This document shows positions 1 through 64,000 of a DNA stretch of 64,000 bases, piece by piece (position 1 is the stretch's first letter; each line of letters starts with the position of its first letter). Position numbers and translations under genes: made by a program. The stretch is taken from assembly GCA_000004985.1 (NCBI GenBank), contig GG738855.1, one strand, 5' to 3'. The stretch is from Naegleria gruberi (lineage: Eukaryota). A model generated the notes under the pieces. That model did not search any database. It had not been told where the DNA came from and worked only from the letters and a program-made list of their open reading frames with translations.

Positions 1-364
1 ATTGATTCCAATCATAATTATCTTCTTCTTCATCATCTTCATCAATCCACTTTGACCAATCAACAGCAATATTTCTATTCTTGATGTTGGATTTAGTGAG
101 TCTTGGCCAGAATTCGCCACTCTCGGTTCTTTCAATGTTAAGATCAATAGATCTACCAGACACTTTCCATTTTGATTTTTCGGTATTGATTTCACCAAAC
201 AATTCCAATTCCAATTCATACTTGTTTTCACCTCCTGTTGCTGAAAACTTTAAAATACTATTATCCAATGAAACTTTGACATCTGTAGCATCTGGGACTT
301 CAACAGTCACATAGACACGATCGGCTCTTGGAGCCCACAAAACGTGAGGAACATGTACAGACAT
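1..364 (-). CDS. p23/Sba1-type Hsp90 co-chaperone (CS domain). Partial: ATG at 364-362, 3' end runs off the window
   Basis: My translation of the reverse strand gives MSVHVPHVLWAPRADRVYVTVEVPDATDVKVSLDNSILKFSATGGENKYELELELFGEINTEKSKWKVSGRSIDLNIERTESGEFWPRLTKSNIKNRNIAVDWSKWIDEDDEEED. It aligns with the p23 (prostaglandin E synthase 3) motifs W..R.D.V....V.D..DV.V......L.F...G......H..I.LF..I.P..S.....RSI...L.K.ESG..WPRLTK. Not in the ORF track because it runs off the edge. Confidence 0.7.
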   Translation of the reverse strand, partial: MSVHVPHVLWAPRADRVYVTVEVPDATDVKVSLDNSILKFSATGGENKYELELELFGEINTEKSKWKVSGRSIDLNIERTESGEFWPRLTKSNIKNRNIAVDWSKWIDEDDEEEDNYDWNQ

Positions 365-428
365 TTTTTTAAGAATTGTGTATTTGATTAAATTCCGAGA
401 ACAACAAGATCATTCCGAATAATATTTA

Positions 429-674
429 TTATTTTCGGAACATACAACAATTTTTGTTCTTCACATTGTCGAAAATTATAGAGTTGGTGATTATTTTGAT
501 AGGATGTAAAATATCAAAGATAACCAATGTTTTAATGTTTTGCTCTAAATCTTCCATTCTCTCATTCAAAACACCCTTAATTTCCCTATCTAATGCATTA
601 ATTTTCATGAGAACATTTAAATCAATCATTAGAAAGAAAGCAATATTTATATCTTTGAAGTTGTTGCAAACCAT
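429..674 (-). CDS. Small charged/coiled-coil-like ORF of uncertain reality
   Basis: Track ORF of 81 aa (..KINALDREIKGVLNERMEDLEQNIKTL..) lying between the p23 and NEK genes. An overlapping antisense ORF (454..864 +) exists. No homology recognised. Confidence 0.2.
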   Translation of the reverse strand: MVCNNFKDINIAFFLMIDLNVLMKINALDREIKGVLNERMEDLEQNIKTLVIFDILHPIKIITNSIIFDNVKNKNCCMFRK

Positions 675-980
675 GATAGATCGATCACCTTCTGTATATT
701 CTATTCTATCAATATTGACATTAACTTTTCCAATAGAATATTGCGAAGAAATGGACGAAGATTTTGATGAAATTTATTCGGATGAAACAAACTTGTCTTG
801 TTATTCCAGAGTACAACATCGTTTTCGAAAAATCAAGTTAAAATTAGTATCTACCGAATCTTGAATATTAAAGATTGGTGGTGATTATTTTGCTATGTTA
901 AATATTATCTTGAAAGTGGAATCTCTCCCTGTTGAAATAAAATAGACAGTATTAAGGTTCCATTTTTTGGTGGGAAGAAG

Positions 981-992
981 TTGGCGCCAAAA
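981..992. promoter_or_regulatory. Palindromic E2F-like element TTGGCGCCAAAA in the divergent promoter between the p23 and NEK genes
   Basis: Perfect 10-bp palindrome TTGGCGCCAA inside a very AT-rich spacer. The same 10-mer recurs at 9334, 31509 and 57692, always in 5' intergenic DNA. Confidence 0.5.
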
Positions 993-1094
993 CATTAAAA
1001 AAAAATACAACAAGATTAATTCGAGTAGAAACCCCATCACGAGTCGAGTCAGTTGTATAGTAATTGTGCTAGGAAGCTAGATTGTAAATAGTGA

Positions 1095-3117
1095 ATGAAT
1101 ATAAATATAATGGGTTTTCAGGATTATGATATTATTGAAGAGCTAGGATCTGGTTCCTACGGAAAAGTTTTCACTGTTCGGGATCGAAGAACTGGAGAAA
1201 TTTGTGTTCAGAAAATTGTTAGCCTAGATGGAGTTGATGAAAAGGATAGAGAAGAAACATTAAATGAGGTTCGTAGGAGTAATTATAATACAGTGCATTG
1301 ACTCTGAATAGGCTCGTTTAATGAGCCAGTGTGAACATTTCAATATCATTAAATATTTGGACTCTTTCATCGAGAATAACTACCTATGTATTATTATGGA
1401 ATATGCATCTGGAGGGGATCTGACAAAGAAAATTAAAGCACAACAGGGAAAACCATTCAAGGAAGATTTAGTGTGGAACTTTTTGATACAGATATCTCAA
1501 GGGTTGAAATATTTGCATGACAAGAGAATTTTGGTAAGTTTGTAAATTATTACAAATATTAAACTGATCACATATTATAGCACAGAGATCTTAAACCTCA
1601 AAATATATTTCTAGATGCAGAGGATAATATTAAAATTGGAGATATGGGTTTAGGAAGAATACTAGGACCTCAATCCTCTTTCGCCTCATCAAATGTAGGA
1701 ACACCTCTTTATCAAAGCCCTGAGCTGTGTCAGGAAAAGCCTTACAATCATAAGAGTGACATTTGGGCTTTTGGATGTCTTTTATATGAGCTAGCAGCTT
1801 TTTCACCTCCATTCTTAGCAACAAATCAGATAGCTCTAGCAAAGTAAGTCTCTTTGTTATACTAAATATACTTATGTTATAATAGGAAAATTGTTGGTGA
1901 TAGACCAAACAGTCTTCCCAAAATCTATTCTATGGAACTTCAATTTTTAATATTTAAAATGTTAGAAAAGGAGCCAAGTAAGAGACCAGATATAAACCAA
2001 ATATTGAATTATTCGGCTGTAAAGTTGAGAATTCAAAAGGCTAAGCTTAGACACAAGGAGTTAAAATTGAAGGAGCAATTTTTAACTTTGGAAAAACAAT
2101 TGAGAATGGATTATGAGACAAAAATTGATATGCTCGAAAGGAAACTCTCTGATTACAGATACCAGGAGGAGCAAGTGCAAATGGAAAGAGAAAATATTGT
2201 ACGTAAATAATTCTTAACATGGAATCTAATAATTTGTTATCTCACAACAGAGAGAAAGAGCTCAAGAGCTGGATAAGAAAGAGAATGGGCTGAGAGAACT
2301 CGAGGAAAAACTGCTGAGAAAGCAACACCAACTCAATGAGCTCATAAAACATGGGCATGTTATTATTTCAACACCAAATTCTGGGATTGGTCCCACCATC
2401 ACACCAAGCATACCATCGCCATTTACTTCGCCTGTGAAAGAGCACGGGACACCACAGAGAAAGGTCGACAGTAAATATTATAAACCTGAAACAACTAAGG
2501 TAGTACAAGAAAAGTTCAACTCACTCTATAACATGTTCCATGAACAACAACCAAATAATAGTCCTAATGCTCAGAAAGCTCGATCAGCACCATCAACACC
2601 TGTTAAAAAGCGAACCGATGCAGTTCCAAAGACTCCAAGCCCTAAACCTGTTCACAGACCAAAGAGCAATGGCAATGCTCCTCTTGAACACACACCAAAA
2701 CAAAAACGAAAGAATTCCAATCCTCCATCAACACCAAATGTAAACTCTTCCCAGGTGAGTGTTGGATCCTCAGTCCAGTTAGACTCTAAATTTGTTGGTA
2801 AGGTAATGGGTAAAATAATGCAGAAGAAGCAAACTACTGAGACACCACTAGGAAATAAGGGAAGAAAGCTAGGTATGGGAGGTTCTCCAGATGAAGGTTT
2901 GGTTGATAATAGGGTAAAGAAAAAGTTATCATTTGAAGAAAGTGAACCAACCTTATTCAGACCAATGCCAAGAACATCGCCCACATCAAGGCACTTTGAC
3001 TTTAGAATTTCAGAACCCAAAATAGAGATTGAAGAGTTCAATTCAGATGAAGAAAACTCAGAAGAAGACCTGTTCGTTTTAAGGAGGAAACTGAAAAATG
3101 AAGAACTAAACAAATAA
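1095..3117 (+). CDS. NIMA-related (NEK) Ser/Thr protein kinase with C-terminal coiled-coil and S/P/K-rich tail; 5 exons
   Basis: Exons about 1095-1268, 1312-1533, 1581-1843, 1886-2198 and 2251-3117. Donors are GTTCGT/GTAAGT/GTAAGT/GTACGT, acceptors are AG, and frames were checked against the track ORFs. The spliced product reads GSGSYGKV..CVQKI..LNEARLMSQCEHFNIIKYLDSF..IIMEYASGGDL..HDKRILHRDLKPQNIFL..IKIGDMGLGRIL..GTPLYQSPELCQEKPYNHKSDIWAFGCLLYEL, which is a NEK catalytic domain. The initiator could instead be the ATG at 1110. Confidence 0.85.
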
Positions 3118-3118
3118 T

Positions 3119-6100
3119 TTATTCTGTTTGATAATAGATTACAACATTTCTTGTACCACCAGCAGCAAAGAGAGGGAACTTGTCATGGAAGCAGCACGAT
3201 CCAACTTTTTCACCTTCTATATCTTGTAAAATACCTACACACTGGGCAGTTCTGCAATTGAAGATGATAATCAAACCCTTAGACGTTCCAGTGACAAGAT
3301 ATGGAGATATTTCTGCATTTCCAGAAACTCCAATCGCTGTCACATTATCATTTGAAGAATCAGAAAGTTTAGGAATATCCTTCTTATTGTATGTGTGTAA
3401 TCTTGTAGCTGCTTCATTCAAAAAGAACAAACCACAAAGTTGAGCATTTTCAGTAACATTCTCTTTGTGAATAGCAACCAAAAATATTCCTTGGTTTGCT
3501 CCAGTGGTTACAGCCTTAATTACAGAAGAGTAAATAACAGAGTATGGATTTAAAGCTATTTTTTGGAGTAATTTTCCACTACTCATTCTCCAAATGCCAA
3601 TATATGAATTAGTACTTCCAATTACAAAATCTTTCAATTCAGGGACAAACTGAAGGTTATTGATGGCTTCCTTTCCATTAAGGGTTTGGAATGTGACAAC
3701 CTTGACCCTACTCGTAAAATCACTTGTGAGCATGTATTTTAAAAGTTCTCCATTATTGGTTGCAACCATCAAAGTAGAGTCGTAAACTTCCATACAAGAT
3801 ATTGGTGATCTTACATCATCCAAGCTTAATAGGGGTTTTTTCTCTTGACCCAACTGACTTCTGATTGATGACCCATCGATATCAAAGAATCTGATATGAT
3901 AGGAGAGAGTTCCATCAGCTTGGGCAGGATTTTCATCATCCAGTATGGACATGGTCATGGTTATTGATGGTTCAAATGAGGAAGAGGCAATAATCAACAT
4001 TTCTCCATCAGGTGTAAACTTGGAAGAATAAAACTCCTCATTTTCTTCATTTTCTAAACCAAAAAGTTCTGTTTGAATCCATTCTGATCCTGTTAGCTCA
4101 ATTAAGGATACTTGAGTCTTTGTACAAATAGTTAATCTGGGATCACCTACTGGTGAAAATATCATGTTCAAAACTGGACCCTTAATCTTGATCCTACTAT
4201 AGGACTTGAGAGGATGTTGCTTGTCTATTTTTTCGATTGGATGTCTAGGTAGAGAATTTTGTGATAGCACAGGTTGAGATCGCATAGGAGAGGCAAAACT
4301 GGCACGTGGAGGACTGGAAAGTGGAGGTGTGCTTAGATTACTTTTGTCTGCATCATTTTCAGATGTAACAGGTTTTGTGGCACTGGATGAAGCCAGCACA
4401 GGTGAGGAAGGTATTTCTTCCTCATCTTCTGATTCAAAATTCAAACTAAAATTGACAGCGATTGTTGGCTCAAGCTCATATTTAGGTTTAACATCCAAAG
4501 TTTCACCCTTGTTCACTATTGGAGGAGATCCTAAATTAGCTTTTGTTAGAATAGGTGAAAAGTTGATTGGTGGTGAACTGAAATCTTTGATTTCAAAAGT
4601 TTGAGAAGGTGTTCTTGGTGACAATTCATCATCTGTTTCATCATCTTGAACTTGCATAAATGGATTCTTCTTTTTGCTTGGAGAAATATCGCCTGGATTC
4701 AAAACTATCTTTACAGCAGAGTATTGTGTCTCTTCCACCTCTTCAAGAATTACATCAGATTTAGGAGTGGTATATGACAATATTCTACTGGTATTATGTG
4801 GTGGTGTAGACATTGGTGGTGGATTATTATCTTCTTCCATTTCATCATCACTAACATTTGCTCCTTGAGATTCAAGTGGATCGTAATAGACTGTTGGAGG
4901 AATTACAATTTGTGGTGATTGTGCCTTTTCCTTTGGCTTAATTGGAGTTGGGGTTGGTGGAACTTCTTCATCATCAATCATTGTGTCAGCTTGTTTCACA
5001 TTTCCTTCTTTTGTAGTTTCTTCTTTAGCTGGTGGTGTAATATCCAAGTTCATGGATGGAAGGGTTTGAGGTGTTTCATCGTCTTCATCTAATTTATCGG
5101 TAGATGTCTTTTCCAGAGAAATATTTGGTTTCTGAACTGTTGGTGGAGGAGGTGATGGTGCTGTTTCAGTTTTGGTTTCTAATTTCTCTTCCAGATTCGG
5201 AAGCTCGGTTGGTGTACTCAATGATGGTGAATTCAAGTCAGCACTGTCATTGGTATTGAAATTAATGTCAACAGTAGGCATAATGAGAACAGGTTTGTTT
5301 GGTGAGGGTTTTGTGGTCGGGTTAGGACTACTTTGTTTGGCTTCTATGATTGTTATTGTGGTTGTTGCAGAACTGTTGGTGGGAACTGGTTGATGATTGG
5401 CTGGTTCCAAATCCTCCATAAATAATAAATCATCACCTGGAGGCAAAGAATCAGGTGTACTACTTGGAGAATCGAGTGTTGGTGATTTTGGAAGATCAGT
5501 ATTAATTCTGAGGGGAGATTTTGGCTTTTCGATTGGTTCACAAGTTTTTGTTGTGGATTCAATTGGTTTCACTTGTTCCACAATTGTTTCAACCTCAGCT
5601 TGTACAATTTGTTCACTTGTGATGGGTGGTTTCTTCTCAATGGTTTCAATGATGGCTGGTTCAGTAAAAGATGTGTCCTTTGGAGGAGAGTTGAAAGATG
5701 TTTCAACCTTTTCCTCTTGTGTACTTTTCTTGTTATCCAGTGGTTGAATTTCTTCTCCCTCATCCAGCATTGGATCCTTTTTGACTACTTCTTCTGTTGC
5801 TATAGTTATTTCTATTAATGGCTGTACTGTAGTTTCAGAAGGTTTTTCTATGATATCTACAATCATTTTGTCTTCATTTTGCTTAATGGTTTCCTCGATA
5901 GTACTACTAGTTGGAGGAGTAGGTGGTGGAAGAATATTTTGAGATGGTAATGAGGCTGTCAAGGATGAACTAGTACTACTGGACTTTTGGGTACTGCTCT
6001 CTTGGGTTGACCTCTTGGATTGAGATGGAAGGGATGGTACTGCAAATTCTTCGTTTCGTCTCTCGATTGGCATTTTTCGATTTTGCAAAGGAGAAATAAC

Positions 6101-7264
6101 TTTGAGCTTGTCAACTTTTGGTGATTTTGGCATATTTACAAGGGATAGACGGGTGTTTGATGTAGAATTGTCTTCACTGTCACTCTCTTCAGCAATGGAT
6201 TCTTGACTGATAAGATTGGAAGTTTGGCTTGGTATTTTGGGTGGAGAGGAAGAAATTACTTGCTCTTGGTTTGATTTTTCAACTACAATATGAGATGACT
6301 CAGAATGAGTTGGTGTTACTATTGGCTCATCCGCATTGGGTCTCGAAAGAAGCATGAAATCGAGATTTTCTCTTGCATTAGTTGGGGAGGTATTAGAAAC
6401 AGGTGTAACATCATATTCTAAAGTATCCATTTTGAGCTTTTTGAGTGGTGTAATTTCTTCTGATGAAATTATTGATGAAGAAGGTTTTGGAGAAATTTGA
6501 GAAGATTCAGAGTCAGCTCCATTCTCTCTCATTGAATCATCTTCAACATCCTTGATTACTCTCTTACTTCTCTTCTTTCGTCTTTTTACAGCTGTGGTCA
6601 ATATTGTTGATGATGAATCCTCTGAAACAGTATCATCTGTCATTGTATCTGTTTGTTGATTTTCTTCAAGGAGCCGTTTTTTAGTATTTTCTAAACTCGT
6701 AATTTCTTCCAATAACTTTGCTTTTTCCTTTTCCAAAATGTCTTTCCAATATTCTCTGTCTCTTCCTCCAAAATAGTTAACCCTTGTGGGTAAGTGTAAA
6801 TTCTTTTGTTTGGCTATAGAATTGAGTAGATTTTTCAGAAAGTCTTCACAAAATCCAAAAGCTTTCAATCCTGTTAAATCTTCTGTATTGACTCCTATAT
6901 ATACATAATCCACGATAGTTTTATCCGTATTATTGATTGCATTCTCATCTTCAACCATTTCGGGTTGATACATTTGAAATGCTTGTTTGAAAGGTTGAGA
7001 GCAGCAACTTCCCATAAATCTTTCTCCGACACCTTTCCTACTCGAAACATCAGTAACCACAAATTGTGGTCCAACTAAACCTTTTATCACCTCGATTTGA
7101 AATTGTATTAATTCTATAGCATTATCAGTGGACCAATCTTTTTCATTTGGTTTTTTAGTTCTTCTCCTTCTCCTCAGCCTGAGTATTGCTGTATAACCTG
7201 ATGGATAGGGATGTTGATATTCTCCCTTGAATTTCCTCCAATAACTTTCCACTGACCCGAACAA
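3119..7264 (-). CDS. Very large (1381 aa) hypothetical protein: N-terminal globular region plus coiled coil, long S/T/P/E-rich disordered middle, C-terminal beta-propeller-like domain
   Basis: Single uninterrupted ORF. Track M is a TTG; the true ATG is not resolved. The last roughly 400 aa have repeated hydrophobic-strand periodicity (..LLKYMLTSDF..VIGSTNSYIGIWRMSSG..GLIIIFNCRTAQ..) suggestive of WD40 or another beta-propeller. The stop lies 1 nt from the NEK stop (convergent). Confidence 0.6.
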   Translation of the reverse strand: MFGSVESYWRKFKGEYQHPYPSGYTAILRLRRRRRTKKPNEKDWSTDNAIELIQFQIEVIKGLVGPQFVVTDVSSRKGVGERFMGSCCSQPFKQAFQMYQPEMVEDENAINNTDKTIVDYVYIGVNTEDLTGLKAFGFCEDFLKNLLNSIAKQKNLHLPTRVNYFGGRDREYWKDILEKEKAKLLEEITSLENTKKRLLEENQQTDTMTDDTVSEDSSSTILTTAVKRRKKRSKRVIKDVEDDSMRENGADSESSQISPKPSSSIISSEEITPLKKLKMDTLEYDVTPVSNTSPTNARENLDFMLLSRPNADEPIVTPTHSESSHIVVEKSNQEQVISSSPPKIPSQTSNLISQESIAEESDSEDNSTSNTRLSLVNMPKSPKVDKLKVISPLQNRKMPIERRNEEFAVPSLPSQSKRSTQESSTQKSSSTSSSLTASLPSQNILPPPTPPTSSTIEETIKQNEDKMIVDIIEKPSETTVQPLIEITIATEEVVKKDPMLDEGEEIQPLDNKKSTQEEKVETSFNSPPKDTSFTEPAIIETIEKKPPITSEQIVQAEVETIVEQVKPIESTTKTCEPIEKPKSPLRINTDLPKSPTLDSPSSTPDSLPPGDDLLFMEDLEPANHQPVPTNSSATTTITIIEAKQSSPNPTTKPSPNKPVLIMPTVDINFNTNDSADLNSPSLSTPTELPNLEEKLETKTETAPSPPPPTVQKPNISLEKTSTDKLDEDDETPQTLPSMNLDITPPAKEETTKEGNVKQADTMIDDEEVPPTPTPIKPKEKAQSPQIVIPPTVYYDPLESQGANVSDDEMEEDNNPPPMSTPPHNTSRILSYTTPKSDVILEEVEETQYSAVKIVLNPGDISPSKKKNPFMQVQDDETDDELSPRTPSQTFEIKDFSSPPINFSPILTKANLGSPPIVNKGETLDVKPKYELEPTIAVNFSLNFESEDEEEIPSSPVLASSSATKPVTSENDADKSNLSTPPLSSPPRASFASPMRSQPVLSQNSLPRHPIEKIDKQHPLKSYSRIKIKGPVLNMIFSPVGDPRLTICTKTQVSLIELTGSEWIQTELFGLENEENEEFYSSKFTPDGEMLIIASSSFEPSITMTMSILDDENPAQADGTLSYHIRFFDIDGSSIRSQLGQEKKPLLSLDDVRSPISCMEVYDSTLMVATNNGELLKYMLTSDFTSRVKVVTFQTLNGKEAINNLQFVPELKDFVIGSTNSYIGIWRMSSGKLLQKIALNPYSVIYSSVIKAVTTGANQGIFLVAIHKENVTENAQLCGLFFLNEAATRLHTYNKKDIPKLSDSSNDNVTAIGVSGNAEISPYLVTGTSKGLIIIFNCRTAQCVGILQDIEGEKVGSCCFHDKFPLFAAGGTRNVVIYYQTE

Positions 7265-7289
7265 AGTCTTTTTCGTTGATGAATTCCAA

Positions 7290-7592
7290 TCAGGAAGAAG
7301 GAAACTCTATCAAATCACCAAGAGAAATAACCTCCAATGGAAGACATCTCAACGTGAAGGGTGTTGTTACAATTGTTCTAGTGTTCTGTAATGATGTGTT
7401 TTTACTCTCGCCTCGATCGGATCTATTATTATTCACTAATTGATCATCAGAAAAATCGTAAATATCACAACAAAAAGTCGAATATAATTCCTCATGATTT
7501 GTTATCATCACGGAAGAAGCAGATCCTCCACCACTCGATGAAGCAGAAGCAGCAACAGAAGAGGCCGATGATGTTAATATTCTTCCGTTCAT
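7290..7592 (-). CDS. Small S/A-rich ORF (100 aa) directly upstream of the large gene; status uncertain (possibly 5' exon/uORF or spurious)
   Basis: Track ORF with a genuine ATG at 7592. Low complexity (SSASSVAASASSSGGGSASS). No homology. Confidence 0.2.
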   Translation of the reverse strand: MNGRILTSSASSVAASASSSGGGSASSVMITNHEELYSTFCCDIYDFSDDQLVNNNRSDRGESKNTSLQNTRTIVTTPFTLRCLPLEVISLGDLIEFPSS

Positions 7593-7801
7593 TTTTTTTG
7601 TCTTTTCTTAGGAATGAGAGAAATTGTAATTTTGATGATAATTATAACAATATTGTTCGGAAATATCGGAATATTATTGGTTACTATTTGGTTTAATAAT
7701 GAAAGAATTGTTTATTGAATCAGTAACAATTTACAAAAAGATATCTTTTTGCATCATCATTACTCTTTGAACTTTTCGAATAAAAAACAAAATACAAAAA
7801 A

Positions 7802-9208
7802 ATGAAATCGTCCACTTTAATAATATTCATATGTTCACAGGCACTGTTTCTAGCACTGTCAGCACTCACATTTCGATTATATCTATCATCAAAAAACAAT
7901 GAAAAATGTTCAATTTCTTTTTTAATATTGACAGCTCCACGTCAAATGGATGGCAATAGTTTTTATTATCTAGGACAAACAATTAATAGTATTGCTAAAT
8001 TAAAACAACGATTATTCAATCCATGTATTGTAATATTCAATAGCAAGGGAGAAGCTTTTAAAGAAGAAGTTGAATTTATGGTGAGAGGTTCAGCTCTCGA
8101 TGCACAAGTAACAATCTATCACAAGAAGAAGGAATGGGAAAGTAATAATTTTGATAATTCACAATTATCACCTCGGAAGAAACATCAATCCAATGATTTT
8201 TATGATATGATCAAGACGGTTGATTCAAACTTTAGAGTGAAGGATAATACTCCAATTGCCATCATGGAAGATGATTTTATAATGTGTGAAGGAGCTTATT
8301 ATCATTTTGGTAGGATTTTTGAAAAGATTCATGAATTGGAATCGAGTGGAAAGGATTGGGTTGGTTATCGATTCTCCTTCGGTCTGAATGGTGTGCTAAT
8401 TCAGAGAAAGGATCTTGGCAGTATGTTGAGATTTTTGGAGAGAGAATCTGAAACTGATACACCAATTGATTGGCTATTGGAACAATACTTCCATCAATTG
8501 AATCATTATGGAAAATTACGTTTCCAAGACAGATTATTCTATATTTATAGATATCAATTAATGAAACACATTGGTGTCACATCGTCTGTTGGAAATGAGA
8601 GAAATATTGAGAGAAATAATGTTGATTTTCCAAATTGTATGGAACCTCAAACACAATCTCAACTTTTAGTACTGTTCCAGGCAGAGGCATGTCCAAACTC
8701 ATACTTTTTCCCGTGTAATGATACCCTAACTGGATCCAATACACTCACCAAAAGAATTCCAAAGTCAAGTATGGCAGGAGGTATTCCATATATTGACGAT
8801 AAGGACTATGAGTTTGAACATGATACTCTTCGATTGCCTTCCTATTCATCCTCAAATCCTTTACCATTGGTTGAATTGAAGAAAGTGAGAAGTGTTCCAT
8901 GTGATGCATCAGAGAGTTGTTCAACATGTTGTGAACGATTGGGCTCAGTGTGTGAACCTCAATTCTTTTCCTATATTAATAGATGTGATGAGTTGAAACG
9001 ATATGCACCAAATTGTAAGTGCATGTATGAGAGAAATCCTGTTTTGGACTCTAGCTCACCTCTCCTTGATGGAGACTATTGCATTCTTGGTTCAAGACCA
9101 AGCAGATTCAGATGTAAAAATCAAATGGATGGCAAACGAAGATTGTGTCCATGTTTCAGGGAGAAACAAAACTCATTCGATAGGTCAAGAAAGACTTCCA
9201 ATAATTAA
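7802..9208 (+). CDS. Type-II-membrane/secreted protein with DxD-containing (glycosyltransferase-like) domain and C-terminal Cys-rich module
   Basis: ATG at 7802. N-terminal hydrophobic signal/anchor (LIIFICSQALFLALSALTF). An EDDF motif precedes an aromatic-rich core. The C-terminal roughly 110 aa contain about 16 Cys (CDASESCSTCCERLGSVCEP..CKCMYER..CPCF). Family not recognised. Confidence 0.5.
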   Translation: MKSSTLIIFICSQALFLALSALTFRLYLSSKNNEKCSISFLILTAPRQMDGNSFYYLGQTINSIAKLKQRLFNPCIVIFNSKGEAFKEEVEFMVRGSALDAQVTIYHKKKEWESNNFDNSQLSPRKKHQSNDFYDMIKTVDSNFRVKDNTPIAIMEDDFIMCEGAYYHFGRIFEKIHELESSGKDWVGYRFSFGLNGVLIQRKDLGSMLRFLERESETDTPIDWLLEQYFHQLNHYGKLRFQDRLFYIYRYQLMKHIGVTSSVGNERNIERNNVDFPNCMEPQTQSQLLVLFQAEACPNSYFFPCNDTLTGSNTLTKRIPKSSMAGGIPYIDDKDYEFEHDTLRLPSYSSSNPLPLVELKKVRSVPCDASESCSTCCERLGSVCEPQFFSYINRCDELKRYAPNCKCMYERNPVLDSSSPLLDGDYCILGSRPSRFRCKNQMDGKRRLCPCFREKQNSFDRSRKTSNN

Positions 9209-9333
9209 TAAATCTTGAATTTAAAGAAAATATCAAGGTGAGGAACTGATATTGTAATATTGTTTCAAGGTGTGAAGAACTCATTACGGTTATCCAAATC
9301 TTAGGAGAAAAGACAAAACGTAACGGTTTGGAA

Positions 9334-9343
9334 TTGGCGCCAA
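9334..9343. promoter_or_regulatory. TTGGCGCCAA palindrome (E2F-like) about 150 bp upstream of the UBE2S-type E2 gene
   Basis: Exact 10-mer palindrome in 5' intergenic DNA. The downstream gene is a cell-cycle (APC/C) E2 orthologue type. Confidence 0.5.
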
Positions 9344-9493
9344 GAATAAATGCTCATCAGACGTTATTTAAAATTCAAAAAAAAACTACAACACTCTTCA
9401 AAGGTCGTTTGCAGTACATCTTGACGACGACTATTAATTTTAGGAAGACTATCTTCATCTCTTCTATTTATACAATTATAATAATTTAATACA

Positions 9494-10195
9494 ATGAGTA
9501 CTTTCTTGCCACCAAATACACTCCAAAGAGTAACCAAGGAAATTTTCGACCTTCAAAAGAACAAGATTGATGGAATTGAAATTCTCACCTATGATCCTGT
9601 TAGAAATGTAGACTTGTTGAGTGATTTGAGCGAGATTTATGCTTCTATTGATGGTCCACAAGGTACTCCATTCGAAGGAGGTAAATTTACTATCAAATTG
9701 GTCTTGGATCACGAATTCCCTAATAAGCCACCAAAGGGATATTTCGTTACCAAGATTTTCCACCCAAATGTTTCTACACGTGAAGGTGAAATTTGTGTGA
9801 ATACATTGAAGAGAGATTGGAAGTCTACTCTTGGTTTCAGACATGTTCTCATGGTTATTCGTTGTTTGATGATTGAACCAAATCCTGATAGTGCTCTCAA
9901 TGCTGAAGCAGGTAGACTTATTCAAGATAACTATGAAGGTTATTCAAACAAGGCTAAGATGTTCACAGATATCTATGCCAAACAACAACAAGGTGTCACA
10001 AGTCAATCAGAACCTGAAGTGTCCAAGACCATCTCTGAAGAAACTGTTGTTGATTCCGAAAATGCTAAGGAAAATATTTGTAATGTAAATCAAACCCAAC
10101 AAAAGAAACCACTCCTCTTACTCAAAAAGCCAACTACCACCACAACCAATACTTCTACTGTTGCCAAAAAACCAGCAGGTTTGAAACGTCTGTAA
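9494..10195 (+). CDS. UBE2S: Ubiquitin-conjugating enzyme E2, UBE2S-like, with C-terminal K/T-rich extension
   Basis: ATG at 9494, intronless. The UBC fold reads ..FPNKPPKGYFVTKIFHPNVSTREGEICVNTLKRDWKSTLGFRHVLMVIRCLMIEPNPDSALNAEAGRL.., very close to human UBE2S (HPNVGANGEICVNVLKRDW..LIHPNPESALNEEAGRLL). It has the lysine-rich tail typical of UBE2S. Confidence 0.85.
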   Translation: MSTFLPPNTLQRVTKEIFDLQKNKIDGIEILTYDPVRNVDLLSDLSEIYASIDGPQGTPFEGGKFTIKLVLDHEFPNKPPKGYFVTKIFHPNVSTREGEICVNTLKRDWKSTLGFRHVLMVIRCLMIEPNPDSALNAEAGRLIQDNYEGYSNKAKMFTDIYAKQQQGVTSQSEPEVSKTISEETVVDSENAKENICNVNQTQQKKPLLLLKKPTTTTTNTSTVAKKPAGLKRL

Positions 10196-10312
10196 ATGAA
10201 ATCTTGTGTAAGGATGTCATTCTAAGAAGATCTAGGCAATAAATAATATTATTTAACAACATAATAGGATATTAGAGAAACAAATTTCACTAATTACATT
10301 TTACAGTTTTAT

Positions 10313-12706
10313 TTAAGGAGCTAGTGCTTTAGCAGAAGTATTCACAATACCAGCAAACAAGTATTCCCCACCATCTTGTTCTTCCTTCATTAAATCCCTT
10401 AAGAAAAGAACAGTTTGCTTTTCAGTATTTTCAATTGATCTATCAATTTCAGCCTCTAATTGATTTCCTTCATATACTGCAGAGGTTTGTTTTCCTTCCA
10501 AAACCCAACTTTCAAATTGGAGAGCCTTAGCATGAGCAATTTCCTTTGTTGGAGCCAAAATACGATAGGCACGCTTGTATAAACTCTTTCTCTTATCTTC
10601 AGAAAGATTCTCGAAAACTTCAACCAAAATATCGTGAAGCAAGAAAGGTAAATCAAAGTTATAGTCTCGTCTGGCAACTTTTTCACAATAATCGAAAATC
10701 TTTTCCTTCTCTATTAATGATTTGGTAATTTCTTCCGTGGCAGTATCCTTATTCATTCTATGAATAATGTAGCTACCATGAATGGATCTGAGTTGAGCCC
10801 AAATCTTGAATTTGTTTTCAAAACAGTCTTCATTTCTTGAAAGAATAATTACAATATTTTCAAGGTATGATTCGAATTGTTCCTCTCTATTGAGTGCATG
10901 ATTTGAGTGTTCCCTCATTTGAGTAACAGCAAATCTCAACAAGTGGAGAGCTTCATTAATAATAACTTCCTTGAAGTTGAAGAAATGTACAGATAATTGA
11001 TTCCAAATTTGAGGGTGATTTTCCTTGATATTAGTTTCAAATGTCAATACATGAGTAATTGACATTAATAAATTATCCCAAACTTGAGCAAATTCGTCCC
11101 AACCAGAGTTTTCACTTTCTTCGCTCAAAAATCCCTTAATGAAAGAAAGTTGAAGTTTGCAAAGTTCAGAACATGCTTGAATTTCGACCTTATCCTTGAG
11201 AAGTTGAAGCATGGCAGATGATGGTTGATCACCAACACTTGGAATTTCATCAGAGAACATTCCAATGCTTTGACCAATACCTGTACCAATGTCAAGCAAT
11301 CTCTTGATTGTCTTTAATCTTGATGGAATATCTAGTGCATTATTTTGAGCTTCTTCACTTTCTTCTTCTTGTTCAGGTTGTTTCTCTCGTTGTTTAACAA
11401 GGAGCATCTTTCTTAAAAAGATTGACCATTCATAGGAAAGTACTACAGAATCTAATACAATTTGTTGACTGGTGAATTTAGGATGCAAAGACTTTTCAGC
11501 AGCAGGTAAGCTGTTCAATTGTCTAGCAGTAAGAAAAGTCAAATCTTCGTAACAAGAATCAGCTGATTTCCATTCATTTGCCATTGTGTACAAATATCCA
11601 AGTTTGAGCAATGATGTCTTGAGTTCGAACAAGTTTAGGCTATCAGATGCAAAGTTAATAGATGCAGGATTCTCTTTTGGAAGAAGCTTTTTAAGGTGAT
11701 CAGCTGAACTCTTAAAATCTTGCACTCTTTCGAATAGAATTGAAAGTCTCTTATCCAAATCTCTAATGTACTGTTCAGTAGATGCTATATGTTTGATAAC
11801 GTCTTGAGTTGAGGAAATGTTTTTAAGAATATTTAGAACCTCTTCCAATTTTTGGTATACAGCAATGAGAGTATTTACAGCATTTCTCAATTGTCCTTCA
11901 CGTTCATAAACAGCTGAGAGTTGGAAATATGTACCAAAAATGCTCATCACAAGATTTTCATTTCTTTTTTGCTCCAAGAAGGATTCTACAACAATTCTGG
12001 TTGCGAATGATGATGCATCATATTGGAAGAAGAGTAATTTTTGAAGAATAATCTTGCTCAATGATGTACATTGAAGAATATTGTAAATTCCGTTCATCTC
12101 GTTCAAATATTTGATAATTTCCTCTTTAGCTTTTTTAACAGTTTCAACATTTTCAGGAAGATGAGAAAGGTCTGTCTTTCTCTTTATCAATGATTGCAAC
12201 TTGCTTGTGGAAAAGCTCAATTTTGATAAATCTGCCAATTTACTATCATCCTTCTTTGACAATTCATGTTCCTTCAAGTATTGTGATGCTACTTGGAGTG
12301 CAATAAGTTGTGGATATATATCTTCGGCATCAGGTCTATCGGCCATATATTGTTTAGAAACATAAACAATACCGTCTATTGTTTTGGTGAGTGTCTCTGT
12401 GAGCGCTTTCTTATCATCTGTAGCATTCTTCCAGCTATAGAGTTGAATAATAAGAGTTTGTAAATGAGTTTGAGTCCACTTTGCTACAGTTTCATCATTT
12501 AAATCGGAAATATGATATTCATTTGCTTGACCAAGGTTTGTATCATAATGATAGGAATTAAAACAAGTGCCAGTTAAAGATGTTGTTGTTTTCAAACAAT
12601 TAATACTATTATGCTTAATTGATGATGATCTATTGTTGGTAACCAATAACGAAGATGAAGAAAGAGTCTTTGGCCTGAAAACCCTTTTCACGATGTGATT
12701 TTTCAT
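10313..12706 (-). CDS. Hypothetical all-alpha-helical protein (797 aa); family not recognised
   Basis: Long uninterrupted ORF with helical-repeat character. N-terminal S-rich segment. Track start is non-ATG; the real start is undetermined. Confidence 0.5.
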   Translation of the reverse strand: MKNHIVKRVFRPKTLSSSSLLVTNNRSSSIKHNSINCLKTTTSLTGTCFNSYHYDTNLGQANEYHISDLNDETVAKWTQTHLQTLIIQLYSWKNATDDKKALTETLTKTIDGIVYVSKQYMADRPDAEDIYPQLIALQVASQYLKEHELSKKDDSKLADLSKLSFSTSKLQSLIKRKTDLSHLPENVETVKKAKEEIIKYLNEMNGIYNILQCTSLSKIILQKLLFFQYDASSFATRIVVESFLEQKRNENLVMSIFGTYFQLSAVYEREGQLRNAVNTLIAVYQKLEEVLNILKNISSTQDVIKHIASTEQYIRDLDKRLSILFERVQDFKSSADHLKKLLPKENPASINFASDSLNLFELKTSLLKLGYLYTMANEWKSADSCYEDLTFLTARQLNSLPAAEKSLHPKFTSQQIVLDSVVLSYEWSIFLRKMLLVKQREKQPEQEEESEEAQNNALDIPSRLKTIKRLLDIGTGIGQSIGMFSDEIPSVGDQPSSAMLQLLKDKVEIQACSELCKLQLSFIKGFLSEESENSGWDEFAQVWDNLLMSITHVLTFETNIKENHPQIWNQLSVHFFNFKEVIINEALHLLRFAVTQMREHSNHALNREEQFESYLENIVIILSRNEDCFENKFKIWAQLRSIHGSYIIHRMNKDTATEEITKSLIEKEKIFDYCEKVARRDYNFDLPFLLHDILVEVFENLSEDKRKSLYKRAYRILAPTKEIAHAKALQFESWVLEGKQTSAVYEGNQLEAEIDRSIENTEKQTVLFLRDLMKEEQDGGEYLFAGIVNTSAKALAP

Positions 12707-12978
12707 TTTTTTTAAAATTTATTTTTATTCCTTTCCGAACTTTAATTTCCAGTTTGATTGTTGTTCTTATCCGTATTGCATGATTTTGAAAAGAGGGTAG
12801 ATGAAATTTAATGCCACATGTGGCTTACTCTGCTTTACAATGAGAAGAGATGATGATATTTAATGTAGGTGAAACACAAAGCTGTTTTAGTAGATAGGAA
12901 TAGCATTCACCACTTGTTGGAATCAAAAGTTTTTGCCGCCTTTTTTTAAATATCAAACGAATTGAAAATCAAAACAAA

Positions 12979-14121
12979 ATGGAAAGTGGTCTCTCTTTAA
13001 ACCTTGTAGATTTCAATTCCTTGGTTGTTTCCTCGACAAATAGTGTTGGAGACTCTGCAGTGAATACGAGGAGAATGTTGGCAAAATCGTGGACTTCACT
13101 CCTGTTGGGTGGTGATGAAGGAGAAGACGAAGTCTATTCGTCATCGCCTCCGACCATTCATCACCATCTGCAAAATACTCATTTAAATTCGGATCCTAAT
13201 GATTTAGTTGTTTTGCATGATTTTAATGACAATTCAAGTATTATTACAGATGTCATCAGTAATGTTGATAATGGCAGTAGCAATCACGTGATTGATTCAG
13301 CAGTAATTCAAAAAGAACGATTAATCAAAAAACAATTGGAATGTAAAAAATTGAGAATGCTCTTCTCACCTCCAGAAATGCTAACAGAGGATGGTGAAAT
13401 TGAAGAGTCTTACTTTAGACCAGATCCTTCCAGAATTTTTAATATGGATTGTCTGAAAACACTGACCTGGAATAAGACAGACGAAGAATTGTTGAGAAGA
13501 GGTATTAATGAGTTTGGAAATGATTGGACAGCCATAATTTTGAAATACCTTCCGAATTGGGACGCAAAAGAACTGCAAGAAAAGTGTAAACAATTGAAAA
13601 TCTCAACAAAAAAGGCTCGCACAACTCCTGAACCAAAAATCAATACTAGTGGTAAACTATCCACTTCTTCATCAACAAAGAGGAAGAAAAAAACAAAGAA
13701 AAAACCAGAAAGTGAAGACAAAGAATTTGAAGAAAATGAAACAGATGAAGAATCATTTGAAATTATTTCAGAAGAGGAGAAGAAGCCAAAGAGAAAAACA
13801 TCTAATAAGAAGAATGCCACAACCACTGTAAAATCTAAAACAATATCTAAAACCAATAAGAAATCTAACAGCAAACAAAATGGAAAATCAACCACTAAAA
13901 AGGTGGCTGTAACCAATTCTGAAACTTCTGAAGAGGAGGAAGAATTCAATGAAGATGATTTTATTTCAGAAGAAGAAGAGGAGGATGAAATGAGTGATGA
14001 AGAACCTCCAAAAAGTAGCAAAAGAGGTGGCAGAGCTAGGCCAAAGAGGCAAGTACAAAGGTATTGCTATCATGAAAATTCATCTGGTGAAGATGAAATG
14101 CTCGACCAGTACATTGATTAA
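12979..14121 (+). CDS. SANT/Myb-like domain protein with K/E/S-rich acidic-basic tail
   Basis: ATG at 12979. Myb/SANT-like segment LTWNKTDEELLRRGINEFGNDWTAIILKYLPNWDAKELQEKCKQL. Downstream are KKKTKKK and EEEEE tracts. The stop TAA overlaps the ATG of the next ORF (TAATG). Confidence 0.55.
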   Translation: MESGLSLNLVDFNSLVVSSTNSVGDSAVNTRRMLAKSWTSLLLGGDEGEDEVYSSSPPTIHHHLQNTHLNSDPNDLVVLHDFNDNSSIITDVISNVDNGSSNHVIDSAVIQKERLIKKQLECKKLRMLFSPPEMLTEDGEIEESYFRPDPSRIFNMDCLKTLTWNKTDEELLRRGINEFGNDWTAIILKYLPNWDAKELQEKCKQLKISTKKARTTPEPKINTSGKLSTSSSTKRKKKTKKKPESEDKEFEENETDEESFEIISEEEKKPKRKTSNKKNATTTVKSKTISKTNKKSNSKQNGKSTTKKVAVTNSETSEEEEEFNEDDFISEEEEEDEMSDEEPPKSSKRGGRARPKRQVQRYCYHENSSGEDEMLDQYID

Positions 14122-15116
14122 TGTATCAACACTCTAAAAAAATGTCACCTCATGAATTGCTAGAAGATTATCAATTTTGGATAGAAAAATTAGTGATTGC
14201 ATATTGGATACTCGGAAGTGTCTTGTATTGTCTCCGATTTTTCAACAATTTTTTCCATTCATCATTTCAATATGGAAGATTTTCATCAACGAGTACGGAT
14301 AACTCTCCTCACACCAATCAACCAAGGAATGAATTTCTTGACAAAATTTCACACTTTATTATGAAACCTATTGTGACGGAAAGTTTTCATTGGAGAAGCA
14401 TATACTCAGTCGGATTGGTTGTGAATACTTTTGGAATTTATGTGTTTCACTCTGTGAATGGATTAGAGTGGTCAACAATTTTGATTCTTGTACTGTATGA
14501 AGCTCATCTCCTCAAGAGATGCATTGAAGTCTATTGGTTACAACCATGGGTCAATCCTCCAAGATTTGTTGGATCATTTCTATTCTTGAGTGGTGTTTCG
14601 TATTATGTCATCTCTCCAATTACATTCTTATTGGGATGCCTTAAGCGTACAGATTTGCAGAGGTATCCGCTGAATATTTTAGGAGCTTTCTTCTTTATCT
14701 ATTGCTGGTATGTAATTTGTTAAATATTTAATCACAATTAATTATTTGAATGGTCACTAGCTATCACCAATACCAATGTCACAAGATTCTCTATTCGCTT
14801 GCAAGAGAAAAAAACAAGAATCCAAGCATTGGGTATCAGATTCCAAATGGTGACTTATTTGATTTGTTATATTGTCCACATTACTCAACAGAAATCGGAA
14901 TGTACCTTTCACTCAATATTATCCTATGTTTTTCATACATTCCCTCAATGTAAGTTAATACTCCTTAGAAAATCATCTTAGAGTAATAGATTGTGTTTTG
15001 CATTCACTTCACTTAACCTTGGTTATCACTCAATTGAAACATATCGTTGGTATCAAACAAAATTCCCAAAGAAACTCCCATCTAAGCGCAAAGTACTCAT
15101 TCCTTACCTTTTCTAA
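14121..15116 (+). CDS. Steroid 5-alpha-reductase / polyprenol reductase family membrane protein (SRD5A3/TECR-like), 3 exons
   Basis: Exons about 14121-14707, 14761-14949 and 14990-15116 (GTATGT...CACTAG; GTAAGT...AATAG). The spliced product contains ..HQYQCHKILYSLAREKNKNPSIGYQIPNGDLFDLLYCPHYSTEIGMY.. and the C-terminal ..HSIETYRWYQTKFPKKLPSKRKVLIPYLF*. These match the family signatures HQYKCH, IP.GG.F..VS.P.Y..E and WY..KF..YP..R.A.IPF. The true start may be the internal Met at about 14142 rather than the ATG overlapping the upstream stop. Confidence 0.7.
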
Positions 15117-15372
15117 AAAAGGGGAATTTTCTTTGGCCAAACCGTTTGTTATAATGCTGTCTGACTCTGAGCAAATAAACAAACCGGCATTCCACCTCTT
15201 CTATAAGTTATTATTCTTATAAAAAAATTCACCATCCAACCGCTCGCTTACACTGTCGCCTCAATAGACTGCACAAAAACATTAAGCAGCAAACGTAAAC
15301 ATTAAAATTGGATTTTGATAACAATAATAACAATAATAATAATACATCCTATTCAGCTGCTCGACAGGAATT

Positions 15373-17631
15373 ATGTTCCGTCCCTCATCCTTCATAAGAT
15401 CAACAGGATCTCGACAACCCTTGGGAGATTTTTCATCTTCTTCTAATAACTCGACACCAAACACCCCTCCTCCACCTACATCCACTAATGAAACTAATAG
15501 TAATAATAATATTGGAAAATCATTTTTGAGAGGTTCTTCATTTGTTGGAGGATTTACTCAGTCCTTCAACCTTCCTATTAAGAGAACAACAGAAGTAGTG
15601 GAAACAGATAACAATGTCCGAAGAAATAGCGAGGCCACACAACGTCTTCCTTCACCCTCAATAGCAGAAACCATTGAAGTTGATAAAAACCTAGTATCCA
15701 GCATCAAATCATGGGCATTTGAGGGTTCAATTAAGTTACCAGAATGTTTGAATCCAAATTTTAAACCTAAAATACAACCAGAAGAAGAATCAGAAATGAA
15801 AAGATCGGAAAGTGTAGTAATTGATGAAAAAAAGTCTTTTAATGAGCTTTTCGACTCTTTATTCTCATCATCTTCCTTAGAGGAAACAGCAGGAGAAAAA
15901 TCTCCCTCAACAACAGATGATTCTGATGTTGCCTCTCCCCCTAATACACCACCTTCATCAACTAATAGTGTAGGAACACCTCCAAAGGGAGGTTTAAAAT
16001 CTCTTTTATTCGGAAAAAAGTATAAACCAACAACAACAGCAACAGTAAGCAATATTCCTCTGGTTAAGGAAACACCTAAGCCTCTAAATCCATATAGAAT
16101 TGCCCATGTTCCTCTTCGAGATGACCAATTTGGCAGAACAGGGTTTAAATTGGAATTAACAGATTTTCAAATTATAGAAACTTTCAGAGATGTATCTAGA
16201 TATAATAGAAAAAAAGATATTGACGAGCAACGAAGAATGAGAAACCAACTGATGGAAAATTCAAAAAACCAAAATAATGATACTTCAGATTCTGTTCTGG
16301 AAAGAGAGTATGAATACTCGTGCTATAGTTCCCAATCTGATTCCCCTGTTGTGGATAAGAATTCAGAGGAAATATTGAGAAGGAAAAAGTTTATAGAGAA
16401 GGAAATAATGGAAACAGAGATTGGATATGTGAGAAATCTTGTACATTTATTTGAGTATTATTTATTGCCAATTAGGAAAGTTGGTATTCTATCAAAAGAA
16501 AACTATCAGATAGTATTCAAAAACATTAATATGATTCTAGCAATTAATACTACATTGCTTACAGAATTCGAAAAAGCATACTATTCACTAAAACCAAAAG
16601 AGTCGATTGCGTCGATATTCAGTTCTAGAATTCCAGCAATTAAGCTCTATGTAGGATATGTAAATAGTTACCCGAGTGCAATCAAGTGTTTGAATGAAAT
16701 CTTGTCAAAAGATAATAATTTTGATTCATGGGAGAAATCTCAACGAAATACTAAAGTGAACGGAGTTCATTTGTTTCCACTGAGGAGTTTTATTGCGTTA
16801 CCTCTGCAAAGAATTACTAAGTACTACCTCTTATTCAATGATTTGTTGGAAACATTGGATGGTGATGACTATTACTCTCTTAGCGCAGTTATTGATGAAA
16901 TGAAATCCCTGTCCGCTTATTGTATCGAGAAGAAGAATGAATCAGATAATTTGGAAACTCTGTTAGAGTTCCAGAAAAAGCTGAAACTAAAAGAACTGGT
17001 AAGAGGAGATAGAACCTTCCTTAGGGAAGGAGTTGGAAGTGTAGATAATGGTGACACCATAGTTGAGTTATATCTATTCTCAGACCTTTTAGTTTATGTC
17101 ATGTCAAATGAATCGAAACGAGTAGTTAAGGAGGTACCTCTCAAAGCTGGTAATCTTATTGAACTAACCAAAATCTCATCCACAACTGTGATGCTTTCCT
17201 TTCAGAATGAAAAGAGTTATATCACATTTGATTCTGAAGAAGAGCAAAAAGTGTGGTCATCTGCAATCAATGAACAACTCAATTCCAGCTTAACAAAGGC
17301 AAGAATAAGAAGAAGAGGAAATTCAAGCACTCCACTAGAGGAAAAGATTATTTTTGCAGGCTACCTCACAAAATCCAAAGGCTTGAGCAAGAAAACTAGA
17401 TTCCATACATTATCTTCCATGGGAGGTGTAAAATACTATGACAAGCCCAATGGTGACATGAAAGGTTCCTATCAAATCAAGGGAAGTAAGATATTCAAAA
17501 AATCACCTACAACTTTCTTACTCACTGATAGTGATGGTAAATCCTTTTACTATAGCACAGAAAACGACAGTATTGCCTCAACTTGGATCAATCGATTCAT
17601 TGGTTTGGGAGCAGTCATTATGAAACAATAA
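15373..17631 (+). CDS. Rho guanine-nucleotide exchange factor with DH and PH domains
   Basis: ATG at 15373. S/N/P-rich N-terminal third. DH domain (..RRKKFIEKEIMETEIGYVRNLVHLFEYYLLP.. LRSFIALPLQRITKYYLLFNDLLE) is followed by a PH-like C-terminus (..IFAGYLTKSKGLSKKTRFHTLSSMGGVKYYDK..). Intronless. Confidence 0.75.
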   Translation: MFRPSSFIRSTGSRQPLGDFSSSSNNSTPNTPPPPTSTNETNSNNNIGKSFLRGSSFVGGFTQSFNLPIKRTTEVVETDNNVRRNSEATQRLPSPSIAETIEVDKNLVSSIKSWAFEGSIKLPECLNPNFKPKIQPEEESEMKRSESVVIDEKKSFNELFDSLFSSSSLEETAGEKSPSTTDDSDVASPPNTPPSSTNSVGTPPKGGLKSLLFGKKYKPTTTATVSNIPLVKETPKPLNPYRIAHVPLRDDQFGRTGFKLELTDFQIIETFRDVSRYNRKKDIDEQRRMRNQLMENSKNQNNDTSDSVLEREYEYSCYSSQSDSPVVDKNSEEILRRKKFIEKEIMETEIGYVRNLVHLFEYYLLPIRKVGILSKENYQIVFKNINMILAINTTLLTEFEKAYYSLKPKESIASIFSSRIPAIKLYVGYVNSYPSAIKCLNEILSKDNNFDSWEKSQRNTKVNGVHLFPLRSFIALPLQRITKYYLLFNDLLETLDGDDYYSLSAVIDEMKSLSAYCIEKKNESDNLETLLEFQKKLKLKELVRGDRTFLREGVGSVDNGDTIVELYLFSDLLVYVMSNESKRVVKEVPLKAGNLIELTKISSTTVMLSFQNEKSYITFDSEEEQKVWSSAINEQLNSSLTKARIRRRGNSSTPLEEKIIFAGYLTKSKGLSKKTRFHTLSSMGGVKYYDKPNGDMKGSYQIKGSKIFKKSPTTFLLTDSDGKSFYYSTENDSIASTWINRFIGLGAVIMKQ

Positions 17632-17670
17632 ACTTGTTCAACAATTTATTGGTAAAATCCAATCAAAAAA

Positions 17671-19938
17671 ATGCTTCAAAAATCAACAAGAAGAATTTCA
17701 TCACTTTATGCTGGTTGTGGTCGTATTTCATCAACACCATCATCATCGGGAGTTGTACTCAACACTAATAGTTCAATCAAAATAATTAACCATCAATACA
17801 GATGTTATAATAATCATTTGGCAAAATTAAATCGTCTATCGGAATTATCAAATAATAACAAGAAACAATTTAAAAATCATCGTGATAGACAATATCAACC
17901 AATGGATAACATTGAAACACCAAAGGAAGTAAAGAATGATGTAACTACAGAATCCTATACTAAAATATTGAAAAAGTTCTTCTTAAAGGTTCACCCTGAC
18001 TTTTTCCAACAAGATCCACCAAAACAACAACAAAACAAGGAGTCCTTCTCAAAATTGAACGAACTTTTAAATTGGACTAACGAATATACCCAATTAACAC
18101 TTGATAATAAGAATTTGAATGAAGAGGAAATAGCTGACCTGGAAAAGAGATTGAATAGACTTGGTCCTATTCCAAGCGTTGATGAATCATTTGTTTTCTA
18201 TGTTAAGGAAACTGGAAGACAAAAATCTGAACCATTTAGAATTGAAGTTTTGTTTTCTTTACCAAAGAAGGTTCAATTCAATGGAAAATTAAAGAGTAGA
18301 TTGATTTTAACTCAACGTTTGGAAGAATTAGTAACTTCACTTTTGGAAAAATCAAAAATCATAACTGCTGAGGAAGCTAAAGCAAGAAGAGACATTGCTT
18401 TGGAACAATACAGAGAAATGGAAGAGTCCGTGGGTTCAAAGGGTAAGAAGACCTATAAATCACTGAAAGAAGAGTTACGTATGGCTCTCCAAAATAATTT
18501 ACAAGGAGCAGTCAACCTTGAAAAATTAAGAAGAGGTGAAGAAGATGATGAAGAATGGTGGTGGGATAAAGACTTGCCATCCATTGAACACTTGGTTACA
18601 CACGGCATGCTCTTCTTCTCTAAGAATATTACAGCAGAACAAACCATCAAAGCTATGAATCAATTGAAGAATGGTCTTGGTGAGATGAGATATTATGAAT
18701 GGAGTGATATTCCATTAATGATTACAGAAAAAACTGGCAAGTATGCTGTAAATGATCCTGTTGATGGGTTCATTTGCATTCCTTATGACTTTACTCCATT
18801 CGATTTTGTCAAGGAAATCATTACCAACGAAAAGAACATGACACTCCTCGTTGAAAAACGTGAATTGACAAGAAAAAAGGCCGAAGCTATTCAAAACATT
18901 AGAGAAAAACTTATTGAAGAAGTTGGTTTCTCTGATTTAACCATTTCACCAGAATTGACCTCAGAAGAACTCTATACATTTATTGAAAACTTTGAAAAGA
19001 GATACTTAAGTAATGACAAGATGAAATTGTTACTGAAAGACCTCTGTATCATCATTGATAACAAGTATTCAGCAAGTCCAGATGGATACATTTCAATTCA
19101 TTGGAACTTTATGCACAATGGAAAGGACAATATGTTCGAATTTTTGAAAGATTTAGGAGCTCAAAAAATCAAGAATATCAAAGATATGGGAAGAACTCTC
19201 AGCAATCTTAAGAGAGCATGTGTTTCACTCGGTGAAGAACTCATTGATAAACTTAAATGTAAAGAACTCAATTTGACAACCTATGCCGATTTGAACGAAT
19301 CCAATATGAAACGGTATCAAACTCTCCCAGTTACCCACGAATATATGAAACGATTGAGAGAATGTTGCCTCTTCTTGGAACGTTATGATTGGAGCACACA
19401 TACTTTCTATTTGGTCAATACTTTGGATTTACCTAAAGGTTTCAAACTTCCACTCAAACAAGTTCCTCATGTCAAGACAGAGGCCGATGTTAAGAGTTTA
19501 ATGAGAAGAATGACAATATATGGTGATACTATCATTGATATGGGCGCCAGAGCAGTCTATATTCCTGTAAACTTTACTGAAAATCAATTGTTCGAAACAG
19601 TCAACAAATATTGGAAGATGATTGAAAAACCTCAATTGCAATTGGATGGTGATGATTTTACAGATGTTGTAGATCCTCAAGGATTCCAACAATATAGAAA
19701 TTTGGCCTCTGAACTCGTCAAACAAGCTGAGTTTATGCTGACAAAGAAGAGAGCAGAAAGATATCAACAATTGGCTGAATTCCTCAACAGTCTTGAAGAT
19801 CAACAATTGTATGGTAAGGGTGCCAATAGTATTATGGAAGCAGCACTAGATAGACAAGAAGATGAAAGATATATCAATCTGTATCGTACTTGGTTCAGAA
19901 TTAGAGATATTCCATTAGATGTTTTTGAAACTCAATAA
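17671..19938 (+). CDS. Hypothetical protein with mitochondrial-presequence-like N-terminus and a J-domain-like HPD segment
   Basis: ATG at 17671, only 39 bp after the RhoGEF stop on the same strand. N-terminus MLQKSTRRISSLYAGCGRISS. Segment ..YTKILKKFFLKVHPDFFQQD..FSKLNELL has an HPD tripeptide in a J-like context. No confident family assignment. Confidence 0.5.
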   Translation: MLQKSTRRISSLYAGCGRISSTPSSSGVVLNTNSSIKIINHQYRCYNNHLAKLNRLSELSNNNKKQFKNHRDRQYQPMDNIETPKEVKNDVTTESYTKILKKFFLKVHPDFFQQDPPKQQQNKESFSKLNELLNWTNEYTQLTLDNKNLNEEEIADLEKRLNRLGPIPSVDESFVFYVKETGRQKSEPFRIEVLFSLPKKVQFNGKLKSRLILTQRLEELVTSLLEKSKIITAEEAKARRDIALEQYREMEESVGSKGKKTYKSLKEELRMALQNNLQGAVNLEKLRRGEEDDEEWWWDKDLPSIEHLVTHGMLFFSKNITAEQTIKAMNQLKNGLGEMRYYEWSDIPLMITEKTGKYAVNDPVDGFICIPYDFTPFDFVKEIITNEKNMTLLVEKRELTRKKAEAIQNIREKLIEEVGFSDLTISPELTSEELYTFIENFEKRYLSNDKMKLLLKDLCIIIDNKYSASPDGYISIHWNFMHNGKDNMFEFLKDLGAQKIKNIKDMGRTLSNLKRACVSLGEELIDKLKCKELNLTTYADLNESNMKRYQTLPVTHEYMKRLRECCLFLERYDWSTHTFYLVNTLDLPKGFKLPLKQVPHVKTEADVKSLMRRMTIYGDTIIDMGARAVYIPVNFTENQLFETVNKYWKMIEKPQLQLDGDDFTDVVDPQGFQQYRNLASELVKQAEFMLTKKRAERYQQLAEFLNSLEDQQLYGKGANSIMEAALDRQEDERYINLYRTWFRIRDIPLDVFETQ

Positions 19939-19944
19939 ATATAT

Positions 19945-22182
19945 TTATTTCACCAAGTCCAAATAGTTTCCAGAATTATTATCAATATACTTGACCGAAC
20001 AAGACAAACAAGGAAGCAAAATTAAGGGAAGAGGAAGCAAAAACAATGTGGCAAACCCAAAAGAGTACTGTTCTGGATAAGCAATGATAATGGCATGATG
20101 AACGAATAAACAAATCAGACTACACAGTACGGTAATGTACATGTTAATGTACAAACAACGTTTGGTTTTCGAATAGAGAGCTCTACACTCCAAGCAACAC
20201 CACAAAAAGGCAATAAATATCGTTCCAGCAAACAAGAGAAACTCTACTACAAATAGTGGAATCATAGCCACTGCCCAATCAATCTCTGACTCAATAGAAA
20301 ATTGATGAGTAATCATGATTGAACACAGCATACTATAACAAAATGCCACTATTAAAATGATAGAGTTGCAAGTAGAAGTGAGCTTGGAAATCACTGTTCT
20401 GAATTTGATACTTCTCACAATCAACCAAATAAAACAATAAATCAGCATGATTGTCGAAAGTCCACCAAAAACGGCAAACAAATACCATGGAGATTGACTG
20501 AATTGAGAATGAGGCAGACACAAGTACAAATTCCACACAAGTGCAAAAACAATTCCACAAATAGATAAGAGTAACAATCCAATACATGACATGACACTAT
20601 CAAAAAACATCTTCCTCAAACTCAAGATATTCCTCTGTTTTTCCCTTCTCTTACTGTTATTCCTGAGCGCAATTCCAAGTTTCCTCGCTGAAAGTCTCAA
20701 CTCTATTATGGACGATACGAGAATATTAATCATTCCACAATAGAGTGGAAAGAATACCACAATCCAACTCCACTCATTCTCATAATCAATACCAACATTC
20801 ATCAACACTCCCTTAATGGAGAATCCCAATATGAAACATGTGAAAAAGATGTAAACCAAGGGTGCAGAAAATACAAAGTGAATAGAAGATAGCCCCTCAA
20901 TGTCATCCAAAATGAGTTGCTCTGATAGTGGAATAGTTGTGAAACGATCTGATTTTTTCTTTTCAATCTTTCTAAATATGTCAATTCCAAATTGTTTGAC
21001 TTTCTTTTCAGTTTTCAAACATTCACAATAACAATCCTTCTCGAAAATAATATCATTCACTCCCTCAATTGTTACCGATTTGTACTTTTTAAACATAGAT
21101 GGAGGTATCTGAACAGTTGATTCCTCGCTATCACAATCTGATTCATTAATTAGTGTCAATATTTCCATTTCTTCCTCTTCAGAAACATATTCTTCTGAGG
21201 TAAGAGTTTCTGATAATTGATGATCAATCAGAGCAGTTTGGCTAGCACCACTATTATTCGAAAACTCATCCATTTCAATTGAAATTACCTCCTGATGGTT
21301 TCTCTCACCACGTGGAGATTCAATATCCTCAATAAATTCCATAATTTTTGGTGGTGAAAAACATGAATTTTCTATTTTACAAACTCCTCCCAAGTCCAAT
21401 AGAGAAGGTTTCGTATTCACCTTCTTTCCATTCGACATTAAATAATTTAAATGATATTGACCTAAATTTCCACCCTTCTTCCTATTGAAAAAGTAATTCT
21501 TAACTGCCAATATTCTTCTCTTTACAACTTTTTCCTGCACATAAATATCAAAATCCTTAAAGTATAATAATTTCAATTCTCGTATCTTGATTTGATATAA
21601 TCTATTCCAAAAACGTTGTTCTCTATCCAGAAAATTGTACCACATTGAACAAGTATGTGATAAATTGACCATTGTCAAAGAATCATCCAAAAACTCTGAA
21701 ATAATCATCAAAATATCATTTGCAATAATATTCTCAAAATTATGCCATTCAACAGGTTTCAATCGTTGATTATTATTACGATGACGATGATGATGATGAT
21801 TTGCACCATCCAATATAATTGTTCCTTCCTCCTCCGAATCATCATTTCTATTTTCCATTATTATTGTTGTGGTGGTGTTGTGATTGTTGTTGTTATATGA
21901 AGAACTGAGGGCGTGAAAAATTCTGGCAATTGGTGATTTGGTATTGGTTCGTTGTTGATTGTTTATAATGGGAGAAGGTGGCTGGTCAGTTTGGATTGTG
22001 ATATGTTCTTCATCAACATCATGTCTTTCCATCAATAATTGATTACGAGATTGACTAACATGAGTAGTGACAGGTATTGGTGAGTCATCTTCGGAGAGGA
22101 GAGATTCAGAGTTTGCAAAACCAATTTCCGAAGTTTGAATTTGATGGTTGGATTTATTGGTGGATGATCGTTTTCTAGTCAT
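19945..22182 (-). CDS. F-box-like domain protein with long low-complexity N-terminus and C-terminal multipass transmembrane domain (paralogue of 34997..37813)
   Basis: ATG at 22182 (MTRKRSSTNKSNHQIQT). Poly-His/Asn tract. F-box-like segment NDILMIISEFLDDSLTMVNLSHTCSMWYNFLDREQRFW. At least 8 predicted TM helices in the C-terminal 350 aa. Intronless. Confidence 0.55.
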   Translation of the reverse strand: MTRKRSSTNKSNHQIQTSEIGFANSESLLSEDDSPIPVTTHVSQSRNQLLMERHDVDEEHITIQTDQPPSPIINNQQRTNTKSPIARIFHALSSSYNNNNHNTTTTIIMENRNDDSEEEGTIILDGANHHHHRHRNNNQRLKPVEWHNFENIIANDILMIISEFLDDSLTMVNLSHTCSMWYNFLDREQRFWNRLYQIKIRELKLLYFKDFDIYVQEKVVKRRILAVKNYFFNRKKGGNLGQYHLNYLMSNGKKVNTKPSLLDLGGVCKIENSCFSPPKIMEFIEDIESPRGERNHQEVISIEMDEFSNNSGASQTALIDHQLSETLTSEEYVSEEEEMEILTLINESDCDSEESTVQIPPSMFKKYKSVTIEGVNDIIFEKDCYCECLKTEKKVKQFGIDIFRKIEKKKSDRFTTIPLSEQLILDDIEGLSSIHFVFSAPLVYIFFTCFILGFSIKGVLMNVGIDYENEWSWIVVFFPLYCGMINILVSSIIELRLSARKLGIALRNNSKRREKQRNILSLRKMFFDSVMSCIGLLLLSICGIVFALVWNLYLCLPHSQFSQSPWYLFAVFGGLSTIMLIYCFIWLIVRSIKFRTVISKLTSTCNSIILIVAFCYSMLCSIMITHQFSIESEIDWAVAMIPLFVVEFLLFAGTIFIAFLWCCLECRALYSKTKRCLYINMYITVLCSLICLFVHHAIIIAYPEQYSFGFATLFLLPLPLILLPCLSCSVKYIDNNSGNYLDLVK

Positions 22183-22289
22183 TTTTTTAATGTCGTTTCC
22201 ACCGAGATGACAAATGAAAACTTGTTTTAAAAGATGTTTGGTTGACCTCAGTTTTATGAACCAAATTATGAACTTCTTAACATCATAAC
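22134..22289. repeat. Copy A of a roughly 150-bp imperfect direct repeat (first codons plus 5' flank of the F-box/TM gene); partner at 23718..23840
   Basis: Shared blocks by eye: GAATTTGATG..TTTATTGG(T/C)GGA(T/A)GATCGTTTTCT(A/T)GTCATTT(T/C)TTTAAT(G/A)TCGTTTC..AAAAGATGTTTGG(T/C)TGA..CCAAAT(T/C)AT(G/A)AAC..CATCATAAC. About 80% identity with small indels. Confidence 0.6.
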
Positions 22290-22325
22290 TATTTGTATTC
22301 TTAATTTTGTAAACAAGTTCTTTGA

Positions 22326-23609
22326 TTGAATTTAAAAAAAATGCTCAAACGTTTCAACAAATTTCCTCTCAAAATGATCATCTTGCCCTCTGGATACACA
22401 CCTACGCTCCGACAATCACATTCCAATCAAAATGTTGAAAACAACTCCTCCTCCTACCTCAACAATCTTCAAAATATGATCAATGAGGCTTGTTATTCAG
22501 ATGTTGTTGGATCCTATCTCAAAACTGAATTGGTGGATGCCTACATGCAAAAGAATCCCTTCCCAAATAATCAATCAATAATGGAGGAGGGAGTCACACG
22601 TTTAGGATATCTTTTGAAATATTCCAATGACAATGTTAAGAGAAATAAGAATCTTGTTAGTTCTGCTTTGAATGATGAATATCAAAATGAGGTGTTTGAA
22701 TTTTCACATGAATCACTGCGATGTGACAAGTCATTTATTATTGAGAATGTCATTGGAAAGTGTCATGTAATATTACCTTACTTGTGTGATGAATTAAAAA
22801 GAGACAAGGAATTAATCTTGAAAATTATAGAAAGAAATTGTCGTGACTTGTACTATGCCCCTGATGAATTGAAAAGTGACAGGGATATTATTGCAATGGC
22901 AGGTAGAACGAATTTGATGGTCGCTTATGAAAATGGTTCCAAAGAAATACAGCAAGACAGAGAATTCTGGAAGGATTTAATGTCATCAAAATGTTGCAGT
23001 TTTGTTTTTGGAATCCCATTTCCCTTAAATAACGATTTGGAGATGATGAATATTGCTGTGGAGCGTAATTCATTTTTTGCAATTAGTTCAACTTCGAATG
23101 AATTAAGAAATGATCGAGAGCTCATATTAAAAGCAGTGAAATTGGATGGATGGGCTCTCAAGTGGGCATCTGTTGAATTGCAAGATGATTTTGAGATTGT
23201 TTTGGAAGCTGTTAAATGTACTGGGCTTGCTTTTGAGTATGCTTCTGAAAAATTGAGAAATAATGAGATTATTACAATGGAGGCAGTGAAAACATATCCA
23301 AATGCACTATATCATACTCCAACATTGTATGATAATTGGCAGATTGTCATGACAGCTGTCAAAGTGAATGGATGGGCTCTCAAGTGGGCGTCTGATAAAT
23401 TACAAGGAGATTTTGAAATTGCTTTGGAAGCTGTCAAATCAAATGGTGAAGCTCTCCAGTTTGCATCTAAGGAATTGAGAAGTAATAAGATGATTGTAAT
23501 GGAGGCAGTAAAACAGAATGAATTTTCCATCAGATTTGCTTCTGAAGAGCTTCAAAATGATAGTGAAGTTGTAGCTGCTTCTAGAAAATACAGAATATCT
23601 AAAATGTGA
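22326..23609 (+). CDS. DUF4116-type tandem-repeat protein (about 30-aa repeats D.E..L.AVK.NG.AL..AS.EL..D), intronless
   Basis: ATG at 22326. At least 8 tandem units, e.g. DRELILKAVKLDGWALKWASVELQDDFEIVLEAVKCTGLAFEYASEKLRNNEIITMEAVK / WQIVMTAVKVNGWALKWASDKLQGDFEIALEAVKSNGEALQFASKELRSNKMIVMEAVKQN. Near-identical DNA blocks lie within the gene (about 23140-23170 vs 23360-23395). Confidence 0.6.
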   Translation: MNLKKMLKRFNKFPLKMIILPSGYTPTLRQSHSNQNVENNSSSYLNNLQNMINEACYSDVVGSYLKTELVDAYMQKNPFPNNQSIMEEGVTRLGYLLKYSNDNVKRNKNLVSSALNDEYQNEVFEFSHESLRCDKSFIIENVIGKCHVILPYLCDELKRDKELILKIIERNCRDLYYAPDELKSDRDIIAMAGRTNLMVAYENGSKEIQQDREFWKDLMSSKCCSFVFGIPFPLNNDLEMMNIAVERNSFFAISSTSNELRNDRELILKAVKLDGWALKWASVELQDDFEIVLEAVKCTGLAFEYASEKLRNNEIITMEAVKTYPNALYHTPTLYDNWQIVMTAVKVNGWALKWASDKLQGDFEIALEAVKSNGEALQFASKELRSNKMIVMEAVKQNEFSIRFASEELQNDSEVVAASRKYRISKM

Positions 23610-23717
23610 AATTAACTCAAAAAATACCATGTTTCATCCAATCTCAGTTAGAGTTTGTTGCATCCTTTTTGGAATCTTCCTCTACATTTACACAAGAGAG
23701 TTGTTTGTGATTAATAA

Positions 23718-23840
23718 TGAATTTGATGATTTATTGGCGGAAGATCGTTTTCTTGTCATTTCTTTAATATCGTTTCTGTGACAAGTGAAATCTTCAAAAG
23801 ATGTTTGGCTGATGGTTATTATTGGTTACCAAATCATAAC
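23718..23840. pseudogene. Copy B of the direct repeat: truncated duplicate of the 5' end and promoter of the F-box/TM gene (minus strand reads MTRKRSSANKSSNSLLITNNSLV*)
   Basis: The reverse strand at about 23760-23690 encodes MTRKRSSANKSS.., versus MTRKRSSTNKSN.. for the intact gene at 22182. It stops after 23 codons. Located in the 3'-3' spacer after the DUF4116 gene. Confidence 0.55.
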
Positions 23841-23899
23841 ATCCTTTAAAATAATTATTCCTCTTTGTGAACTATTCAATTAAACTAAAGTATTCAAAA

Positions 23900-24811
23900 T
23901 TAGTCCAATTCAAATTTGTAATCGAGATCAGGACGTCTTTCTGAAATGTCACCCTCAAATTTAAGCAATTGTTTTTTGACTGACGTCTTTTTATCCAAAG
24001 GTTGATATCTTTGATAAGCTCCAATTCTCAAATCTTGTGAAACATATGATGGCTCATTATAGTCATTCTTTGGAACAATTAGAGGTGCCTTATTACTCGA
24101 CTTCAAATATCTTTGTTGAATGGATTGAGTCGTTTCTTGTCTTTCATTTTCAACAGTTTGATTATTAGACATCTTTTTCAATTGATCCTGTTCAAATTCC
24201 TTTAATTGTCTTCCGACCAACTTTAAATGAGATCTACGCATAGCTTGATACTCAATTGGAAGAGGCTTCCTTTCAGAATCCAAATCTTTCAACATTGTTT
24301 GTCTATCAGCAGAAGGAGCTGCCATAACTAATGGTGAACGACCTGTTGGTATATTTGTAAATAATTCCTCAGTTCCCTCTGCATAGAATCTATTGTAAGG
24401 TCTCCACGATACAAATGACCTAGTATGTTTTGAATCCTCATCCTCATCATCAATTCCTCTAACTGCTTTATCAATTTCATCACTCAAAAACATGGCACTT
24501 CTCAAAACTCTCAAATCAGTAACCTTTCCTCCAGTATCTCTGAAGAAATCTTCCAGTGCTCTTTTCTGTTTCTCTCTATTGGTTATTCTCCTCTCCAAGG
24601 CTTGTTGCTCTGCAGATTTTGCAAAGAGTGATTCCGAACTTGTAAGTGCTGGACTTCCAATAATTACTCTCTTTACATGTTCCGAAAGTAAATGTCTCAA
24701 GAAACGATAGGAAAGCAAACTGACAAGCGATGCTATCAGTGATATCTATTAAATGATTGCAATTTTAATTATCTTTCCGATTAATAATATACTTACAAGT
24801 GATGATCCCAT
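23900..24811 (-). CDS. Hypothetical protein, 2 exons (about 24811-24797 and 24745-23900)
   Basis: Upstream mini-exon ATGGGATCATCACTT is followed by GTAAGT...TTTAATAG and joins in frame to ..ISLIASLVSLLSYRFLRHLLSEHVKR.. The track ORF starts at a TTG. Product is basic/charged (..RRITNREKQKRALEDFFRDTGGKVTDLRVLRSAMFLSDEID..). No family recognised. Confidence 0.4.
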
Positions 24812-24994
24812 CTAGATAATATCCTCAAATAAATATTAAATTTCCAAAATAATTGTTTAATTCACTCTCCTATTTTAATTTAGAGTTTTTGAAAATGGAA
24901 GTGAAGAAGGAAATAATGCTGATGAAGGATGAAGGGATGAAGGTTGCTCTATTTTTTAAATTTAAAATCTTTTAATAAACAAATTATTAAAAAA

Positions 24995-25572
24995 ATGTCG
25001 GAAAGTGAATCATTAAATTCCATCACCACAAATGATGATCAGCAGCAAATAGTTGTAACAGAGGAAGGGAAGAGTGAAATAAACGAGGAAATTGAAACTT
25101 TGGGAGAAGGAGAAAATAATAGACCATCACCACTTATACCTAAAGAATTAGTTTTTGATTCTAAATTGATACAATATATTTCCGAGTATAGAGATGAAAT
25201 TAAGATGAAGCCGAGATGTGATTTGTTGGAGTGTGAAGCTAAATCATTGGAAGTTTTAATTAATGATCAAGGATTTAAGTATGTGACGAGAAAAATGATG
25301 GGAAAAGAACATTTGGAAGAAGCTTTTTTCATTGAATTTTTAGAAAGCTATTGCTTAGGTAGGTATTATTTATTGAGTGCATTTGATAAAATTCGAATAT
25401 TTGAACTCTTTCAGATTATTACAATTTCATAAATACGGGAGAGGAATTAAATCATGATGAAGAGGAAATTCAAACCCCTGAAGAGGATACATCATCATCA
25501 ACTACAAAAGTACAATCCAATGTTGTGATTGAAGAGTTGACCAATACTGAAGATCTGAAACAAAATGAATAA
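24995..25572 (+). CDS. Small acidic hypothetical protein, 2 exons (24995-25358, 25415-25572)
   Basis: True ATG at 24995 (MSESESLNSI..); the track start at 24944 is a TTG. Donor GTAGGT after ..LESYCL, acceptor TTTCAG. Second exon DYYNFINTGEELNHDEEEIQTPEEDTSSSTTKVQSNVVIEELTNTEDLKQNE*. Confidence 0.4.
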
Positions 25573-25748
25573 TATTCAAATAAACACTATTATTCATTCC
25601 AAAAAAAATCACCATCCACTCAATTCCATTATTTATTTAATTAATTTATGATATTAATTCCTCTCAGTGGTAGATTAATTCCTAAATGAAATTTAAAAAG
25701 AAAGAGAAAACTGGTTGAATCAAAAAAGAAATAAAGTTTTATTAAAAA

Positions 25749-26232
25749 ATGCCACGACCATCAATTACACCAAAGACTTTCAAGAGTTTGAATTATATTC
25801 TCGATAATAGAGTTGTTTTTCCAACTAATTTGAAGAAAATAACGACCATCTATAACTCTTACGGAGGACAGGTAAACTCTATTTCTAGAGATTTTGTTGT
25901 TAAACACTATCCAGCTATTCAACATTTCAACCCACAAACAGAATGCAAGAGAGTTAAATATAACAAGACTTCAGGTTTTGCTAAAATTGTCATTGAATTG
26001 GGTAAGTAATTATTATGCGGAACTAATCAAGAACAACAACAACATTACAGATGACGGAACACAAACAGCCATCAAGGTTCAAGAAACAGATAATGAACAA
26101 ACTCTTGCCGAACGTATTAAACAAACTGCTCTCTCATTAACTGAAACTCAATACGAACCAGAAGTTGCTATTTTCATCAAGGATTTTGCTAAGCGTGTTC
26201 AAGAATCCAAGTCATTGGTCCAACAACAATAA
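25749..26232 (+). CDS. Small (about 145 aa) hypothetical protein, 2 exons (25749-26001, 26051-26232)
   Basis: ATG at 25749. Donor GTAAGT after ..KIVIELG, acceptor TTACAG. Joined product ..SGFAKIVIELDDGTQTAIKVQETDNEQTLAERIKQTALSLTETQYEPEVAIFIKDFAKRVQESKSLVQQQ*. Family not recognised. Confidence 0.45.
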
Positions 26233-26569
26233 TTTAACTACTAGTATTAAATCATAATAACAATGGAAACATAGGATTTACCGAGACAAATATATTTTGA
26301 AATTAGGAATTAGAATAAACATCACCGATAGATTTTAGAATTTATTAATTTCTTACTTTAGATAATTATTAAGGATAATTCTCCCAATCTGTTAATCTAA
26401 ATATAAAGGAAGGGAGCATTCTGTTTGTGAAGAGAGTGTTATCATTATCAAATATGAATACTTTTGGATTTTCGTTGAACAAGGTAGCCGGTGCACATTT
26501 GATATTGTCATCACGTGCCCATCATAAAAATAAAATTGCAATTCATATTGTTGAAAATTAAAATAAAAA

Positions 26570-29500
26570 ATGAGTAAACTCCAAGAAGTAGACGCAAGTA
26601 TTAACTTTGCTAGAGAAGAAGAAAAGACTTTGTCGTATTGGAAAGAAATCGACGCCTTCAATACCAGCTTGAAAAAGTCGGAAGGAAAGAAGCCATTCTC
26701 CTTCTATGATGGTCCACCATTCGCAACAGGGTATGTAAAAATCATCATAACTTGGAAAGCCTAACAATCTATTTAAATGTTGTTGTATATAATGACGATC
26801 TATTAATTATATTACATAGTGTAAGTATTAACTAGGTGATTCAATCAGTATTTACAATTATTTTCAGCTTCCTCACTATGGTCACATTTTAGCAGGTACT
26901 ATTAAAGACGTTGTTACCAGATATGCTCACCAAACTGGTCACTATGTTGAAAGAAGATTTGGTTGGGATTGTCACGGTCTTCCAATTGAATTTGAAATTG
27001 AAAAGATTTTGAAGAGAGACAAGATTTTCGAGGAAAAACTCTTGTCAGAAGAAGAGTTGAAAAACGAAGAATTGATCAAAAAGAAGATTTCAGAAATGAC
27101 TTTGAGTCGTGCTGATATCGAAGAATATGGTATTGCCAGATATAATGACAAATGTGAATCTATTGTCATGAAATACTCTTCCGAATGGGAACAAATCATT
27201 ACAAGATTGGGAAGATGGATTGACTTTAAGAATGACTACAAGACAATGAACTTCTCATTTATGGAAAGTGTTTGGTGGGTTTTCAAGCAATTATGGGATA
27301 AGAATTTGGTTTATAAAGGAGTTCGTGTCATGCCATACAGTACAGGTTGTACAACACCACTCTCCAACTTTGAAGTCACACAAGGATACAGAGATGTCCA
27401 AGATACTGCCATCACAGTTGCTTTCCCAATTAAGAGTGAAGATGAAAAATTCAAGGATACAAGCTTTTTGGTTTGGACAACTACTCCATGGACATTGCCA
27501 AGTAACTTGGCTCTCTGTGTTAATCCTGAATTCACATATGTTAGAGTTTATGATGAACAAAAGAAATGGTACTTTATCGTTTTGAAGGATTTGGCTTCTA
27601 AATATTTCAAGAAGGTCAAAACTGAAGGTGAATTTAAGGGAAGTGATTTGGTTGGTATGAAGTATGAACCTCTCTATAATTTCTATGCTGAAGAATTTGC
27701 TGATGCTTTTAGAGTTATTTCCGATGATTACGTCACAAATTCAAGTGGTACTGGTATTGTCCATCAAGCTCCAGGTTTTGGTGAAGACGATAACCGTGTT
27801 TGTGCCAAGTTTGGAATTATTGATAACAAGACTAGATTACCTCCATGTCCTTTGGATGATATTGGTCGTTATGTTTCACCAATTGAAACTTTCAAGGGAA
27901 TGTACATCAAGGATGCTGATCCATTGATTATTGAAGATTTGAGAAGCAGACTCAGACTTTTCAAGAAGGAAGGTATTACCCACAAGTATCCATTCTGTTG
28001 GAGATCTGATACTCCATTGATTTACAAGACTGTTCCATCTTGGTTCGTTAGAGTTACTGATTTAAGAGATAGACTTCTTGAAAACAATAAGCAAACTTAT
28101 TGGGTTCCTGAACACGTTCAAGAAGGTAGATTCCACAACTGGCTTGCTGATTGTAAGGATTGGACCATTTCTAGAAGTAGATATTGGGGTACTCCAATTC
28201 CTGTCTGGATGAGTGAGGATGGTGAAGAAATGGTTGCTGTTGGTTCTGTTGCTGAATTGGAACAATTGACTGGTATCACTGGAATTAACAATCTCCACAG
28301 ACAACACATTGACAAGCTTACTATTCCTAGCCAAAAGGTACCTGGTAAGGTTTTGAAGAGAGTCAGTGATGTCTTTGATTGTTGGTTTGAATCTGGTTCT
28401 ATGCCATATGCTCAAAACCACTATCCATTTGAAAACCCAGAAAAGTTCCAAGACTCTTTCCCAGCTGATTTCATTGCTGAAGGTTTGGATCAAACTAGAG
28501 GTTGGTTCTACACTTTGTTGGTTTTGGGTACTGCTTTGTTTGACAAGTGTCCATTCCAAAATGTTATTGTAAACGGTCTCGTCCTTGCTGAAGATGGTTC
28601 CAAGATGAGTAAGAGTAAGAAGAATTATCCAGATCCACAAATTGTTATTGACAAGCACGGTTCTGATGCCTTGAGATTATATTTGATCAACTCACCAGTT
28701 GTTAGAGCTGAACCACTCAAGTTCAAGGAAGATGGTGTTTTCGATGTCGTCAAGGAAATCTTGTTGCAATGGTACAATGCTTACAGATTCTTTGTTCAAT
28801 CTGTCAAACGTTATGTTGACGAAACTGGTGAAGATTTTAACAGTGATATTGCCAATGCTGCCAAGATTGATAATATCATGGACAAGTGGATCATTTCCTC
28901 TAGCAACAGTTTGTTGAAGAATATTAGTGCTGAAATGAAGGCCTATCGTTTGTATAATGTTACACCAAAGTTGGAAGGTTTCATTGACCATCTTACTCGT
29001 TGGTATGTCAAGATTAACAACAAGCGTTTGAAGGGTGAACAAAAGGATCAAACTAAGGAAGATAGATTGTCTGCCTTGTCTGCTATGTTCATTGCTTTGT
29101 ATAATGTTGTTAGAATTATGGCTCCATTCACTCCATTCTTGACTGAAAAGATGTATCAAAATCTTAAGAACTTGCTCACAAAGAGTGAAGATTCTGTCCA
29201 CTATGAAATGCTCCCAGAATGTGATGAATCCAAGATTGATTTGGAAATTGAAAGAACTGTTGAAGCTATGCAAGCTGTCATTAAGGTTGGTAGAACTTTG
29301 CGTGTCAGAAAGAACATTCCTTCCAGAACTCCAGTATCTTCCTACATTGTTTGTAACATTGATGAAGATTTCATTAGAAGAGTTAAGAGTATGGAATACT
29401 TTATCAAGAAGGAACTCAACATTCATGGATCTGTTATTGCTACAAGCAACATTCAAGAATATAGTGTTAAATTGGAAGCTACTCCAAATAACAAGGCTTT

Positions 29501-30029
29501 GGGTGTTCGTTTGGGTAAGAAGTTCAAGGATGTCTATAAGGCAATTACTGGTTTGAAACACGAAGAATTGGTTTCATTCTTGATGAAGAAGGAAATTGTT
29601 TTGTGCGGTGAAACTATCAACAATGAAGACTTGATTGTGGCTAACAAGTTTGTTGGTACTGAAAAGAATTACTTTGCTGATGAATGTGGTACTGGTACTT
29701 TGATTTTGAACACTGACTTGTCAGAAGAATTGAAGGAATTAGGTTTCGTCAGAGAAGCTGGTAGTAAAGTCCAACAAATGAGAAAGGAAGCTCGTCTCAA
29801 GTTTGAAGATAAGGTTGACGTTTTCTTGACTGGTAAGAGTTCTCAAACAGTAGTTGAAGTTTTGAAGAAGCACTCTGCCACTCTTGCTCAACATTTGAAG
29901 GGTATGGACGTCTTCTTTGAAGCTGTTCCTTCTGGAAAGGATTTGATCATTCAACAAGAAATGAATGTTGACAGATTAACTCAAGAAGAAAGCAATGTTG
30001 TTGTTTTCACGTTGATTAGAAAAGAATAA
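26570..30029 (+). CDS. IARS1: Isoleucyl-tRNA synthetase, cytoplasmic (class I), 2 exons
   Basis: Exon 1 starts at ATG 26570 (..[12 protein letters not shown]). A roughly 135-nt intron (GTATGT at 26731, TTTTCAG ending 26867) precedes exon 2, which runs 26868-30029. Exon 2 reads [89 protein letters not shown].., nearly collinear with eukaryotic IARS1. The exact junction phase could not be reconciled by eye (see findings). Confidence 0.9.
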
Positions 30030-30044
30030 ATTTTTGAAAATATT

Positions 30045-31303
30045 TTAATTAATTTCTTTCCTCAGTTTCATCCAATCCATTTCGAAATCCATCTTGTAAC
30101 CCATTCTATTGAAGAGATTGGCAAATTTTGTTCTTAAATAATCATAATCTGGTTTTTCCTCAAATTTCAGTTTCTTTACGTAGAGAAAGTATTGAGTAAA
30201 CTCGATTGGCAAGCCAGCGCATAATTGATTTATGGAAGTGTTCATCTTCTTTTCCATAATCTTTTCATACTTTTTCTGTCTATTGTTTGCCATGAGACCT
30301 TGCCAAGGTAAACTACCATTTAAGAAATATACAAATAAATAACCAATACTTTCCAAATCATCACGACGACTCTGTTCATAACCCAAGTGAGAGTTTGTAC
30401 TTGTATATCTTGCTGTACCTGTAAGAGATTTGTTCTTCCTCATTGGTATATGTTTGAGACCTTCTCCTTTTTCTTCAACCATATATCTCTTAGCGAGACC
30501 AAAGTCTAACATGTAGACGTGGTGACCTTTTTCTTTTCTTCCCATTAGAAAGTTTTCAGGTTTAACTATTAAGGTGTTGGATTAGAGCTAGTTACTAAAA
30601 AAAACTTACCATCTCTATGAATAAAATGTTTGTAATGCAAAAATTCAATTCTTGAAATTAATTGATCTGCCAAAATAAGAACAGTTTTCAATGAAAATCT
30701 TCTACTACAAAAACTAAATAAATCTTCCAAAGATGGGCCAAGACATTCAATTACCATTACATTGAAATCATCTTCTACTCCATACCAATACAATTTTGGA
30801 ATTCCTATCACAGTGGCTTCTTCTTGATGATGTTGTGTAACAGAGAGTACTTCTTGACTCTTTGATGTCCCAATACCTGTACTATTAGGGCTATTTCCAT
30901 GGTTCACATGTAAAGAAGCAGTATCAATAGATGTATTCAAAGCAGCTGAGGCTGCACTTAGAGTTTTCCTGCTTGTAGAGACTGGTAATCCCCAAAGAAT
31001 TTTATAGATTCTACTCTCCGCAAGCAATTGAGGGAATTTACATTTTACTTCTTCAAACTTGATGGCTACTTCTTGATTATTACTTATTATTTTACCTGCG
31101 TGAATAGTACCAAAACTTCCACTTCCTAGTTTTGCTCCTACTAAAAATCGTTTTCCTATTAATCTAGGTATTTGTGGTTTATATGACTGTTGTTGAGCAA
31201 CTTCTATTTGTTGTTGTTGCTGTACTGCTCGAACTCCATTGTCATTCGCTGTCCTATTATTTGGAGAGGAAGGAACGACTTGATTTGAATTTGGTGGATT
31301 CAT
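30045..31303 (-). CDS. Casein kinase I, 2 exons (31303-30610 and 30565-30045), with Q-rich N-terminal extension and a roughly 55-aa low-complexity insert in the N-lobe
   Basis: ATG at 31303. Exon 1 ends ..HYKHFIHRD|G. A 44-nt GTAAGT...TTAATAG intron follows. Exon 2 reads [72 protein letters not shown].., canonical CK1 subdomains VI-XI. Confidence 0.9.
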
Positions 31304-31508
31304 GATGAAACAATAATACTACCAATACTACTACAAGGGTGTAAAGGTTTAATATACACGAAAAAGGATTATTGCCAATCCCTTAGTTTGTTGTTCGGAT
31401 ATTGATGATGAAATGGCCAGCGTGTTAGTTCAGCTTGCCCAATGATGATATTTTCTTTTATAAATATTGAAAGGCAGTAAATTTTACGGTTTTTCATCTC
31501 TATGTCTA

Positions 31509-31518
31509 TTGGCGCCAA
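31509..31518. promoter_or_regulatory. TTGGCGCCAA palindrome (E2F-like) in the divergent promoter between the CK1 and GAF-domain genes
   Basis: Exact 10-mer; flanked by ..TATGTCTA and CGCCTCTCATG. Confidence 0.5.
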
Positions 31519-31925
31519 CGCCTCTCATGAAACCTTTTGGAACTATTATAAGTTTACTCACATCATCATAATTGTACATTATTCCTCTCTCTCAATAATT
31601 GCATATACTACATTCACTATTTGTGAGTGGAATGAAGACATCATCAGGACTTTATCCTAGCAAAACCTCACTTGATTTTCTTGGTATCTAGATTGCTTTA
31701 ATATATTCTACGAAACTTTTCAGTGATTGTCATTCTCAAAGACAATAAACCTAGCAACAACAACAGATTTAACGACTTTTTGTCTACAGTTTCACTATTA
31801 TCTAAGGAGAGAGAAAAAACAGCAGAAAAAAAAGAACTATCATCAACCTCTATTCGGGCTTGGTATAAAATTCATTGATACTAATCATTAACAATAATTG
31901 GATTATTGTTTCTGAACAATAAGAA

Positions 31926-34898
31926 ATGAGTACACTAGTAGGAGGAGGAAATTCCGTGAAGCTTGTCTCATCATCCTCTACAGGATCATTGACAGAAAAA
32001 CAGGCTCTTGGTACAAAATTACCAAGAAGTAGTAGTGAGTTGAGAATTACGGAAAAGACAACATTACAACCTCTCTCACCACTTTCATTCCATGATGAAG
32101 ATAACGAATTTGATGACAATAATCAACAAACTCCAGATAAAAAAGAGGAAGATAAATATCCAGAATTTAAAGTACCAGAATCGGAGTTAAAACAAACAAG
32201 TGATTATTTGAAATTTGTAGGTGATGATGTAGATTTGGATAAGGAAACAGATTCAGATCAAAGTGATGAAGAATTGGATTTAACATCAAATTCTGTTGGA
32301 GAAGATCCAAGATTGAGGAATGTCCACAATCTTCCTGAGGAATTCTTTTACAATCACGAAAAGCTGGGGAAAACAATGGATAGATTATTATCTATTTTTG
32401 ACGAAACTCTTATTTTCAAGACTGGGCAACTAATTGAATCAAAAGATAATGGAGGAAACCATCAAGTTAATATTGGTAAAGTTATTCAACCAAACATATT
32501 CTCTGAGAGTAGGAATGAGTTTGCCAAATGTTCCAAAAAAGTATCATTTCGTTTAAAGGAGATGGAGATTATTTTGAACACCAAGATTAATGATCTGAAA
32601 CAAGAATTGACCATTGCAAAGAAAGAGAAGGACGTAAAAGCACTAGAGTGGAAGGAAAGATATGATAAATTGCAAAAGAGATGGCAAGATGTAATCTCTG
32701 ACATGAACAGCTTACAAAAAGAAAAGGAAGAGATAAGAAAAGAAAGAGACTCACTCTATGGATTAGTTAGACTAAGTGAAACAATACCAGTTGTACCTCA
32801 TCACATTCAAATGCCAACATCTGTTTCTTTAAATGCATTTACTGACGAAGTTGACAAAACCCACCCTCCAATTTCTGAAACTCCTTCACTAATGACAAGT
32901 AAGGTCGAACCTGCCACTACACCAAACAGAATGACAAAAACAAATCTTTTGTCTAAGGAAATCTCTCCTAAACCCCAACGTCTGGAGATGCTTAAAGCTG
33001 TTTCCCAAAGATTGTTAACATCTATGGCGGATTCTCTCTCTTCACAAATGGCAACCATATTTCTCTATAACCCTAGGATTAACGAATTGCAAAGTTTTTG
33101 CATTGTTTGTAAATATGATTTTAACAATCCAGTATTGTATACATTAGTGGAAAATAAGAATCTAAGTAATGCAACACAATACTCGAATAATACACATATA
33201 CTGATTGGAGGACCAAAAGCATTCCCAAAGCAGATATCTGTTCCTGCAAATCAAGGAATCATTGGAGAGACCTTTGCAAAAACAACTGCTTTGAATATTT
33301 TCGATGTTCCAACATTCAAAAAGCATTACAGACAAATAGACAAAGATACTGGGCTTAAAACAAAGGTCGCAATTTCATATCCACTCATTACAAAGAAGAT
33401 GAATAATTGTTTTGGAGTTTTGGAAATTATGAATAAGACACCAAATCCAGATAATCTAGAAGAAATTGAACCTTATGACATTCAGGACGAAGCCAAAATG
33501 CATGAATATTCGACAATAATATCTGACCTTCTCGAAAGCGAAGCAGATTGCTTACCTTATTCAATTTTTGTTGGAAGAAGATCCAATACTCCCGTTGTTG
33601 CAAAAGAAAAGGATGATAAAAATACAGATCTTTCCAGGATCAATGTCACTAGGGTTTATGCACAAAATGCAATGAGAGTTTTTGAGGATTTGGAAGACTC
33701 GAGGACACCTGGAAGTCCGAGTAGCCCAGTTTCTAATCTTGCCCGTCCTACTAACGCTCTGGTTCCAAAAGATATTGAAGAGTACATTAAAAAGTTGGAA
33801 TCTTGTTGGAGGAAATCGGTGAGTGAAACAGCTCAATTCAAGAATGCTGCCACTCAATTGGAAGATCAATTAAATGACAGACAGGGGTATATCAAAAATT
33901 TGGAGAGAAAAGTTGGTGAAATGGAGAAAAATATGGAAGAAGCAAGGGATAAGATGATTTCAGACTTTAAGGAACAAAAGATTGCCAAGCAAGAGTGGAA
34001 AATTAAAGAAAATGAAATGAGAGTGGAATTGGATTTTATTAAAAAGGCTCACAATACCATTGTACAGGAACACATGTTCAGATTGAAGGAAGAAAGTATC
34101 AAGTCACTCTTACTACCTGTGAACCAGAATGAATCGAACTCTTCAAAACCTTCACCCCCACAGCCCCAACAGGAAGCTAAAAGAGATCGAGTTGAATTGC
34201 CCTATCTTGACAAGACTGTAAACCAATCGAAAAGGGTTCAAAATAATAGCACGAACAGTGGCTCCTCAAGAAAGACACCTGTAACAAAGAATGAAAGAGT
34301 CTCTATTGATTTTGCTGAGAGAAATTCTGTATACTATCCGCCAATATTTTACGAGCTTTTTTCTCAATACGCTCTCCCAACTTTGATTCTCAATAGCAAA
34401 TTTAGAATTTGGAAGTACAATGTAAGATTCCTCACTTTAATTGGTTGCAAGACTGAGCAGAACGAAATATTCCTCTCTCAAATATTGGGAATGCAATTTT
34501 CTGATATTTGTGTTGGTATTGAGGCTGATGCTCTGCCGAGACTATTGCAGTATGATGTTTTGCAAGGTTTGGGAATTGCCAAGTTGGGAAATGACAATTC
34601 AACTGATGCATTTAACTCTAATGGATCTAGGTCAGCCTCTCCAATTTTGAATAATTCAGGATTCAATACTTTAGATTTGCGATCAGACTCGAAATCTCCA
34701 ACTCAAAATCTACTTAGTAAGAAGACGTTTGTGAGAGTGACTGCCTACATCAGCAAACTAGGTCAAAATGGACAAAAGTTTTCTACCTACCAAGGAGGAT
34801 CTAAAATATCAGCCTCTCCTATCATGGATGAATCATCTGTTGGTAACAGTAATACATTAATTAAGGGACCTCTCTACAGCATTATTTTCACCAAATAA
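31926..34898 (+). CDS. Coiled-coil protein with a central GAF domain (990 aa)
   Basis: ATG at 31926. Heptad-rich segments flank ..QRLLTSMADSLSSQMATIFLYNPRINELQSFCIVCKYD..ANQGIIGETFAKTTALNIFDVPTFKKHYRQIDKDTGLKTKVAISYPLI..NCFGVLEIMNK.., a GAF-like small-molecule-binding fold. Intronless. Confidence 0.55.
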   Translation: MSTLVGGGNSVKLVSSSSTGSLTEKQALGTKLPRSSSELRITEKTTLQPLSPLSFHDEDNEFDDNNQQTPDKKEEDKYPEFKVPESELKQTSDYLKFVGDDVDLDKETDSDQSDEELDLTSNSVGEDPRLRNVHNLPEEFFYNHEKLGKTMDRLLSIFDETLIFKTGQLIESKDNGGNHQVNIGKVIQPNIFSESRNEFAKCSKKVSFRLKEMEIILNTKINDLKQELTIAKKEKDVKALEWKERYDKLQKRWQDVISDMNSLQKEKEEIRKERDSLYGLVRLSETIPVVPHHIQMPTSVSLNAFTDEVDKTHPPISETPSLMTSKVEPATTPNRMTKTNLLSKEISPKPQRLEMLKAVSQRLLTSMADSLSSQMATIFLYNPRINELQSFCIVCKYDFNNPVLYTLVENKNLSNATQYSNNTHILIGGPKAFPKQISVPANQGIIGETFAKTTALNIFDVPTFKKHYRQIDKDTGLKTKVAISYPLITKKMNNCFGVLEIMNKTPNPDNLEEIEPYDIQDEAKMHEYSTIISDLLESEADCLPYSIFVGRRSNTPVVAKEKDDKNTDLSRINVTRVYAQNAMRVFEDLEDSRTPGSPSSPVSNLARPTNALVPKDIEEYIKKLESCWRKSVSETAQFKNAATQLEDQLNDRQGYIKNLERKVGEMEKNMEEARDKMISDFKEQKIAKQEWKIKENEMRVELDFIKKAHNTIVQEHMFRLKEESIKSLLLPVNQNESNSSKPSPPQPQQEAKRDRVELPYLDKTVNQSKRVQNNSTNSGSSRKTPVTKNERVSIDFAERNSVYYPPIFYELFSQYALPTLILNSKFRIWKYNVRFLTLIGCKTEQNEIFLSQILGMQFSDICVGIEADALPRLLQYDVLQGLGIAKLGNDNSTDAFNSNGSRSASPILNNSGFNTLDLRSDSKSPTQNLLSKKTFVRVTAYISKLGQNGQKFSTYQGGSKISASPIMDESSVGNSNTLIKGPLYSIIFTK

Positions 34899-34996
34899 CA
34901 ATAAAGAGTCGCACTTAATTTGAAACCCACTTTCTCCTTTGTTACAAAAAAAGATTCCAAACAATATCTTGTTCTCTAATGAAAACCGATTAACTG

Positions 34997-37813
34997 TTGG
35001 TTTGCCACACAATGACCGAACATGATCATCATGAAGAAGAGAACAAACATGCTACTAGTTTACCGACAGGTTCCATAGAATTGGATGAAGTCATAACAAC
35101 AATTTCAACGACAAATAATCAATTGCAACAAACTTCTAATAACCATTCCGAAAATTCATCATCAAATCATTCTTCAACAACCTCTACAACAACTCGGAAT
35201 CACCCTAACCTTCCGGAAATAATAATTCCAAAGAATGAAGATATTATCGTAGCCATTTCCAAACATCATACCTCTCCAAATTCTCACCATATTCCCAATA
35301 ATAATACATCTACAGATATTGTCTTTGAGGATAATGGTGAATCCAATACTAGTTTTATGAATACAGAAGATGATATAATTTCAGATTCAACACAAGAGGA
35401 AAACCTCTATGATGATATTGTTCTATCAAATCCGACCCAACCAAACTCTGCGCGATCCAATAGTAACAATAGTACGGCAACAACAACAAGTAGTAACCAA
35501 CCCTCTCCTCTTCAACAATTAAACATTCAGCCCCATCATCAAATACAGGATGGTAGAGTTTCTCCCTCTGCAAATCCCTATCCGACAAGTTCTAATTCAT
35601 CAATTAAACAACAACATTCGGTAATCACGACTCCATCTCCTCCTTCGATTCCTTTTTCATCAGCTGCTACAAGACACCATGTAAATAATAATACACCAAC
35701 ATCATCACTACACAAACATACCACCACTACACCAACCGTAAATATATCAAGACATTATAGTGGCACCAGTAACAAATCTGATATTATCAGTATTGAATCA
35801 TCTTACTCTGAAACTTCGAGTTACAAAGCTAAAAGACATAGAGAAAGGAATATACAATACCAAACCAATACTGTATCTGAAAGGTCAAACAATTCTCATA
35901 GACAATCCAAATTACCTCCCTCTCTCATTTCTGATTTTACACCAAATAGAAACTCTCTAGTAAGGTTTCAAGAAGATAATATCATTGATAATAATTTACA
36001 TCATCAAATTTCCAAGAGACTCACATCCTCTCCAAGGGCTGAAGATGATCAAAGAATGATTGCAAGCAATTTCTTCACCAATGCCTCAGTGCCTAATCTT
36101 TTATCAATTGGAAGTAATATTTTCTTTTCTGGAAACAAGACCTCTACTGTCACAAGTAATAATGTAGACAAGTATAAGGATACTACAAATGTTCTAAGCT
36201 TACCAGATAATATTATGCTGCACATTTTCTCATTTGTTGGAATTCAATATGCAGAGGATAACAATTACAACATGCTCTGTAAGAGGTGGTATGTCTTGTT
36301 GTGCTTGGATTATTTGTGGAAGGAGAGATACTTTAATTTTTTCAATTCGAGATCAATTCAAGCAAATCCAATGCTTCTTTCATATTCTAAAGATTTTGAT
36401 TTTCCTCAAAGAAGCAAATTTAGATATAATTTAATCTTATTGAGAAAGAAGAAGCACCTCCTCAAGCAACGTCTTCTATCTCAAAACAGACACGAAAAAT
36501 CAAGAAGATACTTCCTATTCAACTCATTTGTATTGAATCCATTAGTTGCAATAATATGTTTCATGATTTCCACTGTAGTGTTTGGCCTACAAGAGGATGG
36601 TGTAATTCCAAAGAATGATAGAAATACTTTACTCTTTGTTTTTTTGCCTTTCTTCACATCATTCCTGTTTTCCATTGTTGGAAATGTTTCACTTGGTTTG
36701 AGAGAGACCATTTTCTGCAAGAATGGATTTTATGACATTTCTCACTTTATCCATTTTCTTGTTATTGTACTCGGACAGTACACATTCTATTTTTGCTCTT
36801 TACTGTTTGGTTTAAAGTGGTTTTGGTTTAAAACCTCTTTATGGACTTCCTTCTCCATTCCATGCCTTTGTATCTATATCATGTTTGTTGGATTTTGCTT
36901 TGCATATATTTTGCATAAGTATGTCAAAAGAAGAATTCAATTCCAAGATATGAGAAAGGATAGACCCAACCTGAGTGTAAATAGTCCTGAATACTTTTAT
37001 TTTGCTTATAGACTGAGATCTCATAAGAGAAGAGAATTCTACTCAAAAGCCAAATATATTGCACAACCATACGATGATGATTTTATAGAGTTGAGTGAAG
37101 ATGAAGATATGGGAAATGATACAGATGAGGATCTTGAGGATACTTTTGATGACTCTACTGCATTTGATGATGAAACTGAAACAACATCAAGAAAAACTGA
37201 TGAAATGGTTTCAACACCAAAGACCAGGGAAAGAAAGAAAGAGACAGCCAAGCTTTCTGTCTTTAAAGAGTTTGATAATCAAATGCATATTCAAGATATT
37301 ACTGACATATCCACACTTACCATTATTGTATTTATATTTCTCATACTATTTATGGTAGGATTGGAGATGATTCTGGTACCCCTCAAAATTGATGGGATTA
37401 TTGTATCTTCTTGGAGTTCTGTGTTTGTACCTCTATGGATAGTAATGTTCATTCTTTTATGTGGATTGCCGTCGTGGATAACATGGGAAATTTGCACCAA
37501 AACCAATTTAGACAAGAAAACAATAAGCACTTCAGTGGATGTCATTACTGAAGAATTTTCAAAGGCAACCACCAAAAATAAGAATGACCCAGAAAGATAC
37601 CAACGAGCATATTATTCGTTTGTTGCATGTCCATGGTGTTTTACCATTCCATTGTTTGTTGCTTTGGTTGTTCTTGCAGCCACTCTTGATGGAGCCAACA
37701 TTCCATATGTTGTTTCCTGTGCATTATTTGCATTTTGTGAGTTTGTAATTGGTGGCCTTTACTTGATGATTGTTATACCTTATACTCTAGCACACAACGT
37801 TTGGGATGTTTGA
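34997..37813 (+). CDS. F-box-like domain protein with low-complexity N-terminus and two clusters of transmembrane helices (paralogue of 19945..22182)
   Basis: Long S/T/N/H-rich N-terminus. F-box-like LSLPDNIMLHIFSFVGIQYAEDNNYNMLCKRWYVLLCLDYLWKERYF. About 6 TM helices follow, then an acidic D/E tract and about 5 more TM helices. Intronless. Domain order matches the gene at 19945..22182. Confidence 0.55.
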   Translation: MVCHTMTEHDHHEEENKHATSLPTGSIELDEVITTISTTNNQLQQTSNNHSENSSSNHSSTTSTTTRNHPNLPEIIIPKNEDIIVAISKHHTSPNSHHIPNNNTSTDIVFEDNGESNTSFMNTEDDIISDSTQEENLYDDIVLSNPTQPNSARSNSNNSTATTTSSNQPSPLQQLNIQPHHQIQDGRVSPSANPYPTSSNSSIKQQHSVITTPSPPSIPFSSAATRHHVNNNTPTSSLHKHTTTTPTVNISRHYSGTSNKSDIISIESSYSETSSYKAKRHRERNIQYQTNTVSERSNNSHRQSKLPPSLISDFTPNRNSLVRFQEDNIIDNNLHHQISKRLTSSPRAEDDQRMIASNFFTNASVPNLLSIGSNIFFSGNKTSTVTSNNVDKYKDTTNVLSLPDNIMLHIFSFVGIQYAEDNNYNMLCKRWYVLLCLDYLWKERYFNFFNSRSIQANPMLLSYSKDFDFPQRSKFRYNLILLRKKKHLLKQRLLSQNRHEKSRRYFLFNSFVLNPLVAIICFMISTVVFGLQEDGVIPKNDRNTLLFVFLPFFTSFLFSIVGNVSLGLRETIFCKNGFYDISHFIHFLVIVLGQYTFYFCSLLFGLKWFWFKTSLWTSFSIPCLCIYIMFVGFCFAYILHKYVKRRIQFQDMRKDRPNLSVNSPEYFYFAYRLRSHKRREFYSKAKYIAQPYDDDFIELSEDEDMGNDTDEDLEDTFDDSTAFDDETETTSRKTDEMVSTPKTRERKKETAKLSVFKEFDNQMHIQDITDISTLTIIVFIFLILFMVGLEMILVPLKIDGIIVSSWSSVFVPLWIVMFILLCGLPSWITWEICTKTNLDKKTISTSVDVITEEFSKATTKNKNDPERYQRAYYSFVACPWCFTIPLFVALVVLAATLDGANIPYVVSCALFAFCEFVIGGLYLMIVIPYTLAHNVWDV

Positions 37814-38041
37814 GATTCTTTATTTGCCAAATCCAAATGAAATTCAAAATATCCTCCGTCAAAATAAATTTAAAAATGACAAGTGAATCTCAATTTAAGT
37901 AAGAGAGAATAAAGGGATTGAAATCATTGAATTTGTAATGCTCGCCCTTAGTTTAGAGTCATACAGACAGTGCGCGTATGTTATAATGTTTCACCTCTTA
38001 AACATGCAATATTCAAATTTAAACAAATCAAATAGAGAAAG

Positions 38042-39446
38042 TTGAAAAAAATTAATTCAAACATCATGAATACTCAACACCTTTCTAATGAGCCATTCCA
38101 TAACACAATACCCTACCTGGAGCTTCTAGGCGTAACTGAATCTCTGGCCAGCAATTCAACAAGTAGCAGCAAAGGTATCAATTTTACTTCTGGCAAAATA
38201 CCTGAAGCTGCTGAAAACATTGGAAGTCTGGTCAATTCTGGCTTCTTCATATTGACTTTAGTTCCTGTTTTTATCATCCTAATTGCCTTTTATTATAAAC
38301 AAAGACAAGAGATGAAACGTAACCAGAGATTACTTTTCATTCTCGTGGCCATCCTAATTGTGGTGGAGGTTGTTGGGTTGTGCATTAGAGTTGTCTACAA
38401 TGCAACTGCACTTCACATGAACCAAATCGATTGGCAATCACTGCCTGACTTGCCTAGTTACAGAATTGTATTGTGGATTTCAGGTGTCTTGGAAAATGCT
38501 ATTGTCTATTCAGTCGTTGTAGCCATCACACTCATTATGGCCTTCGTTCAAGATATTTTGTAAGTTTATCACATTTATTCATGTTGAAATATTAAAGTTA
38601 TTTAGTTTGACAACTGCTGCAGCTGCTGGTTCCATGTCTAAAAAAGTTTACAGAAGATTACGTTACTCACTCATTGTTTTCTCAGTTGTGGCTTCCATCA
38701 TCTTGGGTCTTGTCATTGTAATTAATGCAACACTCAATTTACTAGTGAAAATGTCTATTATTGATAAGAATGCTGGTATTCCACTCCAAGTAGTTCTTTT
38801 AATTGTTTATTTCCTCACAAGTGTCCTCACACTCATTGTATTTTCAATTGTGGCAATCAGATTAATTGGTATTGTGAAAAAAACTTCAAGCAACATTTCC
38901 AGTGCAGTTTCTCCAACTCAAAAGAAGAAACAAAAAAAGGATGTGCCTTATATGAAGATTGTTGGCTTAATGTTTGGTATGATTATCAGTTCCTTCTTTC
39001 AAATCTTGTCAGCAATTATTGGCTTCCTCACCTCTTCATTTGCAGGATATTTACACATTTTGGACTATTTCTGCCAAGCTGTTGGTATTCTAATCTTTGT
39101 CGTTTTCGTTTTATTGTTGTACAATCCATTGTGGAGACGTGAAGTTGCTGAAGATCAACAACGTGCTTTGGATGATACTCAAACAGATACCTCTTCTCAC
39201 ACTCATCCAAATGCAACAAGAAAGAGTTTGAAAATTGAAACTACTTCCAAAATGCAACAATTAGATGATTTGGAAATGACACCTGTCTCACCAATGGTGC
39301 AATCTCCAAAGGCAGAGACAATCACAACAATGAGTGGAGCTGGAGAGGGTTCATCACTAGCTAATTCAATCGTTAATGGAGAATCTCAAGATGAAAACTC
39401 TCATTCTTTGATGGGAAATACTGAAACACCTCAATCTGTTGTTTAA
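38042..39446 (+). CDS. Seven-transmembrane (receptor-like) membrane protein with long Ser/Thr-rich C-terminal tail, 2 exons (38042-38559, 38606-39446)
   Basis: ATG at 38042. A 46-nt intron (GTAAGT...TATTTAG) joins ..AFVQDIF|LTTAAAAGSMSKKVY.. Seven hydrophobic helices in total (3 in exon 1, 4 in exon 2), then a roughly 110-aa hydrophilic tail. No family signature recognised. Confidence 0.5.
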
Positions 39447-39614
39447 GCTAAGATCACGTCATAACAGCTATTATTGTATCATATATCCTCAAAACATTAA
39501 GAAATAACCCTTTAAATATGAAATGCAGAGTCTATTAATAAATATTGATTTTATTCGCTTTCAAAATTTTGTAATCTCTATATTTTGTTTTTCAACCAGG
39601 TCAATTGAATTAAT

Positions 39615-40811
39615 TTAAGCAAGACGTTCAATAACAACTGCTGAAGCACCACCACCACCATTACAAATGGAAGCACAACCAATTTCTTGATTTCTATGTT
39701 GGAGAGCACTGATCAAAGTACAGAGAATTCTAGCACCTGAACAACCAATTGGGTGACCCAATGAAACAGCACCACCAAAGATGTTTACATTACTAACATC
39801 CAATCCAAGAATCTTCATATTAGCAAGGGCAACAACAGAGAAAGCTTCATTAACTTCCCACAAATCAACATCACCAATATTAACACCAGCATGTCTCAAA
39901 GCAATTGGAACAGCAGCAGAAGGAGCAGTTGGGAAATCAATTGGAGCCTTTTCAGCATCACCATAACCCAAAATTCTAGCAATTGGCTTCAAACCAGCAT
40001 TCTTGGCCTTTTGTTCACTCATCAAAACTAAAGCAGCACCACCATCAGACAGTGTGGAAGCATTGGCAGCGGTGACAGTACCATCCTTCATAAAAACTGG
40101 CTTGAGTTGTGGAACCTTATCAAAGTTAATGTTAGTATATTCTTCATCTTTTTGGAGATAGCTGACAACATCACCCTTCTTCTTTGTTGGAAGAGCAATC
40201 GAGAACATTTCATTAGCCATATATCCCTTTTCATTAGCTTCACGAGCTCTATTATATGATTCAATTGCATAGTTATCTTGATCTTCACGAGTAATACCAA
40301 ATGATTTGGCAGTATGTTCAGCACACCAACCCATATGTTCATTACTGAAGGCATCAGTCAAACCATCCTTCAAAATTGAGTCAACCAATTTACCATCACC
40401 TAATCTGTGACCAGATCTTCCGTGTGGAACATAATATGGTGCATTACTCATAGATTCAAAACCACCAGCAACAACACAATTATGGATTCCTAATTCAATT
40501 GATTGAGTACCATACATGACAGCCTTCATACCAGAAGCACACATCTTGTTGAGTGTTGTACAAACGACACTATCTGGAAGACCAGCATGAATACAAGCTT
40601 GGCGAGCTGGAGCTTGACCCAAATTAGCAGAAATAACATTGCCCATAATTACTTCTTGTACTTCGGAGAGTGTAACACCTGATTTTTGAAGGGCAGAACG
40701 AATGGCCAATGAACCTAATTTTGGTGCATCAAATCCAGAGAGTTTACCAAGGAAGGAACCGATTGGTGTTCTTTGAGCGGCAACAATAACAGCACGAGTC
40801 TTTAAAGTCAT
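39615..40811 (-). CDS. Acetyl-CoA C-acetyltransferase (acetoacetyl-CoA thiolase)
   Basis: True ATG at 40811 (MTLKTRAVIVAAQRTPIGSFLGKL); the track start at 40925 is a TTG in the leader. Signatures NKMCASGMKAV (active-site Cys), GHPIGCSGARIL and CNGGGGASAVVIE. Intronless, about 398 aa. Confidence 0.9.
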   Translation of the reverse strand: MTLKTRAVIVAAQRTPIGSFLGKLSGFDAPKLGSLAIRSALQKSGVTLSEVQEVIMGNVISANLGQAPARQACIHAGLPDSVVCTTLNKMCASGMKAVMYGTQSIELGIHNCVVAGGFESMSNAPYYVPHGRSGHRLGDGKLVDSILKDGLTDAFSNEHMGWCAEHTAKSFGITREDQDNYAIESYNRAREANEKGYMANEMFSIALPTKKKGDVVSYLQKDEEYTNINFDKVPQLKPVFMKDGTVTAANASTLSDGGAALVLMSEQKAKNAGLKPIARILGYGDAEKAPIDFPTAPSAAVPIALRHAGVNIGDVDLWEVNEAFSVVALANMKILGLDVSNVNIFGGAVSLGHPIGCSGARILCTLISALQHRNQEIGCASICNGGGGASAVVIERLA

Positions 40812-40948
40812 TTTTTTATAATAATTTAATAAATAAATTTTCGCGTTTTTCCATTCAACCAAGAGTATGGACCATTTTAGTTTTGGAAGGAAAAGCGGAT
40901 CTCCATTTTGTAAAGTTAAGCTCAATTGAAATTAATTAATTGAATAAG

Positions 40949-41911
40949 CTAATTGAAAATCTTCCAAATGCCTCTGATTGACTTTTGGTGAACAGCATAT
41001 GGAACCTCAAGAAGACCTCTCAACATTTTCATAATATCTAACCCCATTGTTAAACCGATAATACCAGCAATAGAACCCAATAAACCTGGAATATCTGTCG
41101 ATAGGACTTCATCAATAACTTGAACATCAAGCGTTCCATAAGAGACAGAGATAATAATATCTGCAGAACTGGCATTCGATATTTTGATTTGTGACAAGGT
41201 TGGCTCCCACAGTGTAGTTGAATTCCCATCAAGAAAGTTCTTTGTCACCTTATTCAGAGTATACATATTATCCTTGTATGGAGAAGCAAATTGTGTCTCT
41301 GCAAAAATGTCAGCTTCAGCAGCTATTTCATGGAATGAAATCTGAGCACCATATTTCCCTGCAGTAGGAGCTTTCATTTTAAAGTTCAATGATATTGATC
41401 CTCCAAATCCTGCAGTTGATGTTGTCTTAATACTCTTAATTTCATTATTAAGAAAATAACAATTAAATTTCAGTCCAGAAGTTACAATCTCCTTCTTTTG
41501 ATTTGTAATGGTTGTTGAAGACTTTACTCCAGAGCTGGAGTAAGAATAAGCTCCAGTAAAAGTAATATCACAATAATCACAAGCTTCGGAAGGAGGCTTG
41601 GCATTATAATTACAAATGGTCATCCCAGGAAATTCCATCTTATCCTGAGTGACATACGAGATTGTTGTTGTAGGCTGGTTTTTACTCTTCTCATAGGTAT
41701 CCGATACGTCATAAATATACCAGCCACTAAATCCTAGAAAAATCAACCAACCAATAATTGCGAAAATATCCCTTACTGCAAATTTCCATTTCTTTTTAGG
41801 AGCAGCTGGAGCAGAAATTTGTATACCTATTTTCTCTCCAACCTTTTCAACTCCTTCTACAAGAGTATGCACGGGAACAGTTGAATTCATTTTTTTAAGC
41901 ATGTAGTTCAT
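40949..41911 (-). CDS. Compact two-TM membrane protein with ENaC/degenerin-like motifs (paralogue 1)
   Basis: ATG at 41911. TM1 (IFAIIGWLIFLGFSGWYIY) is followed by ..DKMEFPGMTICNYN.. (compare ENaC/ASIC post-TM1 FPAVTxCN). A Cys-containing ectodomain follows. Pre-TM2 ..GSIAGIIGLTMGLDIMKM.. resembles ENaC/ASIC GG..GLF.G.S.L. About 320 aa. Confidence 0.45.
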   Translation of the reverse strand: MNYMLKKMNSTVPVHTLVEGVEKVGEKIGIQISAPAAPKKKWKFAVRDIFAIIGWLIFLGFSGWYIYDVSDTYEKSKNQPTTTISYVTQDKMEFPGMTICNYNAKPPSEACDYCDITFTGAYSYSSSGVKSSTTITNQKKEIVTSGLKFNCYFLNNEIKSIKTTSTAGFGGSISLNFKMKAPTAGKYGAQISFHEIAAEADIFAETQFASPYKDNMYTLNKVTKNFLDGNSTTLWEPTLSQIKISNASSADIIISVSYGTLDVQVIDEVLSTDIPGLLGSIAGIIGLTMGLDIMKMLRGLLEVPYAVHQKSIRGIWKIFN

Positions 41912-42035
41912 ATTGTATTTGGGGTGTTTCTACAGAGAGTGTATGAACTTGAACATAAAAGCGGGAGATGAATGGCTTCTCGATTATGTTTATTAAATTC
42001 ATAATGTATTATATTACATTGTTGGTTATTAAACC

Positions 42036-42977
42036 TTAATTCAAAGCTTCATAGACCAGTCTGTGTTGTTTAGTTTTGACTGCTTCGAATATAATAAACC
42101 CAACTCTTATCATTTTTAGGAGATCCAGGCCGAACAATACACCCAACATACCAGCAATTTCTCCCATCAATTCAGTCCAAGTTTTAGACTCGAATTCATT
42201 TCTAGTTGTAATGTCCAATTTACCATAACCAACAGAAACCACAACTGTTCCATCAGAATAGTTAATTAATTTTACAGAAGACTTCACTGCCTTATAGAGT
42301 GTGTTATCAGTTCTATACTCGACTGATGTCTTTAATCTCTTAATGTTCTCTAAAGAGAGAGTGAAAAAGTTATCATCTCCAACTGATGCAAAATTGAACT
42401 TGGCATGGTCATTATCGACAGAAACACCTTCATCATAAGTATTGAAAAATACATAAAGACCAGCTCTTTTAAGACTATTAATCTTTGAGAAATCATCAAG
42501 TGTAAACTCAAAAGCAATTGATCCACCATATCCACTTTGATTTGATTTGTATTTTGATTTTCCATCTCCATTAAATGTAAAACACTGATACGTGTAGACA
42601 GTACCTGCCTGTGTTACTGTAATTTTTGATGATGAAAGAGTTTCAGTGCAACTCCCTCCAGGAATTGTGCATCCAGTAAAACTTAGTGCTGTATCTGGTA
42701 TTGATGAACAAAATGTTGTCTTGGGAAAGTTCAATGATGAATAAGAAGTGACATCCACTGATACTGGAGGATGGGTCTGAAGATAAGAGTAGCCAGATAT
42801 AACACTCCACATATAAACTCCCAACATTGCAATACTTCCTAGCCATCCGAAAATTACAAGAAATTCTCCATAAGTGTATCCATATTTCTTCTCAAGCTCA
42901 TCTCTTGCTCCTTCTCCACTTCCATCATCGGAATCTTCTTCTGCTCCTAAAACATCAACAGGTTGATCGGTGGTCAT
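42036..42977 (-). CDS. Compact two-TM membrane protein with ENaC/degenerin-like motifs (paralogue 2)
   Basis: ATG at 42977. Acidic N-terminus. TM1 (FLVIFGWLGSIAMLGVYMW) ..SLNFPKTTFCS.. Cys-rich ectodomain ..ELMGEIAGMLGVLFGLDLLKM.. TM2. Same architecture as, and clear paralogy with, 40949..41911. Confidence 0.45.
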   Translation of the reverse strand: MTTDQPVDVLGAEEDSDDGSGEGARDELEKKYGYTYGEFLVIFGWLGSIAMLGVYMWSVISGYSYLQTHPPVSVDVTSYSSLNFPKTTFCSSIPDTALSFTGCTIPGGSCTETLSSSKITVTQAGTVYTYQCFTFNGDGKSKYKSNQSGYGGSIAFEFTLDDFSKINSLKRAGLYVFFNTYDEGVSVDNDHAKFNFASVGDDNFFTLSLENIKRLKTSVEYRTDNTLYKAVKSSVKLINYSDGTVVVSVGYGKLDITTRNEFESKTWTELMGEIAGMLGVLFGLDLLKMIRVGFIIFEAVKTKQHRLVYEALN

Positions 42978-43282
42978 TCTCTATTTCTTCTCTATGTATC
43001 CCTTAATGATGAAAATTTATTAATTTTTTTGAATATGAACTTGTTATTCCCGCGCATTGTACTCTGGAGACATTATTGTAGTGCGATTGATCAGAATGGC
43101 TTGAGGGTTTTGAGGTGAAAGAATGGAAATTGAGCTCCAACTAAGAATAAGTTCCCATTTCAAATAATTGTCAATGGCTCAATGGATTGTTGAGCTTGTA
43201 TGTCAAATTATCACTGTGGCAAAGATTAGACCAAAGAATTCAAGTTTGGTTGCTATGTTTGTCTAAACTTATTGTACTCTAA

Positions 43283-43972
43283 ATGTTTGGTGAAGGAAGA
43301 AAAGAAAAAATGTCATCAAGCAACAACACTCATTCATCATCATCTTCCCTTCTCTTGGATATTGAAGACAATTTGAACAAAAAGAAAGAAAATTCAAATC
43401 CTATTAGTAAACCATCCTTTCTCAAATTATCACAGCAACAAGATGGCACAAATGAAGGAATGCCTAGATTTGCTCCTTCCGAGCTCTTGTCCAGACTACA
43501 AAGCTTTTTACCACAAATTAAAGAAGCAAACGAAAAGCTAGAAAGTGGTGAAGTTGAAGGCTTTTCGGATTGTGTTGAAATTATTGAGAATGATGATGAG
43601 GAGGAACAAGATGGTGCTCAACTTCAAGAGGAAAATTATAATGATGAAGAAGAATCCGAACATAAACCCTATGTGGAGATGAATGTAGTATTGGGAGTAT
43701 TAGAACAAAAACAAAAAACAAGCCTAATTACAGATATAGATGGACCAACAGAGGATGAACAAAAATTGGAAGAAAAAGATGAAGTTGTAAATTTGAGAAT
43801 TGGAAAGGATTTTACTCCACAAGAAAGCAAAAATATTGAACAGGATATGGTGGCATATATGAATATTATGAATTCTCTTCTCGGTTCTTCATCAGCATTG
43901 AAAAGAAAACGAGTAGAGGACAACAGTGATAGTGGCAGTAGTGGTGATAGTAGTGACAGTGATCAAGATTAG
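43283..43972 (+). CDS. Acidic hypothetical protein (229 aa) with S-rich ends
   Basis: Track ORF; ATG at 43283 or an internal Met. Conserved-looking segment FAPSELLSRLQSFLPQIKEANEKLESGE is followed by D/E-rich tracts and a C-terminal SSGDSSDSDQD. Its 3' end overlaps the convergent TPR gene by 4 nt. Confidence 0.4.
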   Translation: MFGEGRKEKMSSSNNTHSSSSSLLLDIEDNLNKKKENSNPISKPSFLKLSQQQDGTNEGMPRFAPSELLSRLQSFLPQIKEANEKLESGEVEGFSDCVEIIENDDEEEQDGAQLQEENYNDEEESEHKPYVEMNVVLGVLEQKQKTSLITDIDGPTEDEQKLEEKDEVVNLRIGKDFTPQESKNIEQDMVAYMNIMNSLLGSSSALKRKRVEDNSDSGSSGDSSDSDQD

Positions 43973-45408
43973 AACATTACATTTGCTACATATTTACGTT
44001 TCAAGTATTCAGCCATGGTTCTATCCTCTTTTGCTAATTCTGTTTGACCCAATGCCTCATAGGCTTCGCATCTATCTCTGAAAGCAGGGAAGAAGGTATT
44101 ATCAATATTAATTGCTTCAGTATTGTCATTTACACATTTCCAATACTCCTTCTTTCTGAAATATGACAGACCTCTCTTATTAAGTGCATTGACCTTGTAT
44201 TGTTTCAATATTTGTGCATTTGCTGGATTCTTCTTTAAACAAGTGTCAATATATTCCATACAGTATGCGAAATGAGAACGTGCCATTTCATGATCCTCAT
44301 ACTTTGTGTAAGCAATACCTAATTTCACCAAAATATCCACATAAACTGCATTAAAATCAATATTATTTCCTTTGGCAACACAATCCTTCACAAATAAATT
44401 AAAGTGATCAATAAATCTATTGTAGAATGAAAGAGCAACTTGATCATTACCCAATTTTGAGTGACAATCACCAGCATTCATCTCTGCATGGTATTCAGTT
44501 GGATCTATCTTTAAGATCTTATCATAACAACTGACTGCCTCTTTCAGATAATTTTCTCTTTCTTCAACTCGTGTGATTGGCAAAATTTTGGATAATTCTT
44601 CCAAAAAGATACCCTTAGCATAGAGTAGTCCACAATGTGTGTCGTCCTTTTCAATTGCTCCAGAAACGAGCTTGATTCCCTCCTTCAACATGTCAGTTTT
44701 TTGACTGAGGTCATACCTCTTATCTTGTGAAATTGATAACAAGTTGTAAGATAATTTTTCAATAATAGTTGAGGCCAAAACCGATCTATTTTCACACAAT
44801 TCCAAAGATTTTTCGAGAATTTGATTGGCTTCATTAATATTTCCAGTAGCTACATAACAATCATGTAAATTTACACAAATGTCAGAAATTTCATATTTTG
44901 TCAAAGATTCAGTTGGGATCTTTTCACATTGTTCCAGGTAGAATGATCTTAATTCCTCAAATAATGGCTTTGATTTTTCATATTCTCCCAAAGAAAAGAA
45001 CATTGTGCCAAGAAGTTCTTTCAGCTTGTAAATACTGACTTGGTAATGTTCATCACTTTCATCAATTTCTTCCGAAAAAGTAACAATTTTCTTTTCCAAA
45101 TACTTGATGGCATCCTTGTTATCTAAAACCCAAAATTCCTCTGCATTCTTAGCAGCATCACTAATCTTTTTCGAAAGTATTGATTCGTGAAATGGTGCCT
45201 GTATGAGGTGTGATGGTTTTTCTGGTTTTAAATTTGGATTTGTATCGATGGCCTTGTTGGACAAACCTGGCTTTTGATTTAATACCACACCACCATGATG
45301 AAGTGAGAAAGTTTTCAATTGTACTCTAGTATTTCCGAAAAATGTCAATGATGAAGAAGTTTTATAAAGACGATTGAGTCTGAGAATGCTTTGTCCAATC
45401 TTTTTCAT
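43969..45408 (-). CDS. Tetratricopeptide-repeat (TPR) protein with N-terminal presequence-like region
   Basis: True ATG about 45408 (MKKIGQSILRLNRLYKTSSSLTFF..); the track start at 45420 is a TTG. Multiple TPR-like helix pairs (..YHAEMNAGDCHSKLGNDQVALSFYNRFIDH.., ..FPAFRDRCEAYEALGQTELAKEDR..). Confidence 0.55.
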   Translation of the reverse strand: MKKIGQSILRLNRLYKTSSSLTFFGNTRVQLKTFSLHHGGVVLNQKPGLSNKAIDTNPNLKPEKPSHLIQAPFHESILSKKISDAAKNAEEFWVLDNKDAIKYLEKKIVTFSEEIDESDEHYQVSIYKLKELLGTMFFSLGEYEKSKPLFEELRSFYLEQCEKIPTESLTKYEISDICVNLHDCYVATGNINEANQILEKSLELCENRSVLASTIIEKLSYNLLSISQDKRYDLSQKTDMLKEGIKLVSGAIEKDDTHCGLLYAKGIFLEELSKILPITRVEERENYLKEAVSCYDKILKIDPTEYHAEMNAGDCHSKLGNDQVALSFYNRFIDHFNLFVKDCVAKGNNIDFNAVYVDILVKLGIAYTKYEDHEMARSHFAYCMEYIDTCLKKNPANAQILKQYKVNALNKRGLSYFRKKEYWKCVNDNTEAINIDNTFFPAFRDRCEAYEALGQTELAKEDRTMAEYLKRKYVANVMF

Positions 45409-45465
45409 TTTTTCTTTCAATTTTAATATTAAATAATTTATGATGAATACGAAATTATTAAAAAA

Positions 45466-46650
45466 ATGTCCTTTCTCTCATCACAATATCAACCAACATC
45501 TGATAATAATTCATCGGCATCAAGCCGATCATCAATTTCCATGTTTCAGCCAACATTCTTTGAAATAATGACACAGGAAAGAATGATTTCTGGATTAAAA
45601 TCAGCGCTCCGATACATCTTGTCAATGGCTGCACAACGCAATTTTAGATATTTGAACATTTTGAAATATTATGATGAATTATTTGGAATACTTCAACTTG
45701 TGATCGAGAGACATTTTCTCTCAAATTTTGACTCTTCTTTTGCCGAGCATTTATTTGGATTGAAACGAGTGGATGCAAATCAATTTACACCTGATAATCA
45801 ATCAAAACCTTCATTTCTTACCAGCAAACAGAGAGCACAAAGTCTTGCATATCTTGTCTTTGTTCCTTATATAAAGGATAAATTGGAAAATTTATATGTT
45901 GATTTGAGAAGAGAGCATGCCTTGTCAGATATTAGAAATTCTACAGAATTGGATAATTCAATTATTCCTTCGGAAATGCTGCAAGAGGAGTCAAGTAATA
46001 TGGGATATCATAGATTTTCAAAAATTGTTAGGACATACTTTATGAAATTATGGCCATATATTAGTACTGCCTATGAGGGCTCTCATTTCTTTTTCATGTT
46101 CCTCTATCTGTTAAAGAGAGATTTCAAATATCATAATCCTTTCATGTATTTGATTGGACTATGTCTTAAGAGATTATCACCATCAGAACATGTACAACAT
46201 TTGAGTGCTATGAATATCAAGAGAAATAATCTCATTGAATCTTTCAAAAAATTGGGGGGAAATTTATTTGGATCTCTTTTTGGTTACATTATCAAATTTT
46301 TATACTCAATTTCTGATTACTCAACTCATTTACTCTTAGCAATAGCCTTCCTTTTCAAATTCTTTGAATGGTATTTCAATAATGAATCATCACTTCTCAC
46401 AAAGGGAAATATCATCATTCCACCTCCACCTTCACAACCAGAGAGAACTCCAGGAGGTCTAGAAATACCAACAAACCCAAGATTATGTCCATTGTGTAAG
46501 AAGGAAAGAAGAAATGCCACTTTATTGACAGTTTCTGGCTTTGTATTCTGTTACAAGTGTATTCAAAATCATTTGATAAGTCATTCAACCTGTCCAATCA
46601 CACTCTCTCCCTGTAACAAATCACATCTTGTAAAGATATTTGAAAATTAG
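45466..46650 (+). CDS. PEX12: Peroxisome assembly protein 12 (Pex12 family, degenerate C-terminal RING)
   Basis: The C-terminus NPRLCPLCKKERRNATLLTVSGFVFCYKCIQNHLISHSTCPITLSPC matches the Pex12 zinc-binding motif (CPLC..R.N.T.L..SG.VFCY.C......H..CPIT), and the N-terminal region has the Pex2/10/12 architecture. Intronless; the start coordinate is taken from the track. Confidence 0.8.
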   Translation: MSFLSSQYQPTSDNNSSASSRSSISMFQPTFFEIMTQERMISGLKSALRYILSMAAQRNFRYLNILKYYDELFGILQLVIERHFLSNFDSSFAEHLFGLKRVDANQFTPDNQSKPSFLTSKQRAQSLAYLVFVPYIKDKLENLYVDLRREHALSDIRNSTELDNSIIPSEMLQEESSNMGYHRFSKIVRTYFMKLWPYISTAYEGSHFFFMFLYLLKRDFKYHNPFMYLIGLCLKRLSPSEHVQHLSAMNIKRNNLIESFKKLGGNLFGSLFGYIIKFLYSISDYSTHLLLAIAFLFKFFEWYFNNESSLLTKGNIIIPPPPSQPERTPGGLEIPTNPRLCPLCKKERRNATLLTVSGFVFCYKCIQNHLISHSTCPITLSPCNKSHLVKIFEN

Positions 46651-46788
46651 TACTAACTGAAATAACAGTCTAGGAGCTATCTGTTACTACTCAACAAAAA
46701 TAGTTTCCCGCCAATCAGAGTACAAATTTCAAATCAAAAAAAAATTCAACTTTGGATTTTTAATCTCCATTATACTGCACTGTTGTAT

Positions 46789-47787
46789 TATGAGCTGCTA
46801 TTTTAAACCTATTGGTGATGCTAAGGTAGGTTGGGAATATATTGTATGATGATGATGGTCTAATTATTCTTTTGTTTTAATTTAAATCAAAATAACAACA
46901 ATAGATTTTGGAGAAGAAGGCACCATCAAGTGTTTGTTTTAAAGATGTAAGATCATCACTGGATACAGGAAAAGTAAAAAAGAAGGATGATTCAGGTAAG
47001 TTCAAAGATCTTGAATGTTTCCGAACATTACTTTCCTAACAACAGGCGATTCTAAATTATTTAAAAAAGTTGAAAACTTTAAGAGAATGAAAGGAACTGA
47101 ATTAATGAAACTCATTCTTCTCAAATTAAATTCGCAAAATAACACCTCACAAACAGAGCCTCTAGAACATGCTCCACCATCACCAAGTGGATCAAAAAGC
47201 TTGTATTCATCTATGGCTTCTTGCACATTCTCTGAAGCCAAATTAGCAGTGCATCAATCTGATCCAATCCTTGTAAAAACCAGATTGAAGGAAGATGTTC
47301 ATGATGTGGATAATATGGTACTCTTATTGGATGTTAGAGATACAGATGAATATTCAGTATGTCACATCCAGACAGCTTATAGATATCCAGCTGCTACAGT
47401 GAATAGAACTGTTAATCCATTTACACCTGAAATGCTTTCTTTTGTAAGTGTTTAAATCTTTAAAATTGGAACCTTATTGGAATTATTAAGAAAAATCATC
47501 CTCTCAAAAAAATTGTAATATATGACAGGGACGAAAAGATTGCTTGTCCTGCTGCCAACCTTCTCTTTGAAAAGGGTTTTGATAATATTGTAGTTCTTAG
47601 TGGAGGCTTACAAGAATTCTTCCAAAAACACCCAGAGCTCATTGTTGGAGAAGTGCCAAAGGAATGGTATCCTCCTGTTCTAAAGAAGAAAACAAGACCT
47701 CCTTCTGTCGCTAGCTTGAACTCAACAAAGAAGGCTTCGATTACAAAAGAGAAGACGAAATCAACAGGACCAAAACCATTCAAGTAA
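46789..47787 (+). CDS. CEP41: Centrosomal protein CEP41-like (rhodanese domain), 4 exons
   Basis: Exons about 46789-46824 ([12 protein letters not shown]), 46905-46995, 47046-47443 and 47491-47787, all with GT..AG boundaries and consistent phases. The product contains ..[25 protein letters not shown].. and the rhodanese core [41 protein letters not shown]|[49 protein letters not shown]. This is close to human CEP41 ([68 protein letters not shown]). Confidence 0.8.
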
Positions 47788-48006
47788 TTTAGAGGCAGTT
47801 TTTGTCAAGCAAAGACTTCAATTTGTGCATTAAATTCGCAGCGATGTTAACTCGTGTAACATCATTGATAAATACCAACAACAAGAACACGAATAAATTT
47901 TAAATTATGTTTTATTGTTTGATGATGATTAGGAAAAGGTGTTGGGTGGTAGAGAGGGAAAATTGAGAGTGAGTAAATAATCTGAGATTATTAAACATTG
48001 AAATGT

Positions 48007-48351
48007 TTAGAAACCGTGGACTTTAAGAGATTCCTTGGTGACAATACCTTCTTCGAGCAAAAATTCAGAAATATTGCCTCGTTGATCTCCAGAAACTTGG
48101 ATAACTTTACCTGCCTTTTCATCTTCTACTATTGTTCCGTTGCAACAGAATTTATGCTTGACACCACTGATGAATTTCTTAAACTTGAAATTACGAGGCA
48201 ATCCTTCAACAATAGTAACACATTTTCTACCGTTACGCTTTTGGACTCTGATGTGAACGAAGTTTTGTTCAGTAACAGTGGTTGAAAGTTGGTTGTTGTC
48301 TGCGGAATCTCTGAAAGGATCGAATGTTTGGAAGTTTTGAATTTCAGACAT
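48007..48351 (-). CDS. Translation initiation factor eIF1 / SUI1
   Basis: ATG at 48351 (MSEIQNFQTFDPFRDSAD..). The SUI1 fold reads ..HIRVQKRNGRKCVTIVEGLPRNFKFKKFISGVKHKFCCNGTIVEDEKAGKVIQVSGDQRGNISEFLLEEGI.. 113 aa, intronless. Confidence 0.85.
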   Translation of the reverse strand: MSEIQNFQTFDPFRDSADNNQLSTTVTEQNFVHIRVQKRNGRKCVTIVEGLPRNFKFKKFISGVKHKFCCNGTIVEDEKAGKVIQVSGDQRGNISEFLLEEGIVTKESLKVHGF

Positions 48352-48513
48352 GATGATGCGATGCAATATTTTTTTGTGTTTTTTATTTAAAAAAATAATA
48401 TTACTTGTTTTTTATTGATGATTATTTTTAGTTTGACAAAGTCCATTTGAAATTTGTTATGCTCTGTTTACAATTCAAATTAAAGATGTAAGCCGATTCT
48501 AAAATATTAGCAT

Positions 48514-49152
48514 CTATTGACTGGTTGAAGTACCATTCTTATTTTCAATATCTTTTTTAATGTAAGAGAAATTAGCTTCGAGCTCTCTTTCCAATTCTTG
48601 TTCCTTCTCTTCACTCTTTTTAATCTTGTCATTGAACTTTTTAACCTTGGCTTCCAAATTCTTCCTCTTTACAGCCCAAATCAATAAACAAACAGAAATA
48701 AACAGAACACCAAATGCACGAATACCTCTATAAATAACCTTCTTTAACATGACTTCTGCATCCTTACGGGATTCCAATTCTTTTTGTAACATTTCTCTCT
48801 TTTGTTTCAGACTTTCGGCAGAGTCCATGATGAGAGAAGCTGTCGATTGCAAATTAAAAACATTTTCTGATGTTGTTGATTGTTCTGATGAGGTATTGGT
48901 TTGTTGTTCGTTGGTTGTTGTGGTAGGTTCTTGGGCTGGTGAATTTTCTACCACTGGTTCCGATAATGTTGAGGTTTTTTCTTCTTTACTTTCTGATTGT
49001 TCTGATGAGGTATTTGTTGTTGTTGTATTATTGGATAATAATCTATTAGAAAATTGAGTGGAAAAACATCTTGATGAGAAGGTAGTGGCCAATCTTTGGT
49101 TATATCCTGTTGGCAATCGGAGTAATTGTTTGGTAAATTGTCGTGATAACAT
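48514..49152 (-). CDS. Hypothetical mitochondrial-type single-pass membrane coiled-coil protein
   Basis: N-terminus MLSRQFTKQLLRLPTGYNQRLATTFSSRCFSTQF is presequence-like. A T/S/Q-rich linker is followed by one TM (GIRAFGVLFISVCLLIWAV) and a charged coiled-coil tail. Confidence 0.4.
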   Translation of the reverse strand: MLSRQFTKQLLRLPTGYNQRLATTFSSRCFSTQFSNRLLSNNTTTTNTSSEQSESKEEKTSTLSEPVVENSPAQEPTTTTNEQQTNTSSEQSTTSENVFNLQSTASLIMDSAESLKQKREMLQKELESRKDAEVMLKKVIYRGIRAFGVLFISVCLLIWAVKRKNLEAKVKKFNDKIKKSEEKEQELERELEANFSYIKKDIENKNGTSTSQ

Positions 49153-49248
49153 TTTTTTGTTGTGAATTTAAAAATTGAAAATTATTACACAAGTACCTGC
49201 AAGGTAAATTGAAAATCTAAATCATTTCTTTAGGGTTTTATGGTACAA

Positions 49249-50123
49249 TTAATGAGAGAGTAAATTCAAACGATCTTTCCATGCTGTATCTGCCGAGTGG
49301 AAGGTAATAATTCTCTTTTCGTCTTGCTCATCTGCCACTTCAGAGTTCATGTCTGTATCGACTGGTTCGAAAATAATACAGAGAATGTGACATTTGGTTG
49401 TGTCTGACATGGCATCTTTGATGATAGTGTGATGTGGTTGCTTCATCACATCTTCTTCCAATAATCTATTTCCCCATTCAATGAGCGAAATTCCACTTGA
49501 AAAAACAGATGGTAAATCCAATCTATCAAATCGTTCCAATCTATAGAGGTCAATATGATGAATAGGACTATTAAATTATTATATTTGTTAAATTAAAATT
49601 CATTGTAATAATACGAAACTTACACTTTCTTGCTCGTCATTTTGGATTCGTAAATATTATCTAGCAAAAATGTTGGTGATGGAACATTGAGATTCATATC
49701 CTTTTCCAATACTCTGATAACGTGTCTTGCAAAAACAGATTTTCCACTTCCCATATCACCAATTAATAAGACAACATCTGTAGATTCCAACATGGATGAA
49801 AATCTTTCGGCCAAATTTCTAGTTTCTTCAACTGAATTGACAACAAAAGTTGCTTCAAAATAGGTGGGAGTGACCTGGGATGGTATTTCTCTAGCCGAAT
49901 ATTTATAATCATCCATTTTCTGTTGCTTTTTCAACTCTGGCCCATTTAAACAAGAGTGAGTACTGAATGTTCTTTCTCCGATGAATTTTGTAGATTGATT
50001 CCAATTAGTGGTAGTCCAGTTGGCCGCACTTCCAAGTATAAACTTTCCATTGTTTTTGGTGATGGATTGAATTTGATGGATGAGATTGATACTTCTTCTT
50101 CTGCTGCTGTTGCTCGATAACAT
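49249..50123 (-). CDS. TsaE/YjeE-like P-loop ATPase (bacterial t6A-biosynthesis accessory protein family) with N-terminal extension, 2 exons (50123-49624, 49567-49249)
   Basis: ATG at 50123 (MLSSNSSRRRSINLIHQ..). Walker A VVLLIGDMGSGKSVFARHVIRVL, then ..NVPSPTFLLDNIYE... A 56-nt intron (GTAAGTTTCG...TTTAATAG) joins to PIHHIDLYRLERFDRLDLPSVFSSGISLIEWGN... This matches the TsaE motif order (G.GKT / PTF.L...Y / .HFDLYRL...E...L / ..IEW). Junction phase verified. Confidence 0.6.
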
Positions 50124-50477
50124 ATTGATTAATGGACAATAGAAGTCTACTACTGTGTGTGTTAATCAAAAATGAAGCTTTGAGGCAAGTTAAAGTTGTG
50201 TGATGATATTTTTTTTTTGTATGAAAGAAGGGTTTGATTCTGATCTTGTTTGTGTGGCTTAGAGTCTATTTATACAATGAAGCCGAAAATAGGAAGTATT
50301 ATTCAAGAATGTACTTGATAAATGACTACTTTAAATAATTTGATTTTACAATGCAAAGTATCATCTACAGAGAGTTTCTATTAAAAGTCAACTCTTGTCG
50401 AACTAAAGTATTTATCCTGTAGAACACAATGATGGAAATTAGTCATCTCCTTGTTCAGGAATAAGTATTTATTAAGC

Positions 50478-51865
50478 TTACTTTTCATAAATTCTATGCA
50501 AATAAATGGTTAGTGGTTCATATTGATCAGTGGCTTCTTCAATGTCAAAACAGTAAGCTTTTGGATATTTTGGTGGTTCTTTTGAAGAGATAGATAGTCC
50601 CTCTGATTCGGCCTCTACTCTTGATATTCCACAAAATGTTTGAAGAGATTCAACAAGGGATGTTGCATTTTCACTCAAAGGATACTCAATTGAATCATTT
50701 TCTGCCTTCTTTCTCCTTTCGTTTGTATAAATTGCTTGTTGATGAAAGGAAAAAATGTTTTCTTTAGTTTCTGATAAGGCAACATCTATTTTGATTCCAC
50801 TCCATTCAGTATCATACTCCTCTGAATCAAATCTATTATCCCTTATTGTAAAGTAGTGTAAATTATCCTTATTGGGAGTATCACATGATTGTCTCATCAT
50901 TTTCTTGAGGAGATCAATAGGAGAACGGTCAATTTGAATTTTCATTGAACGATTGCCAGAGAGAGAACCATCCCAACTACGTAATTGACCCTTCTTGATT
51001 TGTACTGGCTTGTTTGGTTTAACCTTGAGTTTCCAACTCAAAATCATTTCATCTGAATTACCTCCAGGATATCGACTGAATAAAAATTAATAAACTCATT
51101 GAATTAAGAAACATACTCTAGTGCCATGAATAGAATACTGATTGATAGTGAGCAATTCTTCTTGTACTCTTCAACAACAGATGGTAGATTTGAGGTTAGG
51201 TGAACACTAAATCTAGGATCCACCTTCTTACTTCTCATCACTTGTACAAACTCATTTCTATTCATCATATCACAAATGCACGAGTTAAACTTTCCATACA
51301 TTCTAGAATTCAACACTGCCAAATTTGCAAATGATTCAGCATTGAGAAACTTTGAAATTTCATAAATCAAATCATTGGTAAACTCTTCCAATGCACTTGT
51401 TCGTGTGAGTGTTGAGCTTGACATTTTAATCTTTTTAGAAAGATTTTCCTCTTCATCAATTGTAATTTCCAAACTTCTCTTCTTCTCTTGTTTTAACAAT
51501 TCCTCAATTCTTTTCTTATCATTGGCTTTTAATTTTTTTAATCCGTGTATTTCGTGATTCTTCAATTTTTCAACCAAATCATCATCTTTGATATATTCTA
51601 AATTAAATATTATTTGTTATTGATGATGATGGTGGTGTGTGATTATAAAGTATTTACCTTCAAAATTGTACCATTCTGGATAATTTCCACCAAAACTATC
51701 AACCTCTGATCTGACAATCTTTCCAATCCTAAGAACACTTTGTGGAATATTCTTGCCAGTCAACTTGCATTTTGATCGGCTTGATTTACTGTACTCGATC
51801 ATATAATCACCTAGTGGTGGAAATTCAGGCATTTTTTCTTGTGTTTTCTTTCTGTTTGCAAACAT
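50478..51865 (-). CDS. Hypothetical protein with degenerate PARP-type zinc-finger-like N-terminus and F-box-like segment, 3 exons (51865-51658, 51597-51117, 51075-50478)
   Basis: ATG at 51865. Exon 1 reads ..YMIEYSKSSRSKCKLTGKNIPQSVLRIGKIVRSEVDSFGGNYPEWYNFE, matching the zf-PARP pattern (..Y.KS.R..C..C...I.K..LR......S..FDG....WYH..C) but with the second Cys and the H..C pair replaced. Introns of 59 and 41 nt (GTAAAT..TTTAG; GTATGT..ATTCAG) join in frame to ..EYIKDDDLVEKLKNH.. and ..DRYPGGNSDEMILSWKLK... Total about 428 aa. Confidence 0.45.
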
Positions 51866-52151
51866 TTCTGGTTTTTATCTGTGGCCACTGGATGGTTGTT
51901 TGGAAGTAAAAGAATAGAAATTGTAAACTAATGAAAAGTGCGCGCAACGGGATGTGTTTGTGTTGTTTCTGCGAGTCAATTTTGTAAAACTCATGCTGGG
52001 GTTGAATTTATTTTGATACAATGTTATTGAAAAAGCTGACAAACAAACCTTATTGGAATATTTCACACACCACAAAAGAAAATTAGGAATCACAAATTGA
52101 TAAGGACCTTAACGATTCTTACTATACGCACATCAATAGTGAAAACAATAT

Positions 52152-52757
52152 TTATTGAGAGTAATAATCCTTTCTTGGTTTCCAAGTTTTCATTAGTTCA
52201 TTCTTTTGTTTCAAATTCTTAATAGCCTCATTTGGGTCAATAATTGCTAAATATCCAAAATTGAGTGGATGAGTTTGACACAAAGATGGTGTAGCTGTTT
52301 CAGATAATCTCTGATTGACCTCTACTAATTTTCCTTTCACATATGATTGTATTTCCAATGAGCAAATTGTTTCTGGAGACTCATTTGAGGCATATTCAAT
52401 TTTACAAATTATTGTGTTTGGTTGAATTGAGTGACATGGTAATTTTTGTTTGTTCTTTTTTCCATTGTTGTTATTTTGTTGTTTGACCTCCTTTGGTTTT
52501 TCATCATCCTCCATGGCATTATCGGATGGTGTTGTTGTAGTTGGTGGTTGAATTGGAAAATGCACTTTTACTACTCGGAAAGTATTTTGGCAAAGAAAGT
52601 GCTTCGGAGATAAACAAATCACAAATAAACCATTCTTATGTTCTTGAATACATAAATCATAATTTAAAATTGGGTCATTACTGGTTGTTGCAGGTTGAAT
52701 ATAGTAATCATCAATATTCTCGTTGATTAAAAGTTGGGTACGTTCACATTTACTCAT
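52152..52757 (-). CDS. Hypothetical protein (201 aa)
   Basis: ATG at 52757 (MSKCERTQLLINENIDDYYIQP..). Segments ..GLFVICLSPKHFLCQNTFRVVKVHFP.. and ..CSLEIQSYVKGKLVEVNQRLSE..PLNFGYLAIIDP.. look like a folded domain. Family not recognised. Confidence 0.4.
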   Translation of the reverse strand: MSKCERTQLLINENIDDYYIQPATTSNDPILNYDLCIQEHKNGLFVICLSPKHFLCQNTFRVVKVHFPIQPPTTTTPSDNAMEDDEKPKEVKQQNNNNGKKNKQKLPCHSIQPNTIICKIEYASNESPETICSLEIQSYVKGKLVEVNQRLSETATPSLCQTHPLNFGYLAIIDPNEAIKNLKQKNELMKTWKPRKDYYSQ

Positions 52758-52784
52758 TTTTTTAAATTAATTTTAAATTATTAA

Positions 52785-54906
52785 TTATTTATTGAGAGTG
52801 AATTTCTTTCGTTGTTGCTGAGAGTAAGCTAGTGTATTATACATGTTCTTGATTTCTGCTAATTGACGTTTCAATTGATCATTTTCTTCAAGTAATCGTT
52901 TCTGTTCTTCTTCTAATTCTGATTGTTGTGCTTCTGGGTCTAATCTTGGTGGAGTTCTTTGTCTAATAGATGGTAGCTCAAAGCTCGAAGATAATTGTGA
53001 AGATTCTCCTAGTTTATCCTTGAGTGCAGTTATGTGTTGTTCATAATTTCTTTTCTGTGTTTCAATAATTTCTTGGTAGGTCCTGATTTCCTCTTCCTTA
53101 GATCGTTTACTATGCTCAATTGTGAGTTTAAGAGCTTCATTTTCATCTCTGAGGAGCATTATTTCTTCCTGGAGTTGTGATGTTGAAGGATAATCGAACG
53201 TATTTCTTTCTCCTTTCAAGAATTGACATTTTCTTTCCAGTTCTGAAGTTTGCAATCGTTCTTTCATCAGTATTTCATTAGTCTCGTTCAGCTTTTGCTC
53301 CAGCTCTGTTATTTTAGATCCAGTAACTTTTTTAAGTTCTTTCAACTTTTCCAATTCTATAGTTGTAATAGTGAGTTTTAATCTTAATTCCTCATCCGGT
53401 GTGGTATTGGAAATTGGCTGTTTGAGATCGAAACTAGTATTTTGAAATTGTAGAGTGTCTAGTGCTCTTCTACTTGTGCTTTGAAGCTCATTTTTCAAAT
53501 ATTTGATGATTTCATCCTTTTGTTCAATGTCTTTGCCCTATAGAAAATATTAAGCAAAGCTTCATTAAAAGTACTACCTACCAGCCTTTTGATTTCTTGC
53601 TCTAATTGTGGAGCAGATGGTATAGATGCTCCAGATTTTGGCCTTCTTTTCTTTAAATTGTCAATTTCTGCTTTCAACAAATCGACAAGCTTGTTGTCAT
53701 TCTCGGATTTCTCAATCATTCTGGCCTGTTTGGCCTTAATCTCATTGTAGGTCTTTTCTAAAATTTTGTTTCTAGCCACAGATGCATCCAACTTATTCTT
53801 GACAGCTTTGATTTCTTCCACTTTTTCAGTAATTTCTTTTTTCAAATCGACAACTTCATTCCTTCTTTCTTGTTCAAGTTTTTCAATTGCTTTTCTTTGC
53901 CTCTCATCCACAGAAACAGTAGATAGTGTTGAAATGGAGCTGTTTTCATTGGCAGAGACTGATTGAGGAGATATACTATTAATTGTTGATGAGAGAGGAC
54001 TTGGAATATTTGAAATTGTAGGAGAAGAGATTGTTTGTGATTCTAACTTCTTTTGGAGATCCTTGACCTTATTTTTAAGTAAATAAATTTGTTGAGCTCT
54101 TCCTCTAAACCCGTCGCTATTGGTAAGAAGTGAATCAATCGACAAGTCATCACCAACTTCTTTTTGAATAAGAGCTCTCAGTTTCAAATTTTCATTCTTG
54201 TGCTTTTCTCCTTGCTCTCTAAGCATTTTCATTCGTTTCTCATAAGTTGCAGCCCTTTCTTTAAATTGTTTAAGTAATTTCATTGTTTCATCCTCTCCGT
54301 CCTCTTCTTCCACAGATCCTGAATTGGTTTCATTTAAGTTTTCCCTCACCTTAGAACTAAAATGTCTCAGATTGTTATTATTTGTGACTGTTATTGATCG
54401 ACTCGATTGTTGTAATTGTTGTACCTGTTGAGTAAGAACTGCAACTTTAGACTTTTCCTTATTCAATTTTACAATTATATTCTTATTTTTTTTTGCCAGC
54501 TCAATGAGCTTTTTGTCTCTCAAGTCTATTAATTCCTCCGAATCTTGATCATGAAGTCATTAAATTGAATCTTGTTGTAATATTACATACCATCCAAAAA
54601 CAAAGCTTCTACTTCTCGGTTTGTATTCCTCAACTCTTCCACAACTTCTTTTAAATCTCGTATTTCACTCTCCTTTGCTTCAAGCTCCTCTAGGAGAGAT
54701 TTATTTACATCTGGAGAGCCTTCCATTGCAAGTTTATCCAACTTGGCATAGGATGATGGTTTGTTGTTTCCTAAATCCTCAATATTTGGAGGAGTTTCGT
54801 CTCCGCTACTATTCTCTTCATCCAATTCCTTTTTTTTGATGATCTCCTTTGATTTTAATTCTTGTTTTGATGACGATTTTTGTAGTTGTTGTTTACTTGT
54901 CGACAT
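52785..54906 (-). CDS. Long coiled-coil protein (about 670 aa), 3 exons (54906-54591, 54525-53582, 53537-52785)
   Basis: ATG at 54906 (MSTSKQQLQK..). Introns of 64 and 44 nt (GTATGT..TTAATAG; GTAGGT..TCTATAG) link three track ORFs in frame (..EALFLD|DLRDKKLIELAKK.. and ..EQEIKRL|GKDIEQKDEIIKYLKNELQS..). Heptad repeats run throughout. Function unknown. Confidence 0.5.
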
Positions 54907-55005
54907 TTTTTTATTTGAATGAAAATTGTACTCTACTTTTGGCGGGAAAGTTTATTCAACCTCCCAACTGTTATCAAGACTTAAAACAGAGGAAATATAT
55001 TTTGA

Positions 55006-57585
55006 TTACATGATCGAACAACACTTAGCCTCCTTTTCTTGGACTGGTTTTCCTGGGTTCTTATTTGGGAGTGGTGTTGGTGGCATGAAAATAGGAGATA
55101 GTTGAATATCATCTGTGTGAAGAGTGTCATTAACATTCTTCGTTTGATTATTCTGTTTAGTGAGTGGAGGAGAGTTGGACTCAGAAGCATTAAGGTTGAC
55201 TGCAAAAATATTCTCATCAGTTTTGAGAGCACTGTTACTGGAGGAGGGTTTTTCCTTGACTGGAGTTTGTGGAGGAGATAGCTGGTATGGTGTGATGTAC
55301 TTTTCATTTTCTGGACCTTTCAAATCCTTGATATGAAAAAGAGAAAAGAATGTAGACTGAAGGGATGGATCCATTGGGTGTGGCTCCAACTTTTGTTTTC
55401 TATCAGCAAAAGGTACTGGTAAATAGAGATTTTCTCGTAATTTCCACTCATATTTGGCTCCTCTTTCGAATGGTATAGTTCTATTGTTCTGCACAACATC
55501 AATATTGTAATAGAAGGATTTGGACAGCTCATCTCTTTCCAACAAATTAGATCCTCCTCCCACGTTTACAAATGAATAGTAGAATGCAAATATTTTGAAT
55601 AATGATTGATTTCTTGAAGGGTCATTTTCAAAAATCTTGTAAAACTCTACAAAACAAGGCACATCTTCCTCAACCCAATCAAGCTCAGTAAGCTTTTTGT
55701 CAAGGAAAAGAGAAATACTGACATTGAGTATAAGTCTATAAGAATTATGGTGTGAGGAAGATATTATATCATCAACGTATCTGGTAACATCAGTTTTTCC
55801 AAAAAATGCTATTGAATGTTGCTCAATAGATCTCTTTTCAATAGCCTTGTTAAAGCTCATATCTATTACTTCCATAACAAAGTCTCGAGCTATAACTATG
55901 GAATCATAGGAGGGCTTGTGTTGTGGACTGGTTGGAGGAGAATAGAAAACGTCAGAAATATATCCAACTGGTGTTGGAGTACTAGACTTGGACTCACCAC
56001 TCATTTTAGAGAATGAAGATGATCGTGTTCTTTCCTTGTAGTTTTCCCTTCTCCACTGCATTAGTTTCCAATTTTTTGGTTGGCTTCTATCGTGCACTTC
56101 AAAAGAAGAAAAATCATTGTCATACATTTCAACACTCTCCGCAGTACTTATTTCACTAAACGTATCAGTGACATCATATTGATCTAGCTCTTGTTTAGTT
56201 TCAGGCAAAGAAGTTGCAACTGTAAGAGGACTGTTTGGCCGAGATGTGGTGAAACTTTTAGAATTTCCAGTTGTGTTGGGCCTAGAAGGTTTCTTCTTTG
56301 CTTTCATGTCCCCTATTGTTGGAGTTTTCACTCTTTGTATTTGAGTATTTACAGGAACTCTTTCCACACTCTTCCTTACATCAGTTACTATGGATGTAAG
56401 TGATGATATACTTCCTCTTCGAGGTGAATTTTGGGCTGATGGTGGTGGAAACATTGTGGAATTTGTGGGTATGGCATCTTTAAGACTTGGTTTCTTAACA
56501 GCAGTTGAACCAATACTACCACTCGATGTATTGGCTGTACTTGTCTTATCCCACTGTTGCTTCTTCTTTTCTGAGGGTTCTTTACATTTAATTTCATCGG
56601 TTGGATTGAAAAATTGAGGCTTATATCCCATATCCTTAATTGGTTTTGAAGGTTCCGATCTCCTTAATGGATCAACGGCATTTGTTTTTGTTTTTGGTTT
56701 AGATTTTGTTATTATTACTGGTTGAGGGGGTGGAGGTTGGTTAATTGTTTCAATTGTGGCTTGTTTCTTTGCTTTTTCATCATTTACATATTTTGACTCG
56801 TCTTCAAGAACTGGGGAAGCTTGGAAAAACTCATCCTCAGAAGAATCTCCAATTAAAAAGTCGTCTTCCTCCTTTTTTTCTACTTTGGAGCCGGGCACTG
56901 AGAATGTTATTTGAGTTTTTGGATTGCCTTGAATGTTAGGAGTAAAAAGCCACTCTCCACTTTCGTCTTCTTGAGCCTCGCTCAGTAATTTTGAGGCAGC
57001 CATCAATCTAATGTTATGAGCAACAGATTTTCTGTCACTAATATTGGGTAAAACCTTATCCTCTGTTAGAAGGTCTTTTTGAGATCCAGGTTTAAGGTTG
57101 AGTAGTTTTGCAGAATTTCCTAACGGAGAAGGGTAATGAATATACTTCTCATTAATTAAATAATTATTTACACCTTTCTTTTCAATTAGATTTCCACTTG
57201 GAGTTTCATATTTGATGTCTGGCATTAGAGAATCCATTTTTGTAATATAATATGCTTTGTCCCTCTCCTTTTTTACCATTATCTCCTTTTCAAAGAATTC
57301 CCCATCCATAAAACGTTTCTCTTCATCACCCATTGAGAGGTTTGCTCTCGGCGTTAGAATTGTTGGAGAAAGCAAAATGTCACTCATTTCAAGAGGTGAT
57401 AATTTACTTCCTGTTGGATCAAAGAAAGATCCTCCTAAAGATCCATTCAAATCATCAAATTCATCATCCAAAATACTTGTTTGTTTGAGCATGGTAAGAT
57501 TGGTATCCATCTCCCGCTGCATCTCCTCAATGGATTGTTGATTATCAAACAAATCCAACTCGCTATTGTCCAACAAACTAGACAT
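55006..57585 (-). CDS. Large S/P-rich hypothetical protein (859 aa) ending in a CaaX-type motif (CCSIM*)
   Basis: ATG at 57585. Structured N- and C-terminal regions flank a long S/T/P/K-rich disordered middle. The C-terminus ..KEAKCCSIM is a candidate prenylation box. Confidence 0.5.
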   Translation of the reverse strand: MSSLLDNSELDLFDNQQSIEEMQREMDTNLTMLKQTSILDDEFDDLNGSLGGSFFDPTGSKLSPLEMSDILLSPTILTPRANLSMGDEEKRFMDGEFFEKEIMVKKERDKAYYITKMDSLMPDIKYETPSGNLIEKKGVNNYLINEKYIHYPSPLGNSAKLLNLKPGSQKDLLTEDKVLPNISDRKSVAHNIRLMAASKLLSEAQEDESGEWLFTPNIQGNPKTQITFSVPGSKVEKKEEDDFLIGDSSEDEFFQASPVLEDESKYVNDEKAKKQATIETINQPPPPQPVIITKSKPKTKTNAVDPLRRSEPSKPIKDMGYKPQFFNPTDEIKCKEPSEKKKQQWDKTSTANTSSGSIGSTAVKKPSLKDAIPTNSTMFPPPSAQNSPRRGSISSLTSIVTDVRKSVERVPVNTQIQRVKTPTIGDMKAKKKPSRPNTTGNSKSFTTSRPNSPLTVATSLPETKQELDQYDVTDTFSEISTAESVEMYDNDFSSFEVHDRSQPKNWKLMQWRRENYKERTRSSSFSKMSGESKSSTPTPVGYISDVFYSPPTSPQHKPSYDSIVIARDFVMEVIDMSFNKAIEKRSIEQHSIAFFGKTDVTRYVDDIISSSHHNSYRLILNVSISLFLDKKLTELDWVEEDVPCFVEFYKIFENDPSRNQSLFKIFAFYYSFVNVGGGSNLLERDELSKSFYYNIDVVQNNRTIPFERGAKYEWKLRENLYLPVPFADRKQKLEPHPMDPSLQSTFFSLFHIKDLKGPENEKYITPYQLSPPQTPVKEKPSSSNSALKTDENIFAVNLNASESNSPPLTKQNNQTKNVNDTLHTDDIQLSPIFMPPTPLPNKNPGKPVQEKEAKCCSIM

Positions 57586-57690
57586 TTAAAATGTTTTTCA
57601 ATGATAATGGTGCAGATGATGTTTTGATCTATCAAATTAAGTAGTGCCTTAAATCGTCCTAGTCGTATTTTTTTTTAAATTTTTAAATCA

Positions 57691-57701
57691 TTTGGCGCCA
57701 A
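57691..57701. promoter_or_regulatory. TTTGGCGCCAA palindrome (E2F-like) in the divergent promoter between the CaaX-ending gene and the PAP2 gene
   Basis: Exact TTGGCGCCAA 10-mer, preceded by T-rich runs. Confidence 0.5.
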
Positions 57702-57997
57702 CTCCTTTCAACGGCAACAAAGGGCCTGTTCTTTTTTCTAAGGACAAACCATATCAATCCTATGATACGATAACGTATTAATAAATTAATTTGTTTGATT
57801 CAGATCTACAGGATTCTTAGAAGATATATAATACTCTTTGTAAGGAATTGAAAATGATCTCTTCAATATTGAACTAGATACTTTGTTACTACCATATATC
57901 AGCCCAACTCACGGCAATTTATTTAATAATCGTGATAGACCTTGAAATTAGAGGCCTTGAAATTGTTGGCAGGGAAGATGCGTATGGCAAATAAAAA

Positions 57998-58803
57998 ATG
58001 GCTAAACAACTCTTCCAAGTTCATCATCAGCAGAATCAACAACAACAACATGAAGAGGTGAAAGATGTCATCACGGGATTTGGTATTATCATAGTATTAT
58101 GTTTTTCTCAATATTTGATTGGATTCTTTTTAAATTATAATAACTTTACTTTATACGAATACTTTGCCACATGTGTTGTTTCTTTATTTGCATTTGTTGG
58201 AGGATTTGAACTATATTTCAAAGTAAGTGATTATGATTGATAGGTCAATATCTTAATTATCCACAGTCACAAAGAATTGTAATGGCCAAACCTAGAGATT
58301 TTATCAATTTACATTGTAAATTAGATGACTGGATACCCTTTATTCCTCATGCTATTTATTTGTATTCTTTTGGAGATTTATTTATCATGTCTCTGATTAT
58401 ACCCACCTCACCTGATTTGGAATATTTATTTAGAGTCTTATTTGGAATGCTTCTAGTGACAATTACACAATGTATTTTCTTTGTAATTTTCCCATCCAAT
58501 ACTCCAGATTTCTATCGGGATAGCATAGCTCACTATGAGTCAAAAAACGGAAAGTTGGACAACTTGACAAAGTATTTCTATGAAAAGATGCACAAAGCAG
58601 ATCTGAATATCAACACAGTACCATCAGGCCATTGCTCTCTGGCTACCTATTTGTCACTCACTCAACTCCACATTTTTGGATATTGGACTTTATTGAATCC
58701 ATTGGCAATTGGAATAAGTTGTGTCCTCACCAAACAACATTCAATACTGGACACTTTTGCAGGAGCACTATTTGGATATTTTCTCTTCATTCTCATTCAT
58801 TAA
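57998..58803 (+). CDS. PAP2-superfamily (type 2 phosphatidic acid phosphatase-like) membrane protein, 2 exons (57998-58222, 58267-58803)
   Basis: ATG at 57998. A 44-nt intron (GTAAGT..CCACAG) joins ..LYFK|SQRIVMAKPRDF... The PAP2 catalytic motifs PSGHCS and ..TKQHSILD are present. Multi-TM. Confidence 0.7.
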
Positions 58804-58899
58804 ATTCGCTGTATTTCCTTCCTCAATAATATCAAATCACAATTAGAATCTACTCTTTTCCCAACAGCAAAGAAATTAAAAAATCAATTCACATAAAAA

Positions 58900-61637
58900 A
58901 TGGCTGGATTGAAAAAACTTTTAAATAAGAAAAAGTATGTCCTCTCCATGTTTCCCTATCCGAGTGGTAATTTGCACATGGGACATGTTAGAGTGTACAC
59001 AATTTCGGACCTCATTGCTAGGACTCATAAAATGTTAGGGTACAATGTTATTCATCCATTTGGTTTTGATGCCTTTGGATTACCTGCAGAGAATGCTGCC
59101 ATTGAGAGAGGTGTTTCTCCAGCAGATTGGACTCACAAGAATATTGCTCACATGAAGGAACAAATTAAAGCCTTGGATTTTGATTTTGATTGGGAGAGAG
59201 AAGTGATAACTTGCAATCCGGAATATTACAAGTGGACACAATGGCTTTTCCTTCAACTCCACAAGAAGGGATTAGCCTATCAACAAGAAGCTTTGGTAAA
59301 TTGGGATCCGATTGATAATACTGTATTGGCCAATGAACAAGTTGATAGTCAGGGAAGATCTTGGAGATCTGGTGCTTTGGTGGAGAGAAAGAATTTGAGA
59401 CAATGGTTTTTCAAAATTAGAGAATTTGCAAACGTATGTTTAATGCAATATGATTCAGTATTATTTAGTGATGATGATTTTTAAATTTGGAATTTATTAA
59501 TAATTATTCTGTAATTCTGATTTAATGATAATTAATTGATGATTTAATGTTGGATGAATAATATTAATAATAGGAATTATTGGAAGATGCTGATACTTTG
59601 GAAAATTGGCCAATTAATGTTAGAACAATGCAAAAACAATGGATTGGAAAATCGGAAGGAGCTGAATTTTCTTTTGAAACAACTAGTGGAAGTAAGATTA
59701 CTGTCTTTACAACAAGACCAGACACAATTTATGGTGTCACTTATTTAGCTGTTGCTCCAGAAAATGATAAATTAATTGCTGCAATGGTTCCAGAATCGGA
59801 TAAATCTAGAGTTGATGCTTTTATTAAGCGTCTTTCATCATTGACAAGTGTGAAGAGAAATGAAGTTGCCAGCAACTCAAAAGAAGGTTGTTATACTGGT
59901 GTTGATGCTATTCATCCAATCACCAAAGAACGTATTCCAATTTATATTGCCGATTATGTCATTGCTGACTTTGCTGAGGGATGTGTTATGGGAGTCCCAG
60001 CTCACGATACCAGAGATTTTGAATTTGCTCAAAAACACTCCATCCAAGTTAAGAGAGTAATCAAACCACTCGATGATATTGTCGATGAAAATCAATGCTA
60101 CACTGAAAAGAATGGTATTCTCGTTAATTCTGCACAATTTAATGGTATGAAAATTGCTGAAGCTACACCAAAAATTATTCAATTTGCTAAAGAACAAGGT
60201 TTTGGTGGGCCATCTGTCCAATTCAAATTGAGAGATTGGTTAGTTTCAAGACAAAGATACTGGGGTGCACCAATTCCAATCATTCATTGTCCTCAATGTG
60301 GACCTGTTCCAGTTCCTGAAAAGGACTTGCCAGTTCTTTTGCCAACAAATATTGAATTTACTGGTAAGGGACCATCTCCATTGGCCAAAGTTGAAGATTG
60401 GATTAATGTCAAATGTCCATGTGGAAAGGGTATCGATTGTAAACGTGATACTGATACTATGGATACCTTTGTTGATTCATCTTGGTATTTCCACAGATAT
60501 ACCGATGCCAAGAATGATAAGGAGGCATTTAGTGTAGAAAAATCCGATAAGGAAATGAATGTAGATATCTATATTGGAGGTATTGAACATGCCATTCTTC
60601 ACTTGCTCTATTCTAGATTCATTCACAAATTCCTCCACAGTGAAGGATATATGAAACATAAGGAACCATTTGATACTCTCCTCACTCAAGGAATGGTCCA
60701 AGGTGAAACATTCAAAGATTTGGATAACAATAAGTATTACAAACCAGAAGAAATGACAAGATTGGAAGATGGCACAGTTGTAGATAAGAATACTCTCAAA
60801 CCATTGACAAGCGTTTGGGAAAAGATGTCCAAATCCAAATATAATGGTGTAGATCCAGAAGCTGTTGTGAAAGAATTTGGTTCAGATACTGTTCGTCTCT
60901 ACATTCTATTCAAAGCTCCATATGATAAGGAGTTGATGTGGGAACAAAATCAAATTTTGGGGCAACAAAGATTCCTTGCTCGTTTGGATGGTTTGATTTC
61001 CAACTTTGCTAAACGTAAATCTGAAAATGTACAACAATCTGAAGTGGAAACATCTGATGATGAATTCAAATTCTTGAAGGAGATTTATTCTCTCATTGAA
61101 CAAACACGTGAAGGTGTGACATCTCGTTATACATTCAATGTTTGTGTTTCTAATCTCCACAAATATGGTATTGCTCTCCAAGAATATGAAGAAAAGATTG
61201 GAAATACTAAGGCTTATGAAGAAGCAATGCTTTTGTTACCATCTGTTATGGCCCCTTTCACACCAATATTTGCTGAAAAGACCTTCAAGACAGTGACAGC
61301 TCATTTACCAAAAGATCACCCACTCAAACAATGTACATCTGTGTTCGAAACTGCCTTCCCAACTGTTACTCCAAGCGAAATTAAGGTTGAAAAGAAGAGT
61401 CAACTCTGTGTCGTGCAAGTGAACGGTAAGAGAAGAGACGAGCTCCAAATTCCAATGTCCCTTTTAAAGATTGCCAACAATTCTGAAAGACAAACAGCTG
61501 TTGAATCATTTGTTATGAGTAACAGTAGAGTTATTGCTATCAAGAGGGAACAAAATGAAACATTCAAAAAGATTATTCACGTCGACAAGATGAAACATCA
61601 ATATGTAATCAATTACATTGTCGAAGAAAAAGAATAA
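58900..61637 (+). CDS. Leucyl-tRNA synthetase, bacterial/organellar type (probable mitochondrial LeuRS), 2 exons (58900-59433, 59574-61637)
   Basis: ATG at 58900. Signatures [23 protein letters not shown] (HMGH) and KMSKSKYN (KMSKS). A 140-nt intron (GTATGT..AATAATAG) joins ..FFKIREFAN|[29 protein letters not shown]..., collinear with bacterial LeuS (about 866 aa). Only a 12-aa basic N-terminal extension ([12 protein letters not shown]). Confidence 0.9.
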
Positions 61638-61641
61638 AAAT

Positions 61642-63129
61642 TTATCTCTTTGGTGGCCTTATCAATTGTTTCTTCACTTTCATTGGGAACATGTTGGCAA
61701 AGAACATTGGATCTTTCATCATTTGTTCACTCATTTTCTTTGGATCCTTCATGGCTGCTGAACCAGCCTTACTGATGAATGATTTCATCTTTTCGTACAT
61801 CTTGAGCATCTTGTTTACATCGGTAACTTCAACCTTAGCTCTCTTAGCCAAGTCCAATCTTCTGGCACTCGATGATTCAACCAAGAGAGGTTGCAATTTT
61901 TCTTGTTCAGACATGCAACTAATGATATGTTCGTGATTATCAATGAATGACAAGTCCATATTATCCAATTTATCTCTGAATTTACCAATAAATTGTTCTG
62001 GAAGGTAACTGGCCATATTTTTCAGAGATCCCATCTTTTTAAGCATTTGAATTTGATCTTGATAATCCTTGAATGTGTATGCACCCTTACTGAATTGAAC
62101 AAGTTTTTGTTGAGCTTGAGCAGCATCCAAATTCATGGCATCCTTAGCTTTTTGAGCGAGAGTCATAATGTCACCTCCACCCAAAATTCTCTTAGCCAAA
62201 CTTTGGGGATCAAAAGTTTCCAAATCATCCATCCTTTCACCAATACCAATATATTTAACACTCAAACCAACAACTTGTTTCATACTGATAGCACAACCAC
62301 CACTGCTAGTACCATCCATTCTTGTCAAAACAATACCAGATAAACCAACACGATCGTGGAATTGAGTAGCAATATTCACAGCGTCGTTACCAAGCATAGA
62401 GTCTGCAACCAACAAGGTTTCATTTGGTTGAACAATAGCTCTTAATTCTTCCAATTCTGTCATGAGTTGTTCGTCAATGTGCATTCTACCAGCTGTATCG
62501 AAAATTACAGTATCAAATTGTTCACCATTTGGACCCACATATTCCATAGCTCTCTTTGCAATTTCAATTGGATTTTGTTCTGGAATAATTGGAAGTGATT
62601 CGACTTGAATTTGTTGAGCCAATGTTTGAAGCTGCATTTGAGCTGCAGGTCTGTAAGTATCAAGTGATACCAACAAGACTCTTCTATTTTCCTTTCTCTT
62701 TAATTGTAAAGCCAACTTGGCACTCGATGTGGTTTTACCAGAACCTTGAATACCTGTCACCATGATAACTGATTTACCTTCAGTGGATGGAATTAATTCC
62801 AAAGGAGCAACACCTCCACCCAACAATTCTGAAAGTCTATCCATCACCATCAAGTAAACAGTAGCAGATTTTGGTAATTCTTCAGCTTTTTGATTCGGAC
62901 CAACCCATTTTGCAATACGTGACAGTATTCCCTTATTTTCCTGTGATTCAACTTGTTTAACAGCTGCAATACCAATGGCATCCTCAGTGGCTTCCTTCAC
63001 AAATTGTGAAACAACAGATTCAGCAACATCAGCATCCAACAAGGCAACTCTAACTTTTTGCATGGCCTCTTCGACATCTTCCTTGGTGAGTGTCTTCTTT
63101 TTGAAGAGATTAGTAAAAGCATCAGACAT
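61642..63129 (-). CDS. ffh: Ffh-type (bacterial/organellar) signal recognition particle protein SRP54, probable mitochondrial
   Basis: ATG at 63129 (MSDAFTNLFKKKTLTKEDVEEAMQKVRVALLDADV..). GTPase motifs VIMVTGIQGSGKTTS, DTAGRMH and LTRMDGTSSGG. The region VLLVSLDTYRPAAQMQLQTLAQQIQV aligns with E. coli Ffh VLVVSADVYRPAAIKQLETLAEQVGV rather than cytosolic SRP54. A Met-rich C-terminal M-domain is present. The track start at 63189 is a GTG. The stop is 4 nt from the LeuRS stop. Confidence 0.8.
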   Translation of the reverse strand: MSDAFTNLFKKKTLTKEDVEEAMQKVRVALLDADVAESVVSQFVKEATEDAIGIAAVKQVESQENKGILSRIAKWVGPNQKAEELPKSATVYLMVMDRLSELLGGGVAPLELIPSTEGKSVIMVTGIQGSGKTTSSAKLALQLKRKENRRVLLVSLDTYRPAAQMQLQTLAQQIQVESLPIIPEQNPIEIAKRAMEYVGPNGEQFDTVIFDTAGRMHIDEQLMTELEELRAIVQPNETLLVADSMLGNDAVNIATQFHDRVGLSGIVLTRMDGTSSGGCAISMKQVVGLSVKYIGIGERMDDLETFDPQSLAKRILGGGDIMTLAQKAKDAMNLDAAQAQQKLVQFSKGAYTFKDYQDQIQMLKKMGSLKNMASYLPEQFIGKFRDKLDNMDLSFIDNHEHIISCMSEQEKLQPLLVESSSARRLDLAKRAKVEVTDVNKMLKMYEKMKSFISKAGSAAMKDPKKMSEQMMKDPMFFANMFPMKVKKQLIRPPKR

Positions 63130-63617
63130 ATTAGAGGTCAAGTTTGAAAATAGACCATATTGTTTTGGTGAAGAGTGGAAGAATCTCACTTGTTGTTGAT
63201 TGTATTGTTGAAGAACATTTGGAGCCCAACATTCTTGTTATTTGATGAAAATAAACTTGTATGATGGCACAAGGCTGGTGAAAATACTTCCGATGATGAA
63301 AAGACAATTTTACAGTGATGATGTGTGTTGGCTGTCTTTAAAAATCGTGAGAGGAGAGAACGACTATTACTTTTAAACATTTTTTTCTAATCTGTGTTGT
63401 TTTATTATTATAATTGTTTCTTCATGTATCTAATTGATGTGATGATAACAAATTGTTGTACTATTAGATATTATGAACGACGACAATTAAATAATTAATA
63501 TTATATTATAGTTTTTATTGTTTGAAAAAGGTGTCGAAAATTAAAATCAACCAAAACAAAGACCCATTTTGGTTAATATTGTTGTTATTGTTGGTGTTAA
63601 AAGGTGGTAGAGTAGAA

Positions 63618-64000
63618 TTATTGTTTACCTCCGATGATAGACTTCAAGTGTTCGTTGAGCTTGGTTGGTGTATTCTTCCATGAGTGAGAAGTAACAAGAT
63701 TGTAGGTGGAAATGGTTGGTTTGACTGGATATTGAACAAAGAAAGTTTGAGCAGCTTCTTCTTCTCCATTGACAAGATAAGAGTACAGCAAAGCATTACG
63801 CAAGGAAGCAACTTCTCTATCAGTTGAAGCTCTCTTAATATATAATCCAAAGGTAAGTTCAGCATCAGGTACGCTACCAACTTGACCGAAAGCAGCAATA
63901 ATCTTGGCCATATCATCAATTTCCAAATCACGTGGGTGAGCATCGTAGTGTTGCTTGAGAGAAATGAGAGACTTGTAGTCGCTTGCCTTGGCAAATTCTA
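63618..64000 (-). CDS. 3' part of a gene running off the window end (hypothetical; C-terminus ..SIIGGKQ*)
   Basis: Open reading frame continuing beyond 64000 on the minus strand (..ASDYKSLISLKQHYDAHPRDLEIDDMAKIIAAFGQVGSVPDAELTFGLYIKRASTDREVASLRNALLYSYLVNGEEEAAQTFF..). No family assigned. Confidence 0.35.
   Translation of the reverse strand, partial: EFAKASDYKSLISLKQHYDAHPRDLEIDDMAKIIAAFGQVGSVPDAELTFGLYIKRASTDREVASLRNALLYSYLVNGEEEAAQTFFVQYPVKPTISTYNLVTSHSWKNTPTKLNEHLKSIIGGKQ

What the first reader, a model, noticed from the sequence alone, without database searches (positions are those of the whole stretch)
40949..42977. Tandem pair of miniature ENaC/degenerin-like two-TM proteins
Two adjacent same-strand paralogues (320 and 313 aa) share an architecture of short N-terminus, TM1, Cys-containing ectodomain of about 200 aa, and TM2 at the extreme C-terminus. 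Directly after TM1 both carry ..EFPGMTICN.. / ..NFPKTTFCS.., reminiscent of the ENaC/ASIC post-TM1 signature FPAVTxCN. Directly before and into TM2 both carry EIAG(M/I)(L/I)G(V/L)(L/T)(F/M)GLD(L/I)(L/M)KM, which lines up with the ENaC/ASIC pre-TM2 block (D/E)IGG.(M/L)GLF.G.S.L. The canonical G/S-x-S selectivity-filter serine is replaced by Asp (GLD). At about 315 aa they are far shorter than known ENaC/DEG/ASIC subunits (450-700 aa). This points to a stripped-down core of the family in a protist, where the family is at best sporadically reported. The tandem duplication suggests lineage-specific expansion or a heteromeric pair.
Basis: partly seen in the sequence, partly recalled or inferred. 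Interest (0 to 1): 0.8.

Follow-up and report, generated by a model that had tools for sequence, protein, structure and literature searches.

The report
Miniature ENaC/ASIC-like channel gene pair
Two neighbouring genes of the amoeboflagellate Naegleria gruberi encode stripped-down relatives of animal ENaC/ASIC sodium channels, and they belong to a little-noticed, protist-wide branch of that family whose sequence profile also links it to the vertebrate acid-activated chloride channel PAC/TMEM206.

The parts
42036..42977 (-). p2 gene: 313-aa mini DEG/ENaC-like subunit. It equals N. gruberi XP_002680074.1 / NAEGRDRAFT_64711 / D2V788. It is the upstream gene of the pair.
40949..41911 (-). p1 gene: 320-aa ORF. 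The NCBI model starts at Met8 and is 313 aa. It is the downstream gene of the pair and is also a mini DEG/ENaC-like subunit.
41912..42035 (-). 124-bp AT-rich spacer between the stop of p2 and the ATG of p1. It presumably holds the p2 3' end and the p1 promoter.
   Evidence: Sequence read. Function is inferred only.
41678..41776 (-). p1 TM1 helix (residues 46-78)
   Evidence: AF2 secondary structure H46-78; hydropathy.
41609..41632 (-). p1 post-TM1 signature FPGMTICN (residues 94-101). Cys100 is invariant in the family.
   Evidence: Aligns to FPAVTxCN of ASIC and canonical profiles. C100 is present in 49/49 and P95 in 48/49 members.
41447..41461 (-). p1 beta-ball motif C-Y-F-L-N (residues 151-155), equivalent to the canonical G-N-C-Y-T-F-N
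   Evidence: C151 and N155 are invariant in 49/49 members. The motif aligns to NCYTFN of the canonical profile.
40985..41092 (-). p1 TM2 (residues 274-309). It is predicted as two helices (274-289 and 293-309) broken at G290-L291-D292.
   Evidence: AF2 secondary structure; alignment to ASIC TM2.
41036..41044 (-). p1 G290-L291-D292, at the position of the canonical G-x-S (GAS-belt) selectivity filter. Lys295 follows three residues later.
   Evidence: Alignments. Across the family, Asp is found in 60/80 and Lys in 61/80 aligned members, against Ser in 22/30 canonical proteins.
42774..42872 (-). p2 TM1 helix (residues 36-68)
   Evidence: AF2 secondary structure H36-68; hydropathy.
42705..42728 (-). 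p2 post-TM1 signature FPKTTFCS (residues 84-91)
   Evidence: aligned to FPaVTiCN.
42570..42584 (-). p2 beta-ball motif C-F-T-F-N (residues 132-136)
42072..42179 (-). p2 TM2 (residues 267-302), broken at G283-L284-D285 (window 42123-42131)
   Evidence: AF2 secondary structure H267-282 and H286-302. The codons ggc ctg gat were read at 42131-42123.

Best explanation
The two genes encode pore-forming subunits of a minimal member of the DEG/ENaC/ASIC channel superfamily. Each subunit has a short cytosolic N-terminus, TM1, an ectodomain of about 195 residues, a pore-lining TM2 and a short cytosolic tail. The ectodomain consists only of the beta-sheet palm and the beta-ball, tied by the family's conserved Cys pair. 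By homology with ASIC, ENaC and PAC, three subunits should assemble around a central pore, as homotrimers or as mixed trimers of divergent paralogues such as this adjacent pair. TM2 is predicted to break at G-L-D, exactly where ASIC TM2 breaks at the G-A-S belt. A ring of Asp, with a Lys one helical turn below, would therefore replace the Ser ring at the narrowest part of the pore. The finger, thumb, acidic pocket and HG re-entrant loop are absent. Gating therefore cannot work by the ASIC proton sensor, by ENaC proteolysis or by peptide binding. It must rely on the palm and 'wrist', as in PAC. My best guess is a cation-permeable channel, probably with strong divalent interaction, that responds to the ionic, pH or osmotic state of the medium of a freshwater amoeba. 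What is shown: homology, architecture, predicted fold, motif conservation and family distribution. What is inferred: trimer formation, pore function, selectivity and stimulus.
Against: There are no functional data of any kind. Two defining pore features of canonical channels are absent: the G-x-S Ser and the HG motif. The conserved Lys295 and frequent Arg298 below the Asp put positive charge in the lower pore, so cation selectivity cannot be read from the sequence. In PAC, a Lys in this part of TM2 makes the pore anion-selective (PMC7904269). The trimeric state was not modelled. Expression was not checked. The subcellular location (plasma membrane or contractile-vacuole/endomembrane) is unknown.
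Confidence: 0.75

Rival explanations
1. They are functionally PAC-like: acid- or otherwise-activated anion channels. They would be closer in mechanism to TMEM206 than to ENaC/ASIC, with the conserved Lys/Arg in the lower half of TM2 setting anion selectivity.
Against: Individually the proteins match Pfam ASC, not Pfam TMEM206. Similarity to DEG/ENaC is much stronger: 1e-18 against 1e-10, and hhalign 99.8% against 91.9%. The HMM alignment places the conserved Asp, not the Lys, opposite PAC K319, but that stretch contains a 2-residue gap and is uncertain. The His is present in only 4 of 49 members.
Confidence: 0.15
2. They are not ion channels. They would be a two-TM membrane protein that reuses the palm/beta-ball scaffold for something else, such as a receptor, a cargo or adhesion protein, or an accessory subunit.
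Confidence: 0.07
3. The pair is a decaying or mis-annotated remnant, either of a horizontally acquired metazoan DEG/ENaC gene that lost its finger and thumb, or of contamination.
For: DEG/ENaC distribution outside animals is patchy, and lateral transfer has been discussed for other protist homologues (PMC10507113).
Against: Both ORFs are intact, and p1 (residues 8-320) and p2 are identical to the reference annotation on a 613-kb N. gruberi scaffold. Composition matches the surrounding genome at 33-37% GC. At least 8 paralogues occur in N. gruberi and orthologues occur in N. fowleri and N. lovaniensis. The same short architecture with the same GxD motif occurs in a malawimonad, amoebozoans and an apusomonad. 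The closest canonical proteins are only about 19% identical over the core.
Confidence: 0.03

Closest known systems
DEG/ENaC/ASIC superfamily (Pfam PF00858: ASIC1-5, ENaC alpha/beta/gamma/delta, FaNaC, degenerins, pickpocket)
   Different: Length is about 315 aa rather than 450-700 aa. There is no finger and no thumb/knuckle region, so no acidic pocket, no protease-cleaved inhibitory tracts and no peptide site. There is no pre-TM1 HG motif: 1 of 38 against 19 of 25. Asp replaces the filter Ser, Lys replaces Thr/Ser three residues later, and Arg often sits where ASIC has Glu. The ectodomain has 4 Cys where, to my recollection, ASIC1 has 14.
PAC / TMEM206 / ASOR proton-activated chloride channel (Pfam PF15122)
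   Different: No Pfam TMEM206 hit appeared for the members scanned at E up to 10 (p1, p2 and five others), nor for any of the 49 at E up to 0.01. PAC lacks FPxxTxCN and CxxFN. PAC has Lys319 as its anion filter, where the mini proteins have the G-L-D...K motif. PAC is reported only from vertebrates and a hemichordate, as a single-copy gene (PMC6663466). This family is in protists and is multi-copy.
   Same: They are DEG/ENaC-related genes in unicellular eukaryotes, which argues that the family predates or is not confined to animals.
   Different: Those described in PMC10507113 cluster with the canonical ASIC/ENaC groups. That study's BLASTp survey of Discoba, Amoebozoa and Apusomonadida found nothing, so this short G-x-D clade was missed. 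I found no description of its reduced architecture, the Asp filter or the link to PAC in the searchable library.
P2X receptors (trimeric two-TM ATP-gated channels)
   Same: The same overall topology and trimeric logic. They are known from protists.
   Different: There is no detectable relationship here: P2X2 scores E 0.85 with the family profile and is absent from the strong structural hits.

Membership tests
DEG/ENaC/ASIC (PF00858) | Significant match to the family profile above the curated threshold | tested here: met
   p1 scores 40 bits and p2 27.4 bits against a cut-off of 23.6. Against a canonical-only profile they score 65.4 and 61.9 bits. hhalign of the families gives 99.8%.
DEG/ENaC/ASIC (PF00858) | Two TM helices flanking a large Cys-containing ectodomain, with N- and C-termini on the same side | tested here: met
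   Hydropathy and AF2 helices at 46-78 and 274-309 (p1) and 36-68 and 267-302 (p2). There are 4 ectodomain Cys, and sequons lie in the loop. Sidedness is inferred.
DEG/ENaC/ASIC (PF00858) | Post-TM1 FPAVTxCN motif and beta-ball (G)xCxxFN motif with their conserved Cys pair | tested here: met
   FPGMTICN and FPKTTFCS; CYFLN and CFTFN. C100, C151 and N155 are invariant in 49/49 members. Disulfide formation was not tested.
DEG/ENaC/ASIC (PF00858) | Palm plus beta-ball fold of the ectodomain | tested here: met
   [not shown]
DEG/ENaC/ASIC (PF00858) | G/S-x-S selectivity filter in TM2 | tested here: not met
   Both proteins have G-L-D. Asp is found in 60/80 aligned members of the clade, against Ser in 22/30 canonical hits. 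The Gly is kept in 79/80.
DEG/ENaC/ASIC (PF00858) | Pre-TM1 His-Gly (HG) motif of the re-entrant loop | tested here: not met
   No HG lies upstream of TM1 in p1 or p2. The count is 1/38 mini members against 19/25 canonical. The N-termini have low model confidence.
DEG/ENaC/ASIC (PF00858) | Finger, thumb and knuckle subdomains around the beta core | tested here: not met
   hhalign aligns 265 columns spanning 426 canonical columns. The unaligned canonical blocks are the post-beta1 helical region and the Cys-rich thumb/knuckle region. The models contain almost only strands between the TMs.
DEG/ENaC/ASIC (PF00858) | Trimeric assembly forming an amiloride-sensitive, Na+-preferring pore | not testable with these tools
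   No multimer modelling or electrophysiology was available.
PAC / TMEM206 (PF15122) | Match to the TMEM206 family profile | tested here: not met
   No PF15122 hit appeared for p1, p2 or five other members scanned at E up to 10, nor for any of the 49 members at E up to 0.01. Human PAC scores 564 bits.
PAC / TMEM206 (PF15122) | Detectable homology at profile level and a shared minimal fold | tested here: met
   [not shown]
PAC / TMEM206 (PF15122) | Conserved TM2 lysine (human K319) as the anion selectivity filter | tested here: inconclusive
   HMMER places Asp292 opposite K319, but with a 2-residue gap. hhalign stops one residue earlier. A conserved Lys lies 3 residues further on.
P2X receptors | Sequence or fold similarity to P2X | tested here: not met
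   [not shown]

The most novel reading that the evidence does not exclude
The Naegleria pair represents an ancient, eukaryote-wide 'core' channel of TM1, palm, beta-ball and TM2. It is found in Discoba, malawimonads, Amoebozoa and apusomonads. Both the animal DEG/ENaC/ASIC channels (by insertion of finger and thumb, plus the HG loop and a Ser filter) and the vertebrate PAC/TMEM206 chloride channel (by charge inversion in TM2) would descend from it. The striking PAC-ASIC likeness would then be divergence from a common ancestor, not the 'structural convergence' proposed in the literature. The Asp/Lys filter would define a third selectivity type in the superfamily.
Probability: 0.45. Interest if true: 0.85.

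Novelty: new variant of a known kind. Interest (0 to 1): 0.66.

Why it matters
DEG/ENaC channels are usually treated as an animal invention with a few puzzling exceptions. PAC/TMEM206 is described as having no homologues outside vertebrates and a hemichordate (PMC6663466), and as resembling ENaC/ASIC only by 'structural convergence' without sequence homology (PMC7904269). A well-populated protist clade that is a bona fide PF00858 member, yet has PAC's reduced architecture and connects to PAC by sequence statistics, bears on both points. It gives a concrete candidate for the ancestral form of the superfamily. It makes the convergence-versus-divergence question testable. It also offers a naturally minimal subunit of about 315 aa, with an unusual Asp/Lys pore motif, for structure-function work on gating and selectivity. 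The family is present in the pathogen N. fowleri and no protein of this short G-x-D type turned up among the vertebrate hits examined, so it might also be of pharmacological interest.

Tried and rejected
1. The word-indexed homologue search found almost nothing: 2, 1 and 3 hits. The family only appeared with the exhaustive profile search.

2. A neighbour-joining tree of mini, canonical and PAC sequences was tried. The first run timed out. The second gave an apparent 99% split that was an artefact of undefined distances. With distances capped, neither the mini|rest split (1/100) nor the canonical|rest split (19/100) is supported. I therefore make no claim about rooting or about which form is ancestral.

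3. I considered that every genomic pair combines one 'type I' and one 'type II' paralogue. The rough tree groups p2 with NAEGRDRAFT_64421 and the 302-aa protein of L001. However, p2 is actually more identical to 'type I' proteins (31-33%) than to those (24%), so this grouping for p2 is rejected. Only 64420/L001-338 (43%) and 64421/L001-302 (36%) look like a conserved pair.

4. A His at the PAC H98-equivalent position cannot be a family-wide pH sensor. It is present in p2 but in only 4 of 49 members.

5. The afdb50 fold library was unavailable.

6. Fetching the 64420/64421 locus failed.

7. The literature tools could not retrieve Studer et al. 2011, Rossier et al. 2015 or Hanukoglu 2016. Prior report of a Naegleria ENaC-like gene therefore rests on my memory.

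8. The genomic neighbours (thiolase, TPR protein, Pex2/12 RING peroxin, RhoGEF) give no functional clue.

9. The window has no tRNAs and no tandem repeats.

Full report
WHAT IS THERE

The finding's coordinates hold two complete ORFs on the minus strand. p2 (42036-42977, 313 aa) lies upstream. p1 (40949-41911, 320 aa) follows after a 124-bp AT-rich spacer. In-frame stops lie 6 and 1 codons upstream of the start codons, so the proteins are not fragments of longer exons.

The window is Naegleria gruberi. p1 residues 8-320 are identical to an NCBI 'predicted protein [Naegleria gruberi]' on a 613-kb scaffold. p2 is identical to XP_002680074.1 / NAEGRDRAFT_64711 / D2V788. Base composition is uniform at 32-38% GC across the window. 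The neighbours are unrelated housekeeping genes: acetyl-CoA acetyltransferase, a TPR protein, a Pex2/12 RING peroxin and a RhoGEF.

The two proteins are old paralogues, 27% identical, E 4e-30. No third copy lies in the window.

IS THE ENaC/ASIC RESEMBLANCE REAL?

- Pfam PF00858 (ASC) matches p1 at E 3.3e-10 (40 bits) and p2 at 2.2e-6 (27.4 bits). Both exceed the curated 23.6-bit cut-off.
- I built a profile solely from 26 canonical 450-700 aa DEG/ENaC proteins (A3). Its consensus shows TxHG, FPAVTICN, YGNCYTFN, a Cys-rich thumb and LLGxIGGxLGLFLGxS.
- Against this profile p1 and p2 score 65.4 and 61.9 bits in three co-linear stretches: TM1 with FPxxTxC, the beta-ball CxxFN with the following strands, and beta12 with TM2.
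- Reversed sequences score 0.8 and -2.7 bits. The best of 1000 local shuffles, which keep the hydrophobic segments in place, scores 14.7 and 9.1 bits. The similarity is therefore not a TM-composition artefact.

STRUCTURE

- AlphaFold2 with a 49-sequence family alignment gives confident models: p1 pLDDT 88.7 and p2 88.0, both pTM 0.75.
- The models show a long TM1 helix, then about 12 strands with almost no helices, then TM2.
- In both models TM2 is split into two helices exactly at G-L-D (p1 290-292, p2 283-285). This is the position that aligns with the G-A-S belt, where ASIC TM2 is discontinuous.

WHAT IS MISSING OR CHANGED

- Profile-profile alignment of the mini family (A2) with the canonical family (A3) gives probability 99.8%, E 3.6e-28. 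It aligns 265 columns from TM1 to TM2.
- The unaligned canonical blocks are the helical finger after beta1 and the Cys-rich thumb/knuckle region.
- The pre-TM1 HG motif is absent: 1 of 38 mini members against 19 of 25 canonical.
- The filter Ser of G-x-S is Asp. Three residues later a Lys replaces Thr/Ser. In p1, Arg298 sits where ASIC1 has the TM2 Glu.

The proteins therefore meet the sequence, topology and fold criteria of the superfamily, but fail three features that define canonical channels. I file them as a distinct variant of the family, not as ordinary members.

THEY ARE PART OF A LARGE, UNDESCRIBED CLADE

- An exhaustive profile search of 1.84 billion cluster representatives found 314 proteins at E up to 1e-3 and 91 at E up to 1e-10.
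- The top hundred or so are 280-400 aa and match the whole profile in one stretch. Canonical long proteins appear only from about E 1e-9, in 2-3 stretches.
- Named members include at least six further N. gruberi paralogues (NAEGRDRAFT_64420 and 64421, which are adjacent, plus 66414, 62132, 69903 and 81362). They also include N. fowleri FDP41_006660 and 006661 (adjacent) and N. lovaniensis.
- Outside Naegleria they include the malawimonad Gefionella okellyi, the amoebozoans Planoprotostelium fungivorum and Ceratiomyxa fruticulosa, and the apusomonad Thecamonas trahens.
- The rest come from metagenomes and metatranscriptomes.
- 47 of 49 full-length members hit Pfam ASC.
- Family hallmarks are FPAVTICNWN, F-x-C-Y-x-F-N-N-D, T-G-Y-x-G-S, and the TM2 block LLG(D/E)FAGMLGTLMG-L-D-x-x-K.
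- Asp occupies the filter position in 60 of 80 aligned hits and Lys the +3 position in 61 of 80. Canonical hits have Ser in 22 of 30.
- A metagenomic contig (L001) carries another adjacent, here divergently oriented, pair of 338 and 302 aa.

AN UNEXPECTED LINK TO PAC/TMEM206

- The mini-family profile detects every PAC sequence in the PDB: Xenopus at 1.5e-10, bovine at 1.5e-8, human at 1.8e-8 and pufferfish at 3.6e-5. These are well separated from the first unrelated hit at E 0.008.
- For human PAC the score is 36.7 bits in two co-linear stretches. Reversed PAC scores 0.4 bits, and the maximum of 2000 local shuffles is 10.2 bits.
- The canonical profile scores only 2.0 bits. The three-sequence Naegleria-type profile already scores 15.4 bits.
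- hhalign gives 91.9% probability (E 6.9e-7) over 229 columns from TM1 to TM2. The canonical profile gives 0.8% and reversed PAC gives 0.3%.
- No single mini protein is a disguised PAC orthologue: the best pairwise score is 13.5 bits. As a group, though, they score above their own shuffles (Mann-Whitney p 1.7e-13).
- The best-matching segment is the TM1-beta1 junction: mini 'P-s-t-S-V-S-Y-e-e-k-D' against PAC 'HPVMSVSYKEVD'.

The literature describes PAC as 'unrelated in amino acid sequence' to ENaC/DEG and calls the likeness 'structural convergence' (PMC7904269). It also states that PAC has no homologues outside vertebrates and a hemichordate (PMC6663466). The present data favour divergence from a common ancestor, with the protist clade as the sequence intermediate. 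I could not root the relationship, because my distance trees were unresolved.

HOW IT PROBABLY WORKS

By homology, three subunits surround a pore lined by TM2. The Asp ring at the TM2 break would form the constriction. That would favour cations, probably with strong divalent binding or block. However, the conserved Lys one turn below, and the frequent Arg at the position of the ASIC Glu, add positive charge. In PAC a TM2 Lys confers anion selectivity, and K319E inverts it (PMC7904269). Selectivity is therefore an open, testable question.

With no thumb, finger or acidic pocket, gating must come from the palm and wrist. Candidate stimuli for a freshwater amoeba are pH, ionic strength, divalents, and osmotic or mechanical load. 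This is inference. So are trimer formation and membrane location.

The adjacency of divergent paralogues recurs at several loci: this pair, 64420/64421, the L001 pair and N. fowleri 006660/006661. That is compatible with heteromers or co-regulation, but it was not tested.

WHAT WAS ALREADY KNOWN

- Both genes are annotated as predicted proteins and carry precomputed Pfam ASC hits in public resources.
- I recall that Studer et al. 2011 (Physiol Genomics 43:844) reported an ENaC/degenerin-like gene in N. gruberi. I could not retrieve the paper.
- Recent surveys report non-metazoan DEG/ENaCs only in Tunicaraptor, Cafeteria and dinoflagellates. Their BLASTp screens of Discoba, Amoebozoa and Apusomonadida found nothing (PMC10507113; PMC9822975).
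- In the searchable library I found no description of the short G-x-D clade, its breadth, or its link to PAC.

VERDICT

The existence of ENaC-like genes in Naegleria is not new. The recognition of a broad minimal clade with an Asp/Lys pore motif, bridging DEG/ENaC and PAC, appears to be new. I rate it a new variant of a known kind, interest 0.66.

Noticed in passing
[not shown]
   Followed up: no
window 42768-42773 (-), p2 residues His69-Pro70: p2 has H-P-P-V-S-V-D-V right after TM1. This aligns with PAC K-H98-P-V-M-S-V-S-Y. From memory, His98 is a key pH sensor of PAC. Only 4 of 49 family members have His at this column, and p1 has Gln.
   Followed up: partly
L001 7018-7926 (-) and 8001-9017 (+) (JGI metagenome 3300002220 contig, 13.3 kb): This is another adjacent pair of mini DEG/ENaC paralogues (302 and 338 aa), arranged head-to-head with 74 bp between them. 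They are best matched to N. gruberi 64421 (36%) and 64420 (43%), which are also neighbours. This suggests a conserved paralogue pair in heteroloboseans.
   Followed up: partly
Protein P0009 (N. gruberi NAEGRDRAFT_81362, 1563 aa) and P0005 (NAEGRDRAFT_64420, 501 aa): Some N. gruberi paralogues are annotated with long N-terminal extensions. P0009 is 1563 aa, with the mini-channel domain only at residues 1372-1563 and three matched stretches. These could be gene-model fusions or real multi-domain proteins.
   Followed up: no
Proteins P0127 (443 aa), P0126 (437 aa) and P0132 (504 aa) from the representatives search: At the filter position some intermediate-length relatives carry G-F-K, G-F-G or G-V-G instead of G-x-S or G-x-D. 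A Lys at that position would recall the PAC anion filter.
   Followed up: no
window 43283-43972 (+) and 43969-45420 (-): A 229-aa acidic, Ser-rich ORF ends 4 bp inside the 3' end of the convergent TPR-repeat gene. This illustrates how tightly packed the locus is. The ORF list also over-extends the thiolase gene, to a TTG start at 40925; the first Met is 38 codons further in.
   Followed up: no
window 17671-19938 (+): A 755-aa ORF combines DUF4460 and DUF4461 with a weak ribosomal-protein-L17-like stretch. It lies immediately after a RhoGEF-PH gene (15373-17631) on the same strand.
   Followed up: no

What the first reader, a model, noticed from the sequence alone, without database searches (positions are those of the whole stretch)
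49249..50123. TsaE/YjeE-like P-loop protein in a eukaryotic, intron-containing gene with N-terminal extension
TsaE is the bacterial accessory ATPase of the TsaBDE t6A-tRNA modification system. Eukaryotic mitochondrial t6A synthesis is generally described as Qri7/OSGEPL1-only. Here a clear TsaE-like protein (Walker A GDMGSGKS; PTF..DN.YE; PIHHIDLYRL; LIEW) carries a 56-nt spliceosomal intron, so it is not bacterial contamination. It also has a roughly 60-aa N-terminal extension rich in S/R (MLSSNSSRRRSINLIHQ..) that could be a mitochondrial presequence.
Basis: partly seen in the sequence, partly recalled or inferred. Interest (0 to 1): 0.6.

Follow-up and report, generated by a model that had tools for sequence, protein, structure and literature searches.

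The report
Nuclear, intron-bearing TsaE gene in Naegleria
This is a real, spliced nuclear gene of the amoeba Naegleria gruberi for TsaE, an ATPase of the bacterial tRNA-t6A machinery that reviews say eukaryotes lack; relatives with shared intron positions occur in many protists, so it is probably an overlooked relic of the mitochondrial ancestor.

Summary
On the minus strand, exon 1 (50123-49624), a 56-nt GTAAGT...TAG intron (49623-49568) and exon 2 (49567-49249) encode a 272-aa protein. It passes Pfam TsaE (91 bits) and TIGR00150, keeps every catalytic motif, and its model matches only solved TsaE structures.

The window is Naegleria gruberi. The public model XP_002680077.1 is a chimera: it skips exon 2 and fuses exon 1 to the next gene.

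Orthologues in N. lovaniensis, N. fowleri and Willaertia carry the intron in the same phase, at the same position to within one codon.

Intron-containing relatives lie among eukaryotic genes in Amoebozoa, oomycetes and green algae, and ochrophyte genes have introns too. They share up to three intron positions, which argues for an old nuclear gene rather than recent transfer. Alphaproteobacterial TsaE are the closest bacterial relatives (2-residue insertion shared; tree support weak).

A published N. gruberi mitochondrial proteome lists this accession and a Qri7/TsaD-like enzyme, but the chimeric model makes the peptide evidence ambiguous.

Most likely it is a mitochondrial TsaE acting on the Qri7-type t6A transferase. 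Whether a TsaB exists could not be tested.

Databases auto-name it TsaE. Two t6A reviews state that TsaE is bacteria-only, and no paper in the searched library describes a eukaryotic TsaE. Interest is moderate to high.

The parts
49624..50123 (-). Exon 1 (codons 1-166 plus 2 nt of codon 167): N-terminal extension, Walker A and the SPTF motif
   Evidence: ORF from the ATG at 50123. Splice reconstruction. Identical to the first 167 aa of the public protein P0001.
49568..49623 (-). Spliceosomal intron: 56 nt, GTAAGT...TTTAATAG, phase 2, located 2 codons before IHHIDLYRL
   Evidence: An intron of the same phase sits at the same position in N. lovaniensis (147 nt) and N. fowleri (194 nt), and one codon away in Willaertia (45 nt). 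It falls in the same or the adjacent alignment column, in the same phase, in Planoprotostelium, Chrysoparadoxa and Cymbomonas.
49249..49567 (-). Exon 2 (rest of codon 167 to codon 272, plus stop TAA at 49249-49251): HHIDLYRL, IEW and the C-terminal strands and helix. This exon is missing from the public gene model.
   Evidence: Conserved at protein level in the loci of three other species (tblastx). Needed to complete the TsaE fold.
49965..50123 (-). Presequence-like N-terminus, residues 1-53 (MLSSNSSRRRSINLIHQ...ERTF|S): basic, hydroxylated, no acidic residue before position 50, ending in an R-3 type R-x-F|S site
   Evidence: Composition and amphipathicity in four orthologues. The R-x-(F/Y) motif aligns in the three Naegleria species. 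TargetP mitochondria score of 84 in PMC8134430 Suppl. Data 2. The cleavage site is an inference.
49737..49760 (-). Walker A / P-loop, G122-D-M-G-S-G-K128-S129
   Evidence: Invariant columns G122, G125, G127 and K128. Coordinates.
49668..49679 (-). S149-P-T151-F motif. In T. maritima the Thr of SPT hydrogen-bonds TsaD Lys166, which holds the ATP gamma-phosphate.
   Evidence: Invariant S149 and P150. Role from PMC6009658. Coordinates.
49537..49560 (-). H170-H-I-D173-L-Y175-R176-L motif. Y175 aligns with the E. coli TsaE Y82 described in PMC6009658; D173 is an invariant column.
   Evidence: Invariant H, D, Y and R columns. Role of the E. coli Y82 (switch II) from PMC6009658. Coordinates.
49474..49482 (-). 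I196-E197-W198. W198 aligns with the E. coli TsaE W109 described in PMC6009658; E197 is an invariant column.
   Evidence: Invariant E and W columns. In T. maritima the Trp (switch I) hydrogen-bonds the gamma-phosphate (PMC6009658). Coordinates.
49315..49368 (-). Acidic loop (residues 234-251, EPVDTDMNSEVADEQDEK) inserted between the last two beta-strands. This insertion is typical of the eukaryote-type clade.
   Evidence: Alignment gaps relative to bacterial TsaE. Modelled as a loop with lower pLDDT.
49255..49314 (-). Last strand R252-IITFHS and C-terminal helix TAWKDRLNLLS. The R..(I/V)...W..RL motif is shared with alpha-like bacterial TsaE.
   Evidence: The motif is visible in P0131, P0093, P0252 and P0261.
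48514..49152 (-). A separate downstream gene (212 aa, own ATG, one hydrophobic helix, no Pfam hit). It is not part of TsaE, but the public model XP_002680077.1 fuses it to TsaE exon 1 through the acceptor AG at 49044-49043.

Best explanation
The locus is a functional nuclear gene of Naegleria gruberi for a TsaE (YjeE) P-loop ATPase, made with a cleavable N-terminal presequence and imported into mitochondria.

The gene descends from the alphaproteobacterial or mitochondrial lineage. It has sat in the nucleus since before the major eukaryotic supergroups split. Animals and yeast, which use Qri7/OSGEPL1 alone, have lost it (literature statement, not tested here).

By analogy with bacterial TsaBDE, the mechanism would run as follows:
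1. ATP-bound TsaE docks on the dimer interface of the mitochondrial TsaD-family transferase, the Qri7-like XP_002678425.1.
2. The ATP gamma-phosphate is held jointly by the TsaE P-loop, the Thr of SPT, the Trp of EW, and TsaD lysines.
3. Hydrolysis resets the transferase, so that it can go through further rounds of threonylcarbamoyl transfer from TC-AMP to A37 of the ANN-decoding mitochondrial tRNAs.

Shown here: gene structure, family membership, intact catalytic motifs, TsaE fold, conservation in four heteroloboseans, a wide eukaryotic distribution with shared introns, and the presence of a Qri7-like protein in the organism.

Inferred: mitochondrial import (supported but ambiguous), alphaproteobacterial origin (supported weakly), the partner, and the role in t6A.
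For: Family and fold:
- PF02367 at 91.4 bits and the TIGR00150 equivalog at 62.5 against a cut-off of 60.1.
- The best PDB sequence hits are all TsaE.
- The AlphaFold model has pLDDT 90.7 and pTM 0.85.
- All 8 significant Foldseek PDB hits are TsaE, YdiB or HI0065, with target-normalised TM-scores of 0.71-0.84.

Motifs: Walker A K128, SPT151, D173, Y175, E197 and W198 are all present and fall in invariant columns of 33- and 77-sequence alignments. Roles of the SPT Thr, the Tyr and the Trp are from PMC6009658.

Eukaryotic gene:
- 56-nt GT-AG intron.
- Same-phase intron at the same site in N. lovaniensis and N. fowleri, and one codon away in Willaertia.
- Eukaryotic neighbours.

An old nuclear gene:
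- Named relatives occur in Planoprotostelium, Pythium, brown, golden and pelagophyte algae, diatoms, Chlamydomonas eustigma and Cymbomonas.
- Every relative whose gene structure was solved has introns. Planoprotostelium, Pythium and Chlamydomonas eustigma sit next to eukaryotic genes, as do Pylaiella and Cymbomonas, whose neighbours are a ribosomal protein S8e gene and an RRM-protein gene.
- Three intron positions are shared across supergroups: column 170 phase 2, column 215/216 phase 2 (the Naegleria intron), and column 245 phase 1.

Alphaproteobacterial affinity:
- The best 80 GTDB matches are all Alphaproteobacteria.
- The best bit scores among named 'plasmid' records are Sinorhizobium and Shinella.
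- The published nr best hit is Acetobacter aceti.
- The eukaryote clade nests among alphaproteobacterial sequences in a neighbour-joining tree.
- The spacing from GK[ST] to SP[ST] is 19 residues in 27/28 eukaryote-type and 11/13 named alphaproteobacterial sequences, against 17-18 in 17/17 other bacteria.

Mitochondria:
- The N-termini of all four orthologues carry net +5 to +7 charge in the first 40 residues, with the first acidic residue at position 20-50.
- TargetP scores 84.
- The accession is among the 946 putative mitochondrial proteins and is enriched in the densest fraction.
- The Qri7-like XP_002678425.1 is in the same list (PMC8134430 Suppl. Data 2).
Against: - The proteomic entry is the chimeric model, so its 4 peptides (19.9% coverage) may come from the downstream gene's product rather than from TsaE.
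- In the same table, PSORT II and MultiLoc2 do not call it mitochondrial.
- No TsaB-like annotation or GPGSFTG-type motif is present in the stored part of that proteome. The file is truncated, so this is not proof of absence.
- In T. maritima, TsaE makes asymmetric contacts with both TsaB and TsaD, and is reported not to bind TsaD or TsaB homodimers (PMC6009658). A Qri7 homodimer is therefore not an obvious partner.
- The heterolobosean proteins have a 5-residue deletion and much less negative charge in the alpha3 segment, which contacts TsaB in bacteria.
- Tree support is weak: 59% for eukaryote monophyly and 20% for the split between non-alpha bacteria and the rest.
- No cyanobacterial sequences were sampled.
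- No transcript data were available.
Confidence: 0.65

Rival explanations
1. The gene is a TsaE-derived P-loop ATPase that no longer works in t6A synthesis. It was kept in mitochondria (or elsewhere) for another ATP-dependent task, without a TsaB partner.
For: - No TsaB was detectable in the stored part of the mitochondrial proteome.
- TsaE is reported not to bind TsaD or TsaB homodimers (PMC6009658).
- The TsaB-contacting alpha3 segment is shortened and less acidic in heteroloboseans.
- Yeast and human mitochondria manage with Qri7/OSGEPL1 alone.
- The TIGR00150 equivalog score is only just above its cut-off.
Against: - Every residue that contacts ATP or the TsaD lysines in bacterial complexes is invariant across about 75 eukaryote-type and alpha-like sequences.
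- The whole fold is retained.
- A TsaD-family enzyme co-occurs in the same organelle list.
- No alternative function of TsaE is established in any organism.
Confidence: 0.2
2. The gene reached Heterolobosea by a lineage-specific horizontal transfer from a bacterium, and later gained an intron and a targeting sequence. Other eukaryotic TsaE genes would then come from separate transfers or from plastids.
For: - TsaE is reported absent from animals and yeast.
- Its distribution in eukaryotes is patchy.
- Bootstrap support for a single eukaryotic clade is only 59%.
- Many of the relatives are algae, where a plastid route is conceivable, and no cyanobacteria were in the tree.
Against: - The Naegleria intron lies, in the same phase, in the same or the adjacent alignment column as introns of Planoprotostelium (Amoebozoa), Chrysoparadoxa (ochrophyte) and Cymbomonas (green alga).
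- Two further positions are shared among Amoebozoa, stramenopiles and green algae.
- Non-photosynthetic Planoprotostelium and Pythium also carry the gene.
- All eukaryote-type sequences group together in the tree and share the C-terminal acidic insertion.
Confidence: 0.1
3. The public gene model is right: TsaE exon 1 is spliced over 581 nt to 49042. That would give a half TsaE domain fused to a serine/threonine-rich membrane protein.
For: This is the deposited model XP_002680077.1. It uses the same GT donor and an AG acceptor.
Against: - It deletes the HxDxYR and EW motifs and three strands of the fold.
- The skipped stretch is an open, conserved coding exon.
- Orthologues in three species have the short intron and a full domain.
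- The downstream ORF has its own ATG and its own presequence-like N-terminus.
Confidence: 0.03
4. The finding is an artefact: bacterial contamination of the assembly, two unrelated ORFs, or a decaying pseudogene.
For: The closest non-eukaryotic relatives are bacterial. The domain is split over two ORFs.
Against: - It lies on a 613-kb N. gruberi scaffold among eukaryotic genes.
- The GC content is like the rest of the window.
- The GT-AG intron restores the frame.
- The gene is conserved, with intact motifs, in four heterolobosean genomes.
Confidence: 0.02

Closest known systems
[quoted passage not shown] T. maritima TsaB2D2E2, PDB 6N9A/6S84)
   Same: Same Pfam and NCBIfam family. Same Walker A, SPT, HxDxYR and EW motifs. 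Same fold, with target-normalised TM-scores of 0.71-0.84.
   Different: - Nuclear and intron-containing.
- About 88-aa N-terminal extension.
- An extra helix and an 18-aa acidic loop in the C-terminal part.
- A shortened, less acidic alpha3 segment.
- No TsaB partner identified.
- Activity not tested.
Alphaproteobacterial TsaE (Mesorhizobium, Sinorhizobium, Sphingomonas, Acetobacteraceae and unnamed alpha-like MAG proteins)
   Same: - The closest bacterial relatives.
- Shared 2-residue insertion between Walker A and SPT.
- Shared ..D..L.VPSPTF.. and IEWP.RL signatures, HH before DLYRL, and the C-terminal R..I...W..RL motif.
   Different: - Many alphaproteobacterial genes are fused to a C-terminal phosphotransferase-like region, giving proteins of about 500 aa.
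- No introns and no targeting extension.
- Identity to N. gruberi is only about 28-40% over the core.
The minimal mitochondrial t6A system, Sua5/YRDC plus Qri7/OSGEPL1 (yeast, human)
   Same: Same organelle and the same catalytic enzyme family. N. gruberi has a Qri7-like protein listed in its mitochondrial proteome.
   Different: That system is described as working without any accessory ATPase (PMC9654439). Naegleria and many protists additionally keep a TsaE.
Other bacterial relics retained in mitochondria of Naegleria and related protists but lost in animals and fungi: the mitochondrial type II secretion system (PMC8134430) and mitochondrial Ffh/FtsY (PMC8321541)
   Same: The same evolutionary pattern is inferred: a bacterial component, nuclear-encoded and patchily retained across eukaryotes.
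   Different: Those systems have been described and localised experimentally. TsaE has not been discussed in any paper found here.
Bud32, the ATPase/kinase subunit of KEOPS (cytosolic and archaeal t6A)
   Same: A functional analogue: an ATPase that binds the C-terminal-domain helical insertion of the Kae1/TsaD-family enzyme (PMC6009658).
   Different: Unrelated fold and sequence. Not a relative of this protein.

Membership tests
TsaE / YjeE (PF02367, TIGR00150) | Sequence matches the family HMM above the curated threshold | tested here: met
   PF02367 scores 91.4 bits against 26.6, over residues 96-214. The TIGR00150 equivalog scores 62.5 against 60.1, which is marginal.
TsaE / YjeE (PF02367, TIGR00150) | P-loop G-x-x-G-x-G-K-[ST] | tested here: met
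   G122-DMGSG-K128-S129, in invariant columns.
TsaE / YjeE (PF02367, TIGR00150) | Totally conserved SPT(F/Y) motif, HxDxYR (switch II Tyr) and (I/V)EW (switch I Trp) | tested here: met
   S149-P-T151-F, H171-I-D173-L-Y175-R176 and I196-E197-W198. Roles of the SPT Thr, the Tyr and the Trp as in PMC6009658.
TsaE / YjeE (PF02367, TIGR00150) | TsaE three-dimensional fold | tested here: met
   The model has pLDDT 90.7. The only significant PDB matches are 8 TsaE chains, E 8.5e-12 to 1e-9. This is a predicted structure, not a solved one.
TsaE / YjeE (PF02367, TIGR00150) | A TsaD-family transferase in the same organism and compartment | tested here: met
   [quoted passage not shown] Data 2). It matches TsaD and Qri7 structures at E of 1e-41 to 1e-34.
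TsaE / YjeE (PF02367, TIGR00150) | A TsaB (YeaZ) partner forming the TsaB-TsaD interface to which TsaE binds | tested here: inconclusive
   No TsaB name or motif is in the stored (truncated) part of the mitochondrial proteome table. The N. gruberi proteome and genome could not be searched with these tools.
TsaE / YjeE (PF02367, TIGR00150) | ATPase activity stimulated by TsaBD, and a requirement for multi-turnover t6A formation | not testable with these tools
   This needs biochemistry.
Nuclear gene with a spliceosomal intron | GT-AG intron whose removal restores the frame, at a position conserved in orthologues | tested here: met
   Transcript evidence was not available.
Mitochondrial matrix protein with an N-terminal presequence | Basic, hydroxylated, acid-poor amphipathic N-terminus with an R-2/R-3 cleavage motif | tested here: met
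   Net charge +5 in the first 40 aa, first acidic residue at position 50, hydrophobic moment 0.64, and similar values in three orthologues. R51-T-F|S54 aligns with R-N-Y in the other Naegleria species. These are heuristic criteria only.
Mitochondrial matrix protein with an N-terminal presequence | Experimental localisation to mitochondria | tested here: inconclusive
   The accession is in the 946-protein mitochondrial cluster and scores 84 on TargetP. However, the searched sequence was the chimeric model, and PSORT II and MultiLoc2 disagree.

The most novel reading that the evidence does not exclude
[quoted passage not shown] On this reading, the 'Qri7 alone' system of yeast and humans is a late reduction, not the primitive minimal state it is often taken to be. 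In its strongest form, TsaE in these organisms acts on a Qri7 homodimer without any TsaB. That would be a combination unknown in bacteria.
Probability: 0.4. Interest if true: 0.75.

Novelty: new member of a known kind. Interest (0 to 1): 0.55.

Why it matters
Two t6A reviews read here say that TsaE and TsaB have no eukaryotic homologues. They treat them as bacteria-specific drug targets and present the mitochondrial Sua5+Qri7 pair as the minimal, ancestral-like system (PMC4615747, PMC9654439).

A conserved, spliced nuclear TsaE with intact catalytic residues contradicts the first statement. It occurs in four heteroloboseans, and intron-sharing relatives occur in several eukaryotic supergroups.

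It also makes the second statement testable. Does Qri7 need, or benefit from, TsaE where TsaE is present? Is a TsaB present too?

The gene adds another bacterial relic to the mitochondria of Naegleria-like protists.

It also gives a practical correction: the public N. gruberi model XP_002680077.1 merges two genes. The pathogen N. fowleri has the orthologue, so a 'bacteria-only' target exists in a human-pathogenic eukaryote.

Tried and rejected
- **TsaB in Naegleria.** No tool gives access to the N. gruberi proteome or genome beyond this window. Text searches of the stored mitochondrial-proteome table found nothing for TsaB, YeaZ, glycoprotease, M22 or GPGSF-type motifs. The file is truncated. 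The third database search was not spent on this, because a bacterial TsaB query would return only bacteria among the 120 rows shown.
- **Synteny.** Nothing beyond the gene itself is shared between N. gruberi and the N. lovaniensis, N. fowleri or Willaertia loci.
- **Domain fusions that might reveal partners.** Ten long eukaryote-type relatives carry only the TsaE domain.
- **TsaD Lys166 and Lys213.** I considered testing whether these TsaE-contacting lysines are specifically kept in the Naegleria Qri7-like protein. I dropped the test because I recalled, without checking it here, that these lysines lie in motifs conserved across the whole Kae1/TsaD/Qri7 family.
- **Organism names for the bacterial proteins closest to the eukaryote profile.** The cluster look-ups gave no organism. 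Their alphaproteobacterial nature rests on 40-62% identity to named alphaproteobacterial TsaE.
- **Phylogeny.** Only neighbour-joining on 126 columns was possible and support is weak. I therefore lean on the indel and intron signatures instead.
- **Literature.** No paper in the library links TsaE with Naegleria, with the accession numbers, or with any other eukaryote searched for. The Andalucia, Acanthamoeba and N. fowleri papers and supplements gave nothing relevant.
- **Pylaiella.** The gene structure could not be solved by my exon finder, probably because of long introns.
Full report
**What is in the sequence.** The finding lies on the minus strand.
- An ORF starts at the ATG at 50123 and runs to a TAA that overlaps a GTAAGT.
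- Removing 49623-49568 joins it in frame to a second open stretch that ends at the TAA at 49251-49249. The removed piece is 56 nt, GTAAGT...TTTAATAG, phase 2.
- The result is an 819-nt CDS encoding 272 aa.
- The junction falls inside a motif: ..SKK(V)PIHHIDLYRL.
- If the intron stayed in, the protein would stop at residue 167 and lack half the domain.

The window has uniform GC of about 33-38%. Its neighbours are plainly eukaryotic: a thiolase, a Pex2/Pex12 RING peroxin and a TPR protein.

**Family membership.**
- The spliced protein matches Pfam TsaE (PF02367) with E=5.6e-26 and 91.4 bits against a gathering score of 26.6. The match covers residues 96-214, which is both sides of the junction.
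- It just passes the NCBIfam equivalog TIGR00150, at 62.5 against 60.1.
- The best solved relatives by sequence are T. maritima, B. subtilis and H. influenzae TsaE.
- All signature residues are present: Walker A G122..K128-S, S149-P-T151-F, H171-I-D173-L-Y175-R176, and I-E197-W198. These columns are invariant in alignments of 33 and 77 relatives.
- In the T. maritima TsaBDE structure, the SPT threonine, the Tyr and the Trp sit around the ATP gamma-phosphate together with two TsaD lysines (PMC6009658).
- An AlphaFold2 model of residues 69-272 is confident (pLDDT 90.7, pTM 0.85).
- Its only significant PDB fold matches are eight TsaE chains, with E of 8.5e-12 to 1e-9 and target-normalised TM-scores of 0.71-0.84.
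- Relative to bacterial TsaE, it has an extra helix (residues 211-221) and an 18-residue acidic loop (234-251) between the last two strands.

**Organism and the public gene model.** A database search identifies the window as Naegleria gruberi.
- The 100%-identical hit is XP_002680077.1 / EFC47333.1 / UniProt D2V794 / NAEGRDRAFT_57360. NCBI calls it 'predicted protein'; UniRef auto-names it TsaE.
- That 342-aa model shares only the first 167 residues with my protein. It then continues with ..LLSNNTTTTNTSS.., which is the body of the next ORF downstream (48514-49152, minus strand).
- It uses the same donor but an acceptor at 49044-49043. This makes a 581-nt 'intron' that swallows the true exon 2.
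- The downstream ORF has its own ATG and N-terminus and no Pfam hit.

**Orthologues confirm the intron.**
- N. lovaniensis (278 aa), N. fowleri (277 aa) and Willaertia magna (227 aa) encode full-length TsaE proteins that read ..IHHIDLYRLDRFDRLDL.. without interruption.
- Fitting each protein exactly to its genomic locus gives one phase-2 intron at the same place: 147, 194 and 45 nt, with Willaertia one codon off.
- Exon 2 is conserved at protein level in all three loci.
- Nothing else around the gene is syntenic.

**A widespread eukaryote-type clade.** An exhaustive HMMER scan used a profile built from four heterolobosean TsaE and two eukaryote-like metagenome relatives (P0005, P0006).
- It found 21,309 relatives. 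Most of the best 150 are 200-320 aa long, with N-terminal extensions and the C-terminal acidic insertion.
- Named members include:
  - Chlamydomonas eustigma and Cymbomonas (green algae);
  - Planoprotostelium fungivorum (Amoebozoa);
  - Pythium insidiosum and P. oligandrum (oomycetes);
  - Pylaiella, Chrysoparadoxa, a pelagophyte, Mallomonas and several diatoms.
- Planoprotostelium, Pythium and C. eustigma have the gene among eukaryotic genes such as dynamitin, a longin/synaptobrevin, ribosomal protein S25e and Ufd2. All three genes contain introns.
- The Cymbomonas, Chrysoparadoxa and pelagophyte genes also contain introns. The Pylaiella and Cymbomonas genes sit next to a ribosomal protein S8e gene and an RRM-protein gene.
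- Ten unusually long members carry no second domain.

**Shared intron positions.** Introns were placed on a protein alignment of ten genes.

| Position | Phase | Where | Taxa |
|---|---|---|---|
| Column 170 | 2 | Codon of the first Walker A glycine | Planoprotostelium, Pythium, Chrysoparadoxa (Cymbomonas has a phase-1 intron in the same column) |
| Column 215/216 | 2 | 2-3 codons before HH.DLYRL | Three Naegleria, Willaertia, Planoprotostelium, Chrysoparadoxa, Cymbomonas (Pythium has a phase-2 intron three columns away, in an indel-prone loop) |
| Column 245 | 1 | Just before I(S/A)L(I/V)EW | Planoprotostelium, Pythium, Cymbomonas |

With about 450 possible positions in the core, exact coincidences across Amoebozoa, stramenopiles, green algae and Heterolobosea are unlikely to be independent gains. 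Preferred insertion sites weaken that argument somewhat.

This is the best evidence that the gene was already nuclear and intron-bearing in a very early eukaryote. It argues against a recent acquisition by Naegleria.

**Bacterial affinity.**
- A scan of one genome per GTDB species for [IV]HH[MFI]DL[YW]RL gave at least 583 confirmed relatives. The best 80 are all Alphaproteobacteria, mostly Mesorhizobium, plus Chelativorans, Pleomorphomonas, Acetobacteraceae and others.
- In an unbiased but arbitrary sample of chromosomes mislabelled as plasmids, Sinorhizobium and Shinella score best: 75 bits, against 48-70 bits for the other bacteria listed, none of them a rhizobial alphaproteobacterium.
- The authors of PMC8134430 list Acetobacter aceti TsaE as the nr best hit.
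- The short, extension-less proteins among the top 150 of the unbiased scan are 40-62% identical to named alphaproteobacterial TsaE.
- In a neighbour-joining tree (73 sequences, 126 columns), all eukaryote-type sequences form one clade nested among alphaproteobacterial ones. Support is weak:
  - 59% for eukaryote monophyly;
  - 93-95% for Heterolobosea;
  - 20% for the split between non-alpha bacteria and the rest.
- A discrete character agrees. The spacing from the Walker A GK[ST] to SP[ST] is 19 residues in 27/28 eukaryote-type and 11/13 named alphaproteobacterial sequences. It is 17-18 in all 17 other bacteria sampled.
- No cyanobacteria were sampled, so a plastid route for the algal genes is not excluded. 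That is irrelevant for plastid-less Naegleria, Planoprotostelium and Pythium.

**Localisation.**
- The first 40 residues of the four heterolobosean proteins carry net +5 to +7 charge. The first acidic residue is at positions 20-50, and there is an amphipathic stretch.
- An R-x-(F/Y) site (R51-T-F|S54 in N. gruberi) aligns among the Naegleria species. It fits the R-3 rule of the mitochondrial processing peptidase. The rule is established knowledge; the cleavage itself is inferred.
- The published N. gruberi organelle proteome lists XP_002680077.1 in its mitochondrial sheet (4,198 proteins detected, 946 in the mitochondrial cluster). The entry shows:
  - 4 unique peptides and 19.9% coverage;
  - intensity rising towards the densest, most mitochondria-rich fraction;
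  - TargetP 84;
  - PSORT II favouring cytoplasm and MultiLoc2 favouring nucleus (PMC8134430).
- TargetP reads only the N-terminus, which is correct in the chimeric model. The peptides, however, could come from the downstream gene's product, so the experiment is suggestive rather than decisive.
- The same sheet lists a TsaD/Qri7-like protein, XP_002678425.1. Its best match is a plant mitochondrial enzyme, and it matches TsaD and Qri7 structures at E of 1e-41 to 1e-34.

**How it most likely works.** In bacteria the cycle is as follows (PMC6009658, PMC10275265).
1. ATP-bound TsaE binds at the TsaB-TsaD interface.
2. It occludes the tRNA site.
3. Its ATPase is switched on by TsaD lysines.
4. Hydrolysis lets TsaD turn over repeatedly.

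Every TsaE residue involved is kept here, and a TsaD-family enzyme is in the same organelle list. The simplest reading is therefore the same cycle in Naegleria mitochondria, serving the ANN-decoding mitochondrial tRNAs.

The open point is the second partner. TsaE is reported not to bind TsaD or TsaB homodimers. No TsaB could be found in the stored part of the proteome table. The heterolobosean proteins have a shortened, less acidic alpha3 segment, which is the part that touches TsaB in T. maritima. Two possibilities follow:
- a TsaB exists and was not visible to me; or
- TsaE has adapted to a Qri7 homodimer.

A changed function cannot be excluded either.

**Comparison with what is known, and novelty.**
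- Reviews state that TsaE and TsaB have no homologues in Eukarya, and that Qri7/OSGEPL1 works on its own in mitochondria (PMC4615747, PMC9654439).
- No paper in the searchable library mentions a eukaryotic TsaE, this accession, or TsaE together with Naegleria.
- On the other hand, UniRef already auto-names the protein TsaE, and the 2021 supplementary table shows the TsaE BLAST hit without comment.
- I therefore rate it a new, undescribed member of a known family. It belongs to a eukaryote-type clade with its own features.

**Limits.**
- No transcript data were available.
- There was no access to the rest of the Naegleria genome.
- The phylogeny is distance-based on a short alignment.
- Localisation evidence is confounded by the chimeric model.
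- No biochemistry was done.

Noticed in passing
window 48514-50123 (minus strand): The deposited N. gruberi model XP_002680077.1 / NAEGRDRAFT_57360 merges two genes. It joins TsaE exon 1 to the acceptor at 49044-49043 inside the next ORF (48514-49152, 212 aa). That ORF has its own ATG, a presequence-like N-terminus (MLSRQFTKQLLRL..), a Ser/Thr-rich region, one hydrophobic helix and no Pfam hit.
   Followed up: partly
not in the window; N. gruberi XP_002678425.1 as printed in PMC8134430 Suppl. Data 2: The mitochondrial Qri7/TsaD-like protein starts at MERPKILHEQ.. and aligns only from residue 24 of E. coli and Salmonella TsaD. Its model probably lacks the true N-terminus, including any presequence.
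   Followed up: no
window 40949-41911 and 42036-42977 (minus strand): Two adjacent ORFs of 320 and 313 aa have similar architecture. Each has an N-terminal hydrophobic helix, a Cys-containing middle part, and a C-terminal hydrophobic helix followed by ..GLD(I/L).KM(L/I)R... They look like tandem paralogues of a membrane protein.
   Followed up: no
L097 (Planoprotostelium), L098 (Pythium), L102 (Cymbomonas), L103 (Chrysoparadoxa), compared with window 49568-49623: Three intron positions are shared among TsaE genes of different eukaryotic supergroups: column 170 phase 2, column 215/216 phase 2, and column 245 phase 1. The Naegleria intron is the middle one.
   Followed up: yes
L004, L022, L040, L058, L078, L083 and L087 (alphaproteobacterial loci): In many Hyphomicrobiales the TsaE domain is the N-terminal part of a protein of about 500 aa. 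Its remainder resembles the separate 'phosphotransferase' gene that follows tsaE in Sphingomonas (L092). The eukaryotic proteins lack this part.
   Followed up: no
window 49522-49536 (residues 178-182) and alignment: Heterolobosean TsaE have a 5-residue deletion and much lower negative charge in the alpha3 segment (LERFDRLDLPSVFSS). In T. maritima TsaE this segment contacts TsaB and the TsaBD helical bundle.
   Followed up: partly
window 39615-40925 (-), 45466-46650 (+), 52152-52757 (-): Neighbouring genes are an acetyl-CoA acetyltransferase-type thiolase, a Pex2/Pex12 RING peroxin, and a protein with a weak, sub-threshold glycine-cleavage H-like match. They are ordinary eukaryotic genes, useful only as context.
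   Followed up: partly

What the first reader, a model, noticed from the sequence alone, without database searches (positions are those of the whole stretch)
61642..63380. Bacterial-type Ffh (mitochondrial SRP54 candidate) with an unlinked presequence-like mini-ORF just upstream
The SRP54 here is Ffh-like (alpha-proteobacterial/organellar type) rather than cytosolic SRP54, yet it sits in a nuclear, intron-containing context. That implies an organelle-targeted SRP, and mitochondrial Ffh is known from only a few protist lineages. The conserved N-domain begins right at the first ATG (63129), leaving no room for a targeting peptide. However, 60-250 bp upstream on the same strand there is a separate ATG-initiated ORF (63380..63186) whose N-terminus MFKSNSRSLLSRFLKTANTHHH.. 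looks like a mitochondrial presequence, in a different frame. I could not find a canonical GT-AG splice that links it in frame. Either there is an unresolved 5' exon or non-canonical junction, or targeting is presequence-independent.
Basis: partly seen in the sequence, partly recalled or inferred. Interest (0 to 1): 0.7.

Follow-up and report, generated by a model that had tools for sequence, protein, structure and literature searches.

The report
Naegleria mitochondrial Ffh, split by assembly error
This is the already published mitochondrial Ffh (bacterial-type SRP54) gene of the amoeba Naegleria gruberi, and the "unlinked" presequence mini-ORF is simply its true 5' end, knocked out of frame by a single base missing from the genome assembly.

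Summary
On the minus strand a 64-codon ATG ORF (63380..63186) lies just upstream of, and out of frame with, a bacterial-type Ffh ORF (63189..61642).

The window is Naegleria gruberi NEG-M nuclear DNA. The gene is NgFfh / mtFfh (XP_002680081.1), described by Pyrih et al. 2021 (PMC8321541). That paper reports a one-nucleotide deletion in the assembly, seen against raw Sanger reads. It confirmed the corrected 5' end by RT-PCR and proteomics, and showed mitochondrial localisation.

I reproduced the correction independently:
- Inserting one C between 63219 and 63218 is the only single-base insertion that yields the published 579-aa protein.
- A 99.2%-identical metagenome contig reads CTCCAACATG where the window reads CTCCAA-ATG, and encodes an uninterrupted 579-aa ORF.

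No intron, non-canonical junction or presequence-independent import is needed.

- Homology to bacterial Ffh starts 8 codons upstream of ATG 63129, not at it.
- In-frame GT-AG pairs do exist, although none is real.

The mitochondrial-Ffh interpretation is correct but already known. Interest is low.

The parts
61642..63380 (-). Complete mtFfh (NgFfh) coding sequence. It encodes 579 aa once one missing C is restored, and it has no intron.
   Evidence: Restoring the C reproduces the published corrected protein. The 99.2%-identical contig L004 encodes a continuous 579-aa ORF, P0121.
63219..63380 (-). This is the N-terminal part of the mitochondrial presequence, including the amphipathic RSLLSRFLK segment.
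   Evidence: residues 1-75 hold 8 K/R, 1 D/E and 21% S/T, and the hydrophobic moment peaks at residues 4-18. Published predictions are TargetP mTP 0.908 and MitoFates 0.971.
63218..63219 (-). Site of the one-nucleotide (C) deletion in the assembly. The true sequence is CAA-CAT (Q54-H55); the window reads CAA-AT.
   Evidence: Only this single-base insertion reproduces the published protein. L004 carries the C at this position, and this is the only indel inside the CDS. The paper's supplementary fig. S2 legend says the deletion is apparent from raw Sanger reads.
63154..63218 (-). Codons 55-76 in the Ffh frame. This is the C-terminal part of the N-terminal extension and contains the conserved VRFFHSS motif, an inferred MPP-type R-2/R-3 cleavage region.
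   Evidence: The motif is conserved in P0003, N. lovaniensis, N. fowleri and Willaertia. The cleavage site itself is inference and was not tested.
63130..63153 (-). Codons 77-84 (LFSNLTSN), the first 8 residues homologous to bacterial Ffh (MFxxLxxx). They lie upstream of the ATG used by the JGI gene model.
   Evidence: Alignment with four alphaproteobacterial Ffh proteins.
62956..63141 (-). SRP54 N domain (helical bundle, PF02881).
   Evidence: 45.4 bits against a cut-off of 22.4.
62941..63015 (-). 75-nt stretch removed as an 'intron' in the JGI model XP_002680081.1. It is really coding and encodes VVSQFVKEATEDAIGIAAVKQVESQ.
   Evidence: P0001 lacks these 25 aa. They align to conserved N-domain residues in every homologue, bacteria included.
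62179..62772 (-). SRP54-type GTPase (G) domain with intact G1 (GxQGSGKTT), DxxR, DTAGR, and the G4 (TRxDG) and G5 (GxGE) motifs.
   Evidence: PF00448 at 224.6 bits. Invariant columns are listed.
61777..62079 (-). M domain (signal-peptide-binding domain, PF02978). The bacterial GSG RNA-binding motif is replaced by KRAK.
   Evidence: 65.5 bits. The paper reports that the RNA-binding motifs are mutated and that no SRP RNA gene was found.
61642..61644 (-). TAA stop codon of mtFfh. It lies 4 bp from the stop of the convergent LeuRS gene, which ends at 61637 on the + strand.

Best explanation
The region is the single-exon nuclear gene for the mitochondrial Ffh of Naegleria gruberi (NgFfh/mtFfh).

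The real CDS runs from ATG 63380 to TAA 61642 and encodes 579 aa in three parts:
- An N-terminal mitochondrial presequence of about 65-76 residues. It is basic and hydroxylated, almost free of acidic residues, has an amphipathic start, and carries a conserved RFFHSS motif near its end.
- A bacterial-type N-G-M Ffh body.
- A short lysine-rich tail.

The apparent split into two unlinked ORFs is an artefact. The reference assembly lacks one C between window positions 63219 and 63218 (CAA-[C]AT, Q54-H55).

What is shown:
- The missing base.
- The continuity of the ORF in an independent assembly.
- The bacterial affinity of the protein.
- Mitochondrial localisation and the 5' end of the transcript, both from the literature.

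What is inferred:
- After import and cleavage, the protein acts with mtFtsY as an RNA-less SRP.
- This SRP hands hydrophobic nascent chains made on mitoribosomes to the inner-membrane insertase.
For: - Identity: P0001, 'predicted protein [Naegleria gruberi]' XP_002680081.1, matches the window ORF exactly apart from a spliced-out 25-aa piece.
[quoted passage not shown] The supplementary fig. S2 legend describes a one-nucleotide deletion seen against raw Sanger reads. The table lists 0 introns. The corrected 5' end was confirmed by RT-PCR and proteomics. The protein was found in the LOPIT mitochondrial fraction, and both the N-terminal leader and the full-length protein target mNeonGreen to the T. 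brucei mitochondrion.
- Independent reproduction: of all single-base insertions over 260 nt, only a C after 63219 gives the published protein.
- Independent assembly: ENA metagenome contig L004 is 99.2% identical over 2856 bp. It has the extra C exactly there. That is the only indel within the CDS. It encodes a continuous 579-aa protein, P0121.
- Relatives: other Naegleria species and Willaertia have continuous ORFs with 70-100+ aa extensions.
- Substitution pattern between the window and L004: 3 of 4 changes are non-synonymous in the presequence, against 0 of 7 in the mature part.
- Type of Ffh: ffh model 398 bits against SRP54_euk 215 bits. The best PDB matches are bacterial Ffh.
- Presequence composition and the published TargetP, MitoProt, MitoFates and Predotar scores of 0.908, 0.926, 0.971 and 0.87.
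Against: - I could not inspect NEG-M reads or transcripts. The claim that the deletion is an assembly error rather than a real allele rests on the paper and on a near-identical but not identical environmental strain.
- The ffh score of 398 bits is below NCBIfam's equivalog cut-off of 473.2, so the protein is a divergent Ffh.
- The biochemical role (co-translational targeting without RNA) has not been demonstrated in Naegleria. The paper itself says the organism is hard to manipulate.
Confidence: 0.94

Rival explanations
1. A real spliceosomal intron joins a short 5' exon carrying the presequence to the Ffh exon. Candidate junctions are GT 63313 .. AG 63189 (125 nt) and GT 63256 .. AG 63189 (68 nt).
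For: Many GT-AG pairs restore a single ORF of more than 450 aa. The neighbouring LeuRS gene does appear to contain an intron, at about 59485..59579.
Against: - The near-identical contig L004 keeps the entire stretch as uninterrupted coding sequence once the C is present.
- The stretch that would be spliced out is retained as coding sequence in L004: 54 of its 57 extension residues are identical.
- The published table lists 0 introns, and RT-PCR confirmed the 5' end.
Confidence: 0.02
2. The one-base deletion is real in the NEG-M genome, or in one haplotype. In that case the locus is either a frameshifted null allele or is decoded by programmed -1 ribosomal frameshifting or transcript editing.
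For: The window sequence as given does lack the base, and I could not inspect raw reads.
Against: - The supplementary fig. S2 legend says raw Sanger reads from the same project contain the base.
- RT-PCR and peptides support the corrected protein.
- No X_XXY_YYZ slippery heptamer lies in the only zone where both frames are open (63239..63186). The single heptamer found, at 63342, is outside that zone.
- The mature part is under strong purifying selection, with 0 of 7 substitutions non-synonymous against L004.
Confidence: 0.03
3. Translation starts at ATG 63129 as in the JGI model. The protein would have no presequence and would be cytosolic or imported without a presequence, and the upstream ORF would be a coincidence or a uORF.
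For: ATG 63129 is the first ATG in the Ffh frame as assembled.
Against: - This start would remove the first 8 residues homologous to bacterial Ffh, plus a motif conserved across Naegleria and Willaertia.
- All relatives have long extensions.
- The published leader sequence alone targets a reporter to mitochondria.
Confidence: 0.01
4. The gene is a bacterial contaminant or a plastid-type cpSRP54 rather than a genuine Naegleria mitochondrial gene.
For: Apart from heterolobosean relatives, the best database hits are bacterial.
Against: - The gene sits in a 613-kb N. gruberi scaffold between eukaryotic genes.
- Its GC (0.375) and GC3 (0.32) match those of its neighbours.
- Orthologues with the same architecture occur in N. 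fowleri, N. lovaniensis, Willaertia and Acrasis.
- Published phylogeny places mtFfh as a monophyletic clade unrelated to cpSRP54.
Confidence: 0.005

Closest known systems
NgFfh / mtFfh of Naegleria gruberi (Pyrih et al. 2021, Mol Biol Evol 38:3170, PMC8321541; XP_002680081.1, corrected sequence in their supplementary table S1)
   Same: It is the same gene. The window sequence plus one C translates exactly to the published corrected protein as far as the supplement text shows it. The frame break is the one the paper documents.
   Different: Nothing biological differs. The window carries the uncorrected assembly sequence.
Bacterial (alphaproteobacterial) Ffh, e.g. E. coli Ffh (PDB 2xxa_A) and B. 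subtilis Ffh (7o5b_g)
   Same: The N-G-M architecture is the same, all GTPase motifs are intact, and identity is 42-45% over about 90% of the length.
   Different: - It has a 76-aa N-terminal extension.
- It has an insertion of about 25 aa in the N domain, shared by Naegleria and Willaertia.
- The DARGG motif reads DGTSSGG.
- The GSG RNA-binding motif of the M domain is replaced.
- No SRP RNA partner is known.
- It scores below the TIGR00959 equivalog cut-off.
Chloroplast cpSRP54 of seed plants
   Same: Both are bacteria-derived, nuclear-encoded, organelle-imported SRP54 homologues that have lost the RNA component and carry mutated RNA-binding motifs.
   Different: The organelle and the evolutionary origin differ: alphaproteobacterial/mitochondrial here, cyanobacterial/plastid for cpSRP54. 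The published tree shows the two are unrelated.
Cytosolic eukaryotic SRP54
   Same: The SRP54 superfamily domains are the same.
   Different: Similarity is much lower: 215 bits against SRP54_euk compared with 398 for ffh, and about 140 bits to mammalian SRP54 structures compared with 250-285 for bacterial Ffh.

Membership tests
SRP54/Ffh family (signal-recognition-associated GTPases) | N-terminal four-helix bundle (SRP54_N, PF02881) | tested here: met
   45.4 bits against a cut-off of 22.4. The ALLDADV motif is conserved.
SRP54/Ffh family (signal-recognition-associated GTPases) | SRP54-type GTPase domain with G1-G5 motifs | tested here: met
   PF00448 at 224.6 bits. GxQGSGKTT, DTAGR, the DG of G4 (TRxDG) and GxGE of G5 are invariant.
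SRP54/Ffh family (signal-recognition-associated GTPases) | Methionine-rich M domain (SRP_SPB, PF02978) | tested here: met
   65.5 bits against a cut-off of 27.
Bacterial-type Ffh (TIGR00959 equivalog) | Scores better against the bacterial ffh model than against eukaryotic SRP54 | tested here: met
   398.2 against 214.6 bits; bacterial Ffh structures rank at the top.
Bacterial-type Ffh (TIGR00959 equivalog) | Reaches the curated equivalog cut-off (473.2 bits) | tested here: not met
   398.2 bits, which marks a divergent, organellar derivative.
Bacterial-type Ffh (TIGR00959 equivalog) | Intact SRP-RNA-binding motifs in the M domain and a 4.5S RNA partner | tested here: not met
   Bacterial ..RI-AxGSG.. 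aligns to ..RLDLAKRAK... No Rfam family is found in the window. The paper found no ffs gene in the nuclear or mitochondrial genomes.
mtFfh clade (Pyrih et al. 2021) | Sequence identity or orthology with the published mtFfh sequences | tested here: met
   The corrected translation equals the published NgFfh sequence. Orthologues are present in N. fowleri, N. lovaniensis, Willaertia and Acrasis.
mtFfh clade (Pyrih et al. 2021) | N-terminal extension with mitochondrial presequence properties, absent from bacterial Ffh | tested here: met
   The 76-aa extension is shown and its composition.
mtFfh clade (Pyrih et al. 2021) | Mitochondrial localisation of the protein | not testable with these tools
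   Published: LOPIT fractionation and heterologous expression in T. brucei.
mtFfh clade (Pyrih et al. 2021) | Co-occurring mtFtsY receptor | not tested
   It is not in this window. The published N. gruberi mtFtsY is XP_002682642.1, on another scaffold.
   L004 reads straight through as one ORF. The paper lists 0 introns and confirmed the 5' end by RT-PCR.

The most novel reading that the evidence does not exclude
The missing C might be a genuine allele in N. gruberi NEG-M rather than a consensus error. One haplotype would then carry a frameshifted mtFfh that is either a null allele or requires recoding (a -1 frameshift or editing) to make the mitochondrial protein.
Probability: 0.03. Interest if true: 0.35.

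Novelty: already known. Interest (0 to 1): 0.1.

Why it matters
Mitochondrial Ffh/FtsY is an interesting relic of bacterial co-translational membrane targeting, kept in only a few protist lineages. This locus, its faulty gene model and the exact assembly error were all published in 2021.

The practical value is limited to three points:
- The deposited assembly and XP_002680081.1 remain wrong. The model lacks the 84-residue N-terminus and a 25-aa piece of the N domain.
- Automated scans will keep flagging this locus as an anomaly.
- An environmental contig now corroborates the correction independently.

Tried and rejected
- Splice junctions: I enumerated all GT/GC..AG pairs that join ATG 63380 to the Ffh frame. 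Many exist, but I rejected them because the allelic contig and the published cDNA are colinear.
- Programmed frameshifting: I looked for a -1 slippery heptamer in the zone where both frames are open and found none.
- Exact look-up of the corrected 579-aa protein in the 15-billion-protein collection: it is not present. The same look-up did reveal P0121, a 579-aa cluster-mate differing at 3 presequence residues, and that led to contig L004.
- SRP RNA: an Rfam scan of the whole window for an SRP or 4.5S RNA gave no hit.
- Upstream neighbour: a Pfam scan of the upstream ORF fragment (63618..63998, minus strand) gave no hit. The paper calls this neighbour a PPR protein.
- Contamination or plastid origin: rejected on composition, synteny and the published phylogeny.

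Full report
**1. What is in the sequence**

- On the minus strand an ATG ORF runs 63380..63186 (64 aa, MFKSNSRSLLSRFLKTANTHHH...).
- A long ORF runs 63189..61642. Its first ATG is at 63129.
- The long ORF carries SRP54_N, the SRP54 GTPase domain and the SRP_SPB (M) domain, all well above Pfam thresholds.
- The two ORFs are in different frames.
- The Ffh frame is open only back to a TAA at about 63239 and holds no ATG before 63129.

**2. Whose gene it is**

- The top database hit, P0001, is 'predicted protein [Naegleria gruberi]' (XP_002680081.1 / EFC47337.1), on a 613-kb scaffold. It is identical to the window ORF from M(63129) onward, except that the JGI model splices out 25 aa.
- The next hits are other Naegleria species (N. 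fowleri, N. lovaniensis and two unnamed environmental ones), then Willaertia magna, other heteroloboseans including Acrasis kona, and then Alphaproteobacteria at 41-45% identity.
- The NCBIfam bacterial ffh model scores 398 bits against 215 for eukaryotic SRP54.
- Solved bacterial Ffh structures score 250-285 bits against about 140 for mammalian SRP54.
- The protein is therefore a bacterial-type Ffh encoded in Naegleria nuclear DNA. Its GC and GC3 match those of its neighbours.

**3. The frame problem**

Where homology begins:
- Bacterial Ffh M1-F2 aligns to L77-F78 (window 63153), 8 codons upstream of ATG 63129.
- A motif (R/H)x(F/Y)H(S/T)S....GxFSxLT is conserved further upstream in Naegleria and Willaertia.
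- Translation must therefore start upstream of 63129. Nothing in that frame can start it, so the frame has to be reached from the ATG at 63380.

The splice option:
- A simpler explanation exists.

The literature:
- Pyrih et al. [quoted passage not shown]
- Their supplementary fig. [quoted passage not shown]
- Their table S1 gives the corrected protein and lists 0 introns.
- RT-PCR of the 5' end and proteomics confirmed the correction.

My tests of this:
- Among all single-base insertions in the first 260 nt, only a C between 63219 and 63218 (CAA-[C]AT, Q54-H55) reproduces the published sequence. It gives a 579-aa protein.
- The P0001 cluster contains a second member, P0121, which is also 579 aa and comes from an ENA metagenome contig.
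- That contig, L004, is 99.2% identical to the window over 2856 bp.
- L004 reads CTCCAACATGTTC where the window reads CTCCAA-ATGTTC.
- This is the only indel inside the CDS. The other indels lie in the flanking intergenic DNA.
- In the N-terminal extension, 3 of the 4 substitutions change the protein. In the mature part, 0 of 7 do. That pattern fits a loosely constrained presequence attached to a tightly constrained enzyme.

**4. Rivals**

- *A real intron.* This conflicts with the colinear ORF in L004 and with the published cDNA.
- *A genuine frameshift decoded by recoding.* No slippery heptamer lies in the only zone where both frames are open. It also conflicts with the reported raw reads.
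- *Initiation at 63129.* This would cut off conserved residues, and it conflicts with the published targeting activity of the leader.
- *Contamination or plastid origin.* This is excluded by synteny, composition, orthologues and the published phylogeny.

**5. How it most likely works**

Shown here or in the literature:
- The protein has a basic, hydroxylated N-terminus that is almost free of acidic residues: 8 K/R against 1 D/E in residues 1-75, with an amphipathic segment at residues 4-18.
- Four published predictors call it mitochondrial, with scores of 0.87-0.97.
- It was found in the LOPIT mitochondrial fraction.
- Its leader alone, and the full-length protein, both direct mNeonGreen to the T. 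brucei mitochondrion.
- The GTPase motifs are intact.
- The M-domain RNA-binding motif is degenerate: GSG is replaced by KRAK.
- No SRP RNA is detectable in the window, nor, per the paper, in the nuclear or mitochondrial genomes.

Inferred:
- After MPP cleavage, probably near R66-F-F-H69, mature mtFfh forms an RNA-free SRP.
- This SRP recognises signal-peptide-like N-termini of mitochondrion-encoded membrane proteins on mitoribosomes.
- It then docks on mtFtsY at the inner membrane, in a way analogous to RNA-less cpSRP54 in seed-plant plastids.

**6. Comparison with what is known, and verdict**

- This is not merely similar to mtFfh. It is the type example, NgFfh.
- The frame anomaly is the published assembly error.
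- Novelty: already known.
- The remaining value is as a curation note. The assembly (per the paper, ACER01000115.1; I did not check this accession against the window) and XP_002680081.1 remain uncorrected. XP_002680081.1 also carries a spurious 75-nt intron at 63015..62941.

Noticed in passing
window 62941..63015 (-): The JGI/RefSeq model XP_002680081.1 removes this in-frame 75-nt GT..AG stretch as an intron. It encodes 25 residues (VVSQFVKEATEDAIGIAAVKQVESQ) that align to the conserved N-domain helix in all homologues, so the intron is spurious.
   Followed up: yes
window about 62110..62140 (-); corrected residues about 356-364: Naegleria and Willaertia mtFfh read TRMDGTSSGGCA where bacterial Ffh and other heterolobosean mtFfh read DGD(A/V)RGGAA. 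The Arg of the conserved DARGG motif is therefore lost. From my own knowledge, this motif sits at the N/G interface and moves when the Ffh-FtsY complex forms. The main text of the 2021 paper does not mention DARGG.
   Followed up: partly
window about 62880..62960 (-); corrected residues about 142-168: The N domain carries an insertion of about 25-35 aa (..KQVESQENKGILSRIAKWVGPNQKAEE..). It is shared by Naegleria and Willaertia but absent from bacteria and from other heterolobosean mtFfh proteins. Its function is unknown.
   Followed up: no
window 61637..61642: The stop codons of the convergent LeuRS gene (+ strand, ends 61637) and of mtFfh (- strand, ends 61642) are only 4 bp apart, so their 3' UTRs must overlap. 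The same tight arrangement is seen in L004, with a 3-nt gap.
   Followed up: no
window 58900..61637 (+): A bacterial-type leucyl-tRNA synthetase is split into at least two ORFs, 58900..59484 and 59580..61637 (Pfam LeuRS editing domain, E = 5e-61). This implies an intron at about 59485..59579. The first ORF starts almost at the HIGH motif, so a further 5' exon or an N-terminal targeting sequence may have been missed. It may be the mitochondrial LeuRS, adjacent to mtFfh.
   Followed up: partly
L004 (ENA ERZ929261, run ERR1078381, PRJEB11402), 1..2856: An environmental metagenome contig is 99.2% identical to N. gruberi NEG-M across mtFfh and the 3' end of LeuRS. A very close N. gruberi strain is therefore present in that sample. 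Its three amino-acid differences (H21Q, N50S, G52V) all fall in the presequence.
   Followed up: partly
L003 (Logan SRR29240419) and P0124: ORF-based gene calls for N. fowleri-like mtFfh extend 67-72 aa further upstream (679 and 684 aa) than the NCBI N. fowleri model (612 aa). The paper also notes that the true start in N. fowleri and N. lovaniensis is uncertain and may be a downstream Met.
   Followed up: no
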